Assembly (NCBI RefSeq): GCF_024521635.1
Contig: NW_026250411.1
Location: forward strand, 558,001-622,000
DNA: 64,000 nt
Direction of reading: 5' to 3'
From: Tricharina praecox
Taxonomy: Eukaryota
This document shows positions 1 to 64,000 of this stretch, piece by piece. The notes under the pieces were generated by a model. That model searched no databases. It saw only the letters and a program-made list of their open reading frames with translations, and was not told where the DNA came from. The stretch's first letter is position 1. Every line of letters starts with the position of its first letter. The translations under genes were made by a program, and so were the position numbers.

Positions 1-423
1 ACCCTCTTCAAGCCAACAGTGCAGGACTACACCCTAATCAAATGCTTCTCGCTGCTCATGCTGGGTCTATTCCTCTCAGCCCTCGCAACTCTAAACTTCT
101 CGCTCAGCTTCCTAATCGGATTGTTTTCCACGCCCTTCACGTTTGCCGCTCCGCAGCAGAAATCGAAATGGTGGTTGGCGGTGCTGATGGAAATCGCGCT
201 GCACGCGTTGGCACCGACGACCGCGCTGGTGGGCGTCGCCGTGTACTGGAGAGAGGATCTTTCGAGGATCCTGGCTGAGGCCGCGTTTGGGTGGGCAGTC
301 TGGGGCATGTGGACGCAGGTAGTCGTGTGGTGTGTTTGGTGGCCCGCGTGGGTCGTTGCTAGGGTTAGTGTGGCGGGAACGTGGTGGGACATGGGGAAGT
401 CTGTGGAGACGGTGAAGCGGTAG
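1..423 (+). CDS. GAA1: GPI transamidase subunit Gaa1, C-terminal part (5' end outside window)
   Basis: Hydrophobic C-terminus with LLMLGLFLSALATLNFSLSFLIGL and a Trp-rich last helix (WGMWTQVVVWCVWWPAW), typical of Gaa1. TAG at 421-423. Confidence 0.8.
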   Translation, partial: TLFKPTVQDYTLIKCFSLLMLGLFLSALATLNFSLSFLIGLFSTPFTFAAPQQKSKWWLAVLMEIALHALAPTTALVGVAVYWREDLSRILAEAAFGWAVWGMWTQVVVWCVWWPAWVVARVSVAGTWWDMGKSVETVKR

Positions 424-666
424 TGACGGATGGGTGGGATTTCATATAATACTCTTATCGATCGATCTTGTTTATAGAGCTGGCGGAATACCCTTTGCGG
501 ATGTGCATACGTTGTAGAGATGGCTTAGATAATCACAAAAGCTGGCATCCTTCGTCAAGACTCACATTATGAGCAGGACATGAGCACAATTGTGGCAAAA
601 GCACTGCCTGTTCGACTGGATTGCAGAATCCCGTATCGCATTATGACTAGACAGAACCACGCATAT

Positions 667-2660
667 CTACTCATCGACTACACCTGGAGCCTTGGCACTC
701 ATCTGCCTTGCCTTCAACAGCTCGTCGCAGAGCAATAAATTGCTGGCAATACCGGCCGCACTGGCAATCGAGTTCCTGAGCACCCTGAAGGAGTCGTAGA
801 CACCAGCAGCAACAGGGTCCATGGGCTCTCCGGTGGTCAGGTCGATTCCAACAACGTTTCCTTCGGCCTGCTCGTCCTGGAGGGCAGTCACTGAGGTGCT
901 CAATCTCATTAGTAATGATCATGTATAGTTATTTTGTACTTGGAGGAAGCTTACGGGAGTCCTGGATGTCGAAACCACCGTTCGCCGCCAGAGTCTTGGG
1001 GATGACGAGGAGGGCGTCGGCGAATGCCTGAACAGCCATTCTTGGCTTTCCCTTGATCTGCTTGCGCACGTTCTCGCTGATGAGGTGTGCGTGGCAGGCG
1101 ACCTGGAATGCACCGGCTCCGGGAACTACCGAGCCGTCGACAATCATGTTGTAAACACTTCGGAGACCGTCACGGACGGCATCCTGGATCTGGTTGATGG
1201 TGTGTGTGTTGGGGCCCTTGATCATGATAGTGACAGACTTGGCCTCTTTGACGTCCTCCTGTACCGGTGGTTAGAAGGAGGTGCGCCGGACGTACGGGAG
1301 GTTCGGACTTACAATGAAGGTGTACTTCTCCTCTCCGAGGGTGTGTTCGTAAACCTTTCCAGCCCAACCCAAGACTTCGGGTGTTAAGTCCTCGACAGAG
1401 TTCTGGGAGACACCACCACAGATCAATTGCAGCCGCTCCATGTTTCTCCTCTTCGCCCGTCGCAGAGCAAGGATGCCGTTCTTGCTCAGCACGTCCAAGC
1501 TCAGCGGGTCGATACCCTTCTGGTTGATGATAACGAAGCCTTTGCTAGGGTCGTCTCCGCACACCTGCTTCTTCAGCTCCACGATCTTCCTCAGCTTTTC
1601 ATCCACGAATCTCCTCTCGCTCTCAACAAGCTTCTCTCTCTGCTCGGCTGAAGAGTAGAAGAACCCAGAGTTGACTTCAGTCTTCTCGTACTCGAGGGAA
1701 ACGTTGAGGGTAAGGATGAAAGCGTTGTCGACTCTCCTGGGCATGTCGGGGTGGCGGGCGCCGTGGTCGAGGGCAAGGCCGCGGATCAACAGCGTCTCCG
1801 AAGCGGTCCGGTGCTGCATCTTCATAATCTCGATCATGTGTAGGTCGGGTTTAGCGGGAGCATTGTAGATGGCGAGAACGGCATCGACAATCGAGGGTGT
1901 CAGGGCTTCGGCGAGAGTCTTGTCGAGCTTGGTGGAGAGCGAGGTGCGGGCAACGCAGAGGAGCAGTTCACGATCGGGCTCTTTCTCAATTTTGAAATCA
2001 TCGAGAAACTGAAGCTATCAGCACGCATACCAGATGTGACGGAGTTGAAGCAGTGCTGGTTACCTTCAGAGCTTCCACCTTGGCTATTTCGTAACCTTCT
2101 GTGATAACTCGGGGATGAAGCCCTTCCTCGATATATCGCTTTGCTTGCTTCAGAAGCTCTCCGACTAACAGAACCACGCTTGTTGTACCATCTCCGGCAA
2201 TGTCGTCCAGAGCAGTTGCTGATACCTGTCAGCTTCACCAACCACCCGATACCCCGCCATCCGAACCGCCGTGGTCGTACCTGCTCTAGCAATCATCACA
2301 GCTTTGTAAACTATTAGCTTGATTCTCTGGCGGAAATGTATGTGGCGGAGATGCAGATGGTTTCGTGCATAGCATACCTGTGGGGTTCTGGATCGTCATC
2401 TCTCGCAATAGCTTCTGGCCATCCTTGGTCAAGGTAATTTGACCGGAGCCATCTACCAGCATCTTTAACGTTCCGGAGGGACCGAGGTTGGATTTGAGGA
2501 CATCCTGTAGGCCTAAGGAGCATCGTCAGATTACTGTACGCCGAAGCGTCGATATCTCCGAGCAAGCACGCCTACCTTCGCCGGCAGCGATATTGACTCT
2601 CAAAGCTTCTCCTCTGCGAACAGACTCCGCCTTGGGGTTGAGAAGAGATGTAGCTGACAT
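667..2660 (-). CDS. CCT6: Chaperonin CCT/TRiC subunit zeta, multi-exon
   Basis: Starts [23 protein letters not shown]. Contains [36 protein letters not shown] and DAVRDGLR, and ends [14 protein letters not shown]. Includes a 21-nt micro-exon at 2281-2301. Confidence 0.96.
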
Positions 2661-2844
2661 CTCGAGACAGGATGGATTCTTGGGCGATGGAGAAAGGTGT
2701 TGTCGATGATTATTATTAACAGGAGGATGGAGATGTGTGTATGGGGCCGTAATGTTCTTCCTGTAAGAGCCCCAAAGGTGGGACCTTTGATTTTTCCGCC
2801 GCCTTTTTCCTATCGTGGCCTAGCGCACTTCCTGGCACAACCAC

Positions 2845-2854
2845 TGAAATTTTC
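2845..2854 (+). promoter_or_regulatory. RRPE-like motif TGAAATTTTC upstream of NOP56
   Basis: Resembles the yeast ribosome-biogenesis RRPE consensus (TGAAAAWTTT). Lies about 100 bp upstream of the NOP56 ATG in the divergent CCT6/NOP56 promoter. Confidence 0.4.
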
Positions 2855-2956
2855 TCCAAGTCTTCGCGTTCGCGACAAGTTTAATTCAATCCCTCAACAT
2901 CCACCCCACTACAGTTCCCCACCCTCGACAGTCTCCCATCCGCTACCGCTCTCGCA

Positions 2957-4710
2957 ATGTCGGCTGTCGATTACATCCTCCAGGAGGCCCCGGTCGGCTA
3001 CGGCTTGTACGAGGTTGTCCAGCAACCTGATACAATTGGCAATCGCCTGAAGGAAGTCCAAGAGGCCGCCAATGACCTCTCGAAGTTTGGAAAGATGATC
3101 AAGCTGGTGTCTTTTGCGCCTTTCCAGTCAGTCTTCCGCGGCGACCAGCCAATTGAGTTGTTTGTCTGTTCGTTCCAGCGCTGACGGTTCAAATGTAGAG
3201 GTGCCGCCCAAGCGCTTGAGAACGCAAATGACATCTCTGAGGGTATCGCCAGCGCCCACCTCTTGTCGCTCTTGGAGTTGAACCTCCCTAAGGGCGGAAA
3301 GAAGAAGAAGGTTGTCCTCGGTATCGCCGACAAGAACTTGGCTGGTTCTATCAAGGCCGCTTTCCCCGGCGTCGACTGTGAGACGAATGAAGTCGTGCAA
3401 GATCTTCTCCGTGGACTGCGCCTGCACGGTGATAAGCTCCTCAAGGCACTCCAGCCTGGTGATATGGACCGCGCTCAGCTTGGTTTGGGGCACGCCTACT
3501 CCCGCGCGAAGGTAAAGTTCTCGGTCCAGAAGAACGACAACCACATCATTCAGTCCATTGCGCTGTTGGATCTCATGGACAAGGACATTAACACTTTCTC
3601 CATGCGTGTTCGGTAGGCTCATGTCTTTAATCCCATAAGTCCCTGGCTGTTATTGACGTTTGGAAAGTGAATGGTACGGCTGGCACTTCCCGGAACTCAT
3701 CAAGATCGTCTCGGACAACTACAAGTACTGCAAGTTGGTTGCGCACATCAAGGAGAAGAAGACGCTCAACAACGAGCAGCTCCACGAGCTGGCCGCCTAC
3801 GTTGACGACGACCAGGAGATCGCACAGGCCATCATTGACGCCGCGAAGATGTCGATGGGTCAGGACATCTCTGACGCAGACATGGAGAACATTTTGACGT
3901 TCGCCACCAAAGTTAACTCGCTCGCGGACTTCCGCAAGCAGATCTTCGACTACTTGACTGACAAGATGTCCGTCGTTGCTCCTAACTTGGCCAAGCTCAT
4001 CGGAGAGGTCGTTGCCGCCCGTCTCATCTCGCACGCTGGTTCTTTGACCAACCTGTCCAAGTACCCCGCCTCGACAGTGCAGATTCTCGGTGCAGAGAAG
4101 GCGCTCTTCCGTGCGCTGAAGACCAAGGGCAACACCCCCAAGTATGGTCTCATCTACCACTCTTCCTTCATTGGAAGGGCCGGAGCCAAGAACAAGGGTC
4201 GCATCTCGCGATTCTTGGCCAACAAGTGTTCCATTGCTTCCAGAATCGATGCTTTCTCAGACAACCCCACTACCGTTTTCGGAGAGGCTTTGAGGAACCA
4301 GGTTGAGGAGCGGTTAGAGTTTTACGCCAACGGCACTGCGCCCACCAAGAACGAGGTCGCCATGGTACGTCTACTCTACATCTCTATGATGAAATTCGTT
4401 GGCTAATGTGGTTTAGAAATCCGCCATGGACTCGGTCTTGGGTGACATCAACATCTCCGCTGGTAACGACGACAAGGACTCGGACGACGAGGCTGTCAAG
4501 CCCAGTAAGAAAGAGAAGAAGGACAAGAAGGAGAAGAAGGACAAGAAGGAAAAGAAGGAGAAGAAGAGCAAGAAGGAGGCCGAGCCGGAACCCGAGTCCA
4601 AGAAGAGACCGAGAGAGGACGATGCGGAGGAGCCTGTGGAGAAGAAGAAGTCCAAGAAGGACAAGAAAGAGAAGAAGGAGAAGAAGAAGGAGAAGAAGAG
4701 CAAAGCTTAG
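2957..4710 (+). CDS. NOP56: Box C/D snoRNP core protein Nop56, multi-exon
   Basis: [58 protein letters not shown] and [19 protein letters not shown]. Ends in a KKE/D-repeat tail (4500-4700). Confidence 0.96.
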
Positions 4711-5042
4711 ATTGCAGCATAAGTTCCTTTTCCGCTCTTTGGTACAATCAACGGACCGCACCTCTGCGGGTAATTGTGTGGAGGACAAGGGGTTTGTGTG
4801 GGTCAAAAAGGCGTCTTCCGTGTATTATCTATGTCCAGAAATCTTTCTTGCTTTTGTTCAGCTTGCTTTGGTTACATGTCTGCGTTACTTTTCTGTTCTT
4901 TAGTTTCATAAGTCAATGAGACGTCCTGTTCATGTTCATCACATCGGATCAGATATATATCCGGCTGCGTGATCCGTAAGTAGTTCTCGAGTAGGTCATT
5001 TGGATTTAATCCGTTGATGCGCTGAATTACTGGTGCGGACGG

Positions 5043-5126
5043 ACAGGTACGTAGAGACAGGCACGGACAGGTACGTACAGACAGGTACGTACAGACAGGT
5101 ACGTGCAGACAGGTACGTAAAGACAG
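5043..5126. repeat. Minisatellite, 14-bp unit ACAGGTACGTACAG, about 6 copies (one truncated)
   Basis: Units start at 5043, 5057 (short), 5067, 5081, 5095 and 5109. Confidence 0.9.
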
Positions 5127-5508
5127 CTGCGCACCCCATAGGTGCGGACGCTGGAGGAGCTGAAGAAGAAGCTGTTATTTGTTCCGTGAAACGCGACCTC
5201 ACGTGATCATGTGAAGTCAATCCTGGAATAATCTATCGTACTATCAACCCATAAGGGTTCGCTACTCAACCAGTCACGACTCCGTGTACTTCGAGTCACC
5301 GGAACGCTGATGCTAGTCTCCCGACGCTCGGATCTGCCCGGAGATGGACAGGCTTGTGATTATCAATCGTCGGGAGTGTGTAAGGCACTGGGTAGAAGCC
5401 AGTGGTCACGAAGGAATGGCAGCAGAAACGTAGGTCCAGGGCGAAAAGGGCTAGGTCCCTGCGTTATCTTCCCTAACCCACCCCACTTGCTGTTGCCAAG
5501 ACACATTT

Positions 5509-5514
5509 ACGCGT
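5509..5514. promoter_or_regulatory. MCB element ACGCGT in RNR1 promoter
   Basis: Exact MluI cell-cycle box about 200 bp upstream of the RNR1 ATG. RNR1 is a canonical MBF target in ascomycetes. Confidence 0.5.
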
Positions 5515-5707
5515 TGATTGAAAAAACACGACCCCTCTTCCCTTCTTCAAGTCCGCTCGTCTTCACATCCACCTCCATTCTTCCATCTCCCAATTTGCTC
5601 AATTAGAGCTTGTTTGTTCACGATTTTTGATTTTACGTTGATTCCTGATACCCACTTCTTCTTGCTCACACTTCACATTCAATCATCAACATACATACAC
5701 AGCCATC

Positions 5708-8642
5708 ATGTATGTTTTGAAGAGAGGTAAACATTGGGCCCCGCAGTTTGTCGGGTTCATCCAAAAGGCTATGGTTATTGACTCGAACTTTGATAGACGG
5801 ACGCAAGGAACGTGTACAGTTCGACAAGATCACTGCCCGAGTCTCCCGTCTTTGTTACGGTCTCGATAGCGAACATGTCGACGCTGCTTCAATCACCCAG
5901 AAGGTGATCTCTGGAGTGTACCAGGGTGTCACTACCATTGAGCTGGACAATTTGGTATGGTCTATTTCTTCGTCTGCCTCCCCAAAGTCATTATGTGAAG
6001 GCTAATCTGTTCTATTCGTTTGTTTACAGGCAGCAGAGACAGCTGCGTACATGACCGTCACCCACCCGGACTATGCTATCCTCGCTGCTCGAATTGCTGT
6101 TAGTAATCTGCACAAGCAGACCAAGAAGATGTTCTCCCAGGTCATCAGCGATCTCTACCACTATATCAATCCCGTATGTCCGCCACCTGATACATTGCTA
6201 GAGAAATATTGTCTAACGATGGTGTCCAGAAAAACAACCGCCCCTCCCCGATGATAAGCGAGCAGACCTACGAGACGGTCATGCGACACCGTGACGAGCT
6301 GAATGCTGCCATCATCTACGACAAGGACTTCAATTACAACTACTTCGGGTTCAAGACATTGGAGAGGTCCTATCTCCTGAGAATCAATGGCAAGGTCGCT
6401 GAGCGCCCGCAGCACATGATCATGAGAGTTGCAGTCGGCATTCACGGCGAAGAAATTGAGAAGGTGATTGAGACCTACAACCTCATGTCATCGAAGTACT
6501 TCACGCACGCTTCGCCTACTCTTTTCAATGCGGGAACTCCTGCGCCTCAGCTGTCGTCATGCTTCCTGGTGGCCATGAAGGACGACTCGATAGATGGTAT
6601 CTACGACACCCTCAAGACATGCGCCATGATCTCGAAGACGGCCGGCGGTATCGGTCTCAACATTCACAACATCCGTGCTACCGGCTCCTATATCGCAGGA
6701 ACCAACGGAAGCTCCAACGGTATCGTACCCATGTTGAGAGTGTACAACAATACCGCGCGCTACGTTGACCAAGGTGGCAATAAGAGACCTGGCGCTTTTG
6801 CTATCTATCTTGAGCCCTGGCATGCGGATATTTTCGACTTCCTTGATCTGCGAAAAAATCACGGAAAGGAGGAGGTTCGTGCCAGAGATCTGTTCTACGC
6901 TCTCTGGATCCCAGATCTTTTCATGGAGCGTGTTCAGAACAATGGACAATGGTGCCTGTTCTGTCCCAACGAAGCTCCAGGAATGGCGGATGTGTACGGC
7001 GAAGAGTTTGTAGCTCTGTACACAAAATACGAGAACACACCTGGCCTGCCACGCCACACCGTCAAGGCACAGAAACTCTGGCATGCCATCCTCGAGGCGC
7101 AGGTTGAGACCGGAGGTCCCTTCATGCTCTACAAGGATGCGGCCAACAGCAAGTCCAACCAGAAGAACTTGGGAACCATCAAATCTTCCAACCTTTGCAC
7201 CGAGATCATCGAATACTCCGCCCCGGACGAGGTTGCGGTCTGCAATCTCGCTTCCATCGCCTTGCCTACATATGTCGATGTTCAGCGAGAGCAGTACAAT
7301 TTCCAAAAGCTACACGACGTGGTCAAGGTGGTTGTCAAGAATTTGAACAAGATCATTGACGTCAATTACTACCCCGTCGAGGAAGCCAGGCGTGGAAACA
7401 TGAGGCATCGCCCTATCGGTGTCGGTGTCCAAGGTCTCGCAGACGCCTTCCTTGCGCTTCGCATGCCTTTTGAGTCGCCAGAAGCCAAACACCTCAACGT
7501 CCAGATTTTTGAGACCATCTACCATGCTGCTGTCGAGGCCTCGACCGAGCTCGCTGAGGTGGAAGGGCCCTACTCCACTTACGAAGGTTCACCTGCGTCT
7601 CAGGGCATCCTGCAGTATGACATGTGGAACGTCACTCCCACTGATCTTTGGGACTGGGACGAGGTTAAGGCCAAGGTCAAGAAGCATGGTCTTCGCAACT
7701 CGCTCCTCGTTGCACCCATGCCAACTGCTTCTACCTCCCAGATCTTGGGATTCAACGAGTGCTTTGAGCCGTACACCTCCAACATATACTCTCGTCGTGT
7801 TCTTGCCGGAGAATTCCAGATCGTTAACCCATGGCTTCTGAAGGACCTTGTGGACATGGGTTTGTGGAGCGATGCCATGAAGAACAGAATCATTGCCAGC
7901 AACGGCAGTATCCAGAACATCACCAACATCCCCGACGATATCAAGGCGCTGTACAAGACTGTTTGGGAAATCTCACAAAAGACTGTGATCGACATGGCGG
8001 CCGATCGAGCTGCTTTTATCGACCAGAGCCAGTCGCTCAACATCCACATCCAGAACCCTACCATTGGCAAGCTGACCTCCATGCACTTCCATGGGTGGAA
8101 AAAGGGTCTCAAAACTGGAATGTACTACCTTCGCACCCAGGCTGCCGCTGCCGCTATCGTGAGTTTATGTCGCTATTTCGTTTACGAAGATGTGAGTACA
8201 AGATACTGACTGCGCATAGCAATTCACTGTCGACAAGGAGGCGCTCAAGGTAGATGATACGGCGGTCGCTCGCGCTCTGCCCAAGCGTACCGTTCGCACT
8301 TCTCCCCTCGGTTCCTCGGCAGCTGGTGGAGCCATCCCCCGACCCATGATGGCCGCCGCCAGCGGCAACGGGACCCCGGCACTGAAAAGTGTGATTGTTC
8401 CCGCTTCGCCCACGGCCGGCAAGCCCTTTGAAGCGGATAAGCCCGAAGGCAAGAGCCCTACTCTTCTCGCCACTGACCCCACTGGCCCGCCAGATGATGA
8501 AGAGCTCGAACTTGAGCGGACCAAGACCCAAGAGGAGGACAAGAAGGCCGACAGTGCTGACCGCGAGGTTGACATCTACGCCGATGCTGTTCTGGCTTGC
8601 AGTATCGCGAATCCCGAAGCTTGTGAGATGTGCTCTGGTTAG
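5708..8642 (+). CDS. RNR1: Ribonucleotide reductase large subunit, multi-exon
   Basis: ATP-cone [47 protein letters not shown] and KTGMYYLR. C-terminal CEMCSG redox tail. Confidence 0.98.
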
Positions 8643-9063
8643 GCTACGGATTTTTGTTAGCTGCGTGATAATGTGAAGTAGAGAGCTTGACGATGGGACG
8701 ACAAGGAAATAATGGGTTCTGGGAATTTTTGCTGGGCGCTGCTGGTTTGATTGGTTTTTTTTCTGTCTCTTTCTTTGGATGGTAGCTCCTGCTTTGCTTT
8801 TCATCATTACGACCTTACTGTCACTGTTTTTTGTTTATTCACAATGTCCATTTCAATAGGTATTTGGATTGAATTTCTTGAATCACGTTGTCTCTCCCTC
8901 ATGATGTGACGATGGAGTAACAAGCTCCCCACATGCTCCGTCCCGTTAGCTGCAGGCTGGGGTAGATAACCGCGCAGATCCCCCCACCATTATGTACCAA
9001 ACACTCGCCTCACCCCTCCTCATTGCTTGATAACTTGCAGAATGCTCTACATGCCCCAAGGAA

Positions 9064-10847
9064 ATGCTCACGAAAATCGATCTCACACCGGCAAACCGAC
9101 CACAGCTACTCCCCGATGAAACTCTCCTCTTTGTCCAAAACTCTGTGGGCTTATATGAGGGGTGTGTGTGCAATCCATCATTTACCGCTCCCGCAGTTGG
9201 AAACTGATGACGAGGTCCCTCAGAAAATACAAGATCCTCAACTACCAGAACGGCTTCGCGTACCTCACCTCGCATCGTGCCTGCTACGTCGATAACGATG
9301 ATCCGCGCAAGTACTCGATAGCCGTAGAGTTGAAAGAGGTGGATCGGATTGAACCTTATGTGTGCCATACCCCTCATGAAGCCTGCCGCCGTATCATTAC
9401 TGACCCTGCACAGGCAGGATTCCTTAAATCCTCTCCGAAAATCACACTTTACCTACAGCCTTCGGCGAACATCGGCGGCGGGAGTAAATCGTCACCTCTT
9501 GGCTCCTCGCGCGCAAGCCCCCGCTCCTCCACCCCCCTCATACGTGCTGCGTCCCCACCGCCGCCAGTGACAGGCGTCTGGATCTGCACCATCTGCTCGT
9601 TCTCGAACCCGATACCCTTGAATTACGTCCCCGGCGAGTCATCGGCCGCTTCTATTCCGCCCTGTCTAACCTGTGGGATACGGCCTCAGCCATCGCATCT
9701 CGATAGCAGTCTGCAAACGCAGCCTCGGCCGTCTCCAGCAGCAGCAACGACGGCCGCGCCAGATTCTGGTCTCGCCTGTCCAAGGTGTACATTCCACAAC
9801 CACCCCTCCCTCCACATCTGCGAGCTCTGCGGCGAGTCACTACAGACGATTGCGATCCCGGTGCCGCGCGCGCTCGCAATCGCGCAACCCACACCATCGC
9901 GCACCTCCTCCCCGGCGCCCGTCGACGTGCCAATAATCAAATTCTCCTTCCGGGCCGGCGGCTCGACAGCCTTCCTCACGCACCTCAAGTCCGCGCTGAT
10001 CCAGCGGAAATGGCTCCTCTCGACCGCGCCGCCAGTGCCGCGCCCACCCTCGCCCTCGGGGACAACAAAGCGCGTCGGCATCGGCGGCCTCGAGCGGAAA
10101 ACACTCTCCCAAACCCGCCAGAATGAAATGGTCCTTGGTAGTGCGTTCGAAGACCTCGAGTCGCTCAAGGCCGCCGCGAAGGAGGTCATCGCCCTCGCCG
10201 AATCGTTCGCGCGTCTCCCGGGAAATGCGGGCGTCGAGGCTATTGGCGGCGGCGCGGCGCAGGCGCTCGGGTTGGTCAGTAGGGATATGTTCTCCAACAC
10301 CTCCTCGGCCGGCGACAAGGCGTGGATCGATGAGCTCTCGCGACAGGTCGCAGAGTTCCTGGCCGATGATGCAAGAGGCGTGTTGAAGAAGGAGGGCGGG
10401 GTTATCACGCTGGTCGACCTTTGGGCGCTTTATAATCGGGTCAGAGGTATTGATCTCATTTCACCGCAAGATCTGCAGAAGGCCACTACAAGGTTTGAGG
10501 CGTTGAGATTACCGGTGAGGACTAGGACATTCAAGAGTGGGCTCGTGGTGGTCCAAGATGTGGGCAGGAGGGACGATGAGACGGTTAGGAGGATAGTTGA
10601 GTGGATTGCTGCTGATGGGAGTGGACGCTGGGGGAGAGGTGTTACGGCTGGTGAGGCGGCCGACAGGTTTGGATGGAGTTTGAGGGTCGCGAGTGAAGAG
10701 CTAGAGATGGCGGAGGAGCGGGGGGCACTGTGTAGAGAGGTCGGTATTGAGGGTGTGAGATTCTGGGGGAACTGGTTTGTCGAAGATACTTCTGCGGTGG
10801 CGGATTTGGAGACACGGGTTAGGGAGACTACAGTTCAGACGTTCTAG
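9064..10847 (+). CDS. VPS36: ESCRT-II subunit Vps36 (split GLUE domain with two NZF zinc fingers), 2 introns
   Basis: N-terminus MLTKIDLTPANRPQLLPDETLLFVQNSVGLYEG, then YLTSHRACYVD. Zinc fingers WICTICSFSN..CLTCG and CPRCTFHNHPSLHICELCG. Also IKFSFRAGG and AFEDLESL. Confidence 0.93.
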
Positions 10848-11084
10848 ATCGAGGAAATCATGGAGTCAAGACGTTTTCATTATGTCTAGAGAATCGTATG
10901 TGTATAGGTCTTGCTTTCTCAACCTCAACCCAGTTGGCAGAGCAGAGCAGGTGGTTTTGTATCACCAGTCTACATGCACCTCATATTGGCGCCCGCGCTT
11001 GCAGTACAATCAATGACTTGGATACGCCCGCCTTCCAGCCCAAACCCGACCCAGTCCAACCCGCAATGCAAACGAAAAGACTTT

Positions 11085-11915
11085 TTAGACAGCATCGATA
11101 TCGATCTCGCCGGCCTCCAAATCGAACTCGAAGTTGCACTCGTCCGCTCCCTCGTGGCCTGGATGAGGGTTAGTATATGGCTCGTGGGGAAGGAGTAGAA
11201 GCACCGGTGATATCGGTGAGTGCGTGTCTCCGGCCGACTCCGTGCATTCGTCGCTGAGGCGAGTGACACGGATGACAGCAGGCACGCATCCACCGAGCAT
11301 ACCGGGGAAGAAACATACCGTATGTGTCTGTCTCGTTGATCTTGGCGTTCTCGGGCAGTTCGCCGTAGGCCTTAAGATTACGAGCCTCGTCGGCGGTGTA
11401 CTTCAGGATAACGTCTCCCTTCTCGTCTTGGTAGTCACGTAGCGACAGAAGGATGATGTCTCCCTGGTTGATCCAGACCTTCTTTCGCAGCTTTCCACGG
11501 ATGTGGGCTAGACGCTTCTCGCCGTCGAAGCACATGGCCTCTAGGCGTCCGTTTCCGAGCATCTTGACCACCTGGGCGTACTCTGTTTGGTGTAAGAGGA
11601 GGTAAGGGTGGAGGTGGGATAGACGGGTGGCGACAAACCTTGACCGTCCTCCTTGAACGTCAGCTCACGCTTCTCATTGTCGTTCTCGTTCTTCCCGCGA
11701 CGCCTGTTCTTTCCTCCCTATTGTACGTAACTGTGTTAGCCTCCATGTCTTGCCCGATGTTGTTGCTGTTGCTTGACGCTCGTATGATGCTCGTGATGGC
11801 GATGGTTGGTGGCCACTATAATCGAAGAGCCTCATTGGAGCGCCGAGCGCTTGAGAGGGGGGTGGGGGGTGGGGGTAGAGTAGTCGCATCGCACCTTTCC
11901 CTTGTTCTTCGGCAT
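11085..11915 (-). CDS. TIF11: Translation initiation factor eIF1A, 3 introns
   Basis: [20 protein letters not shown], then [37 protein letters not shown]. Acidic tail EIDIDAV. Confidence 0.97.
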
Positions 11916-12324
11916 GTTGGGTGGTGGTGGTAGTTGGTTGTGTGAGGTTGTTTGTAATGATGAGTTTCGTGGGAATGGAGCAGAGCTGTCTTATAGCTCT
12001 GGTGGTGGTGGTGGTGATGTGTGTGGTCGAGTCAAGGTGGTTGTTGATCCAACTTGTTCGTCTGTTCGTCCGGTGAGCAGGCGGTGAGGGGGCAAGTATT
12101 TTTGGTTGAGTTAGTTTCAGTGAGTCGACCATAACCTTCTAGGGTACAGGGTTTGGGGGTGGTTTGAAGAGGCATAACAGAAGACCCCTCCATACTATGT
12201 TACACTAACTTTGAATGTGAATCACCCCGCCAAACAACTATTGAACTCTACGACATCTGACTGACACACCGACACCGGCCCCACTACCGCTTATACCACC
12301 ACCCCCGCAACAAAGGGATCAAGC

Positions 12325-14642
12325 ATGAGTTCGAAGAAAAACAAAGCGACTGGAGGGTCTAAGAGGAGAGAAGATGAGCAGAGGGAGAACATCCTACAGG
12401 CTGTGGTGGGTTCCTTCGTTTCAGGGATTGGTGGCTGCGGTGAAGGTCTGACTAACCCAATCACCAACGAAAGGTCCTCACAGACTCCTACCAGACGAGA
12501 TTCCGACCGCTCACGCTCGAAACCCCAAGGGTACGTTTCGGAACTATCCCCTCTTGCGCCCAGCGATTGTGATCAATCTCTAAATGTTGTCGTAGTGTCT
12601 CCTCCCACTTGCGAACATTCCCGTGATCGACTACACCCTCGAGTTCCTATCGCTTGCCGGAATTGAGGATGTCTTCATCTTCGCGTCCACCCACGCCGAG
12701 AAGATCGAGCAGCACATCCGCGATTCGAAATGGAGCTTGGCGTCATCGCCGTTCAAGAAGTGTCAGATCGTGATGTCGCCGTCCAGCATGTCCGTCGGCG
12801 ACGCCATGCGCGAGCTCGACGGTAAAGGGATGATCACGACAGATTTCCTGCTGGTCAACGGTGACTTTGTTAGCAATCTGCCGCTGGAGGATGTTTTGAA
12901 GGCGCACCGCGACAGGAGGACAAAGGACAAGAACGCCATCATGACCATGATCTTACGGGAAGCCGAGTTTGAGCATCGCGCGAAAGCGAGAGGTGAATCG
13001 GGCGCATTTGTGATCGATGAAGCTTCGGGACGATGTGTTCACTACGAGGAGATGCGACATAGCGGCGATAGGACGGTGCTGCTTCCCCCAGATCTAATAA
13101 AACACCATCCGCAGCTCCGAATCCGCACCGATCTTATTGACTGTCAAGTCGATATCTGCTCGCCTGATGTCCCCGCGCTCTTTACAGAGAACTTCGACTA
13201 CCAGCATATCCGCCGCCACTTCTTGCATGGGATCTTGACGGATTACGAGCTGTATGGAAAGATTATCCACACTCATATCGTCACTGGAAGCTACGCCGCC
13301 AGAGTGAGGAGCTTGCAGACTTACGATGCTGTGAGCCGGGATATCATTGGTCGCTGGACCTACCCTATGGTGCCGGACAGTAACTTGGCACCAAACCAGA
13401 ACTACACCCATGAGCGCGGAAACATCTACAAAGAGGATGACATAATTCTCGCCCGGAGCTGCACCGTGAATCGCAACACGATTCTTGGTCGGGGAACAAG
13501 CATAGGCGAACGCTCGGTCATCGGCAATTGTATTATCGGCGCCGGAGTCGAGATCGGAAAGGATGTTTTATTGGAGGGGGTATATATTTGGGATGGTGTG
13601 GTGATCGGAGATGGCTGTCAGATCCAGAAATCCATAATCGCCAATGACGCGGTGCTGGGAAAGAACGTTGTTGTTGCGGAAGGCTCGGTCATCTCCTACG
13701 GTGTCAAGATCGCCGACGGAATACAGGTCAAGCCTTTCTCGCGCATTACTGCCCACAGCAAACGGAAGAACAGAGGCGAACACGCGGACGACGAGGCGGC
13801 TTCGGGGAGTGAATACGCAAACTCTGAGTCCGAGTCGGAAGATGAGCAGAACTCTGCTATGCAAGACAGTCTGGGTCAGTCATATGGTCTCACCGGTTCA
13901 TTCCATGTCACTGACAGATCTAGTATATTCCACTCACCACCTCAACCTTTCGGACTCGTCGATCTCCACCGTCCCTGGCGACGACTCGGACTCGTACTCG
14001 GACGAGTCTTCGCCAGCTGGCGGTTTGATCGCACGAACTGGGAAGGCCGGCCGATCAGACTCCACCACCTCATTTGAATCCGTTGATGAAGCCTGGCACC
14101 GCGAGGCTTCCACGTCGCTCTTCAACGCAATGGAGAACGACCAGCCGGCGGAAGTGGCCAATCTCGAGTTAAACGGCCTTCGTATGACGGCAAATGCCAA
14201 CTTCTCTCAAGTCCGGCGCGCCGTTACCGCTGCCCTCGTTAACCGTATCGAGCAGGTTGTTGCGAAGGAATCAATCTCTAATGGAGCCGCAGCATCGAAG
14301 GTGCTGCAGCGATGGGAGAGCACCATCAAGCGCTGCGTCTTCGACCGTAAGGACCAGGCAGAGTTCCTCCTGTTATGCCAGCGCGAGTGCTGCAGCCGTA
14401 AAGCTGGAGAGAGCATCCTCCTCGGTATCGTCCAATGCCTAAACAACACCATGGAGGTTGTAGATGAGGAGGCGGTCAATGACTGGTGGCTCGACGAGAG
14501 AAGCAGTAAAGAAGAGAGGATGGCAGCCGTTAGGAAACCGACCGAGGCGTTCGTCAACTGGCTCGCCGAAGCCGAGAGTGAAAGTGAGAGCGAGGAGGGG
14601 GATGATGAAGCGACCGACGACGAGGATGATGATGAGGAATAG
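12325..14642 (+). CDS. GCD6: eIF2B epsilon subunit, multi-exon
   Basis: LQAVV|LTDSYQTRFRPLTLETPR|CLLPLANIP, LFTENFDYQ, hexapeptide-repeat region, and a C-terminal W2 domain (WW..FVNWLAEAESESE). Confidence 0.94.
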
Positions 14643-14810
14643 TACAGTTAGAGCTAGCTACTTAGTTTCATCTGGTTATCTGGTTATCTGGGTTTATTTT
14701 TGCGCGGAGTTGAGATGGGGATTTGGTTTGTTTTGGGCATAGATGATTGAGGTATTGAGGTATATAGAAAAAGGAACTAGACAAAAATTGGGTCTCTAAC
14801 CTTATTCACA

Positions 14811-14883
14811 GCCTCGCTAGCTCAATCGGTAGAGCGTAAGACTCTTAATCTTAAGGCTGCGGGTTCGACCCCCGCGTGGGGCT
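14811..14883 (+). tRNA. tRNA-Lys(CTT), no intron
   Basis: Cloverleaf with acceptor GCCTCGC/GTGGGGC, D-arm TAGCTCAATCGGTAGAGC, anticodon arm TAAGA-CTCTTAA-TCTTA and T-arm GCGGG-TTCGACC-CCCGC. Confidence 0.96.
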
Positions 14884-14899
14884 GCGTATTCATTTTGTG

Positions 14900-14909
14900 T
14901 TTTTTTTTT
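14900..14909 (+). terminator. Pol III oligo-T terminator of tRNA-Lys
   Basis: T10 run 16 nt downstream of the tRNA. Confidence 0.75.
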
Positions 14910-15359
14910 GTTCGCCATATAGGCTTCTCAGAACTGATTTGATTGCTGGGGTTGCATGGAGGGATGATTCCATGGGGTGTGTATATACTGGAGGAGTCAT
15001 CTGCCCCCATGTACTAATATTTGTTATCGGGTTGCCTGAGCACGTACAACGACAGCGCAGGTGGACAAACTTACAGATAACTTTGAAAACCGGCGGGTGT
15101 CTGCACACCAATCTACTCAGCCAGGAGCCTGCCACTCCCTGGGATTTATGGTGAGCTTTGGCAAAGGGAGAACTCTACTCCGTGTAGGTAGTATCGTATT
15201 ATCTCACATGAGAGGTATGGGTATAAATGGCAGTATTATAGGTGCAAAGCGCGCACTAGCGTAGACCAGGGCGCTTAGGGACTAGCTCAATATCAAAACG
15301 CGCCTATGTGCTAGGAGAGAATTCTCAGGCTGTCCACAGAATCGATATGTACAAATCTA

Positions 15360-15830
15360 ACTAAAACTCGTCTGCTCGCCAAAGAAATCATACTCAACAC
15401 CATCATCCTCATCCTCATCCTCACTATCGCTTTCAGTGTCGGTAATTTGCGGGAAAGAAGTTACATGGCTACGCTGAGGTTTCCCTACCAGCCTGGCACT
15501 TCTCCGGGCTCCTACTGCTGGAAGGGCAGCTGGAGTTCAGGTTTGTGGTGCGGCTGGTGGTGCGGCTCAGCATCAGCGTGCAGCCGGTGCAGGTGAAGGA
15601 GTGGCCGGTGCAGGTGGAGGAGCGGCCGGTGCTGCTGTTGGAGCGATCGGTGATGCTGTTGCAGCGACCGGTGATGCTGTTGGAGCGATCGGCGCTGCTG
15701 CTGGTGGTGCGGCCGGTGGTGCGGCTAGGTATTGGGTCCAAAGTGAGTCGACTGTTCGACTTCGTTTGGCTCTGGAAGGAGTGCGGTTGGAGGGGGAGCC
15801 CAACGTGAAGCGACTGCGATGAGCTGTTTC
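15360..15830 (-). pseudogene. Degenerate Pro/Ala-rich low-complexity reading frame with an acidic tail
   Basis: AAPPAAPPAAAPIAPTASPVAATASPIAPT run interrupted by stops. A separate frame gives TDTESDSEDEDEDDGVEYDFFGEQ. Internal 21-bp tandem repeats at about 15627-15700. No recognisable domain. Confidence 0.3.
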
Positions 15831-16851
15831 CGGAACCCTGGTGGAGGTTTGACCTTAACTGGTGAACGCGTGAAAGGTGGCCTGGCCGGATCGGTAGATG
15901 GTTAGCTGTCAAGCTGTGAGAACAATGATGTGAGGGTTTCTACTGGCGGCGCTGAGTCCGATACTTGGTCGTTCATCATGGTCAACAGATGCATTGTTCT
16001 TCCGAGATGTAAGGAGGATAGTACTGTGTAGTTGACGATACTGGCAGCTACAGAGTCGTGTGTTCAGCTGTATGAAGATACCTGCCAGCCCCTGAAGGCT
16101 GAACACCTGACGTTGCATATTTGCTCGGCGCGCTAACCATAGACGCCCTATCTCGCGTTTACATGCACTAGTGCTTATAACAGGAGTTTTTATATCCATA
16201 CCTCTCTCATGTGAGATAATACGGTATCATACTGAGAGGCCTACGGATAGGAGTCAATTGAAATAAAACGGGATCAATCAATTCAAGAACAACTCTCACC
16301 AGGTCCGGCCAAAGTCTGGCCTTGAAACATGAAGTCCCGCTCGAGTCCCACAGTCTGCTGCCAGTCCCCCCATGCTCCCGGAAGTGGCTCCCACCCAAGT
16401 CCCACTATTGTCCGGGCTTCTCCGCGCATCCCAAGCCCTCCTTGTCCCTAGAATTTGGCTGCATGTACCTATTTAATTCATGGGATTGACGGTGTGAGAT
16501 CCGTATACATATTGAGATGTATCCACTTAATCGCCCAGACGAGTATCGGGTGTTTGTATGAGTATCAGCAGGTGCCGTATGTGATCATTCCTGATCTGTC
16601 CTCCAAATGTCACCGAGGTCTAGTTAGTGAGAAAATGTGATCCCAAGAACTGGGTACTGGGTAGAGCATCCCCTTCCGTATGCGGCATAACGATCGATTT
16701 ATATATGCTCAGAGATTCCTGGTTCCCGAGGGGTGAGCCCCTCCTCCAAAACCAGTTCGTCACAAGGCCCCATATTGCGCCTTCGCAAAGCACTCCACCA
16801 TTACCACCACACCATTCACATCCACATCCACCACTCCATCCACATCCACGA

Positions 16852-17705
16852 CAGACCCTCCAACAGTTCGAACTGGGAACAAACCGGGGGTGTTCCCGAA
16901 CCAACCAACTGTTGGGTAGTGAACTGAACCAACTGAACCAACTGCCAGGTTTTAAACTGGGAAAACTGCTTGTCCCATCAGTTCAGCTCGGCTTAAAAAT
17001 TTGGGCCAAACCCGTCGCCACCACCAATCCACCGGCCAACTGCCTACAACCCACCACCTATGTAGTTGCTACTATCAACCCAACGCCCAGTAGGACGCCG
17101 CCCGCCGGTTGACGAGCTCTAGGCCTAGGTATTGTTCATTGCCTGTCGAGAGGAATGTTCGAAACAGTCCCACTGCGTGCGACCGAATGGTGGCTGGGAA
17201 CCGCGTCAGATACATACGGAGTATTTCTAACCTCAGCCGGATGCATGGCGATTGATATTCTGTCTATTCCAGCGATTTCGGCTGAGTTTGAACGGCTGTT
17301 CCCCGAGTGCAAGATGATTCGTACTGATCATCGGCATTCGTTAAGTACCGAGAGTGTTGAAGCTCTAGAGAGTACCTATCAAGAAGTTCAATCGCCGTAC
17401 TCCCATGGGTACTTACTTAGGTAGCATCAGACTAGGTAGTAATTCAAAACCAGTACTGTACCCATTTTTATCGCTTTTCCCGTCAAAATAGGAACCTAGG
17501 TATCTGGCCCACTTTGGCTGCCCTGGCTGAACTGACAGTTTTCTGCCAGTTTTCCCGGGAACAACTGCCAGACTTATCCAAACCAACTGGGAACTGACAT
17601 GAAAGCCTCTGTTCCCAACTGAACCGGGAACAAAATCATCCAGAACTGAACTGTTTAAAACCAGTGTTCCCATTTCAACCAACTAACTGTTGGATGGAGG
17701 GGCTG
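16852..17705 (+). mobile_element. Internally deleted, non-autonomous hAT-superfamily DNA transposon (about 854 bp)
   Basis: Imperfect TIRs: left CAGACCCTCCAACAGTT, right (reverse complement) CAGCCCCTCCATCCAACAGTT. Dense subterminal AACTG/GGGAAC/GTTCCC motifs at both ends and an internal hATC fragment. No 8-bp TSD seen. Confidence 0.85.
17185..17375 (+). pseudogene. hAT transposase C-terminal dimerisation domain (hATC) remnant
   Basis: EWW...MAIDILSIPAISAEFERLF..CKMIRTDHRHSLSTESVEALE matches the hATC pattern WW..LSxPASSxxxERxFS...RxxL...EAL. Confidence 0.85.
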
Positions 17706-18565
17706 GTCGTTCCCACGCTCGTGGGCCCAGTGGTAAGGACACCTTGGGGGTTAGGTTGGGGGTGGACGACGTGGGGATGTTGGCTCCGATGCTTCGTTGC
17801 TCGACGGTGCCGATGAAAGGTATTCCGAGTATATTGGTGTACATACTCTAGGTTGTTGGAGGGTATCGTGGCTTCGGTGGAGGTGAGCTGAGCTGGGTTT
17901 TGTTGTGGTTGTGGCTGTGATTATGATGTGTGTGGATGGATGGATGGATGAGGACGAATGGAAAGTGCTGATGGCAGAGGACTTGAGGTTTTGGACTTTT
18001 CATTCACCCCGCTTCTCGGAACCTGATACTTGGTCCAATTGTCAACCCAAAGATATCACGCCCTTCCCGCACCATCACCACGATATTCATAGCAGCTCAC
18101 TCGATACCAAAGCATAATGCCGTACGAAACGCCCGAGGATGGTACCATCTGTCTGTCTGTAGCAGAACCCTTGAGAGCGAATAGGTCCTGACGGGTTTGC
18201 CGGATTTTGCGGAGAATACCTACTTAAATATGACACTCGACTACCCACAACCAGACCAGATCCGACACTGGAATTTCATAAGCCAATGTAGGTACGGGAG
18301 AACGAGGCTGCCGCATCAAGCTATATGCCAGCTACCTCGACTGTGAACAGGAATGGAGAAATTTCACGCCGCCATAGTCTAGGTACTCTAAGTAGATGGC
18401 TGAATGCGAGTATAATCAACCATGAGCCATTGTTTTGCAACACCCTCCACCCCCTCAGCCCAATCAAAAAGCAAGTATCCCCAAGAAACCGACAGCCCAA
18501 GTATTACTGCACTCTGCTCCTGTATATACCGTATATCACCAACCCTCCCGCATTGTGCCCCCTCA

Positions 18566-19103
18566 TCACTTCTTCCCCCCCTCCCCCTGTTCCTCCTCCT
18601 CCTCATCATCAAAAGTATTAACCCTCGCCGCCAGGAGCACCCACTCCTCAGCGGCCCTTACGACACCATAATCGTCCTGGGGAACCTGTTCGTGGCCCCA
18701 GACATCGATGCCATCGAACGTAGCAAGGACCTCGACCGCTTTCGTTTCCACACCTTCTCCATCCTCCCCCTCCTCGTCTGCAGTGGGGGTGATGACCTGG
18801 TCTGTTGGCGCGAGGACACACCCTACCAACCATGCATGATCAGCGAAGGAGGAAATGAGAGGGGGGAGGGGAGGGGTGGGGGAGGTACATACCGGTATAC
18901 CCCGCCGGCAGCAGCAGCTCTTTGGCGAGGAGCCGGCGGCCGCGGAAGTAGCTAGTTTTGTGCTGTGTGGTGGAGGAGGAGGAGCGAGTGGGCGACCAGT
19001 GTGCTGGCGTGGCGTTTGCGGGCCCAGTGTGGTGCAGGCGGCAGGGGAGCAGGTTGACTACCGCTTTTGGAGTGGTGATGGTGGGCGGGGTGAGGGATAG
19101 CAT
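18566..19103 (-). CDS. RNH203: Ribonuclease H2 subunit C, 1 intron
   Basis: VNLLPCRLHHTGPA, TSYFRGRRL, LPAGYTG and FDGIDVWGHEQVP..EEW are RNase_H2_suC motifs. Confidence 0.9.
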
Positions 19104-20000
19104 TTTTGTTGTGTTGTGGTGGTGGGCGGTGGTGATGGGAAGGTTGTGGTTGTGGTTGTGAGTGCGTGTAGGTACTGGTGGTGGTGGTGGTGGTGGTGAG
19201 GTGCTGCGTGAAGGGTGATGTCGCGGGAAGACGCGCTTGGAATGGACGCGTTGAATTGAGTGCTACATTACACGTGACAGGCGGGTGATCCTGCATGTCC
19301 GCGACAACGAGGTTCAATACGGCTTACCAGGGCTATTCGACATCACCCCGAGTAAGTGATTACTTAGAACGATCGAAGCTATAAGCAATGAACTATAGTA
19401 CAATACCCCGCAGACATCCTCCAGAGTAGCAGCCGTCACTTAGAGCAGTGATTGAGCAGGCAGGCGCCAACCATCGTGACATTGATTGGGATTTGAATCC
19501 GTGATTTACAATAAGGGATAGAACGAGCTTCGACACGGCGCACTGATTGCCTAGGTAAGTAGACCGAGTCCCCAATGGCGTCGCACTGGCGAAACTTTCA
19601 AATTGCCATCATCCATTCTTACTCGCCACAGCGCTTAGGAACCGCCAAGATTCCAAGCATGGGCATTGGGGAGAGAACATCAATTCATTTCGCATTCAGC
19701 CTTTCCAGACCTAAAGAAAAGTAACCTTTCCTGCACGCTCCAAGCATAAAGATGAAGGCTGGCGGCAATGGCCAGTCGAGTGAGTGATGATATATGATTG
19801 ATAACATACTAGACATTTCGAAACATGCCTTACCAACCACCAATTATAGGTCCTTACAGCTTCGGTCCAGCTGGTCTACATTCAAAAGACGGCTCATTAG
19901 AAGAGGGCAATTGCTAAGGGATGGAAAATGGCTGCTATCTGTCGCTCGATCATCAGTATTGGACCGGAGAGAGGCGGGAGAGAGAGTACTGACACACGAC

Positions 20001-21322
20001 CTACTTGAAGCTATTCTTCATTTCCCTGAGCTTTGCCATGGCGTCGACAGGATCCGTCTTTCCTGTCGCCTGCTGGATGCGGGGGTCGTCGACCATCATG
20101 AAAACATTGTGGTTCTGGATCACGTCAGCACCAGCTCGCCCCTGACCTGAACCTCGTATTTTTGGGCTTACCTTCTCGTCTCCGATTGTGAACTTCCCCT
20201 GGGTCTCCTTGTTGTGCTCGCAGAACTGCTGCAACTGTTGGATGTGCAGGGTGTCGAGCACACTCTTGCAGAACGAGACATTGCTCTTGGTGTACTCGTG
20301 GCCTAGGCGGTCGGTCAGCTCGGAGATCTATACGAAGGGGAGAGAGGGGAAATAATCGTACCTGGGTACACCTTGGTGTCGTCCGGAAGCTTGCCCAGAA
20401 CTCCGTTCAGAGCGTGGTGCATCTCCTCCGCTGTGCCCTCAAAGAACCTTCCACATCCTACCGTCGAGCGTATCAGCTCGAGTGAGGGGTTTTTCAATCA
20501 TCACCACCACCGGTCAAAGTGCACCGAGTACATACCCCCGATGAACAGCGTGTCACCAGTAAACACAACCTTCTCGTCCCCCTCCTGCATGAAGTAGCAG
20601 ATTGAGTCCTGGGTGTGGCACGGCGTGTGCAAAGCCTTGACCTTGATCGCTTCGCCGATGCCGAAGGATTCGCCGTGAGTGGGCGTCTCGGTTTTGGACT
20701 GGCATTTCTCGCCGCCGATGACTCTGATGCCGGGGTATTTCTCGAGGATCTGGTCGTTGCCGCCGGAGTGGTCCCAGTGGCTGCGTCCGGGTCAGCCGGG
20801 GCCCGGAATTACGAGCGCGGATCATCATCTCCACAGGCATGGAAGTGAGCGACATACTGGTGAGTATTGATGATCCCCTTGAAGTTGATGCTCTTATCCT
20901 GTGTCCTCTGTTCGAGCACCGGAAGAACCTCGGCTGGATGTGCCGGGTCAATGACGAAGGCGTCCTTGGTTTTGTCGTCAATCACCCTAGACTAATATCA
21001 GACCCGCCGAGATGTCCGTCCGGGGTTAGGGCCGCCCCACAGATAAGCGTAATTGTCGCTGGACCCAGTCCCTACGTGCAGTCAGTAATGACGATGCGAT
21101 GAGATGGGATGAGTGAGGACATACACATCGGGATGCTTTCAATCTTCATGGTGCGAAAGGTTTGGAGGCGCTGTGCGGTGCAATTGTACATTCCGTGGTC
21201 AGTCCTCGGTTAATATCACGAACAACAATATGACCGTACACAGACGTGCACAAACACACCTTCAATGTAAATCTCAGGGATTGGCGTGGTAGTTGTGTTC
21301 TCGACAGAATAGCAAGGGCCAT
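20001..21322 (-). CDS. GLO2: Hydroxyacylglutathione hydrolase (glyoxalase II), many small exons. Cytosolic start at 21149; mitochondrial-presequence start at 21322
   Basis: [19 protein letters not shown], [44 protein letters not shown] and TIGDEK. Ends [12 protein letters not shown]. Confidence 0.92.
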
Positions 21323-22178
21323 CGAAGTACACTTCAGCTTGATTCGTTTCAAGGGCTGGCTCTGCCTGGCGTTGGTGGAAGGTTCGTTCTATGGAGGAAG
21401 GTGTCTGCGTTTGGGTTTCCGGAGGCGTTGTCCGGTGACGTTGAAGAATGCGGGGTGGTGGCATGGAGTGCCGAAACGTGTAACCGTGGATATGAGGGAA
21501 CGCCGGCATTCGGTACTTGTAGTCATGACAATATCCAGAGCATCGGCCCGTTAACCCAGATGCATCCAATTCACCCAGAGAAGGGAAGCTCTTCCGCTCA
21601 CTCCACTCTACATATATTAAGGTATCTACTATACTTGACGACGGTCTGGCTACTCTACTGTACATACCTAGAAGAACTCTGCAATGATGCAAGAATATCG
21701 GCATGTACTGTATACCACCCCGCGTTGGTGCCTGGAGTTAGGTATATACGCTACTTACCAAGAGTGCCTCCGAATCTTGATACCTAGAGACGGCTGAGTT
21801 GTGTTACGCGTCCCTCCCCGCGCCGCCTGCAACCTCGATTCGCTGAGGTAGCAGGAGCTGAGGCACGACGACACAGGTGCAGATTTTCCTGTTGTACGGA
21901 ATGTCTTGAGTCGGCAGCGTCGTCTCGGAGGCCAATGGGAACACGTTTCATGCACAGCCCGGCTGAGATCTGTTACCACTGGCAATTGCTGCACACGCCC
22001 GACCAAAATAGCAGCGACCTACGTGCAGCGGCTGAAGACGGGGTCTGGAGTTTTGTCGTTCAAACCGCCCGTGGTCCCTTCCTTCGTCTCTCCGAACGGC
22101 GGTGCGCTGCTTTGGTTGCCTGATCAACGGCGGGATTTTTGTGGGTGGCCATTCGGAAATAGCTTGTCCGTCAGCCAG

Positions 22179-22229
22179 AAGCCCAAAAGCCCAAAGCCCA
22201 AAGCCCAAAGCCCAAAGCCCAAAGCCCAA
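22179..22229. repeat. Heptanucleotide microsatellite (AAGCCCA)n, about 7 copies
   Basis: Direct reading of the sequence. Confidence 0.9.
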
Positions 22230-23121
22230 CGGATGGATCTGCGGAATGTGCAGCAGGCCGGTCCTGGTTTGGGAGGGGAGAGGGCGATGGTGCGGTTTGA
22301 GGTGAAAAGTCTTTTAAAGGGCTTCCAGCCCCCCTCCGACACCACAAGCCGTTCGTCTCAGCGTAACGATCAGTCCATTATTTTCTACGGCCGGTCCCCG
22401 GGGATACATACAAAGTACGATATCGACGATAGTTATATCTCAATCGAGGCGGCCGTTGTGGTATCAGTCAATCCGACCAGCCATCCAGCACGCCAGCCAG
22501 CATCGAACTCGCGGCCTTCCGTCCAGCTTCCGTCCAACATCCGCGCAGCATCCGGGCCATCCAAGTCCAACGCTCGAATTAGACACTCCGCCGCCGCCCC
22601 GGAAGAACCAGCACTAGAGTCTTCCTTGCAGCGTCACACGAGATCGTGTCGGAGGAAACAAGAAGTTTGAAGATACACAGCGAGAAACGAGGACGAAGAA
22701 GAAGAAGAAGAGACAGAAGAAGAAGGAATCAGGAACAACGGAAAGCGACCAAGCCTAAACAACGATACGGCGGTTCTAGATTTGCCATCGTCTTTGAATC
22801 CTGCCCACGATTGGACGTGTGGGCCTGGCTCCCGGGTCATCCTCTTCTCGCTAAGCCCTTTTGCGAGCCACGCAAGTCGAACCCAACGAACAGCCTCCCT
22901 CCCCCAGCCGCTTCTTGGCTGCTTCAGCTCGGCCGTCGAACCGGACTCGCATTCACCAGCCCCAATAGCTGCTCCCGGGCGCGTCTGTGTCGCATAAAGA
23001 CTCCCTGCCTCCCATCTTCTGTATCCCCATCGAACTCGCAACCTTTCTTCCTCCACCTGCACCACCTACACCACCCATACACCCATACCACCCATACCCT
23101 ACGAATCCCATACTCGACACC

Positions 23122-24402
23122 ATGGTTCGTACATCGTCGCTTTTCGCATGCGTCCTGCTGCTTCTCTCGCCGGCCGTCCTCGCCGACGCCGACAGAAGTG
23201 GCAACGAAGTCGCGCGCGGCTTGGATACGCTTCGCAACGTCATCCGCGGCTTCCGTGACTATGAGGGTGTGTTTCCTGCGGACATCTACCACAAACACGC
23301 CGCTGATGCCCCCCGGTTAGTCGGATTGGTGAAGCGTCAGGACAACAGCAGTTCAACGGACACGCCTACCGTTAGTGTTACTCCGTCCACTACTCCCATT
23401 GCGGACCCTCCAACGACGTCGACTACGTCGACTACGTCCACCACGTCCACCACGTCTACTTCGTCCACATCTGGTGAGCCTACATCTGAAACTACCCCCA
23501 CAGAAACTTCTACCACCACAACATCTTCCACACCCACAACATCTTCTACACCCACAACTACATCGACGACCGAGCAGCCCCCTACTACGAGTGGTGAGCC
23601 AAGCTCTACCCCAAGTTCCGCTGCGCCCGTAACTCCAACCACCACCACCACTCCAAATGTAGTGCCGAGCCCTACCTCGAATGAGCAGTCCAGCTCTTCG
23701 AGTGACGAGCCGAGCACTACTACCCCTAGTGATGAACCAAGCCCTTCATCGAGCGGTGAGCCAAGCTCTACCCCGAGCACTCCCGCACCCCAACCTACAC
23801 CTACCCCAACGAGCCAGGAGGCGGGGCCTACTGCTTCTGCCTCGACGAGCGTGGAACCTACCCCTGATCCTACCACCTCGAGCTCTACACTCGGCCCTAC
23901 TACCATTATTACTACCGCTGCCAATGTTGAGACGGGCTCCACGAGTACAATTGCTGAGACCGCTACTACTACAGATGCACCTACGGTAACCACCGAGACC
24001 ACTTCCGAGTCACCTACCATCACCACCGAGACAACCACTGATACTTCGACCACTGCTGAGCCTGACACCACGTCCACCACATCCACCACTGAGGAGCCCG
24101 CCCCTCCGTCGAGCACGACCGAAGTATTGGTTGAATCTTCGCGCACAATCACCACGACCAGGGCTGTCGACAGCACTAGCTCTTCGACCTCCACGAGAAC
24201 GACCACTATTGACGGAAAGGCGCAGACCTTGGTCACCGTTGTTGTCGTTACGCCGACCCGTTCGCCGACCTCCGGGACTACAACTGCCGCTCCCACCGCG
24301 ACTGCCGGACTGCAGACCGGCGGCGCCGCGGACCGTCACTCGGTCCTTACCAATGCTGTATACGGAATCGGAGCTCTGATCGCTGGTGCTTTCTTCCTAT
24401 AG
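23122..24402 (+). CDS. Secreted Ser/Thr/Pro-rich, probably GPI-anchored cell-surface (mucin-like) protein
   Basis: Signal peptide MVRTSSLFACVLLLLSPAVLA, Kex2-type site LVKR|QD, about 300 aa of S/T/P-rich stalk, and C-terminal GLQTGGA plus hydrophobic tail AVYGIGALIAGAFFL. Confidence 0.85.
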   Translation: MVRTSSLFACVLLLLSPAVLADADRSGNEVARGLDTLRNVIRGFRDYEGVFPADIYHKHAADAPRLVGLVKRQDNSSSTDTPTVSVTPSTTPIADPPTTSTTSTTSTTSTTSTSSTSGEPTSETTPTETSTTTTSSTPTTSSTPTTTSTTEQPPTTSGEPSSTPSSAAPVTPTTTTTPNVVPSPTSNEQSSSSSDEPSTTTPSDEPSPSSSGEPSSTPSTPAPQPTPTPTSQEAGPTASASTSVEPTPDPTTSSSTLGPTTIITTAANVETGSTSTIAETATTTDAPTVTTETTSESPTITTETTTDTSTTAEPDTTSTTSTTEEPAPPSSTTEVLVESSRTITTTRAVDSTSSSTSTRTTTIDGKAQTLVTVVVVTPTRSPTSGTTTAAPTATAGLQTGGAADRHSVLTNAVYGIGALIAGAFFL

Positions 24403-25479
24403 AGGAGTAGTGCAACGGTTTGTTTTTCTCGAGGTATCAATTTGCGTTTTGGAATATTCGAATTTTCGGCGTCCCATAGAATGCAATACCCACGTTATAT
24501 AGTCGCTGGGTGTTTGTTTTAGTCGGTTAGTTTAGTTTTTATTTTTCCTCGGGATTCTTTTTGCTCCCGGTTTTGTTTTTCTGTTTCCTTTTCTTTTCTT
24601 CACGCATAGTGGAGGGGTATTTTCCGGAGTTGCTTCATTCATTTGCATATTTTCGGAGCTTTGTTTATTTTTTGCATGAAGGGATGGGAGGTGGCATTCA
24701 CGACGTTCATTAGCATATGAGGAGGAGTCAGGGGGGGGGGAAACGATGGAGACAATATGTCACACTGAATGAAAAAGCGTTACATTGAATCGGACGTGTT
24801 CTCGTGTTCTCGTGATTGAACGCGAATTTGAAGACAACGGGCACCAAAGGGATATGACGAGACGATATTAGACGTCAATCCTACATACTACATATACTTT
24901 ACCGGGGGGACCGATATATTACTATACTTCCAGCAGCTTCCCATGAACAATATCGGATCAGCATCGTGATCGTGATCGTGCAGGAGCGATCCGCATGCCG
25001 GTCGATTGTGACCACCTGCTTGTGTGATTCTGATACGACAGTGGCGGTGCAGGTGCGGATACTTGTTTGGTACTCTATGTACCAAGTACCGTACTTTGGC
25101 GTGTAATTTTAAGCTTCAATGGGGGATCACGGGTGCGAGGTTGTGTGGGCGGGTGAGCGACTGTGATCTCTTTCGGTTTCAGGCTGGTGTTTCCATTCAG
25201 CCTGGTATCGCCAGGCTGAGTGCGCGCTTTTTTTCTTTTGTTTGCATGCGACCTATGCACTCTAAAGTAACTACCCCGAGCCCGAGTGCGCACGCAGCAC
25301 GATTCACCCGCAGCACGATTCGCCTGCATTTATCCATATAGGACCGGAGTGACACTTCGTGATACACCCCCGAGCCGCCGGCGCCGGCGCCGGTACCAGC
25401 ACCGGGGTGTGAAACGTCGCAACCTGTCCTTAAGCCTTCGAGGCTGACGCTCACTCACCCGCGCGGCCGCCCCCAGCAA

Positions 25480-25515
25480 CAACCACAACCACAACCACAA
25501 CCACAACCACAACCA
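25480..25515. repeat. (CAACCA)6 microsatellite in the ERV41 leader
   Basis: Direct reading of the sequence. Confidence 0.9.
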
Positions 25516-25547
25516 ATGCACCATACGCTCCTCCAGCAGAAGCAGCG

Positions 25548-26691
25548 ATGAGCAGTAATACCCTCAACGACGAATTCTTCGGCGGCGAGAAGGCCAGCGG
25601 CCTGCAGACGTTCGATGCATTCCGTACGTTCCCCGTAGCGGGATAGTTGTTAGTTGTTGGTGTATGTGAACGCGTCGCTAACCCGCCCCTCCCCAGCCAA
25701 AACCCGCCAAACCTACCGCGTCCCCTCCTCGCGCGGCGGGGCACTGACGGTGGTGCTCTCGCTGCTGTGCATCTACCTGACATGGCACGAGCTTTTGCAG
25801 CACCTGGACGGGACCGAGACGCAGTCGTTCGGCGTCGAGCACACGATCGGCCACAGCATGCAGATCAACCTCGACATCACGGTGGCAATGGCGTGCGACG
25901 CGCTGCACATTAACGTGCAGGACGCCGCGCTCGACCGTGTCCTCGCCGGGGAGATCCTTAAGAAGGAGAGCACGTCGTTTGACGACACCAGCGCTCACCG
26001 CCTCGTCGCTATTGGCGACCGCCCGGATCATGTATACGACGTGATGGCGAGAGCGAAGAAGTCGAAGTTTGGGAAGAGCAGGCGCCGCCCCGCCGCTTGG
26101 CTGTCGAGGGAGGACCGCAGCAGCTGCAGGATTTACGGCAGCATGGATGTCAACCGTGTGCGCGGCGACTTCCATATCACGGCGAAGGGCCACGGGTACG
26201 AGACGGCGGGTGGGCATATCGACCACAACACGTTCAACTTCTCGCACGTGGTCAATGAGCTCAGCTTCGGCGAGCTGTATCCGAAGCTGATCAATCCGCT
26301 CGACGATGTCACGGCGACGACGGATGAGCGCTTCTTCAAGTTTCAGTACTTCCTCACGATCGTCCCCACCGAGTATTACTCCGAGACAAACGGAAGGAGC
26401 CTCCTGACGAATCAGTATGCTGTCACCGAGATGAGCAGGCCCGTCTCCCACTACCGTGTCCCAGGCATCTTCTTCAAGTACGATATCGAGCCGCTGAGTC
26501 TCGTGGTCACTGAGCATCGCACGCCGTTCCTGAGGTTCCTGATCAGGATCATCAATATCATTGGCGGTGTCCTCGTCAGTGGTAATTGGGTCTACAAGCT
26601 GGTGGATCTGTTTGCCGAGTACTTTAGGAAGAAGAAGAGGAGTATGGATGGGATGATCAATGGCAGGCTGGGGGGATCGCATAAGGATTGA
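25548..26691 (+). CDS. ERV41: ER-derived vesicle protein Erv41 (ERGIC2 family), 1 intron
   Basis: LQTFDAFP|KTRQTY, MQINLDITVAMACDAL, CRIYGSMDVNRVRGDFHITAKGHGY, FNFSHVVNELSFG and PGIFFKYDIEP. Confidence 0.92.
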
Positions 26692-26955
26692 GGGGAGGTG
26701 ATGGCAGGAGGAGGAGGAGGGGGAGGAGGAGGAGGAGATACCATGTAGCATATGCGAGGTGTGTACGGAAGGGTTGCGTTTCTGTTTTGCCCTGGTTCGC
26801 AAGATGTCACGTTGCTTTATTGGTCTGCTTTCGATATCTATTGGAGTTTTGCGTTCTGCTTTTATTGCCTTTATTCATCTACAGTTACCAACTTCCAACC
26901 AAACATTATGTGTCCATCTACATCTATGTCTCATTTAGGTGTCCCGTCCATTACC

Positions 26956-28367
26956 TTAATCCGAGATAAAGAACATCAAAGCAAACCCAGTAGCCATCGC
27001 CGCTCTGTACTCCAGTTAGCATGTCACCAGCTAGCTCCACACGGCGGAAGAAAGACTCACCCCTGCTTCAAAGTCTTGATAACCTCCTCCCTCTTATTGC
27101 TCCCGGTCTCGAGCAATTCCGGAATGACACTGAATCCGACATAAAGGAACGTGCCCGCGGTGAACGGGAGGACCAGATCACCCGCGCGCAGATCCGTGCC
27201 CAACACACCCTCGCCCATCTTGACGCCCATCTTCTCAGCGTCGCCACTCTTGCTATACTCCTGGATAGCAATGCCGATCAGCGTGCCGGTGAAGGCGCCG
27301 AGCGCAGTAACGAACTGCGCCATCATCGCCTGCCACTTGGTGAAGCCGCCCTGGATCAGCAGCGCAAAGTCGCCGACCTCGTGCGGGATCTCGTGCAGCA
27401 TCACGGCCATGCACGTAGTCGCGCCCACCAGCGGCCCCGCGTAGAATGCGCCTGACATCGCGAGCCCGTCCGTTATGTTGTGCGTGAAGTCCGAGACCAG
27501 GTTGAGGAGCGACGAGACTTTGAGGGAGGGCGAGATGGCCTTTTTGCTGTCTTCCTCCTCGTATTCCTCCTCCTCGTCAGAAGTAGTCGGCGTAACCCCG
27601 CCCTTCTTCCGCTGCACCAGCCCAGCCGCAGCATCCGCCTTCTCCGCGCCCGTCGCTTTTCCCTTTCCCTTTCCCTGTTGTCCATGCGAGTGACTATGCG
27701 CATGCCCACTTGCACTCCCCCCCTCCCCGCTCCCGGCAGTGATGATCCTGAGCGTCTTATCCATGGCTACGAACGTAGCAAACCCGATGAATATGAACAG
27801 CCCCAGAACGGCATTCCTGTTCGGATCGTTGAGCACAAAGTGTGCGGCGCCGTCATGCGGCTCGCCCATAAACGTCTGTGGCACCAGGTGCAGCAGCGTG
27901 TCCCCCAGCAGCCCACCCACCGCGAACGCGACCATCACGGAGAGCGACGATGGGTCGATGTCGGCGGGGCAGAGGGCGAGGAGGAAGTCTGTGCGGGTGT
28001 GTTAGTGGTGGCGGGGAGGGGAGCGGGGGATAGGAGGGGGGAACGCACTGGGTGGCCCCGAGATGTAGGCGGTGGCCAGAAGCGAGTTCACGGCTGGGCC
28101 CGCGGGGAAGAGGACGGCGAAGACGCGCTTCATGAGCGACGAGGTTTCGAGCTCGGCGGTGTGACGCGCCGCATTGAGGTCCTGGACGAAGGGGCATTCT
28201 TGCAGCTTGTGGTCGAGGTCGGGGATGGAGAGGTCCAGCAGTGAGCTCAAGGGAGGGCTTGCAGGCGTCTTTTCTGTGGCGCTGGCAATTGCGATGGCCG
28301 CGAAGAAGGCCGCGCAGAGCAGGGCTAGACGCAAGATGTTACTGCGGGGGCGTGAGAGGAGGGCCAT
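26956..28367 (-). CDS. YKE4: ZIP-family (LIV-1/KE4) ER zinc transporter, 2 introns
   Basis: AFAVGGLLGDTLLHLVP, His-rich loop HAHSHSH, DFTHNITDGLA, HEIPHEVGDFALL and PFTAGTFLY. Last exon AAMATGFALMFFISD*. Confidence 0.92.
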
Positions 28368-28925
28368 TGTTAATGCTGGTGGAGGACGCGTCTCGCTGAA
28401 GCAGGTAGAGTGCGGGTGCGGTGGTGGGCCAGGGGTTTAGGTTTTTATGTATCTGGAGACATGTGTGACATGACGTGACATTATTTACGTATTATATAAG
28501 AGACTCAATTGCTGCAATGATACACGCAACTGGGCAAGATGTAACTGGGTACACTGATGATCCGATGTTCCGTTTCTTGAGAGCCTTTTGGCCATCCTTC
28601 TTTGGTAATAAAAACGAGTGACCGAGCGTGATTCAGAACGCCATCAGATCGACGGCATGCACTAGCTATCACTGCACTTATGTGGTCTTGCCATAAGACT
28701 CCATTACTTTGAGTAATATTCTAGGCCAAGCGCTCCAGTTTGCATTGTAGACTATCGTGAGTCTATAAAGTTATTGCTTTACTTGGTAACATCGTCCTCT
28801 TTCGTCCGTCCTTCTCTCTTCCATCGCATTTTGACGTATTGCTCAGCACAGCAAAGCATACTCTTTCCACACCCCATCGCCTCGCACGCCAAACCACTCT
28901 GTCTCTCACTCTTGCCCTGCCCAAT

Positions 28926-30101
28926 TTATATCACCGGAGGGAGGTAAAACGGGTAGCCACCGTTCTTCTGCCTGAAGAGTCCCAGTAGGAAGCTGAATGC
29001 GCACAGCAACACAGCGTTCCAGACAAGAATGCCGATCTTCTGCTTGGTCGGATCAGTCACACGGGGCATCTTGAGCGCCAGAGCGATGGCGCAGAAGGCG
29101 AGCACGGAATCTGTAGCACTCAATTAGCCACTGTAGACATAATCACACCGTACCAGGGCAGAGCTTACAAACGCCAGCGACAATCTGCGTCTCCAACCCA
29201 AACTGGTTGCTAAATCCTCCAGCGATGTAAGAAATGCCGCCCTTTCCGTTGTTGGCGATGTAAGGAACCCGTCTTATGTGGTTAAACATGTGGCCACTGG
29301 TGAAGAGCAATATGAGGACGAGTGAGATGGTAGCCCACAGCGTGCGTGAATAGAGTGCTGGTTTCAGGGTGTTGAAAGAGAGCTTCAGAATAGCAAGGCC
29401 GACGATTGCCGCGCCGCCACCGAGGACGAGGTTGGTGTAGTCGAATGGCCGCACCACTTTTGGATCCATGTGGGTGTTCAGCGAGATCCACTGGGCGACA
29501 CGTTCGGCGGGGATGGCGCTGGGAGATGTCAGTCGAGTACCGGTGCGGAGAAAGGGGAGGCCCGTACTTCTGCGTGAAGTCGAACTTCATGGGCTCAACT
29601 ATGTGCTGGAGGTTCGCATTCGGCCCAACGGTGGGAGGGAACAGGAACATGATGGGAGCGGTATTCAGTTTAAGCTATCACCAGCTGTCAATCACATTCC
29701 ATCCTCTTGAAACCTACACTAGAGGTTCCACACACCTTCACGAAAGTATCGCGGCCATTGGAAAAGTCCAGGGACGTAAAGAACAACCCATCCCCGTTCT
29801 TATGACTGCGCTGCCAGCTGGTAGCGAGCAATTCGTACTCGGGCTGGAATTCCCTGCACAGATGGCAGCCAAACTTGGGGTCCAGCGCCGTCAACAGCAC
29901 CACTGCCGTGTAGTTTCTCGGCGCACCGACGAGGTCCGCGTACAGCTCATCCGTAAGGTGCAACACGCCTGACTTTGCCTTCGTGGAGGTGAGGGCCGAG
30001 AACTTCGCGAGCATATCATTCCCGGCGTTGGCAGCAACAGCTGAGACCGCCGCGATTGAGGATATCGCCAACAGCGAGAGGAGTGGGGCGAGTAGACGCA
30101 T
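28926..30101 (-). CDS. OST3: Oligosaccharyltransferase OST3/OST6 subunit, multi-exon
   Basis: Signal peptide, PRNYTAVVLLTA..CHLC thioredoxin-like motif, LLFTSGHMFNHIR, NQFGLETQIV and FRQKNGGYPF. Confidence 0.92.
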
Positions 30102-30536
30102 CGGTGGTGGTCAATCGGTTGGTGTTCAGTTCTTGTAGTTGGTGGGTGGGGAGTTTTGTTTGGAGGTGTAATAATTGTCTCCCTCTCGCTCGCTCGACGT
30201 TCACTTCCGGGCCGCGCAACGTAACAGGCAGCCCTGTTGGTTGACGCCAGTTCAGGAGAGGTGTCAACTCCCGCATCCCGGCGTTAGTGTTATCTAATCG
30301 CGATCATCGGACTAATGCGCGCACCTAGTATCTTTTGTTTTGATGCTCAAAACAACAAGCTGACCATCTCATCGCGTCGCCCCAAACCTACGTTCTTCCT
30401 ATTCACCCCGCCTGTCCACCCCTCCTCTCGTAATATTCGATAGCTTTTTGGAACACTATTCGCTACCACCGAGCCTCGAAAGCCTTCTCTTCGCAGAGAA
30501 CCTGACTGCCCACCACCCCCGTCCGACGCGTTTCCC

Positions 30537-33090
30537 ATGGAGGCCCAAGGAGAAACAACACACGATGGCGTCCTCCCAGACACACCCGAGACTCTACAGT
30601 CAATCAACGCCGAGGTAAGTGGATCCCCTTTCATATTTCACCTCCCACAAACGAATTGCATTCTAATACTCAAGGCAGCTCCGTCGCAAACTCGCCATAT
30701 CCGAGGCAATGATATCCTACCGCAGTAGCGTAGCGGAGCGGAAACGTCTCGAAGCCGCCGACTCTGCGCGTCCTCTCCGGAATAGACTGGTACATATCGA
30801 GCCGCTGCACAGGGAACTTTACGAGGAGTACTCCAAGACACTAGAGCACGTCGAGGAGCTGGAGAAGACTATCCAGGAGAAGGAAGCGGAGCTGGCGCGG
30901 TTGCGGAAGGAGAGTGAGATGCAGTTAAAAGTATCGCAGACGGAGGGCGTCACTTTGCAGGGGAAGCTGCGTGCTGTGGAAATGGAACTGCTCGAGATCA
31001 AGTCCACGACGAATTATTCGGCGGCGAGCTTGGTCGAGGAAAAGAACACCGCTGTCGCAAAACTCGCGGATGCGCAGTTGGAGTACCAGTTGATCAAGGA
31101 CAAGTCGGCGGCTTTGGAAGCGCAGGTAGCAGAACTTAAGGAGTATTTTGGCGCCAGCGAGAAAATGCTGAAAGCCGAGATTGCGGACTACAAGAAGCAA
31201 GCTAAAGCCCTGCAGCATACGCACGACAAGGCACTTAAGCAGGCTGCGTCTGAGCGTGAGGAACTGGAATCTCAAACCCGCCAACTGGAAGCCGAAAAGG
31301 CTGCCGCCGAAGAAAAGATCGAGGCAGCCACAGAGAGGCAGGAATCGGCCAAGGTTGTCAAGAAGGAGATCTTCGAACTGAAAGCAACAATCACAAAGGA
31401 TAAGAACGTTGCGGAGAAAGCTGAGAAGGATGCTGCAGCAGCTTTTGAGAAGGTGCAGAAGGATGCCGCAGCAGCTCTTGAGAAGGTGCAGAAGGAGCTG
31501 TCTCAGCTACGGACAAACCTTGACAACGAGATTGAAGCTCGAATTCAGGCCGAGAAAGAGCGTGATGGGGAGCGAAAAGCTCGCGATAAGACCGCGAAAG
31601 ATCTTGAGCGCCTGCAAGCAGCTAAAGAGAAGGCATCGGCGAAAGAGACTGCAGCAAGCACCAAGAAGGAAATTGCGGAGCTAAAGGCAGTCTTGGAAAA
31701 GGAAATCCAAGCTCGACAGAAAGCGGAGGAGGAGCGGGATGCAGAACAAGAAACCCGCGAACAGGCCCAGCAAGCGCAGGAGGAGGAGCAAAAAATTCGC
31801 GAAAAGGTTGAGAAAGACCTTGAGCGCCTGCAAGCAGCAAAAGAGAAGGCCCCGTCGAAAGCCAGCAAGAAGGAGCTCTCAGATTTGAAGGCGGCCTTAG
31901 AAAAGGAAACCAAAGCTCGCGAACAGGCTGAGAAAGAGCGGGAAGAAGAGGTGAAGATTCGGGAAAAGGCTGAGAAAGATCTCGGGCTTTTGCAGGCGGT
32001 AAAACCGGCGAAAGAACCTGCAGCAAAAGTCACCAAGAAGGAACTCGCCGAGCTAAGAGCTTCTCTTGAAAAGGAGGCCAAATTTCGCGAGAAGATTGAG
32101 CGCGAATATGCCCGCTTGAAGGAGGACCACGAAGCGAAACTCGAAATCCTGGAAAAGCAGCTCGAAGCTTCACGAGTAAAGGCGAAAAAGATCGAGGAAG
32201 CCGCCTCTAAACCAGCTGTGTCCAAGTCAACGACTACGAAGGTTCCTATCGATAATCCTCGGAAACGTCCTGCCGCCAATCCTCTAACGATGGACGATCT
32301 CGAGAACTCTGTCAAGAGGCCCCGCAACAAGCAGGCCACTAAAGAATCCGAATTCTCCATAACCCCCTTCCTCAAGCGACAAGCCTTGGTAGTCGAAGGC
32401 GATTCGACTACTGCCGGAGATGCCACTGCAGCGCCCGACGAGTCGAGCATGGGAGGAGCTGGCGAGAAATCTATAATGATCCCGTCCGTCATCGACAGCA
32501 AGCAACCTGCGCGTCTCCTCTTCGCTGGTGCCGGCCGGAAAAAGAAGCCAACCAAAGCATCTACTGCTATCCTTGAAGAGATGGAAGAAGCCCCTGTGCC
32601 AGAGCCGGAGCCCGAGGCAGCATTGTTGCCTATGCTTGCGCAGCTTCAGGAAGAAGACAATTACGAAGAGGAAGACTCAATGCTCATGGTTTCGGCACCA
32701 ATCATCGCCAAAGCCAAAGCCAAAGGCAAAGCACCAGCGAAGCCACGCGGAAAGGCCGCCGCCAAGCCCGCAGCTGCCGCCAAAGCAAAGCCCGCGAAAC
32801 CAAGAAATGCCCTTCTCGACTCATCGCCAGTAGCTCCACCGCCGGAAAAGCCCGTGGCCAAGAAGGCTGCACCGAAGCCACGAAAGAAGGCAGCAGCCGA
32901 AACTTCGCTGCGTGGCATCAAACCGGCTAGCTTCGACGATGACGGCACGGGTAGGATACAGCTCAACTTCGACGATGCTTCGCAGCCGAATAAGGTGCCT
33001 AGCTTGGTGCCGAAAGTTGGCGCTTTCAATAAGGAGATTTCGCCACCTAAGAGGCGACCGACGGGGATGAAGCTATTTGGGAAGCAATAG
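30537..33090 (+). CDS. Long coiled-coil protein with disordered C-terminus; possible monopolin Mde4/Lrs4-like protein, 1 intron
   Basis: Exon 1 MEAQG..SINAE splices (GTAAGT..CAG) in frame to LRRKLAISEAMISY. About 480 aa of coiled coil follows, then motifs FSITPFLKR and EISPPKRR. Confidence 0.75.
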
Positions 33091-33460
33091 ATACATCTAT
33101 GGTTCGACTTTGTATGAATTTGTTCATTGTATTCCTTGCCCAATGTTGGTTTACTCGAGTTTTGGTTCGATTTTTGTACTGTTGTAGCTCTGTGGTTTGA
33201 GGCGTTTTTTCTGTTTGGCTGGCATTTTGGTGGAGTGTTGCGTTGTCTGGTTCCTAGTTTTATTCTGTCTGTACTATGCTGTGTGCCGCGGTGAAGGAAG
33301 AATTGGGACCATCGTATGAATACCTGCTGTTTTGGGGAGCTTTTTGGTGTAAGAAGGCAAGTTTGAAGTAAAACAATTGGGATACCGATCGAATGAAAGT
33401 GAAAGGCAGTCTTCAACTATTAAACTCCTGAACGCCGCACTAAGATTACATGCACAAGTA

Positions 33461-34768
33461 CTACAACCCGACGGCATCCTCGATGTCCGGCATGCCCTCC
33501 CACCCATCCTCCGTCTTCACCTCTACCTTGGCCACTCCTCTCCTGAGAGGTCTCCTCCGCGGTGTAGCCTCTAAACCCTTAGTACTGCCTCCTTCCAACT
33601 TGTACTCAGCATCCGACTCCCCTTTCACTTCCACCTTCACATCCTCATCCTCATCCTCATCCTCCGCTTCCTCCATTTTAACCTTTCCTCCTTTCCTCCT
33701 TTTCGGCGCCGAATTCCCCATAAATGCAGCTTTACACAACCCTTTCGACAGCAGACAATCCCCACACTTCCTTCCCCTAGGCAAACACGTCGTCTGTCCA
33801 AACCCTACAAGGAGCCAATTGATCTCCCGCCATTTATCTTTTGGCAGCCATGCCTCCAGCTGCTCCCTCGTGCCCTCGGGGGTGGTGCTCTCCACCCAGC
33901 CCCAGAGATTTGCAATGCGGTGGACATGCACATCGACACCGATGCCCATGTCCTTATCCCACGCGTGACTCATACACAAATGTGCCATCTTCGGGCCGAC
34001 GCCTGGCAGCGCGACGAGGCCCTCGATGCTGTCAGGAATGTCGCCGCGCCACTCGTCGCGCAGCACGACTGCGGTGCGCTTGATATATTCCGTTTTCCTT
34101 CGGTGGAACCCGACCGAGGCAATCAGCCGGTTCAGTTCTGCGGGCTCGACGGTCAATACAGACGCTAGGTTCAGCCCGCCCGGCAGCTCCGCCCGCAGCT
34201 TGTCCATCGTCGCCGCGTTCACCGTGTCCTTCGTCTGCGACGAGAGCATGAGCGAGATGAGTGTCTGGAACCGCTTTACGAGCGGTGACTCGGCCGCGTC
34301 CGCCGTCCGCTCGCAGCCCATCGTGTCTACTGGTGCGGGCCGCGAGAGACGCATGGTCTTGGTCAGGGAGTACATATCTTCCCAGTTGGGGGGAGGCGTG
34401 GATGACGGTGCGGGTTTCTGGTTGCCCTTGCGCTTGGCCAGAGGGAGGATGGAGGGGACGTCGCCCATGGATTTTGGAGGCTCCTTTTTTATGCGCTGTC
34501 GCTTGGAGGACGACGCCTTGGGCGCGAAGTAGGGTGATGCTTCGCCTTCATCTTCGGAGGAGGCGGGCGGCGACGACAGCTCGGAGGAGAGGGGTGGCGA
34601 GGACAGCTCCGACGAGCCCTCTCGCTTGATGCCGGGGGATTGCGACTCGCGTTTAAACACGGGGGAGCTGGAGTGTTCGCGTTTAATAGCTGTTGTCACA
34701 GCGCCGGAGGAGGCGGAATTGCGGGTAGCTCGAGCAATCGCAGCGCTGAATTTCGCGGATCCCGCCAT
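33461..34768 (-). CDS. NTG1: Endonuclease III-like DNA glycosylase/AP lyase
   Basis: [24 protein letters not shown], HhH motif [20 protein letters not shown] and Fe-S motif [18 protein letters not shown]. Confidence 0.95.
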
Positions 34769-35108
34769 TGTTGATATTAATTTCGAGATTATTTTGTGGC
34801 TGTGTGGTTGTGTGGATTGAACAGGGAATGATGCAGATGAGGTTGCTTCACAGTCTGGTGTTGCTAGGTTAGGTAACTCCTCGGACGCACTAGGTACGCA
34901 ATGCCGCAGGATGCGCTCCTGCTGGTGATTCGCACATACAAATCAGAAGCTATGACTGCCCCTTGGCTCACTAGCTCCAACAGGAGATGTCTGAAGCTGA
35001 AAGCACTTCTGTTTTTTCCTTCTAATCAATACTGTATACTCTCAACAAACAGATATACCTACTAATACAATCCCCCGGCTTCAAACGCCCCAAAAACAAC
35101 GCCTCCCT

Positions 35109-36628
35109 CTAAACCACCGGCAACCCCAACCCCTCAAAATCCTGCAGTTTCAAATTATCATACGGAAACAGGAGCAGCGCGGCCTTATGTCTGATAAACA
35201 GTCCCAGCACACCACAAACCACCTGCAATCCCACCAGCCCCAGAGTGACCTTATCCTCTCGCATGGGACCGAACCTTACAATCCACAGGTTTATCAGCGT
35301 CAGGTTCGAGTACTCCAACACCACGCCGTTGTCATCTGTCCAAATCTGAACGAGCCCCAACTTCGCGAGAGTTTTGAGGGCGACGGAGATGGGCCAGCGC
35401 GGTGGGTGGATGAATTGACCGCGCGAGGGCTCCATCAGGCCTGTGCGTGCGTTGAAGTGTGGCAGGCGGTGACGAGGACACGGAACGAGACCGAAAAGTT
35501 GTGGCGAGGAGTAGAGGAAGTTGAAGATCTGCGGGATGAAGAGGAGGAGCAGGGTCTTTGAAAAGTGGCCCAGGATGCCGACGACGGCGAAGGTCATGCC
35601 CGCGAAGTAACAGTAGGTATCGCCGACGAAGACTTTGGAGGGGTATTTATTGTGGCACCAGAGGGCTAGTGATACTCCCAAGAATGGCAGGAGGAAATAG
35701 AGTGAGAATAGGTGTGAATCGGTGGCTGGATGGCCTTTGACGGAGATGTAGAGGAGGTCGTTTATGGCGATGAAGGCGGCGATCACAATGGACTGACTGA
35801 CTTCGAGACCGTTGACGCCGGCCAGGATGTTGATGCTGTTTGGACAGAAGATGGCGATTGCGGCCATGTATGCGTAGTAACCCCAGGAGAGGTTCACCAT
35901 TTCTCCGAGGTAGGCCTGTAGTGGCAACGGGACCACGATGTTCGTAACGCCGAAGTCAATGTAGTACATTATGAGCATCGGGATTGCCGCTATCGCGGGC
36001 AGGAAGAGCTTGTGCCGCCACCGGATATCGAAGAGGTCGTCAGCGATGCCGAGGATGGCCATGCTCTGGAGGGAGAGCAGCGCGGAAAGGTATTCGCCCA
36101 GCTATTTCAGTCAGCCATGATGCTTTCCGCCCATATCCACACCACGAGGCGCACCTTATTATGCGGGAAACGATGCAGTTTCCGTCCCGTTTCCACCATC
36201 TCAACGGTCATGTCCCTATTCCCACCGCCACTCGTCTGGACATAGAAGTACTCATAGAACGGAAACGGTATGAACACAATCATCACCATCAAGTAGACAA
36301 CTGCACACACGGCACCCATTGTCTCCGGGCTGCGCACACCATTAGCACCCAAACACCCTCCCCAGACCCACACATGAAGAACTCACATCTCCTTTCTATC
36401 TAATTTACTGCGATCCCTCCCCTTGAAGCCCACCCTCTTGAACTCGTCACCCAACCAACAGATAAGACAATACGAAGCCGCGAACGCAATCCCACTGAAT
36501 GCGAGGGACGCGACGAGCGGCTCTCCGTCCCCTTGGAAAACCGTGTACAGCAGTCCGCAGCACGCCCCGACAAGTGTGAATAGGAAGAAAAACCATCCGG
36601 CCGTTATTGGGGTGTTGCTGCCGGCCAT
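35109..36628 (-). CDS. ALG7: UDP-GlcNAc:dolichol-phosphate GlcNAc-1-P transferase, 2 introns
   Basis: FKGRDRSK, PETMGAV, LGIADDLFDIRWRHK, FCPNSINILAGVNGLEV, YPSKVFVGDTYCYFAG and PCPRHRLP. Confidence 0.95.
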
Positions 36629-37074
36629 CGCGAGAAAAATGTGGTGGGGGAGTTGTGGATCAGTGGTCTGGCGGGCCTGATGCATGTTTAAGCTCCCCTC
36701 GGGATGACGCGTTGCAGAGACAAGCTCCACCGTGTCGTTTCGGCTGTTTCCGAGATTATGCATGAGCTAGGTCCTAATAGTGAAGACATGATAATAGCCT
36801 TGGCAGGGTCTATATAACACTACTGGAACATCACGGATTCGAGATGGATTCTCCATGCACGAGGAGCAGATAGTCGGAATCATGTAAAGCTAGGGCACCC
36901 AGATATAATTACTGGCAGAATAGTAGCAGGTGGTAAAAACAGATGCAGAACCCCACAACAAAACAAAGTTAGATACAGCCGGACCCAAACAAACAGGGCA
37001 AAAAACAACATCATGTGAAGTACGATTCATATCCCTTCCTTAACCTCGTCACCCTGGTCATTATACTTGTAGTA

Positions 37075-40000
37075 CTAGTACACACCGACCAGGTCGACAA
37101 AAGGTGCAATCGTCTCCACCGCCCTCTCGACGACAGCTTTAACCCTCATCCTTAAGCTCTCATTCCTGCACTCGACCTCCAGCGTCTCGAAGTAGACCTT
37201 GGCGACTAATGTGTCGATGGTGACCTTGACGCCGGGGGAAAACTTTATGTCAGATGCGAGGGAGAGAGCAAGGGACTCTTCGCCGCCATTCTCCATCTCG
37301 GTGTCGAGCTTGGGTGGCTCGAGAGGCTCAACACAATCGCCAAACTGCGCTTCCAGGAACATCAACAGGCGCTGTAGACGTTGATCGGCGGTGATATGGG
37401 CGTGGGGTGAGGCATTCTTGATGCTGGAAAGGTCTCTGCTACCGCCGTGGTGATTGTGAGGAGGGGCCTTCGACGCGGAGTCTATACAGGATTAGAATTC
37501 ATTCGGATGGTCCTATAAGCATGTGGAAGTACTCACATTTCACGGCAGCCGGAGAGCTCTCCAAGTTCAGCAAGATGGCCATGACAGCATCCGCAATTCC
37601 ATCATTGAGAACATTGCCCTCCCATTCCATCTCGACGTACCCTTTGTGGCAACGAACGACGATGCAGTCCATGATCCTGAATGTCCTGCCTGTGAACTTT
37701 CCCTTGTCGCCGTAAATCTCCTCATCCGAATTGTTGCCGTCGCTGTCATTCGCTAGGTCCTTCTCGGGGTCGTATTCGTCATCGTCTTCTTCCTCCACCT
37801 TCGCCTCAGGCTCCTCGTCGTCGACAAAATCGTCCTCCAGGTTAACGACAGCACCGAACATGCCTTCCAAACTCCAGCGTATCAAGGCCAGTCCAGCAGC
37901 GTGCATGGGAATGCGCTGCTTGCAGGTCACAACCGTGGTAGTCAGACCTGCGTACTCACGGAGGTCGTCGGGCGCCATGAGAGAGTACTTGAAGTCACTC
38001 TGTACCAGCACGCCGGAGATGATTTGGTCCTTCGCTTTTAGGGCCGCTGGGTTCATCGATGGAGGCTTCTGAGCGAGCTTGCCGACAACCTAAAAGGAGA
38101 TCGTTAGTGTGTGTTCGTGCGTAGTTGTGATTGAGGGCTGATTTGTCTAATAATAAAAAAGGGCGCTTGCGATTGGAAAGACACGGGGTATCCTCAAACT
38201 AGAGCTCTTGGAGTTTTTTGCGGCTGTTACATACCTTTGCGAACTTCTCTCCTCTAAATGGAATTCTGAGCTCCTCGCAATTTTTCGGATTGTAGATCTT
38301 GATCCTGTCTGCTTCCTTCTTTTCGTGGTTCTTACTCAACAAGGCGCTCTTTAACCGTCCCATGTTGTTCTTTTCACCGTGCACCAAGATCACCACCTTG
38401 GCCCCGACCTCTTCGATGAACCCAGAGTTCTGGATGTAGTCGACGTGAGCAGCGAATGACAGCTCTTCCACGCTCATGCGTCTCGGCACCATGATCTGTG
38501 AATCTGGATCATTGCGACGGCCGCCGAAGCGGTTAGACGTCATGACGGCCGCAATCTCGTGCGGTTCAGTGACGATCTGCTTCGCCATTGTGCCTTCGAC
38601 CGAGTAACCAGTGATGATAAGGCCATTGCGTGGGTCTGGCGCCCATCGTTCAAGGAGTTCGCGAGATACACCGTTCTGGTAACAGTTATTAGTATTGGCT
38701 TCCAGGCATTACGGCAAACAAGCGAGGCATATGTGAGTGACGGAAGTATATTTCATTTATGCAAACATGGCTGTTGTGCTTTGGACATGATACGACTGTA
38801 ATAGGAAGCACAATACGATAATAGACACCGAACATGGTGTGCGCATTCCCACCGCCAACCATTCCTCTATATATTGTGGGGCTAAAAAGCAGAGATGGGG
38901 GGAAATGAGGTGGGGCAAGATGATTTGGGGAGACTCGGGAACCTACTTGGAGCATACCAGGGCTGGCTAACATGACGCATCCTCCTACGTCGTCAAATCG
39001 CTCAATATTCTTCAAGCTTCTGACCCATCGGAAATCCCATGGATTCCTGCCCTCCCCCTCGAACATGACTCTCTTTATCTTATCATTCATGGTGTTGATA
39101 TACGTCCGGTATACATCCATACATTTCCTGGCAAGATTACTTGCGTAGTAGATCGGGTATTGCTGGAACTTGGGATGCTTTTCCCAGTATTCGTCGAGGA
39201 TCAATAGAAGCTCCTGTGCTCGGCCCAGTGCAAACACTGGCATCAATACCCGGCCTCCACGGCCCAGGATCTCTGTCGTTAATTTCATTAGCCGTGCTTC
39301 CTTCTCCAGTCGTGGCATGTGCGAAGCGGTTCCATAAGTGGACTCGCAGATGAGAATATCCGGCTTGACAGGTGGCACCTCGGCGGACACCAAATGCCGA
39401 TCGTCTTCACGGGAATAGTCTCCGGTGAAGAGGATTTTCAAGCCTGCGATCTCAACCATGAACATAGCACCACCGAGAACATGTCCAGCATGATAGGGTG
39501 TTATCGAAATTCCGGAATGCGTCAGTGTCGTGTGGTAGTCTATCGCCTCTATCCGACTGTATGAAGCCAGATGATCTGCTTCGGTGTATAGGCTGTCTGC
39601 GGTATTGTGGACATTCCTTTGGAGAGCTGTTAGTGCGCGCATAACAGGCATTGGCCGGGGGGCACGACAACTAACCCTACTCTAACGCTGTCCTGGATCA
39701 ACCACTTGTAAATGGCCTTCGTCGGATGTGTCATGAAGACGCGCCCCTTGAACGTAGTCTTTGACATGACATACGGCAGGCTGGAAGCATGGTCTAGGTG
39801 AAAATGACTGATCAACAGCACATCGACCGTGCTCAGATCGAACTCGTCGTAGAAGGGTAGCGCAGCGAGTCCGTCGTATGCGGGATGTACTCCGGCGTCC
39901 AGCATCACCGTCTTGCCTTTATACTGAAGGATGTGACACGACCGTCCGACTTCATTGCCGCCTCCGAGGCAGAGAAAAGTGAGGTTGTCGGATTCATCCT

Positions 40001-40100
40001 AACAATCGGTCAGCGGGAAGAGAACACCCAGGCCCAGAAGTTGGTCACTGACGATCACTTCTTCCTCGACAGTTGGCTCTAGCTTTCGTTTTGTCGCCAT
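37075..40100 (-). CDS. YSH1: Pre-mRNA 3'-end processing endonuclease Ysh1/CPSF73, multi-exon
   Basis: [66 protein letters not shown] and ILVHGE. C-terminal CPSF73-100_C region. Confidence 0.96.
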
Positions 40101-40747
40101 TGTGTTCTGCGGGAGTTATATGGATTACGATATCTCGTCGGGTCGTGAGGAAATGAAATTGGGAAGTGGTTAGTGAAGCGGAGGTTGGGTCGTTGGGTTG
40201 TCGATGTGTTGAAGGAGAATACGATAAGGCGGTGAGGTTGACGTTAACGTTAGCTGAGGCGCGCGACACTGCTGTGCCAAGCAATGCGAACTAGCTAGCA
40301 GGTGTGAATAACGCGGGGGAAGCGCGTCACTTGTTGGACAGATGTGACCGACACTCCAAACCAACGATGCTTGCTAACCTATTCACATCCAAATACTGGC
40401 TTAGAGGGAACAATCACTCTACTCTATCGCCGTGTGATCACATCTGCGACCAACAGTTAGAAATACGGGTGCTGGAGTACCGAGTGATACATTATGAAAC
40501 AACGCGCTATCCAGAGTACCTGAATCTAATCTAATCTAGACTCATCGCAGGCAGGGCGATCCGCCAAGCCGTAGCGGGGCAGTCTCACATAGAGTTGCAG
40601 CGGGGGAGTCATCAGAAAGACAAACCAACCATTCATCGCCGTTTCTCCAGTCAGAGTCAATACGCATCGCCACGATAAACAAGCGAATTTAATCCTCAAA
40701 TCGACCAAAAATCCCAATTCTACTCTTTTCTCTCGCCAGCTCGAAGA

Positions 40748-42918
40748 ATGGTGAAGGAGGAAGCAGCTGCTGCTCCAGCGCCGACTGCCGAAAAGGTGGT
40801 GAAGATTAAAGATGGCGTGGCTATGAAGATTCCCAAGGAGGGACAGGATATGTCAGTAGTCCCTCTGATCGTATCCACGGAAGTTACTACCTCGCAAAGA
40901 GCCGAGCTAACAGTATGATTGTAGTCTGCCTATACCAGGACAGAGGAATGTCCTTATTACGTCTGCATTGCCATATGTGAACAACGTACCACATCTCGGA
41001 AACATCATCGGAAGTGTTCTCAGCGCGGACACCTTCGCTAGGTAATACCATAAAAACGCCACCTAACCACACGTAACAGTAAAGCTGACTGAGTGGTAGA
41101 TACTCGAAGGCCCGTAACTTCAACACTCTCTACATCTGCGGAACCGACGAGTACGGCACAGCGACCGAGACTAAAGCCCTCGAGGAAGGCGTCACTCCGC
41201 GAGAGCTATGTGACAAGTACAATGCTCTTCACAAGGAGATCTACGACTGGTTCGAGCTCGATTTTGACTACTTTGGTCGCACCACCACCGATCAACAGAC
41301 CGAGATCGCTCAGGACATCTTCCTGAAGCTCAAGGACCAGGGCTACTTGTTTGAGGATTCCTTACAACAGCTGTACTGTGAGAAGCACGAGGGATTCCTT
41401 GCCGACCGTTTCGTCGAGGGAACTTGTCCGAAGTGTGCCTATGAGGATGCGAGAGGAGATCAGTGCGACAAGTGTGGACAGCTCCTCGATCCCGCCGAGT
41501 TGATCAACCCTCGGTGCAAGATCGACAATCACACCCCTATACTACGGGAGTCGACGCACACCTTCTTGGAGCTCGACAAACTCCAACCTGCGATTGAGGA
41601 GTGGAGCAAGAAGTCGGCGGAGGAGGGTCAGTGGTCCAAGAACGGCCGTATCATTACTGAGTCGTGGCTCAAGGAGGGTCTAAGGAAGCGTTGCATCACC
41701 AGAGATCTTAGCTGGGGTACTCCTGTTCCGTTGGAGGGATACGACAAGAAGGTGCTTTACGTGTGGTTCGACGCTTGCATTGGATACGTCTCGATCACGG
41801 CAAACTACACAAAGGACTGGAAGAAGTGGTGGAGAGCTGGAGGCGATGTGAAGCTTTACCAGTTCATGGGTAAGGACAATGTGCCGTTCCACACTGTCGT
41901 TTTCCCCGGAAGTCAGCTGGGAACCAATGATGGAGACTGGACTATGCTCCATCATCTCAGTACCACCGAGTACCTTCAGTACGAGGGTGGTAAGTTTTCG
42001 AAGAGTAGAGGCGTTGGTGTTTTCGGAAACAACGCGAAGGATACTGGGGTGCCACCAAGCGTAAGATAATCCTGCCTCGAGCGAGAAGGGCAATCTCTAA
42101 CACCAAAATAGGTCTGGCGTTACTACCTTCTGTCATCTCGTCCGGAGACTGGTGACACCCAGTTCGTGTGGAAGGACTTCATCACGAAGAACAATTCCGA
42201 GCTTTTGGCCAACTTCGGTAACTTCGTCAACCGCTTGATCAAGTTCGTGAACGCAAAGTACGCCGGTGTCATTCCCGACTACACCACTGGCCTGAAGGAC
42301 CCCGCATTCGCTCCTTACCAGGAGGCTATCAACACTATTCTTGCCAGCTTTAACGAGGAGATGGAGAGCGTCCACATCCGTGCCGGTCTCGAGAAGGTCA
42401 TGCTCATCTCTGGCGAGGGTAACCGTTTCCTCCAAGACAACAAATTGGACAACAATCTGTTCAATAACCACCCTGAGAAGGCGGCGGCTGTCGTCGGATA
42501 CGGATTGAACTTGATCTACCTCCTGTCTGCGATTGCGTACCCTTTCATGCCTGCAGTCTCTGCCTCGATCTGCCAGCAGCTTAACGCTCCTCTCCGGTCC
42601 ATCCCTGACACCTGGGCGCCTGATGACCTGCTGCCCGGTCACACTATCGGAAAGGCTGCTTACTTGTTCACCCGCATCGACGATAAGAAAGAGGAAGAGT
42701 GGAGGGCAAAGTACGGTGGTCAGCAGGAGGGTGCCGCCGCCGATGATAAGAAGAAGGCAAAAAAGAAGGGCAAGAAGGCAGGTAAGCAGGTTAAGGCCGC
42801 CAAGGAGGGCGCCGAGGCCAAGCCCAAGAAGGGTGAGGCTTCGAAGGTAGCCGAAGAGCCCAAGATCGAGGAGCCCAAAGTTGAGAAGAAGGAGGTTGAG
42901 GTCGAGGTTAGAGCGTGA
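40748..42918 (+). CDS. MES1: Cytosolic methionyl-tRNA synthetase, multi-exon
   Basis: [30 protein letters not shown], knuckle [26 protein letters not shown] and KFSKS. Confidence 0.97.
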
Positions 42919-43293
42919 TGGTCTGTGGGCTGGGTGTTCTGAAAACTTTCTTTGGGAGATTTTGGTGAATTTTTAGAGTGCGGTTCGGAGGGTTCGTTTT
43001 TGTCTGTATGTACCATTGCTTTTCTTCATTTTTATGGGTAGTGTGAGGGGTTCTGGGGTTTTATATGGTGTGTTTTTGTATTAGGAATACAGATGTGGGT
43101 TTTTCACAGGTGATCCTGAGTGATTCGGTCTTCAACTGCCACACACCAAGGTCATAGTTATAATAGCGACGCGCTAAGTTGCTAGCCACAGCGCGTCTCC
43201 CAGCATTCAATCTAGGTCCCACCTCCTCCACGTCGGTCCATTCATCACCACCCCATCCAAACAACCGTCAATTCCGCCAACAACGCAGCAATA

Positions 43294-44517
43294 ATGTCAG
43301 AAATTGAAGATATGGACGTTGACATGGTCGATGACTCTCGCCCTGGCGAGATCGCCTTTTCCAGCGATCAGAAGGGCAAGAAGATGAGCAAAGCTAACCT
43401 TCCAGTGAGCGCGGGTGATACACTTCCCTGGTAGATACAGCCATCATTCATCCCACTCCTCTCCTCGCAGCTGACATTACTTTCCAGGGTCGAGAAGTAT
43501 CGCCCCGACACCCTGTCGGACGTCTCAGGACACGAAGACATCCTCCAAACCATCAATCGCTTCGTCGCCACCAACCGCCTCCCGCATCTTCTCTTCTACG
43601 GCCCCCCAGGCACCGGCAAGACCTCCACCATCCTCGCCCTAGCTCGCCACATCTATGGCGCCAAAAACGTGCGCCAACAAGTCCTGGAGCTCAACGCTTC
43701 CGACGACCGCGGCATCGACGTGGTGCGCGAGCAAATTAAGACGTTCGCCTCGACGCGGCAGATATTTGGCGGGGTGGCAGGCAAGGGCGACGGGCTCGGC
43801 GGGTTCAAGCTCATCATCCTCGACGAAGCGGACGCGATGACGTCGGCCGCGCAGAACGCCCTGCGCAGGATCATGGAGAAGTACACCGCCAACACACGGT
43901 TCTGCATCATCGCGAACTACACGCACAAGCTCAGCGCCGCGCTGCTGAGTAGGTGCACGAGGTTCAGGTTCAGTCCGCTGCCGGTCACCGCGCTGAGGAA
44001 GAGGGTCGATCATGTTGTCGTCCAGGAGGGCGTCAAGATCACCCCCGGCGCCGTCGATGCGCTGCTCAAATTGTCGAGGGGCGATATGCGTCGCTCGCTG
44101 AACGTGCTACAAGCGTGCTTTGCGAGCAGCACCCCGCTAAATGAGAAGGGACATCCGGATCCGACGCTGGAGCGAGAAGATATCACCGAGTCCAATATCT
44201 ACGATTGTATTGCGGCGCCCCATCCGGAGGATATCAGGCAGATTGTTAATACCCTCCTCGAGAGCGATATCACGACGAGCTTGAGAACGATTCATGATAT
44301 AAAGACGAAGAAGGGGCTTGCATTGGCGGATATCTTGAGTGCCCTGGGTGAGGAGCTGTGTAGACTTGAGGTGCCGGCGCAGACCAGGGTTATGTGGATG
44401 GAGGGGCTGGCGGAGATTGAGTGGAGAGTGGGTAGTGGCGGTGGGGAAAATGTGCAGACCGGTGGGCTGGCGGGAGTGGTCAGGCAGGGTGTTGCTGTAA
44501 TGAAGAACAAGAAGTAG
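43294..44517 (+). CDS. RFC3: Replication factor C small subunit (yeast Rfc3 / human RFC5 type), 1 intron
   Basis: LP|WVEKYRP, LPHLLFYGPPGTGKT, LELNASDDRGIDVVREQIKTFASTRQIF, ILDEADAMT and ALLSRC. Confidence 0.92.
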
Positions 44518-44762
44518 AGGTGCATCTAAGGACGATGAATGGGATTTGACAGTGATGATGGACTTCACATCTTTGTTCATCATTGTCTTCCCAAAGTAAT
44601 CGTCACCAAGTATAACAAAACCCAGCAGCCCAATTCACAACACCATGCTCGCCAGCCCGCAAATAGCAAATACAAATCAAGAAGAGCAATCAAAACACCG
44701 GTAACATCGACAACGAAGACAACACAAGAAAGAAAGTTCCCATGAAAGACATTACGATGGTT

Positions 44763-46299
44763 CTATTCGTCTCCACCACCTCTGGGGGGTTCCCTAGGTT
44801 CGGCAGGCCCATCCAAATAACTCGCACTCTCGGCTGCTTCGTACTCTGCGATCAGGTCGGCAACCTCTTGTCTCGTATCGTCGAACTCGCTAAGATCGTT
44901 GGCAAATATTGGTTCTCTCTTGTATTGCTCCAAGAAGGCGTTGCGCTTTCGTAGACGGTCGTATTGTGCCATGATACGTTTGAAGAGCTGGGAATATTTA
45001 GTATATGAGAGAAGAGGAGCAGGAGCAGGAGACATACCGTAGCTATACTTGTGTGGTTGGCCAACATGAGACCACTGACACGGTTGTTGGACGGCATGTG
45101 AGGCGACTTCTTGGTCAAGGCCACTTGTATACTCGCAGGGCCCCATGGAATGAAAGTCGCCAGACGACGCTCACGAATTCTGAGAAGTGATTTATGAACC
45201 TGTTTTCACCTGTTAGCCAGTGAACCAATCATCGTAGAACCGAAAGGTATTCACATCTGTAGGATCTGCCTCTCCTTGGATAATGTTCAAAATAGAGATG
45301 TAGCAACTGTTCTTAGTCGTATTCGTCAAGACCATTCGATTCTTAGGCTGCAATAGCCGACGCATAACGTCCAAAACCGTCGTCTTACGGACGGTCTTTC
45401 CAGCCTCCACCGAGTCACCGGTGAACGGCGTGTACGATGTCATCAAGAAGTGACATCTCGGAGTCGGAATCAACGACGCGATGATTCCCGCCAGATCGTT
45501 ATGCATATATCCAGGGTATCGCAGCGTAGTGGTGCTCGCTGACATCACCGTTGACACCAATTGATTCGTCTGCGCGAACGACGGCGTTTGGATGTGCAGT
45601 CTATCCGCTGCGATCCTGGTCAACGCGCCGTTATCCAGCACCACAACTGAATCCGCATTCTGCGACAGCCGCTTCATCGACAACATGCTATTATACGGCT
45701 GGACAACGACGTCTCCCACGCTCTGGGTATCCGGAAACACGGAATATGTCTGTATGAGCTTCTTCGGAAAGCGATCATTCAACCGTTCGAGCAAAAACGA
45801 CCCCAGACCCGACCCAGTGCCACCCGCGATACTGTGCAAAAGCATAAACCCCTCGAGGGAATCACTCCCGTCCGCCTCTCGCTCAATCATCTCCATGACC
45901 TCCTCGCACACTCCTTCGCCCATGTTGTAGCCCGCCGCCCAATTGTTTCCCGCGCCGCTGCCGTGTTTGGGAACGTGAAAGTTCTCGGGATTGTAGATGT
46001 TCTTGTACGGTCCGTTCTGGATGCTCTGGATCACTCGCGGCTCGAGATCGAGAAGGATCGCACGAGGGATGTACCGTGTGTCGTCCGACTGGTAGAAAAA
46101 CACATCTTTCCTGTCCGTTCCCTCTTCTGTCGCCTCGAGGTTTCCGTCGGGAGAGATTGCGTGTTCCTGGCCTTCTGTTGGTCAGTAGACACTCTTCCAT
46201 ACATCTTAAACTGGGGCACCGACAGAGTGTTTGCCAAAACGCCGAACCAACCGAATTACCGCATTGGCCGGCCTGGATAGTGATGATCTCGCGGGGCAT
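44763..46299 (-). CDS. TUB4: Gamma-tubulin, multi-exon
   Basis: [65 protein letters not shown] and [10 protein letters not shown]. Orthologue of Aspergillus mipA. Confidence 0.97.
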
Positions 46300-47381
46300 G
46301 GCGGACTAGCAGTGTGGTGTTTTCGTGAGGAGCCTGCTGTGTTGGTGGCGGTAACTCAAGGTATGTAACTCCGAAGCAAAACACGCGAGTTGGAGCCGAA
46401 TAAGGGCGCGTCTTGTCTCCACGACATGGCACCCTCCGCCAAGCCCGACCGACCACAGCTACCATTCTAAACCCACTTCAAACATCGATAATCCCGTGAC
46501 TGCTTCACATATAGTGTTCAATCGAATTCGATATCTTAAGAGCTAACCCATGTCCAGTGCCAAAGACCAAGCTAGAAGCCGTATCGCTTTCGTTTATCTG
46601 TGATGGCAGTGGTGCGATCTAATCATGGCCGGTTGGTTTAATCATGGTCAGTCACTCGGGACAAATTCACAATACCGAGTATGAGGGAAGTGGTGATGTG
46701 TTAGTTGAGTGTATCTAAGCATTATATAGTCCAACTGGGGATAAAAACATTGTTTTCCGTTTGGTGAACAATAGTAGCGTATTAGGGCATTGCAAACACG
46801 TGTGTCTTGTTACTACGCTTTACTCCCTTGTTGAAGTATCCAGTACTTCCAAAACCACGGGATGAAATGCTGGAGGGGAAAGAGTTCGCCAAACAGCAAG
46901 ATTCAATTCAAGCCAGAAAAACAGACAGTATCCGTTCCCCCAATTAAGTACACCTTATCAACCGCCAATTTATCTCACTACTAGTTATAACCTAAGTAGG
47001 TTTGTATCAACCGCAATTCTCTCCAGCGGTCTCACGCCCAAGCAGTGTCCGCGTCACCACTCAGCATTAAAATGACAAGGTGTCCATGTATACAAAGACA
47101 CGAGAAACGCAAGAAAATCTACACGCCGCCAAAGGCCAAATCATCATCCTCATCATCATCGTACGGTAAAGTTATCATCTGCCCAGCCAAGTAGCCCTAT
47201 CAACGCCTGTCCTCAATGTAAACACCAATTCCTATCCTCCTAAGTATGCAATCATCATGAGTACTGGCGATAACAGTAAGTGAGAAAAATCAAGAAACAA
47301 GAGAAGAGAAAAACCAGCTGCAAATGCGCGAATTTGAAAGGTGAATCCTTTCCAGTCCGGGAGATCCATCAATGTGCGAAG

Positions 47382-50300
47382 TTAAATCTCTCCCACCTCG
47401 CCGGTAGCGTTGAGGAGAGTCCTCTGCCCATTCCGCCTCAAGAGCCGTCTGTATTCCTCCGTGGTGACTTCGTTAACGCTGCCTGCAGGGTAAATCGGAT
47501 GTGGCTCTCCCATGATCCAGGCTTGTAACATGCGAATCTCAACGGCCTCACACAAGTGGTAAAGTCGAGAGGCTTTGCCTCCAATCGTAGCCGGCATTGT
47601 CGCCGGTACGAGCTTAAGGGCATGAACGCTGGGAACGTGAATCTTGAAAACCAGCCAATAGCGTCTAACCGAATCCGACAGAGCGTACTTTCCTTCAGAT
47701 TTCTCCCTGAACGCATGGATTATCTTCTTCATGTTGTAGTACTTGAGGACATCAAGCTTGTCTGGCTGCTGTGCGGGTCCGCTGGGACGAATATAGGTAT
47801 TCGTGTAGTGGGAAACGTCCACACCGCCCAGGGACTCCATGAGGATATCGCGGTGGGTTTTGTTGAGGCGGTTGTGCTTGAAACTATCATCTTTTTGCTG
47901 GTGAATTTTCCTTATGCTATCAAGGAAGAATTCTATTGAAGATCAGCCAAGCATACGCCATGAGCTGGCCACTCTTTTACTTACCCAGTCTCGGGACGAC
48001 TGGCGCCATCGCCCGGCGGTATGAGCGTTTGTAGCCATCCTCATGAACGAGATCTGTTCGAAGTTCCTTTAGAAGGGCCAGGCGATTTGGGGTGACACTC
48101 TAATGTTCGTCAGAGACAGTTTCGTTCAGATATTCTCACCCCCCCCCCCCCCCCCCCCCCCCCCCCCAGACACCTACCTCCCAACTGACTTCCAGTCCAC
48201 CGACAGGTGGCTCGGAGAGGCCTCGCACTATGCAGTATGCTCCATAAAGGTCTCCGATCGTCTTCAGTCTTCCGGCAGTATCGATGAACAATTGGATCGC
48301 GTCTACTCGGTCTTGGACGCATTCTGCTTGGAGGATCTCTACAGCGACCCAATGGATGATCTGTAGAAAGGATTAGCTGAGTCGAAGAAAAACAATAGTA
48401 GATGTCATACCACTTCAATACGTTGCAAGAACAATTCAACCCGTTGCCCTGATTCTTCCCAGGGCTTTTTGACGGACAAGGAAGTTCTTGGACTGTCTGC
48501 ATCCACTTTCGACGGCTTTGGGTCCTCCTCGCTCCTCCTCAACCAGGACCGCAAGGCCATTCGGTTGCAGACATCACGAAACATCACCAGATGCTGTCCC
48601 AAACATAATTAACCGCTACTCCTTCTTAGAGCTGTCAGGGATTGTTACCACCGCAGCGAGATAGTTGGCGAGTTGCTCAGAAGTAGCATCTATAGAAAAC
48701 TGAATGAATTTCCCCTCTGACGGGGGCGACCAGTAAGTGACCCAGGCGTCGTCAAAAGTGAGGAAGTGTCCCTCATTGCGCTGCAGGTATTCGATCAATT
48801 CGTTAAAATATTTTTGGCTCTTGGTCAGGACGTCCATCGTCGCTTCGACAACTTCGGAATCCATGTTAAGGCTTTTCGAAGTGTAAATGAATTGCTGGTA
48901 GGCCTCCAGAAGCTCTTCCTCGTCCTCGGGATCAGTAAAGTCCACATGATAGGTGATGAGCCAGTACTGGAGAAGCTCTGTAAGCCTTCATGATAATCAG
49001 TGTCTTACACTCGAAGGTTAATTTTCGATCGGATATACCATATCCTCTCCTCTCCTCTACCTTTCCCATCCCCAAAGCAAAGCTGACGCTTAAAGGCTTG
49101 AACAAACTCAACGCTCTGACCTGTCATTGTTATGGCCCAAATGACTGCGTCCATCAGATCGAAGGCTTTATATAGTCAGTGAGACTCATATTTAGGCAAT
49201 TGGAGGGAACAGACTCGGATTGAAAGCATATCGATTGCGCTCGCGTTGCGTGGTCAAGATCGGGTTGGCCAGCTCGGCTACGATGATCTTTAGAAGACCG
49301 ACTGTGACAAGAAGCTTCCCATCAATTTCTTCGACCGTCAAGTAATTGTGACCTTTTGAATCTTTCACGTGAAGGATCTCATTACAATCCGGAGGCTCGA
49401 AGGCATGAAGGTCTACTGGTTTATAGTGAAAAGTAGAGTGCGGCATCGCTAATCTCTCAAAGGGACACAACGGAACTGTGTTTTCAATTATCAGCCTCCG
49501 GGAGTGTTTCACCATTGGATTCTGGACCTACTGTAACATCTGGCACCCTGAAACCACATACTAAAAACTTGGTCAGCTCTTTTACCTCAAATTGTGGTTT
49601 GAATGTACATACTTGGTCATCCGAGGCACCGCACGCTCGTCGTCGGTATCCGAGTCGAAGGCACTGGTAGGTTCAGATGCATTTGGAGCGGCTGCTCCAA
49701 CCTTCTTTTCCGCAGCATGAAAGGTCACTTTCCAGGGTGTCTTTATCTTGTCATGGATGAAATCTGCGACTGTATTCGATCCACTGCGGACCGAGAGAGT
49801 GGTAGTGCTACCGAAAGACACGCTCGAGCGTCCAATAGAGGCCAGTTTGCGGTCTCGGAGCTCCTCACGGACGTCCTTGAGGACCCACATCGGACAAGCC
49901 GGAGCAAGGACGCAGTACCCGCTCTTTCGAATAAGATCACCAAGCTCTATGTAGATATTAGCACCAATACCAACAGAAAAGACCGTGATTAAGTACCTTT
50001 AGGATAGACAATGCCACCACTCGTCTCAGAATCCACGGGCTCCATCGGCGGCACAGACACCGCGGCCACGGTCTTGGATGGAGGCTCGAAGATTTCCGAC
50101 AGTGCAGACTGCTCCTTCTTCCTCTTGCGGGCCAACAGAGAGCGCTGTAACCTGATAGCCATCGATTCCTTCGATACCTTCATTGACTCTCCAGCCTTAA
50201 TAATATCCGGCAACCTCCCAGTATCGATGGGCCTTCGAGCTCCAGGCAGCCGGGTTCCTAAAGGTTTACATGCGGGACCAGAGGGAGTTGGAGGAGGGGG

Positions 50301-50802
50301 AGGGGGACGGGTAGGACAATGAGGCGCTCCCGGCGGATAGTCAGAACGAGTAGGACCTTGAGTACGAGAACCCGGAGGAGTATCTAGAATGGAAATCGAA
50401 GAAATTGATTTAGCAGAAGAGAGAGATGGGGAGTTCGAGAGGGGAAGTGGACAAGGAGGTGCTGGACGACTGGGCACCAAGTAGGTCGAGTCTGAGAGGT
50501 CAAATGCGACATTCTTCTTCTTCTCTAGATGCCCATTCTGTGATTGCTTGCCCTCCGGTGGTGCCTCAAGAAGGAGCTGAGGTCGAGGCTTCGGCTTGGA
50601 AATTAGATAATTGTTCACGATCCGATGGGATTCTGGATTCATGTATGTCGGCAGTTTGTAGTCCTAAATCCGTAGCCACTATATCAGTCTCTCTCTCCCA
50701 CCGCACCGGACAGACCAAAACAAATTGAAGACGGGAGCCCAGTGGAGCTGTCGTTCTTACACTTTTGTCTTTCGTCTTGGTAGGCATGGCTGTGGTAGGC
50801 AT
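47382..50802 (-). CDS. Divergent RasGEF (CDC25-homology) domain protein with Pro-rich N-terminus, many exons
   Basis: Exon 48177-48360 reads IIHWVAVEILQAECVQDRVDAIQLFIDTAGRLKTIGDLYGAYCIVRGLSEPPVGGLEVSWE. The next exon reads GYKRSYRRAMAPVVPRL. REM-like VTVGLLKIIVAELANP lies upstream. Exon 1 MPTTAMPTKTKDKS splices in frame to DYKLPTYMNPES. Confidence 0.75.
48139..48167. repeat. C29 homopolymer (G29 on the sense strand) in a RasGEF intron
   Basis: Direct reading of the sequence. Confidence 0.9.
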
Positions 50803-51616
50803 GGCTGTGATATCGGTAAGACTGTTGTTGAGCTTAACCAGATATTTTGATTGAGATTAAAGAGGTCAATGAGAGGAGAGACAACGGATAGGAGCAGAGG
50901 GAATGGAAGGAGTGGGGATGGAGAGAGCGGAAAGAGAAGAGAGTGGGGAGAGGAAGGAGCGATGAAAGCAATTGTTGGGGCAATGTCCGGGGAAGAAGGA
51001 AGAAGGGAAGGATTCCTCGATTGGTTAGTCGTAATTGTTATAACTGGTTGAATGGGATGCAAGCTATCCGATCTTGATTGCTATCTTAGATTATCAACAG
51101 AATCTCTTTCGGGGACACGGTTAAGGCCGGGACACACCGCAGCAGCAGCAGCAGCAGCGAGACAGGTGGTTGAGACCCTTGGATGGATGGTAATGTTTGA
51201 CGTCAGCGGGAGCATCGATTGTGTTTATACCGAGTTATTTGACCATATGCATGCATCGCATCTTGCAGTTCTCATTCACGTTTGTCGATGGTGAGCACCT
51301 GCCGCATTCACTCGCACCTACGGTAAGTCAGAGCGACGATACCTAACAGAAGCTGCTTACTGAACTTACCTTGACCATTAAAGCGCTCTCTGCATTGTAG
51401 TCCACCACTACAGCGATTCTGGAGTCCAACTGCCATAGTACAGTCTTCGTCGTTTATTACCCTTCATCATCTGTCACTGAGCGTGCGAGTGATGCGACAT
51501 GTTGCGGAATAACCCGAGTCCATGGAGTTTAGCTCCACCGCGCTATCATACAAGTGCAATCCCTACAGGCTCTCCAACTTTTCCCACTGGTCTCTGCCCC
51601 ACCATCCTACTACGAG

Positions 51617-53499
51617 ATGTCTACAACCAATAATGACACACCCGCCGTGGCGGCAGCTCCTGCAGCGCCTCCTTCCAGAAAGCCTCCTACGGATTCCACA
51701 GAACAGCAGTCGCAGCAGCAATCTGCGTCTCACCGCGATGGACGCAGTGGACGCGGCGGTCGAGGCCAAGGCGCCAGTCGAGGTCGCGGTGTCAATACCA
51801 ACGGCAAGAGGAACAAGAACATGGGCCGCAACGAATATAAGTAAGTGCGTCTCGCCTTCTCCTGCTCGTCTCTGTCTTAATTGACTGACTCTCTTCTCCC
51901 TACTCAGCCGGCATCAGGACGACAACGGAAGGAAACGTCCGAGGACGGATTGGAAGCCGCTCGAGGGCGTCGACGATGCCGACAGGGAGGAGCGCAAGCC
52001 AAAGCGCAAGGTCGCCGTCATGATTAGTTATTGCGGTAGTGGGTATAAGGGTATGCAGCTTAACCCTCCGTTCAAGAGTATCGAGGGCGATCTGTTCGAG
52101 GCGTTCGTGCAGGCTGGCGCTATCTCACGCGCCAACTCCGATGACCCGAAGAAGGTATTTCCTTCCCGCGCTTCAGGAATTGGCGATTGCGGAGGGGGAG
52201 GCTAACTGGGGCACCAGTCGTCGTTTGTTCGCTGCGCAAGAACCGACAAAGGCGTGCACGCCGCCGGCAATGTCGTTTCCCTCAAGCTCATCGTCGAAGA
52301 CCCCGAGATTGTCCCTAAGATCAACGCCGCCCTCCCTGAGCAGATCCGTGTGTGGGATATCATCCGCACCACGGGATCTTTCAGTTGCTACCAGCTCTGC
52401 GACAGTCGGAAATACGAGTACCTTGTACCCTCTCACGTTTTCTTACCACCACATCCCGGATCGTTCCTGGCGAAAGCTTGCCTCAAGTATGCGAAGCAGG
52501 AAGATGACCTGGAGGGCTATCTATCGCGGCAGAAGGAAGTGGAGGATTGGTGGACCACAGTCAACGACAAGGTGATTCAGCAACTGGGTGATGAGGCCAG
52601 GCCTGTTATTGAGAAAGTCATGGCGGAAGAGGAGAAACCTGTGGACAAGCAAGAGGACACTGAACCGAATGAGGCAATCGAAGGCGAGAAGGACGGCGAG
52701 AAGGACGGCGAGGACTCGCTGGCTCGCAAAGTCCGAGAAATTTACATGCAAGAAAAGCGCGCCTACCGCATATCTCCGGAGCGATTGGAGCGTGTGCGCG
52801 AAGCATTCCGCCAATTTGTGGGCACAAACAACTATTACAACTTCACGATTGACAAGACCTTCAAGGACCCGAGCGCCAAGCGACACATCAGGTCCTTCGA
52901 AGTTAACGACCCATTCGTGATCAGTAGCACAGAATGGCTGTCGATCCACGTCCATGGCCAGTCCTTCATGATGCATCAAATTCGGAAAATGGTGGGGTTG
53001 GCGATGATGGTGGTTCGTAGTGGGTGTGTCCCCTCCCGAATTACAGAGGCCTTTGGACCGAGAAAAATCGCGGTGGGAAAAGCTCCTGCTTTGGGACTAC
53101 TCCTTGAGCACCCGCTCTTCACACACTACAATGAGAAGATATCGAAAGGCTTTGACCGTGAGCCACTGGACTTTGAGAAGTACAAAGATGATATCGATGC
53201 GTTTAAGCAGAAGTTTATCTACTCCAAGATCTACGATCAGGAAGAGCGTGAGAATACGTAAGTTTTGCCCCCAAAGAAAAATGAGACGGAGGAGTTAAAG
53301 CTAACAAGCTGGAAGTTTTACTGCGTTTGTGCAGTATCTTGACTGCTACCGGAGTCCAACGTATCTCTACCTAACGTCCGCTGGATTTAAGGTCCTCGAC
53401 GAAGCGGCAGCCAAGTCGGGTGGCAAACTGCCGGCACCGAAGGAGGAGCCAGATAATGAGTCGGATGAGGAGACCATGATTGGCACGGAAGAGGGGTAG
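51617..53499 (+). CDS. PUS1: tRNA pseudouridine synthase Pus1 (TruA family), multi-exon
   Basis: KPKRKVAVMISYCGSGYKGMQ, RCARTDKGVHAAGN, CDSRKYEY, GTNNYYNFT and GQSFMMHQIRKMVG. Confidence 0.94.
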
Positions 53500-53805
53500 G
53501 CTTTGCAGATCAGGCATAGAGAAAAGGGAAAGAGGAGTTATGTTTTTCATTAGCGGAAATTTTACTCAACATATCTGGTTATATGAGAGAAATCCAGTAT
53601 ATTCCGCATACAGCCCTTTACAGACTATGGCGACCTCATATCTGCTGTTGTACGATGTTGGCTACATATCAAAGCACATTACATCACTCGCCGTTAGCTG
53701 TATTAGTTACCCGCCTTAGTAAGCCTCAAGGTAACGACTGACTCCGCTATTTATCTGGCAAACATTATGAAGCAAAGCCACGCCTACCATAGCCGTTGAA
53801 GAGAA

Positions 53806-56800
53806 ATGTCAAACCCTCAGAAGATATCTTCGGAATCCCAAGCCCTCTTAGCCGCCCAAAATGACAGCGAAAGACTGCAAGTCTTTCAAGAGGTGCGCAG
53901 TATCAAGAAGCGTCATCAGTCAGTGAGCTTCTGCTAACGCCAAATTATAGTTAAAACCACGCTGTATCGCTCTCAGCAGGTGCATCCTTACCTCTAGCCC
54001 CAACAACCGTGAGCTTACAGCTGCTCTGGCCGAGCTCTATCCAACGCTGCAGAATGCGGCACAAGAACGCCTCGACGAAAAGCTGGGAGACTACGTTTTT
54101 TTCCCGCTGTCACACGTATTCCGGCGGTACCGGGAGCTCAACGATCACTCGCTCGAGCTGGCGCTGCTGTGTCTCGAAGTGCTGATATGCACCTGCTGGC
54201 GCGTGAACATCTCGGCGGAGATGGGGAAGCAGTTGCTGATTCTCCTCACATTCGTGATTGGGGGGAATCCGAATGTGGAGGAGCAGCAGCAGGAGGAAGG
54301 GAACAGGAGTGAGGAGACGAAGCTGGCAGGTTGTAGGTGTCTACTGAATCTCTTTGGAAGCTTTGTGAGATCTGGTGGCGCGGCAGTGATTGGAGAGGCC
54401 GACTCGATTCCTGCTGTGGGGCATACGGTCACTACGCTGCTTACGACTTTCTCGGAGGCGGATATGTTGGAGCTCCAGATTGTGTCGCTACAGGCGATGG
54501 ATAAACTGCTGCTGGAGACGGTCAAGGATGAGGACATGAGGGCCAGTTTCTATCCCGGTGTTGTTTCTGGGGTCGTCAGAGCACTTGGCCTGGGAAAGAC
54601 CACGAAGCGGCCGTATCAGGTCCTGAAGGATATGGTGAAGCTGCTGGAGCGGCTCATTTCGAGGGTTCTGGACGATGTACGGGTCTTCAACCTTCCCGAC
54701 GCCGAAGCAAGTGACACGGAGTCGGTGGGGATTCGTCGGACGAAATCATGGTTAAAGGCTACCGCTGCGAATACCAAGGTTTCGCTGGAACAGGTGTTGA
54801 AGCTACGGACACATCCCAAGATCGAGGTTCGTACCGCTGTTCTGCAACTATCCTTACAACTCCTAGAGTTGTGTTCATCGTCTCTCGATGAAGCGACGAT
54901 GATACTGGTGGAGACCTTGGTCGTTATCGCTGGCAACGAAGACGAGTCACTGGCTAGTCTGGCGGGAAACTCGATCCGTGTGATGGCATCGATGGAGGGC
55001 AAGGTGAAAGATGCTGTTAGAGAATGTCTGGATGCATGGATCGCTGGCCTACCGCGGGTGATGACTGGAAACAACGAAGATGCGAAGCAGCGTGTCATCA
55101 CGAGATTATCCGTTGCGTTTGGGTTGTGCATGGAGTTAAATATGGAGTCGGACATTCTAAGGGACATGCTCGCCGATGGCATCAAGGAGAGTTTGCTTGC
55201 TGCCAAAGCACCAGAGAACGCCGGGACGACACTGGTACGAGCAACCCCGGTTCGGCCCAAGCTTGAAATGCTGTTGGCGGATCATACAACTTCGGGAGGG
55301 AGGATCGCAAAGTTCCAAGATGTGATTGTGGGCCAGCGGAGTCAAATGGGGACCATGGAGAGCATGAAGCGGCTCTTGGGAGCCCTCAGGCTATCATCTG
55401 AAGAGAACGGAATGGCACTCGCACAGCGTCACCTCCGAGACGCAGGAGCACGAGGCCTTTCGGTAAATGAGCGGGCAGTATCTTTCTGGATAGCCATTAA
55501 CCTCCTCCGCGGATCCGTTAGCGCCGGGAATGAAGTCGATATGTATCTCGACTTTGGCCTCCTGGAGCCATCCATCCTACAACGTCACGTCACCGATGAG
55601 CTCCTCGCGCTCGCCTTGGAGAATCTAATCACCACCAACCAAGATGAAGCCGAGAGCGTCGAAAATGCACCTCTCCACTGTCTCGCGCTCGAAGCCCTCT
55701 CCCTAGTCGCAGAAACGCAGAAACGTGAATTCCGCGGCGAGCTTGTGGATGCACTATACCCGGTCGTTCACAATCTCGGCTCCTCGTCCGCTGAAGTGCA
55801 GAACCATTCTATCGTCGCTCTCAACAACATCGCTGCCAGCTGCGAGTACTCCAGCGCTAAGGAACTTCTCCTCGACAACGTCGACTACATGGTCAACGCC
55901 GTCTCACTAAAACTCAACATCTTCGACCTGTCGCCGCAGGCGCCAATAGTCCTCAACATGATGCTCAAGCTTGTCGGCCCCAAATTAGTCCCCCACCTGG
56001 ACGACCTCGTCGTCAGCATGTTCTCCATTCTAGATGGCTTTCATGAGTATGAGAAACTGTGCGAGGAGCTGTTTGTGGTCCTCGCCAGTATCGTAAAGGA
56101 AAGCTCCAAAGGAGACCCGGATGTGAAGCGGATCGAGTTTGATGGAGAGACTATGGGGGGGAATCGACGCAAAAAACGAAGGATCCTGAAGGACAATGAG
56201 TTCATACTGTTTTTGAAAGAGTATCGGGATGAGAATAGGCCCAGACTGGAACCACTTGATTCACTCCCAGTAGATGAAGAAGAAATGGACGGCGACGAGG
56301 CAGATGGGAAATTTCCTCGCAAGCCATGGGGCAAAGGCAAAGGCAAAGACAAAGACAACCCCCTCTCTTCCCCCGCTCCGGACGACAACGAAGGCAAAGA
56401 CGAAGACGGGCCTCCACCCCCACCGCCCGAGGAGGAATCACCCCCACCGTCCAAAACCTATGATATAGTCCAGCGCATCACACGGCTCAGCCAGCACTAC
56501 CTAACGCATGGCTCTTTCAGTCTCCGGGCCAAGGTACTGCACTTGATCAAAGACAGCACGTCTACCCTCTCGATGAACGAGCGCGAGTACCTTCCCGTAA
56601 TCAACGACATCTGGCCGATGGTGTATGCGCGTCTGCACGATCCCGAGCCGGGTGTAGTCATCCAAGCGTGCCAGGCGATTTCGGGGATCGCAGAGACTTC
56701 CGGAGACTTCTTGGCTTCGCGGGTGAGGGATGGATTGCCGGGAATTTTCAAGGTTTATAATCACGCGTGGGCGAATCTGGTCAAAGAGCGACGGGGTGGC

Positions 56801-57079
56801 TCGGGTGGGATGGGAGTGTATGGCACGGGGTATAAGCTGTGGGATGCGGTGGTTAAGATGTTGACTGCTCTTGTGGAGCATGTGGGTGTGAGCGATGAGG
56901 TGCTGGATAAGGTGTGCGATATGTGCGGGGCGGAGGTGTTGCGTGAGAGGGAAGATCTGAGGAGTGCGTTGGAAGAGGCGGCGCCGGACACGGTTTGGTT
57001 GGTGTTAGAAAGTTCAAAGATGGAGGAGAGGAAGTGGGAGGAACGGATGCCGGTGGGGTTTGTAGTACCGGTATTTTAA
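53806..57079 (+). CDS. TTI1: TEL2-interacting protein 1 (TTT complex HEAT-repeat subunit), 1 intron
   Basis: VFQE|LKPRCIALS, LDEKLGDYVFFPLSHVF, ASFYPGVVSG, RTKSWL, ELVDALYP, NVDYMVN, LPVINDIWP and SGDFLASR. Confidence 0.88.
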
Positions 57080-57243
57080 TTCACTTTACTCTGTGGCTAC
57101 ATTGATAACTGGTCGTATTACGTGTGGGAAAATACATATGAACAGTACAAAGGGATTATGTGCTAAGGCTACAACTCCGCCCTATGTACAGTTATGAGCA
57201 GCCAGAACGGCAATGAAATGATGAATACAAGGTCTCCCTCCAT

Positions 57244-60200
57244 TTAAAGACCACCCAAAGCCCTGTAGAATCCCTCCCTCGCCCAGCATCCTGAATCCTC
57301 AGTTAATACATTACCCCTGATTTCGATCGCCTCACGCTGGCAGAGCCATTGGATGACATCCAGGGACTCTTTCAGCGTCAAACCCGGACACAACATCTTC
57401 GAAATCTCGCGCGGGTGGATACCAGGCCGTCCAGTGATCATCGAGAGAACCGAGGTAACAACACGGAGCCACATGCCCTTGATAACGTTGCGGTTCATGT
57501 CGATCCAGATACGCATGGGTTCAATCGGGTTGGCAGGATTCTTCCCTTCCGGTGTCGGTGGAAGCGGGGCAACTACCGGTCGTTCGAAGTAGCTGGGTTT
57601 TAACATTATGAAAACCTTGAAGTCGACCATGTGCTTCGGCATCGAGCGAGTTTCGTAGCCGTCAACCAGTCCCATCGCATTGGCTTTGTACTCGCGTTTT
57701 TCGAGGCGCACCTGTATGAAAATTAGCTAATGCGAAATAAGAAAATAGATTGATCACATACCCGTCCATTAGCAACCAAATCAAAGATGCACGCCACCGA
57801 TCCGTCATTCAAAAATGGCGAAAGCTCCACGGCCTGTTGCTGAACAAACATGTTTTTGAGGTTGCGATCGAACTTGAGGGCCTGAGCAAACAGCTTTTCG
57901 TCCATAGGAGTACGCAGTGAGGAATGAAATTTATCCGTCAACTCGTAATTCCGACCAGGCGCAACGCGGTTGTGCTCCTTGCGGTGAGCGACGACCTTGT
58001 TACTGTTCAATTCGAAGAAAGCCTCGTCTACTGCATCCTCGGGCTGTTCGTGGATAAGCGCGAAGGCTTCGGCAGGATTGTAACTGGCAGCATCGGTGAT
58101 GACATTGGCCTTAATGATTGACTTGACGTAGTCAACCACTTCACTTGATTTGTTGATCTCGACTTCAGGACTGATAGGAACCTCGTAGGCATAGCACACA
58201 AAATGGTTGGCCCTATTGCCCATCGTAAAGGTCGGATTGTGATAGTCCGCACGCCATGTCGATGGTTTCTCCAGGCGAAGATTGTACAAGTTGTCGAAGA
58301 CTTCCCGTTTAGCCGAAAGTTCAGGAACAGCATGAGCCCTGGAAATATTAGCACCAACTCCCGGTGTAAGAGGGATAGCAACTTACTCAGGGAGCTCAAG
58401 GTTGTCTCGGAACCACTTCACATGGAGTGGCAGATCAAAACTCATGGGGTCCTTGAGATTGATTACCGGTAGCTCATCATTAGCGTAAGCCTCAAGGTAC
58501 ATCTCCTCGAATTCGGATTGAAGCTTCTTCAAGTGAGTCTTATGAACGTCGCGTACTCGTGGCCAACGGCGTTGCAGAACAACCGGTAAGTGCTGGGGTG
58601 TAGCCTTCCTCACGAGGTCCCAGTTGATCTTACGGTCAACATTGCCAAAGATGGTCCGGACAATGATCACGGCAATCAAAAGGGTGTCTTCGTCTTCCTT
58701 CGGAATCGTGTACTTATTCCTATACCTCCAGTCCTTCCTGGCATGCACTACTGTAAGTTAGCATCATTCGCTATTAATCGAATCCGCCAAACTTGCCTTC
58801 CTGTTCCTCATCAACTGTTTCAAGCGTAGTGGTTTGGTGAATAGCGGCCATTGCCTGCTGGCGACGGGAAACTGTCGGCTCCTTCTGTAATACCCTTCTT
58901 CGCCGTCTCTTTTTGCCAACCGGCGGCGGACCACCGTCATCTTCCTCTACACCAGTTAAGCTTGCGATTCTAGCTCGAGGCCTGGGCACAGCCATGTACA
59001 GGCTAGGGCGCCCAACAGTCCTCTTCACTCCACCTGTCTTGGAGACAGTATTTCTCACGATGTGCTCCATAGAAGGCGGCACCTGGGAAAAGTCCTCGCC
59101 AACCTCCACTTCAGGTCCAAAGTGATTGATCATAACGAGGCCGTCTTCCTTTGCCGGATTAAGCGACTTATCATATTTATTCAGCATTTCCCAATTTCGG
59201 ACGTCCTTAATATCTTTAAGAAGAGAAATAGAGGAAGGACGCTGAACGAAGTCTTCCCACCATATCGTCTGAGGGCCTGTATCTTCCTCAGCTTCGTCGT
59301 CCATAGGTCCCTGAAACTTGTGTCGCAGCTTGTGGATCTTGTTGCTGAGCTCTGCCTTTCTTCGACGGGCCTCTTCTTTCTGCTCCTCGGTGAACTTTCC
59401 GGTGTAATGTGAGATTATGCCGCTCTTCTTCAAGGCACGCATCTCCTGCCGCACCCGCTTCTCCTCAGCCTTCTGGGCATTCTTAACGGCACGTTCTACC
59501 GCTCTCTCTTCGCGCTGTTTCTTGATATTCTCCACAGAAGTCGGATAGATCCTGTCGAACTCGGTCTCTTCGATGGCACTCTGCGGCGCTTGTACCCAGG
59601 TATTCGTCGGATTCAACATTTTCTCCTTCACCTCTGGAGCCAAGTCAACTCCTGGTGGATACCAAAGACCTCCATCAGCAGCCTTCATCTGTCTAACAGC
59701 CTCGGCAATCATCGGGGACTCCATCGGTATTTTGATATCTACCAAGAGCTTCTTGGTTGTGAGAATTCCTCGTCCGTTTAGGAAGCTGAAGGTGAATTGG
59801 TTGATTTTGCCTTTGTATTGAAGTGACTGAACGACACCGCGAACAAGCCGACGATCGGCTATTCCTGCCTTCGGATTCCTTTGTCTATACTTCTGGTTGA
59901 AGGCGTGGCGAAGCTCGTTACCACCAGGGAAAACCCCATCGTGCTCCGCCATCAAATCCAGGACCACTTGCTGGCGACCAAGGGCTAACATTCCGCCAAT
60001 GGATCCGTAGGAGTCGTTGTCACCTTCCTCGAGACCCTCGTTTTCGACAGGAATGCCATCAATATTGAACACAATCTTCGGCTCCGGAGCAAGCGGCTCA
60101 GGCTCTTTCTCGGGCGCCGCTTCGATTTTCATTGGAGTGTTTACGGGCTCTGCCATTGGCGACGGTTCAGGGATCCTTCCTGCCCCTCCAGAAACAATCT

Positions 60201-63200
60201 CCTGTGGCCCAACGACAACCGGCTCACCCAATGTTTCAAGGGCTTCGGGAGCTGGTGCATCTTCCATCGGAACATCTGTAGGCTCTTCTAGCACAAGGGG
60301 CACTTGAGCGTTGGTGTCAGGGAGTGCGTCAGCCCGACTACGCTTGTCTGGAGCTGACTCCGCGGGGGGTGGGGAAACGGCCTTGCGCTTTCGTGTGGTC
60401 CTTGGGGTTTTGGGTGTTACTGTCCTGGGTGTTGCGGTTTTGCGTGGACGGCCCTGCTTTACAGGCGCTGGGGTAGGCGTGGCATCGACAGACACAGGCG
60501 CGGTGACATCCGGATTTGCTTCTTGAGAGGCTTGAGGAGTGACTGGGGGTACAGTGGCCTTAGAAGTTTTTGTCGCCCGAATCGCCCGTTTTTCCTTGCC
60601 TTTCGCTGCGGAAGAAGCTGGAGTTTCTGGTACCTGGAAGTCTTGAAGTGGTGTTTTTGATGCCTCGGGGACTCCAGCTGGGGCTTTTGATTCCTGGGTG
60701 CCTTGAGCGGGGGTTGCTGGTGTAGTATTTGCTTTAGTCGCCGCGGCACGGTTTTTCGGGGGGCGTCCTCGGCGCTTGGGCTCAACGGGAGTACCATCGT
60801 CTGTCTTCTGCTTCTTCGGTGGTCTTCCGCGACGCTTCGGTGTTGGCACGGGCGTTTCCGTCGTGGCGTCTTCACCCTCTCCATTCCTCGGGTTCGGTGA
60901 TTCCCCTGCTTCTGTTGCCGCTGCTTCGAGAATCGCTTTCCGTTTTTTGGCAGAAAGATACGGCTCCTCTCCCTTCGGATATTTGCGGGGTCGGCCAGTA
61001 CGAGCTTTTCCATCCAATAAGTTTTAATTCTCGGGGGGAGGAGGGAGAGGTAATCAGGAAATTGCACTCACCAACGCCCTTTTTCCAGCCAGGTTTCCCC
61101 GTCATTGCCGCCGTATTCTCCTTACTCTTACCGACATTCGAACTGTCGGCCAGGCTGGCAGAGCCATCTTTCTTGACCAGACGCCTCGTGGCAACAGGCG
61201 GAAAGCCGTACTCGTCGAGTTCTTCAACGGGCTCAGGTGACGGGCGTTCCGATGCTTCCGTTTGCGATCCTTTCTTGACGCCTTTCTTCTTTGATGTAAT
61301 CGCCCAAGGCTCAACAGCAAGTCCTTCCTTGACAAGCTGTTGATGCGATTCATAGCAGAAGTAGTGATAATGAGTCTGACGGTGAGTGATACTAGTCTCA
61401 CGGATAACAGCTAGATGGATATATTCTATTGGTTGTGATTTCGATGGAAAGTCGGTCATTCGATGCAAGACTTGATCCATTGGCCTGTAATAAAACGGTC
61501 CGATAATACGATGTACTACATCCTACAAGGATGAAGTCAGTAAATGGCTCATAGAACTCGAGAAGCAACACCTACCATGCTGGAAATCCCCTCTTTGCCG
61601 GCTCCCTTGACCAAGTTGTAGATAATGTTCGGCATCGGAACGGTCATAGTCCACCGTGGTACTTCTCGGGGAATCTTTTCAATGGCGTCAACATCCACGT
61701 GGGCCAGCTGCTCGTTGATGGCGTCAACATCCACGGCTTCGTCCTCCCGTTCTCCCTTTTCTTCCTCGGCGTCAGAAGCTTCATCCTCTTCTTCATCCTC
61801 CTCCCCAATCGTCATCTTCGAAGAATTTGCAAGCCTCCGCCAATCTTCGGCCGTTATGTCTCGAACAAACTTGATGCACCGCGCGTGGCATCGGACGGTT
61901 ACAGTGCCTCCTCCTTTCTTGTCATAGCTGCGATTGTTGGCCAATGGAACCCGGATTCGTTTCCACACGCCGAATGATTCAACTTTTCGGAGAATCCGGG
62001 AAAGAGAACGCCAGTGGAATCTGGAGCGGTCCATACCCTTACGTAGATCAGCATTCGATAACCAAATCGATTGGGAACGGGATTGCATACCAGCTTCTTC
62101 TTGAGATCACCTCTCTGTATAACACCATTTTTGGCATTCTTGAGTTCCGCGATGATAGCTCTGATCAAACTCTCCAGGTGAATGGTTTCGCCAGTCCATC
62201 GCTCGCTGCTCTTGCTGGATGCAGGTTTGCCCTTTAACCCACTGTCATCTTTGTGATCTTGTGCTAGTTTCCTGTCACGTAGATAGGCAAATTTCGTGAG
62301 CGTGAGCTTGCTCGTGTTCATGCTTTTGGCCAGAACAGCGACCTTCTCAATATAGCCCATTTCCTTGAGCAAGGTCGTCCGGCCAGCGATGGACTTCTTA
62401 TCTTGACCGGTGATCTTGGTAAGGTCCGGCTGGATCAATCCCTGTTCACGGTGCTTCCCAATCACCTCGAGACACTTGAAAACGGCGTTTGGCACCTGGT
62501 GGGAGATCAGCATACGATCACAACGAGTGATAAGGGAACAAAAGCTTACCCTCTTCGGATCCGGGCCATGGCCTGTAAGTGTCCGCCACCGACGATCCTC
62601 GCTCGCATACACTCGGAGATTGGCGTCGTCCTTATTCTCCCTCCATTTGTCGACTATTTCTCCCAGTGACATACCCCGGGATTCGTTTTTTGGGCCGACA
62701 TTGAAGTCCTTCTGCTGTCTCAAAAGACCCCAGACATACTCCTGGAATTCTTCCTTGACGTTTGGAGTCCCCCAACACTCAGCAGCGATGCGGTCTCTCT
62801 CAGCAGCAGCTTCATCGCCGTCGCCAGCCATGTCCTCATCTCCGTCTTCTTTTCGACCCTCCAATTGATCGGCCCAGAGAAGTTCACCAACATAATGTCG
62901 CTCCTGACGGCTTTTGACATAGAAGTCATTGACGTACTTGAATAGCTCCTCGACGTCAGTGCCTAATAGTCGCAAAATTCATATCAGCACTAACTCGGTC
63001 GGATCGCACGAAACTAGACAGTGATAAATATCCCAAATCGGTGCCGCTTTCAAGTCTCGAACCTATCACATTCCCAAGGGAAAAGTGACAAAGCGAGCAT
63101 TCAAGCAGCCACGTCCCAACAGGGTAATGTGTTTGGGTTCACACTAGAACCCAGTAGCGTCAAACTGTAACCAGAATGTGAAATTTTGCGACGGGAGATC

Positions 63201-63383
63201 GCGATGTTGATGATGGCATTGGTGAGCAGGCATGCCCCACCACTGCATCTCGATTCCTTTTTTTATTTTTCGCCACAGAAAAGCGACTGCAACGAGAGAG
63301 AACATGAAAAAATATAACATACCTTCAGCACCATCAATGGCGACCTCTTCGAGGACGTAGTTCAATAGAGCTTTCACACTCAT
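57244..63383 (-). CDS. TFC3: TFIIIC B-block-binding subunit (Tfc3/Sfc3/tau138), multi-exon
   Basis: N-terminus LLNYVLEEVAIDGAEG, RVYASEDRRWRTLTGH, B-block_TFIIIC motif FKCLEVIGKHREQGLIQPDLTKITGQDKKS, GVFPGG and RIWID..RPGI. Confidence 0.88.
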
Positions 63384-63489
63384 CGCGGAGCTTTGAGCAT
63401 GGGGAGATTGAGTCGAGAAGTTGTAGGGATGGTGTAGAAATCGAGATGTGTGTAGGAGGGTGAAGAGTTAAAAGTAAAAAGGATGGTGG

Positions 63490-63500
63490 GGAATCGAACC
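63490..63500 (-). promoter_or_regulatory. Isolated Pol III B-box (GGTTCGATTCC) upstream of TFC3; candidate extra-TFIIIC (ETC) site
   Basis: Plus strand GGAATCGAACC reads GGTTCGATTCC on the minus strand, matching all fixed positions of GGTTCGANTCC. It is 107 bp upstream of the ATG, with no tRNA cloverleaf around it. Confidence 0.7.
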
Positions 63501-64000
63501 ACCACTTCCATGTCACATGCTTGTGCTAAGTAAGCGACAATTTGTGTTACCCGGTGAAAGGTGGTTTAGCTAGTGCAAGAAACGAGGCTAGAGCTTTCTA
63601 TGATATCAGAACCCCACCAGCCAGTCCCCACTCTCTCCATTCACGCGAAACAAAACAGCAATGGAATCTACTATCGTATACCCCCGAGTGACAATCCAGT
63701 ACTGTACTCAATGCAAATGGCTTCTCCGTATTTATTTCCTGTGATCTCAAGCTTTCGATCGGACAATTCTGATGGCTTCGTACAGGCGCCGCATATGTAA
63801 GATCCGGACGAGCTGCTTGTTAAAAGCTCATGCACTGATTGTAGAAGTTTGCACAAGAGCTACTCTCCACATTCTCGACTTCGCTAGGTGAAGTCTCGCT
63901 CCAACCCTCGACCGGAGGAACCTTCGTGGTGAACATCTACCACAAAGAAGACACTTCCTCGAGCGAGGTGACGACTACGAATTTGTGGGATCGTAAGACA

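Follow-up and report, generated by a model that had tools for sequence, protein, structure and literature searches.

Why is the first intron of TFC3 so long? TFIIIC opens all tRNA genes, and most of what is known about the control of its amount comes from a single promoter in yeast. In the window (the whole stretch of DNA analysed here, 64,000 nucleotides in length), the initial annotation drew attention to a densely structured intron in the gene for a TFIIIC subunit, and read it either as a splicing switch controlling TFIIIC levels or as the home of an unannotated noncoding RNA. We consider here which elements of this intron are kept among relatives, and what role they may have.

Gene structure and orthologous introns

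TFC3 lies on the - strand, with its ATG at 63383. Coding exon 1 (63323..63383, - strand) consists of 20 codons and 1 nt, and the N-terminus matches the public protein P0003. The product, which matches a Tricharina praecox protein, carries PF04182 B-block_TFIIIC (E 3e-20), as is proper to the B-box-binding TFIIIC subunit. Spliced TFC3 contigs from two runs, X1 and X2, both presumed to be RNA, were placed on 61000-64000; two further runs, X3 and X4, did not cover the intron, which is uninformative. The X2 contig skips an intron with CT..AC ends on the + strand, and this is the productive form of intron 1 (62963..63322, - strand; GTATGT..GCTGAT..TAG); it is exactly 360 nt long, as first annotated, and the frame is kept when it is removed. 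The GCTGAT motif (62983..62988, - strand) is the presumed branch point. Translation likewise reproduces the 79-aa product that had been given for retention of the intron. The statement that most introns here span 45-90 nt agrees with the three other TFC3 introns (53-54 nt), a comparison that covers those three. A genome search with intron 1 at E<=1 gave 1 match, so the intron is single-copy and does not have the multiple copies of a MITE or introner. Further downstream, P0003 ends at 306 aa, apparently by way of a wrong intron 3 acceptor (62037-62089, - strand); both spliced contigs have a 53-nt intron at 62037-62089 and then continue for more than 5 kb, so the public TFC3 model looks truncated.

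A single metagenome scan yielded 13 orthologous TFC3 loci, all from one series of metagenome records; no fungal TFC3 was found in viral_contigs or genome_contigs. Intron 1 is in view at 12 of the loci (10 distinct), L010, which starts in exon 2, being omitted from the counts. At all 12 it follows codon 20, the same position as in the window, and is 317-348 nt long, while intron 2 is only 48-70 nt in the nine genes measured. Relatives of the product come from Geopyxis and Morchella, which we take to be Pezizomycetes, as we do Tricharina. The evidence for conservation comes from just four deep lineages, given here with their protein identity to the window: the window with L004 and L005 (76-91%), and three outer groups, L002/3/12 (62%), L006-9/11 (47%) and L013/14 (44-45%). 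Divergence is near saturation, with fourfold-degenerate sites identical between the window and the outer groups in 9/27, 10/26 and 7/23 cases. Among ten pairwise local alignments of introns, only window-L005 and L005-L006 beat shuffles, and the second of these (p 0.005) means that the lineages are not wholly independent. In a protein tree of 17 rows, built without L013/14 and P0043, the L006 group branches outside the clade that contains Geopyxis; the distance of L013/L014, which are absent from the tree, rests on protein identity. Comparison at this depth indicates that intron 1 is a conserved feature and probably a regulatory one.

A B-box motif in the intron

The B-box consensus is given as GWTCRANNC in PMC4228148. 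Intron 1 holds a weak match, GGTTCGAGACT (63053..63063, - strand; 9.4 bits), 100 nt before the acceptor, and a second box stands in the promoter; both fit the consensus, and the letters that vary are its two free positions. The scoring matrix was built on 19 tRNA genes out of the 63 listed for the genome. The sense-strand core, GTTCGANNC, is present in 11 of the 12 orthologous introns (9/10 distinct), the form in L005 being degenerate; in the eight introns measured, the core and the acceptor are 89-134 nt apart. All three lineages outside the window's group have it, although their introns are barely alignable with the window's. The genome contains 2600 copies of the core per strand in 38.36 Mb, or ~0.023 per intron, so that its occurrence in the three outer lineages would have a chance probability of ~1e-5, a figure that assumes independence and refers to a short motif of 9 nt noticed after the fact. 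Of 386 background windows, 0.8-3.4% score as well as the boxes of the outside lineages, and 3.9% as well as the window's intronic box.

In the close group, the flanks of the box (0.60-0.73) are no better conserved than intron 2 (0.58-0.79). Among eight introns from the lineages compared, the only shared 3' letters are a CG two bases after the core, found in 7/8, that of L005 with its degenerate box included. An A(A/T)TACC motif (63123..63128, - strand) lies 49-65 nt before the B-box and is common to the window, L002, L004, L005 and the L006 group; it is absent there in L013/L014. On these comparisons, the best-conserved element of intron 1 is a DNA-type B-box motif, not an RNA fold. Searches of the open-licence literature brought up no account of a B-box within a TFC3 intron, although supplementary alignments of B-boxes at TFC genes may bear on novelty, and the initial annotation had passed over this box, the promoter box and the 80-nt splice described below.

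The introns of L005 (L005:3062-3409) and L006 (L006:701-1017) share an aligned stretch of 40 nt, in which the L006 B-box falls ~20 nt downstream of the window-group box. This offset in register hints at turnover of the B-box site, and the box may occupy different homologous places among lineages.

A second box in the promoter

The promoter box, GGTTCGATTCC (63490..63500, - strand; 16.6 bits), lies 117 nt before the ATG in a divergent intergene; the X2 contig begins downstream of it, with its 5' end at 63446. Further copies of the box occur in L002, L004 and L005 and, in a weaker form, in L014, which with the window makes five of the nine loci scored. In the window, the promoter and intronic boxes score 16.6 and 9.4 bits respectively; the corresponding values are 15.8 and 13.3 in L004, 16.6 and 9.7 in L002, and 12.6 and 13.1 in L014. 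L005 has 16.6 bits in the promoter and none in the intron, L006, L009 and L011 have none and 14.0, and L013 has none and 13.1, on a promoter scan that covered just 220 nt upstream. Each of the nine loci holds at least one box of 13.1 bits or more.

The two copies appear to trade off against each other. At loci with a perfect promoter box, the intronic copy scores lower and its flanks have no special conservation; L005, with a perfect promoter box, has lost the intronic one. Loci with a weaker promoter box or none have a strong intronic box (13.1-14.0 bits at L006, L009, L011 and L013, the loci lacking a promoter box), and its flanks are 92-94% identical as against 56-69% for intron 2. This pattern points to a role in DNA, since a site in a promoter would hardly be expected to work through RNA. 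Of 15 sense cores counted over nine loci of 4.7-7.4 kb, 13 are placed between -261 and -91 or between +250 and +298 relative to the ATG.

The intergene has further features. Two words upstream of the promoter box (63509-63554, - strand) are kept in L004 and L005, namely CCGGGTAA (63547..63554, - strand), which we take to be Reb1-like, and CATGTGAC, presumably Cbf1-like; TTACCC/GGGTAA sites occur in 7/9 promoters scanned. A T5 run follows the window's promoter box by 9 nt (63476-63500, - strand), with T5-6 at the same spacer across four lineages. The pattern of box, spacer and T run resembles the end of a tRNA gene, and in its exact form occurs once in the genome; there may be a tiny Pol III unit at the promoter box. 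The divergent neighbour (63630-64000, + strand) is a member of the Rdx family (SelT/SelW/SelH-like; PF10262, E 5.7e-09) and has an 11-nt micro-exon at ~63786-63796, seen in contigs of both runs. Elsewhere in the window is a tRNA-Lys(CTT) gene (14810-14885, + strand), one of many copies on the contig.

Splice forms and RNA structure

Intron 1 is also spliced in a second way. One X1 contig, whose short side is 22 nt, joins the same donor to a proximal CAG acceptor (63245-63243) and so removes an alternative intron of 80 nt (63243..63322, - strand); the remaining 280 nt are retained in the mRNA, where a stop at 63162 leaves a product of 47 aa. The contigs show presence only, and hence give no ratio between the two forms. 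The proximal acceptor may be cryptic, as it has no consensus branch motif and its AG is missing in L004 and L005, the nearest relatives.

One explanation of the long intron is that RNA structure governs this choice: a helix would hide the branch point and acceptor, and a factor that opens it would set the ratio of productive to stop-bearing mRNA. The unproductive form does exist, and the four stems originally described can all be found in the window. Helix (a) is a perfect 11-bp inverted repeat of 63182..63192 with 62969..62979 (both - strand), the second arm lying between branch motif and acceptor, and it is strong, with pair probabilities of 0.82-1.0 across ten pairs within the 280-nt 3' part. 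The MFE structure of the transcribed strand contains hairpin (b) (63043..63109, - strand), which is confined to the window's close group and has the B-box in its 3' strand rather than in a T-loop, hairpin (c) (63134..63153, - strand; 7 bp) and hairpin (d) (63195..63257, - strand), which contains the proximal acceptor and covers the least conserved part of the alignment. The transcribed strand of the whole intron folds at -110.3 kcal/mol (z -2.80, 0/100 shuffles equal; z -2.16 for the opposite strand). The window's fold is thus modestly better than chance, whereas eight orthologous introns, with 40 shuffles each, give z from -1.81 to +1.02.

Further relatives bear on the helix in both directions. 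For three groups of introns, RNAalifold predicts a helix over the branch/acceptor region in every one; the helices of the L006 group and of L013/L014 each show a single double change, and L002 has a 3' tail duplex of its own (p 0.007-0.07); on such models, a helix near the acceptor across lineages is possible. Helix (a) itself recurs in the two closest relatives with 92% of cells paired, 8 one-sided changes and 0 double changes. Covariation does not rise above the shuffle control, the observed value being reached by 500, 225 and 233 of 500 shuffles. When 3' tail duplexes were compared with 300 shuffles in ten introns, p<0.05 was reached only in the window (1/3 tail lengths) and L002 (2/3), and the intron bodies of other lineages often pair with a given 3' tail equally well or better. 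The energy needed to open the stretch from branch point to AG is above the shuffle mean in 5/5 introns, yet with p 0.12-0.39. Helices chosen by eye in distant orthologues do no better than shuffles, and a covariance model of the close group (3' 236 columns) matches, among eight loci, its training sequences only. The orthologue z-scores, the opening energy and the covariance model all argue against dense structure as a conserved feature of the intron, and there is the additional difficulty that the proximal AG is not kept in the two nearest relatives and that no ligand is apparent. We therefore consider a switch of this kind unlikely, and the RNA stems at most a secondary aid. What stands of the splicing switch first proposed is a conserved, probably regulatory intron with an unproductive form seen in one contig; the dense structure on which it was based is not conserved.

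Proposed autoregulation of TFIIIC

The reading that we favour, at a probability of roughly 60%, is that the two boxes are candidate TFIIIC sites whereby the complex limits its own DNA-binding subunit, a case of negative autoregulation. Intron 1 would be kept long by the putative TFIIIC B-box that it carries, with a second in the promoter. When plentiful, TFIIIC would occupy these A-box-less boxes and reduce the output of its own largest subunit, hindering Pol II initiation at the promoter box and slowing or stopping Pol II at the intronic box, ~100 nt before the productive acceptor. In the window's lineage, the promoter box would be the strong site and the intronic box the weak one. Autoregulation is favoured by the presence and conservation of the motifs, by their being specific to this locus, by the identity of the gene as given by PF04182, and by the precedents of ETC6 and Polr3e-MIR; what we infer beyond the sequence is TFIIIC binding, repression, the slowing of Pol II and a link to splice choice.

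A further step seems rather doubtful, namely that Pol II stalled by TFIIIC would favour the weak upstream acceptor, leading to decay of the mRNA and to feedback on the TFIIIC level. The branch/acceptor helix would perhaps assist this effect of Pol II delay on splice choice. In such a version, splice choice would be thrown by a DNA-bound Pol III factor. The intronic box also offers a natural way of asking, through a change of one base, whether TFIIIC by itself slows Pol II and alters the choice of splice site.

The same boxes could also be ETC-type TFIIIC sites that serve in nucleosome positioning, in insulation from the highly expressed divergent neighbour or in tethering within the nucleus, and that exert no feedback on the level of TFC3. 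ETC sites do have other roles, such as peripheral tethering (PMC3395662), and the promoter box here stands between TFC3 and the divergent Rdx-family gene (contig depth 355-692). Such a role would account neither for the presence of the conserved site at the gene of the subunit that binds B-boxes nor for its location within an intron. The 5' regions of the three other TFIIIC genes compared, TFC1, TFC8 and TFC7, have no B-box, and a B-box match in BRF1 falls in coding sequence. An ETC role without feedback is in our view improbable.

Noncoding RNA and other readings of the intron

The second proposal of the initial annotation was a noncoding RNA within the intron. Such an RNA would be transcribed by Pol III or processed from the intron, perhaps as the remnant of a tRNA, and the B-box would be its internal promoter. 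In favour of this, in the introns of L013 and L014 (L013:282-613, L014:2157-2479), a block of ~90 nt around the B-box lies between two T6 runs and is 93% identical, and L014 can be aligned, loosely but collinearly, to a tRNA-Lys gene (p 0.10). T runs also follow the box in 6/8 introns. However, no T5 follows the window's box, and in L002, L006 and L009 a T5 run precedes the box by 23-24 nt. There is no A-box above background (best A-like scores -9.9 to 6.1; background 90th percentile 6.7) and no shared structure, and similarity to tRNA has p 0.10-0.89 in seven introns, which speaks against a fossil. As for known classes, Rfam at E<=10 gave nothing in the introns of the window (60000-64000 searched) or at seven orthologous loci, and ARAGORN found no tRNA at the window intron and none at 12 orthologous loci. 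A hosted RNA is accordingly quite improbable, and an intronic RNA of a known class is supported by no Rfam, tRNA or C/D box match.

Several narrower candidates were rejected. A box C/D snoRNA was dismissed, there being no exact C box in 9/9 introns and no conservation of the one-mismatch matches; a telomerase template is absent from the introns; and a mimic of the tRNA T-arm is contradicted by the B-box forming just 2-4 of the five stem pairs in eight introns. For a box H/ACA snoRNA, the indirect results are the lack of an Rfam match and of a shared fold. An Sm-like word is present in 5/9 introns at unrelated positions. The block common to L013 and L014 has a D-arm-like hairpin and a loose likeness to tRNA-Lys, and near the 5' end both loci have the word ATGAGTCA, presumably Gcn4-like.

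That intron 1 is an ordinary long first intron, its motif a matter of chance and the 80-nt splice noise, would suit the weak box of the window, the loss of that of L005, the single contig with its 22-nt side and the unregulated non-productive acceptor of S. cerevisiae TFC3 (PMC3983031), but it is very improbable against a length held at 317-360 nt next to an intron 2 of 48-70 nt, and a motif kept by three outside lineages despite synonymous divergence at saturation (~1e-5 if independent).

Comparison with known systems

The proposed feedback by TFIIIC on TFC3 can be set beside four systems described elsewhere. In plants, the gene for TFIIIA has a cassette exon, P5SM, a conserved mimic of 5S rRNA that is bound by L5 (PMC3378873). 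TFC3 likewise encodes a Pol III factor and contains a segment that is alternatively spliced and carries a stop; unlike P5SM, it has two competing acceptors, a fold that is not conserved and no tRNA T-arm. An RNA mimic of the P5SM type was rejected: the early-stop splice form is present (one contig, 22-nt side), but a conserved structure mimicking a Pol III product is absent.

The same gene in S. cerevisiae has a non-productive 3' splice site whose product is an NMD substrate and makes up 27% of spliced product; this site lies 17 nt downstream and was unresponsive to the stresses tested (PMC3983031). An alternative unproductive acceptor is therefore common to both, but here it lies 280 nt upstream of the productive one, not downstream.

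In Polr3e-MIR too, an element of a Pol III promoter is conserved within intron 1 of a Pol III machinery gene, and a roadblock and negative feedback are proposed for it. The MIR lies antisense to its host, with its A and B boxes 25-26 bp apart, and is a SINE that Pol III transcribes (PMC5358760), while the TFC3 box is sense, B-box only and single-copy. A nested Pol III unit of this type was rejected for TFC3, the box being on the sense strand, with no A-box, and not a SINE or tRNA-derived repeat. In Yeganeh et al. (PMC5358760), the roadblock is credited to TFIIIB or Pol III, not to TFIIIC alone, and only the antisense MIR element worked in a reporter, which counts against a TFIIIC-only box in sense orientation.

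The fourth system is ETC6, a B-box with no tRNA gene at the promoter of S. cerevisiae TFC6, where binding and repression have been demonstrated (PMC3334521). Of the sequence features of ETC sites, the boxes of TFC3 have the consensus, the conservation and the absence of an A-box or tRNA gene, and are predicted TFIIIC sites; the yeast ETC consensus has in addition a 10-base 3' extension (PMC3395662). The intergenic, divergent placement of ETC sites fits the promoter copy and does not fit the intronic one. As at TFC6, a gene for a TFIIIC subunit has at its 5' end a B-box that belongs to no tRNA gene and is conserved in relatives, with the promoter copy in a divergent intergene. The differences are that the two copies at TFC3 seem interchangeable and are candidate sites of binding and repression, that the gene is TFC3, and that its more widely kept copy lies in intron 1, in transcribed DNA. 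If our reading is correct, the feedback known from ETC6 would recur in another TFIIIC subunit and in DNA that is itself transcribed.

Follow-up and report, generated by a model that had tools for sequence, protein, structure and literature searches.

The promoter of the TFC3/sfc3 orthologue, the gene for the B-box-binding subunit of TFIIIC, contains a perfect orphan B-box, GGTTCGATTCC, at positions 63490..63500 of the 64-kb stretch of DNA analysed here (the window). The box lies on the minus strand, sense to TFC3 and 107-117 bp upstream of the ATG, and it may well be an ETC-type TFIIIC site that is kept by selection and feeds back on TFC3, in parallel to the ETC6-TFC6 pair of S. cerevisiae. 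By analogy with baker's yeast, a self-regulating TFC3 loop is plausible.

To our knowledge, a single gene in one yeast is the known case of TFIIIC autoregulating by way of an orphan B-box. There, the B-box of ETC6, which sits in the TFC6 promoter, binds TFIIIC and lowers TBP occupancy, loss of the box raises TFC6 mRNA about 2-fold, the promoter is repressed by overexpression of Tfc6 and of no other subunit, and the question has been asked whether further TFIIIC subunits are auto-regulated (PMC3334521, a commentary on Kleinschmidt et al. 2011). The box at TFC3 is apparently a second, candidate case at a TFIIIC subunit gene, which would be independent of the yeast one. A conserved orphan B-box at the gene of the B-box reader makes the question of subunit autoregulation directly testable; if the reading is true, ETC-type sites extend to filamentous ascomycetes, and the box together with its extension would offer a compact natural element for studying the competition between tauB and the Pol II machinery.

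The TFC3 gene and its promoter B-box

The TFC3 coding region (57244..63383, minus strand) was recognised by its Pfam domains: its second ORF piece carries B-block_TFIIIC (6.2e-19), and eWH_GTF3C1 and DUF6581 fall on later minus-strand ORFs. The best protein relatives, from Geopyxis carbonaria (54% identity), Morchella and Tirmania, are 1422-1831 aa long and have the same Pfam set; going by these closest Tfc3 proteins, the organism is a Pezizales-like ascomycete. Exon 1 (63323..63383, minus strand; 20 codons plus 1 nt) is delimited by the splice joints of RNA contigs and encodes a conserved N-terminal peptide. Because this peptide matches the N-termini of the Geopyxis, Morchella-like and Tirmania homologues, the ATG is fixed at 63383, and the distance of 107 bp between the near end of the motif and the ATG, as given in the first-pass annotation, is therefore correct. 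Intron 1 (62963..63322, minus strand; 360 nt, GTATGT...TAG) is seen as a joint that skips 360 nt in X3 and X6, and RNA contigs extend exon 2 to 62548, where a 54-nt intron follows.

Among the four runs that gave RNA contigs, X2, X3 and X6 have spliced contigs matching the window at 99% or more and X7 covers just 62300-62447; all four are at least 95% identical to the window and therefore carry no cross-species information. The spliced TFC3 contigs reach 63446 in X3 and 63417 in X6, giving a minimum 5' UTR of at least 63 nt (63384..63446, minus strand). Counted from the furthest contig end (63446), the B-box is 44-54 bp upstream; for the TFC3 mRNA's 5' end, contig ends give no more than a lower bound. 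On its other side a divergent Rdx-family (SelW-like) gene (63625..64000, plus strand; Pfam Rdx, 2.3e-09) runs out of the window, with RNA contigs that start at 63625-63632 and an ATG at 63662. The B-box between these two genes, TFC3 on the minus and Rdx on the plus strand, sits inside a 177-bp contig-free gap within a divergent intergenic region of 278 bp, a location that is a tendency of ETC sites and not a rule. Positions 63447-63624 are without RNA-contig cover, the contigs being silent on small or non-polyadenylated RNAs.

The 11-mer was recovered exactly where the first-pass annotation had placed it (63490-63500, minus strand), and it is the sole match to GGTTCGATTCC in the window, even at one mismatch. 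It fits all fixed positions of GGTTCGANTCC/GGTTCGANNCC, the former being the eukaryotic B-box consensus as given in PMC3395662, and the same is true of the B-boxes of L001, L003 and L004, three of the orthologous loci described below. Perfect GGTTCGANNCC words occur twice in the window, once as the B-box of a tRNA-Lys and once at the promoter site. The earlier argument that such a placement is unlikely by chance does not hold: with nine fixed positions, GGTTCGANNCC is expected by simple arithmetic about 0.5 times per 64 kb on both strands, at least one match with one mismatch or fewer appeared in 71 of 100 shuffles, and hundreds of matches are expected in a fungal genome of tens of megabases (genome size assumed). 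What takes the site beyond chance is its conservation in orthologous promoters, and not its rarity. About 95 kb of non-redundant fungal DNA (the window, L001, L003, L004, L006 and L007) hold six perfect GGTTCGANNCC words, of which one is in the tRNA-Lys and five, the L007 word included, lie in sense orientation no more than 170 bp upstream of a TFC3 ATG.

Conservation of the box, its 3' extension and an intronic word

A metagenome scan with an alignment of Tfc3 N-terminal regions (A1) gave seven loci, which together with the window represent five distinct lineages, L001, L002 and L005 being one species and L006 and L007 being alike. Protein identity to the query is 82% for L003, 81% for L004, 63% for L001 and 45% for L006/L007, a Tirmania-like pair. 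The first-pass annotation had tied its reading to conservation of the box in related promoters, and this was borne out in four of the five lineages, in which a perfect B-box lies on the same strand 92-117 bp before the TFC3 ATG; L006/L007 are without it. Measured from the start of the box to the ATG, the distance is 117 bp in the window, 116 bp in L004 and 95 bp in L001, all three with GGTTCGATTCC, and 92 bp in L003, which has GGTTCGATCCC. The sole substitution in the L003 word falls at an N position of the consensus, and all nine fixed positions are kept in the four lineages. In each of these B-box-bearing loci the box is the sole perfect one within 6-7 kb. A second GTTCGATTC in L004, at position 2329 by the neighbour's start codon, is not conserved and was taken as chance.

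In an alignment of the four lineages (A2), 10 of 12 columns of the B-box are invariant. For the box plus a 20-nt extension the count is 23 of 32, compared with 43 of 61 in coding exon 1, 25 of 128 in the upstream flank and 15 of 86 in the flank down to the ATG. Between the window and L001, the most distant of the three B-box-bearing relatives, the flanks are effectively unalignable. The longest string common to their 300-bp upstream regions is GGTTCGATTCCCC, whose length of 13 was reached by none of 500 dinucleotide shuffles (shuffle maximum 12). Since the window, L003 and L004 are close relatives, these data amount to about two independent comparisons.

No conserved B-box was found in the L006/L007 promoter. 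L007 has GGTTCGAAGCC 169 bp upstream of TFC3, but L006, closely related to it, has the degenerate GGCTCGAAGTG at the equivalent position, and the upstream regions of the pair share with that of the window only 8-mers, which were matched by 321 and 322 of 500 shuffles.

The distance from the Rdx ATG to the TFC3 ATG is 231-278 bp in the window, L003 and L004, and 1340 bp in L001, where the B-box is still 95 bp from TFC3. Because the box keeps its position when Rdx moves to 1.34 kb, it belongs with TFC3 and not with Rdx.

Directly 3' of the box lies an extension (63470..63489, minus strand) that consists of CC, 7 nt, T5 (63476-63480), AC and T4 (63470-63473), and in which the four lineages agree at 13 of 20 alignment columns. 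The longest strings that the window shares with L003 and L004, of 20 and 23 nt, correspond to this T-rich extension right after the B-box, and a T5-T6 run starts 9-10 nt past the box on the B-box strand in all four lineages. The extension may be a downstream contact zone of tauB, an A/T-rich Pol II core-promoter element, or both. The spacing of its T-run resembles that of a Pol III terminator.

Intron 1 holds a further, imperfect B-box-like word, GGTTCGAGACT (63053..63063, minus strand, sense). It lies 437 bp downstream of the B-box in the promoter, and about 100 nt separate it from the 3' splice site. The length of intron 1 stays within 320-360 nt in the six sequences compared; in five of the six the sense strand carries GTTCGANNC, with 99-134 nt between it and the 3' splice site, the L004 word being degenerate (GTTAGG). 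GTTCGA is the sole 6-mer common to the introns of the window, L001, L003, L006 and L007; in L006/L007 the word has the form AGTTCGATTCC, with a T6-T7 run after it. Three-way intron comparisons gave 7 shared six-mers versus 2.7 in shuffles. With moderate confidence, these data point to a second, weaker B-box-like core conserved in intron 1. The first-pass annotation had overlooked this core, the T-rich 3' extension and where the site lies with respect to the mRNA 5' end.

A candidate ETC-type site at the gene of the B-box reader

The ETC sites known in S. cerevisiae and their S. pombe counterparts, the COC sites (PMC3395662, citing Moqtaderi & Struhl 2004 and Noma 2006), share with the TFC3 site the B-box consensus without an A-box, and also a conserved extension on the 3' side, a preference for divergent intergenic regions and conservation among close species. 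Judged by its sequence, the TFC3 site has all the features of an ETC site, the conserved extension 3' of the box among them, except likeness to the yeast-specific extension. PMC3395662 tabulates eight ETC sequences of 23 bp, none of which lies at TFC3; set against them, the extension is not of the yeast type: by eye, it is C-rich and then T-rich and is without the terminal G-rich ...GC word. Likeness to the yeast extension is, however, a weak yardstick because its consensus is a species-level one. The sequence-level features of an ETC6-type autoregulatory promoter are likewise present, namely a TFIIIC-subunit gene with a B-box in its promoter (here the TFC3 orthologue, with the box 107 bp before the ATG) and conservation of the site, which extends to four of the five lineages and not to L006/L007.

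At ETC6-TFC6 as at TFC3, a tRNA-less B-box lies in the promoter of a tauB-subunit gene, within a divergent intergenic region, and is conserved among related species. The ETC6 binding region spans -150 to -90 (PMC3334521) and the TFC3 B-box -117 to -107 from the ATG, so that both lie about 100 bp upstream. The box is apparently sense to the gene in both cases, the orientation of ETC6 following from the Watson-strand table of PMC3395662 and the 'C' in YDR362C. The two differ in their target, which is TFC3 (tau138) in a Pezizomycete here and TFC6 (tau91) in Saccharomycetes there, and in the box itself, a perfect tRNA-type word at TFC3 and GGTTCGAAAAC in the tabulated ETC6 sequence. Unlike at ETC6, the extension at TFC3 ends in a T-run and a second B-box-like word lies in intron 1. 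Moreover, whereas ETC sites are defined by TFIIIC occupancy without TFIIIB or Pol III, the TFC3 site is known here from its sequence.

In the mechanism that we propose, assembled TFIIIC would bind the promoter B-box through its tauB module. Base contacts that tau91 makes downstream of the B-box have been described as conserved at eight ETC loci, and the tauB-DNA model presented in the same source spans 40 bp (PMC11724288). A tauB footprint of about 40 bp, with 63490-63500 at its centre, would take in the 3' extension and the A/T-rich tract. The tract is placed about 25-35 bp upstream of where the furthest TFC3 mRNA contig ends, a distance at which filamentous fungi are expected to have a TATA-like or pyrimidine-rich core element. 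Because of this position of the tract, we propose that bound TFIIIC would hinder TBP and the assembly of the pre-initiation complex. Plentiful TFIIIC would then lower TFC3 transcription, a negative feedback on the B-box reader, and the intron-1 word could serve as a second TFIIIC contact and a Pol II roadblock, in keeping with the block to Pol II read-through described for TFIIIC-bound sites in PMC4228148. The sign of the regulation is not readable from the sequence, and TFIIIC could instead keep the TFC3 promoter open. Tfc3 as the sensor would be without precedent, since in yeast only overexpression of Tfc6 repressed the TFC6 promoter.

A real TFIIIC site might also have an architectural or positive role that needs no sensing of the TFIIIC level: it could exclude nucleosomes, form a boundary, or be a roadblock to Pol II, so that the start site of TFC3 is fixed and the gene is insulated from upstream transcription. 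Roles of ETC sites and tDNAs as insulators, barriers and roadblocks are described in PMC4228148 and PMC3395662, as are the 5'-extended, poorly translated mRNAs that downstream genes produce upon loss of TFIIIC. The divergent setting of the box agrees with such a role, and so does L001, where the intergenic region has grown to 1.3 kb and the box has stayed beside TFC3, as would fit a shield against upstream transcription. We nevertheless regard an architectural or positive role as rather unlikely: the choice of the B-box-binding subunit gene as the shielded gene in every lineage would be left unexplained, and all five orphan perfect B-boxes in the approximately 95 kb sit at TFC3. Any TFIIIC-dependent effect on TFC3, of either sign, would furthermore be a feedback loop by construction.

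The feedback reading can be extended, very tentatively, to a two-site TFIIIC 'bracket' round TFC3 exon 1, which would have evolved in Pezizomycetes independently of ETC6-TFC6 and would sense TFIIIC both at initiation and at elongation or splicing. The perfect extended B-box, which abuts the core promoter, would occlude TBP at initiation, and the second word, in an unusually long and length-conserved intron 1, would act as a roadblock or lead to a non-productive isoform at elongation or splicing; in L006/L007 the strong site would be the intronic one. Should such a bracket exist, autoregulation through ETC sites would be a recurrent, re-wirable property of TFIIIC and not a yeast peculiarity.

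Pol III, other-factor and relic readings

In a tRNA gene the B-box word is the T-loop region of the 3' half and a T-run follows about 10 nt on, on the same strand, and both traits recur at the TFC3 site, where the T5-T6 run has the place of an oligo-T terminator in four lineages. This spacing, close to that of a tRNA-gene 3' end and found on the B-box strand in 4/4 lineages, would suit a cryptic Pol III unit in which a short tRNA-derived or novel small RNA ends at the T-run and the B-box is an ordinary internal promoter. We consider such a unit improbable. Unlike a tRNA gene, the site is without a 5' half, an A-box and a good T-stem (pairing in just 3 of 5 positions in the window), and in none of the five lineages did a covariance model or ARAGORN give a match. 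The only tRNA that ARAGORN reports in the window is the tRNA-Lys(CUU) at 14810-14885, and a run with introns allowed and a lowered threshold returned nothing credible at the B-box. Rfam searches found no tRNA-like match (RF00005) in 63000-64000 with permissive filters at E<=10, and none in the five loci at E<=5. Calls of 'tRNAs' by ARAGORN at -ps80, -ps60 and -ps90 were rejected as artefacts, their introns measuring 53-2256 nt and their places disagreeing between species, and weak Rfam matches to SNORD62 and TeloSII_ncR30 in the window and to snR75 and sR2 in the loci are far under gathering scores.

For the A-box we assumed a consensus with nine fixed positions. The best A-box-like words upstream of the box score 5-6 of 9 at distances that differ between species, none of them conserved, and the window's tRNA-Lys, taken as a control, has an A-box that fits 7 of 9 positions at the canonical distance of 44 nt. 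The first-pass annotation had described flanks without a cloverleaf and no A-box at tRNA spacing; both descriptions agree with these searches (ARAGORN and Rfam for the former, upstream words of at most 6/9 for the latter), and the tRNA or pseudo-tRNA that it wished to see excluded is not recognisable at the site by ARAGORN, Rfam or the A-box scan. At the sequence level there is thus no Pol III gene (tRNA, A-box) nearby, as is the case for ETC sites. The RNA fold around the box is no better than that of shuffles (z = -0.78), and the consensus fold of the four species, at -7.95 kcal/mol, has a covariation term that is positive and is without covariation support. Conservation does not extend 5' of the box in L001 (25/128 invariant columns), and the T-rich tract can be read equally well as a core-promoter element for Pol II, given its place about 30 bp ahead of the mRNA 5' end.

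Quite improbable, too, is a Pol II promoter element for another factor whose identity with a B-box would be coincidental. The block is placed where a core promoter is expected, the T-rich tract is more conserved than the B-box among close relatives, and further conserved words lie close by (TTACCCGG, CACATG), all of which would agree with such an element. However, 9 of 9 fixed B-box positions are kept in four lineages with the sole substitution at an N position, a chance match of the conserved block to the consensus would arise at about 1 in 2.6x10^5 per position (arithmetic), and it is the product of TFC3 itself that reads the B-box word.

It is highly improbable that the box is a chance motif or a neutral, functionless remnant of a former tRNA gene or SINE. 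For such an origin speak the layout of B-box and T-run, which is like that of a tRNA gene 3' end, the descent of ETC-like sites from tDNAs, which we infer to be possible, and the single match per 64 kb, which chance would allow. Against it, the block matches coding sequence in its conservation although the flanks on both sides have decayed, it holds an orthologous position in lineages with just 63% Tfc3 N-terminal identity, and it is single copy in the window and the loci, evidence that counts against neutrality and not against a tRNA origin. The box occurs once in the window and once per locus, and its orthologous position across lineages argues against a recent SINE insertion.

Two further words near the box are conserved. 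TTACCCGG (63547..63554, plus strand) lies in the gap without RNA contigs, is conserved in the three closest lineages and presumably resembles the site of yeast Reb1. The window, L004 and L003 have identical copies of the block CACCGGGTAAC, which L001 has not kept. The CACATG word is also conserved near the B-box.

An alternative 3′ splice site in TFC3 intron 1

An RNA contig from sequencing run X2 revealed an alternative 3′ splice site in intron 1 (62963–63322, minus strand) of the TFC3/sfc3 orthologue, with its AG at 63244–63243. In this isoform only 80 nt of the intron (63243–63322) are spliced out, so that the remainder (62963–63242) is retained, including the second, imperfect B-box-like word at 63053–63063. 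The isoform reaches a stop at codon 48 and is thus non-productive. Likewise, according to PMC3983031, an alternative 3′ splice site in S. cerevisiae TFC3 gives rise to an isoform that is targeted by NMD in that yeast.

B-boxes in the L006/L007 pair and elsewhere in the window

Among the metagenome loci carrying TFC3 homologues, the closely related and most divergent pair, L006 and L007, has its strong B-box, AGTTCGATTCC, within TFC3 intron 1, where a T6–T7 run follows 21–22 nt beyond it in both loci. In L007, a perfect B-box, GGTTCGAAGCC, also precedes the TFC3 ATG at a distance of 169 bp (1927–1937, plus strand); its counterpart in L006 (about 120–130) is degenerate.

The sole tRNA gene of the window, tRNA-Lys(CUU) (14810–14885, plus strand; B-box GGTTCGACCCC), served as positive control for A-box/B-box spacing. 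Separately, GGTTCAACTCC at 3274–3284 (minus strand) matches the looser GGTTCRANNCC form of the B-box.

The intergene shared with the Rdx-family neighbour

The intergenic region between TFC3 and its divergent Rdx-family neighbour spans ∼1.3 kb in L001 (1278–2520), compared to 0.23–0.28 kb in the other lineages. In the window it contains TTACCCGG (63547–63554, plus strand), which resembles the yeast Reb1 site and is part of the block CACCGGGTAAC; L003 and L004 share this block with the window in identical form, and L001 does not. A CACATG word (63514–63519) adjoins TTACCCGG. These words, the surrounding block included, are probably ordinary bidirectional-promoter elements.

Within the Rdx-family gene itself, we observed a 10-nt micro-exon (about 63787–63796, plus strand) flanked by two short introns; in RNA contigs from three runs, the two sides of a 119-nt joint (63729–63847, plus strand) are separated by 10 letters.
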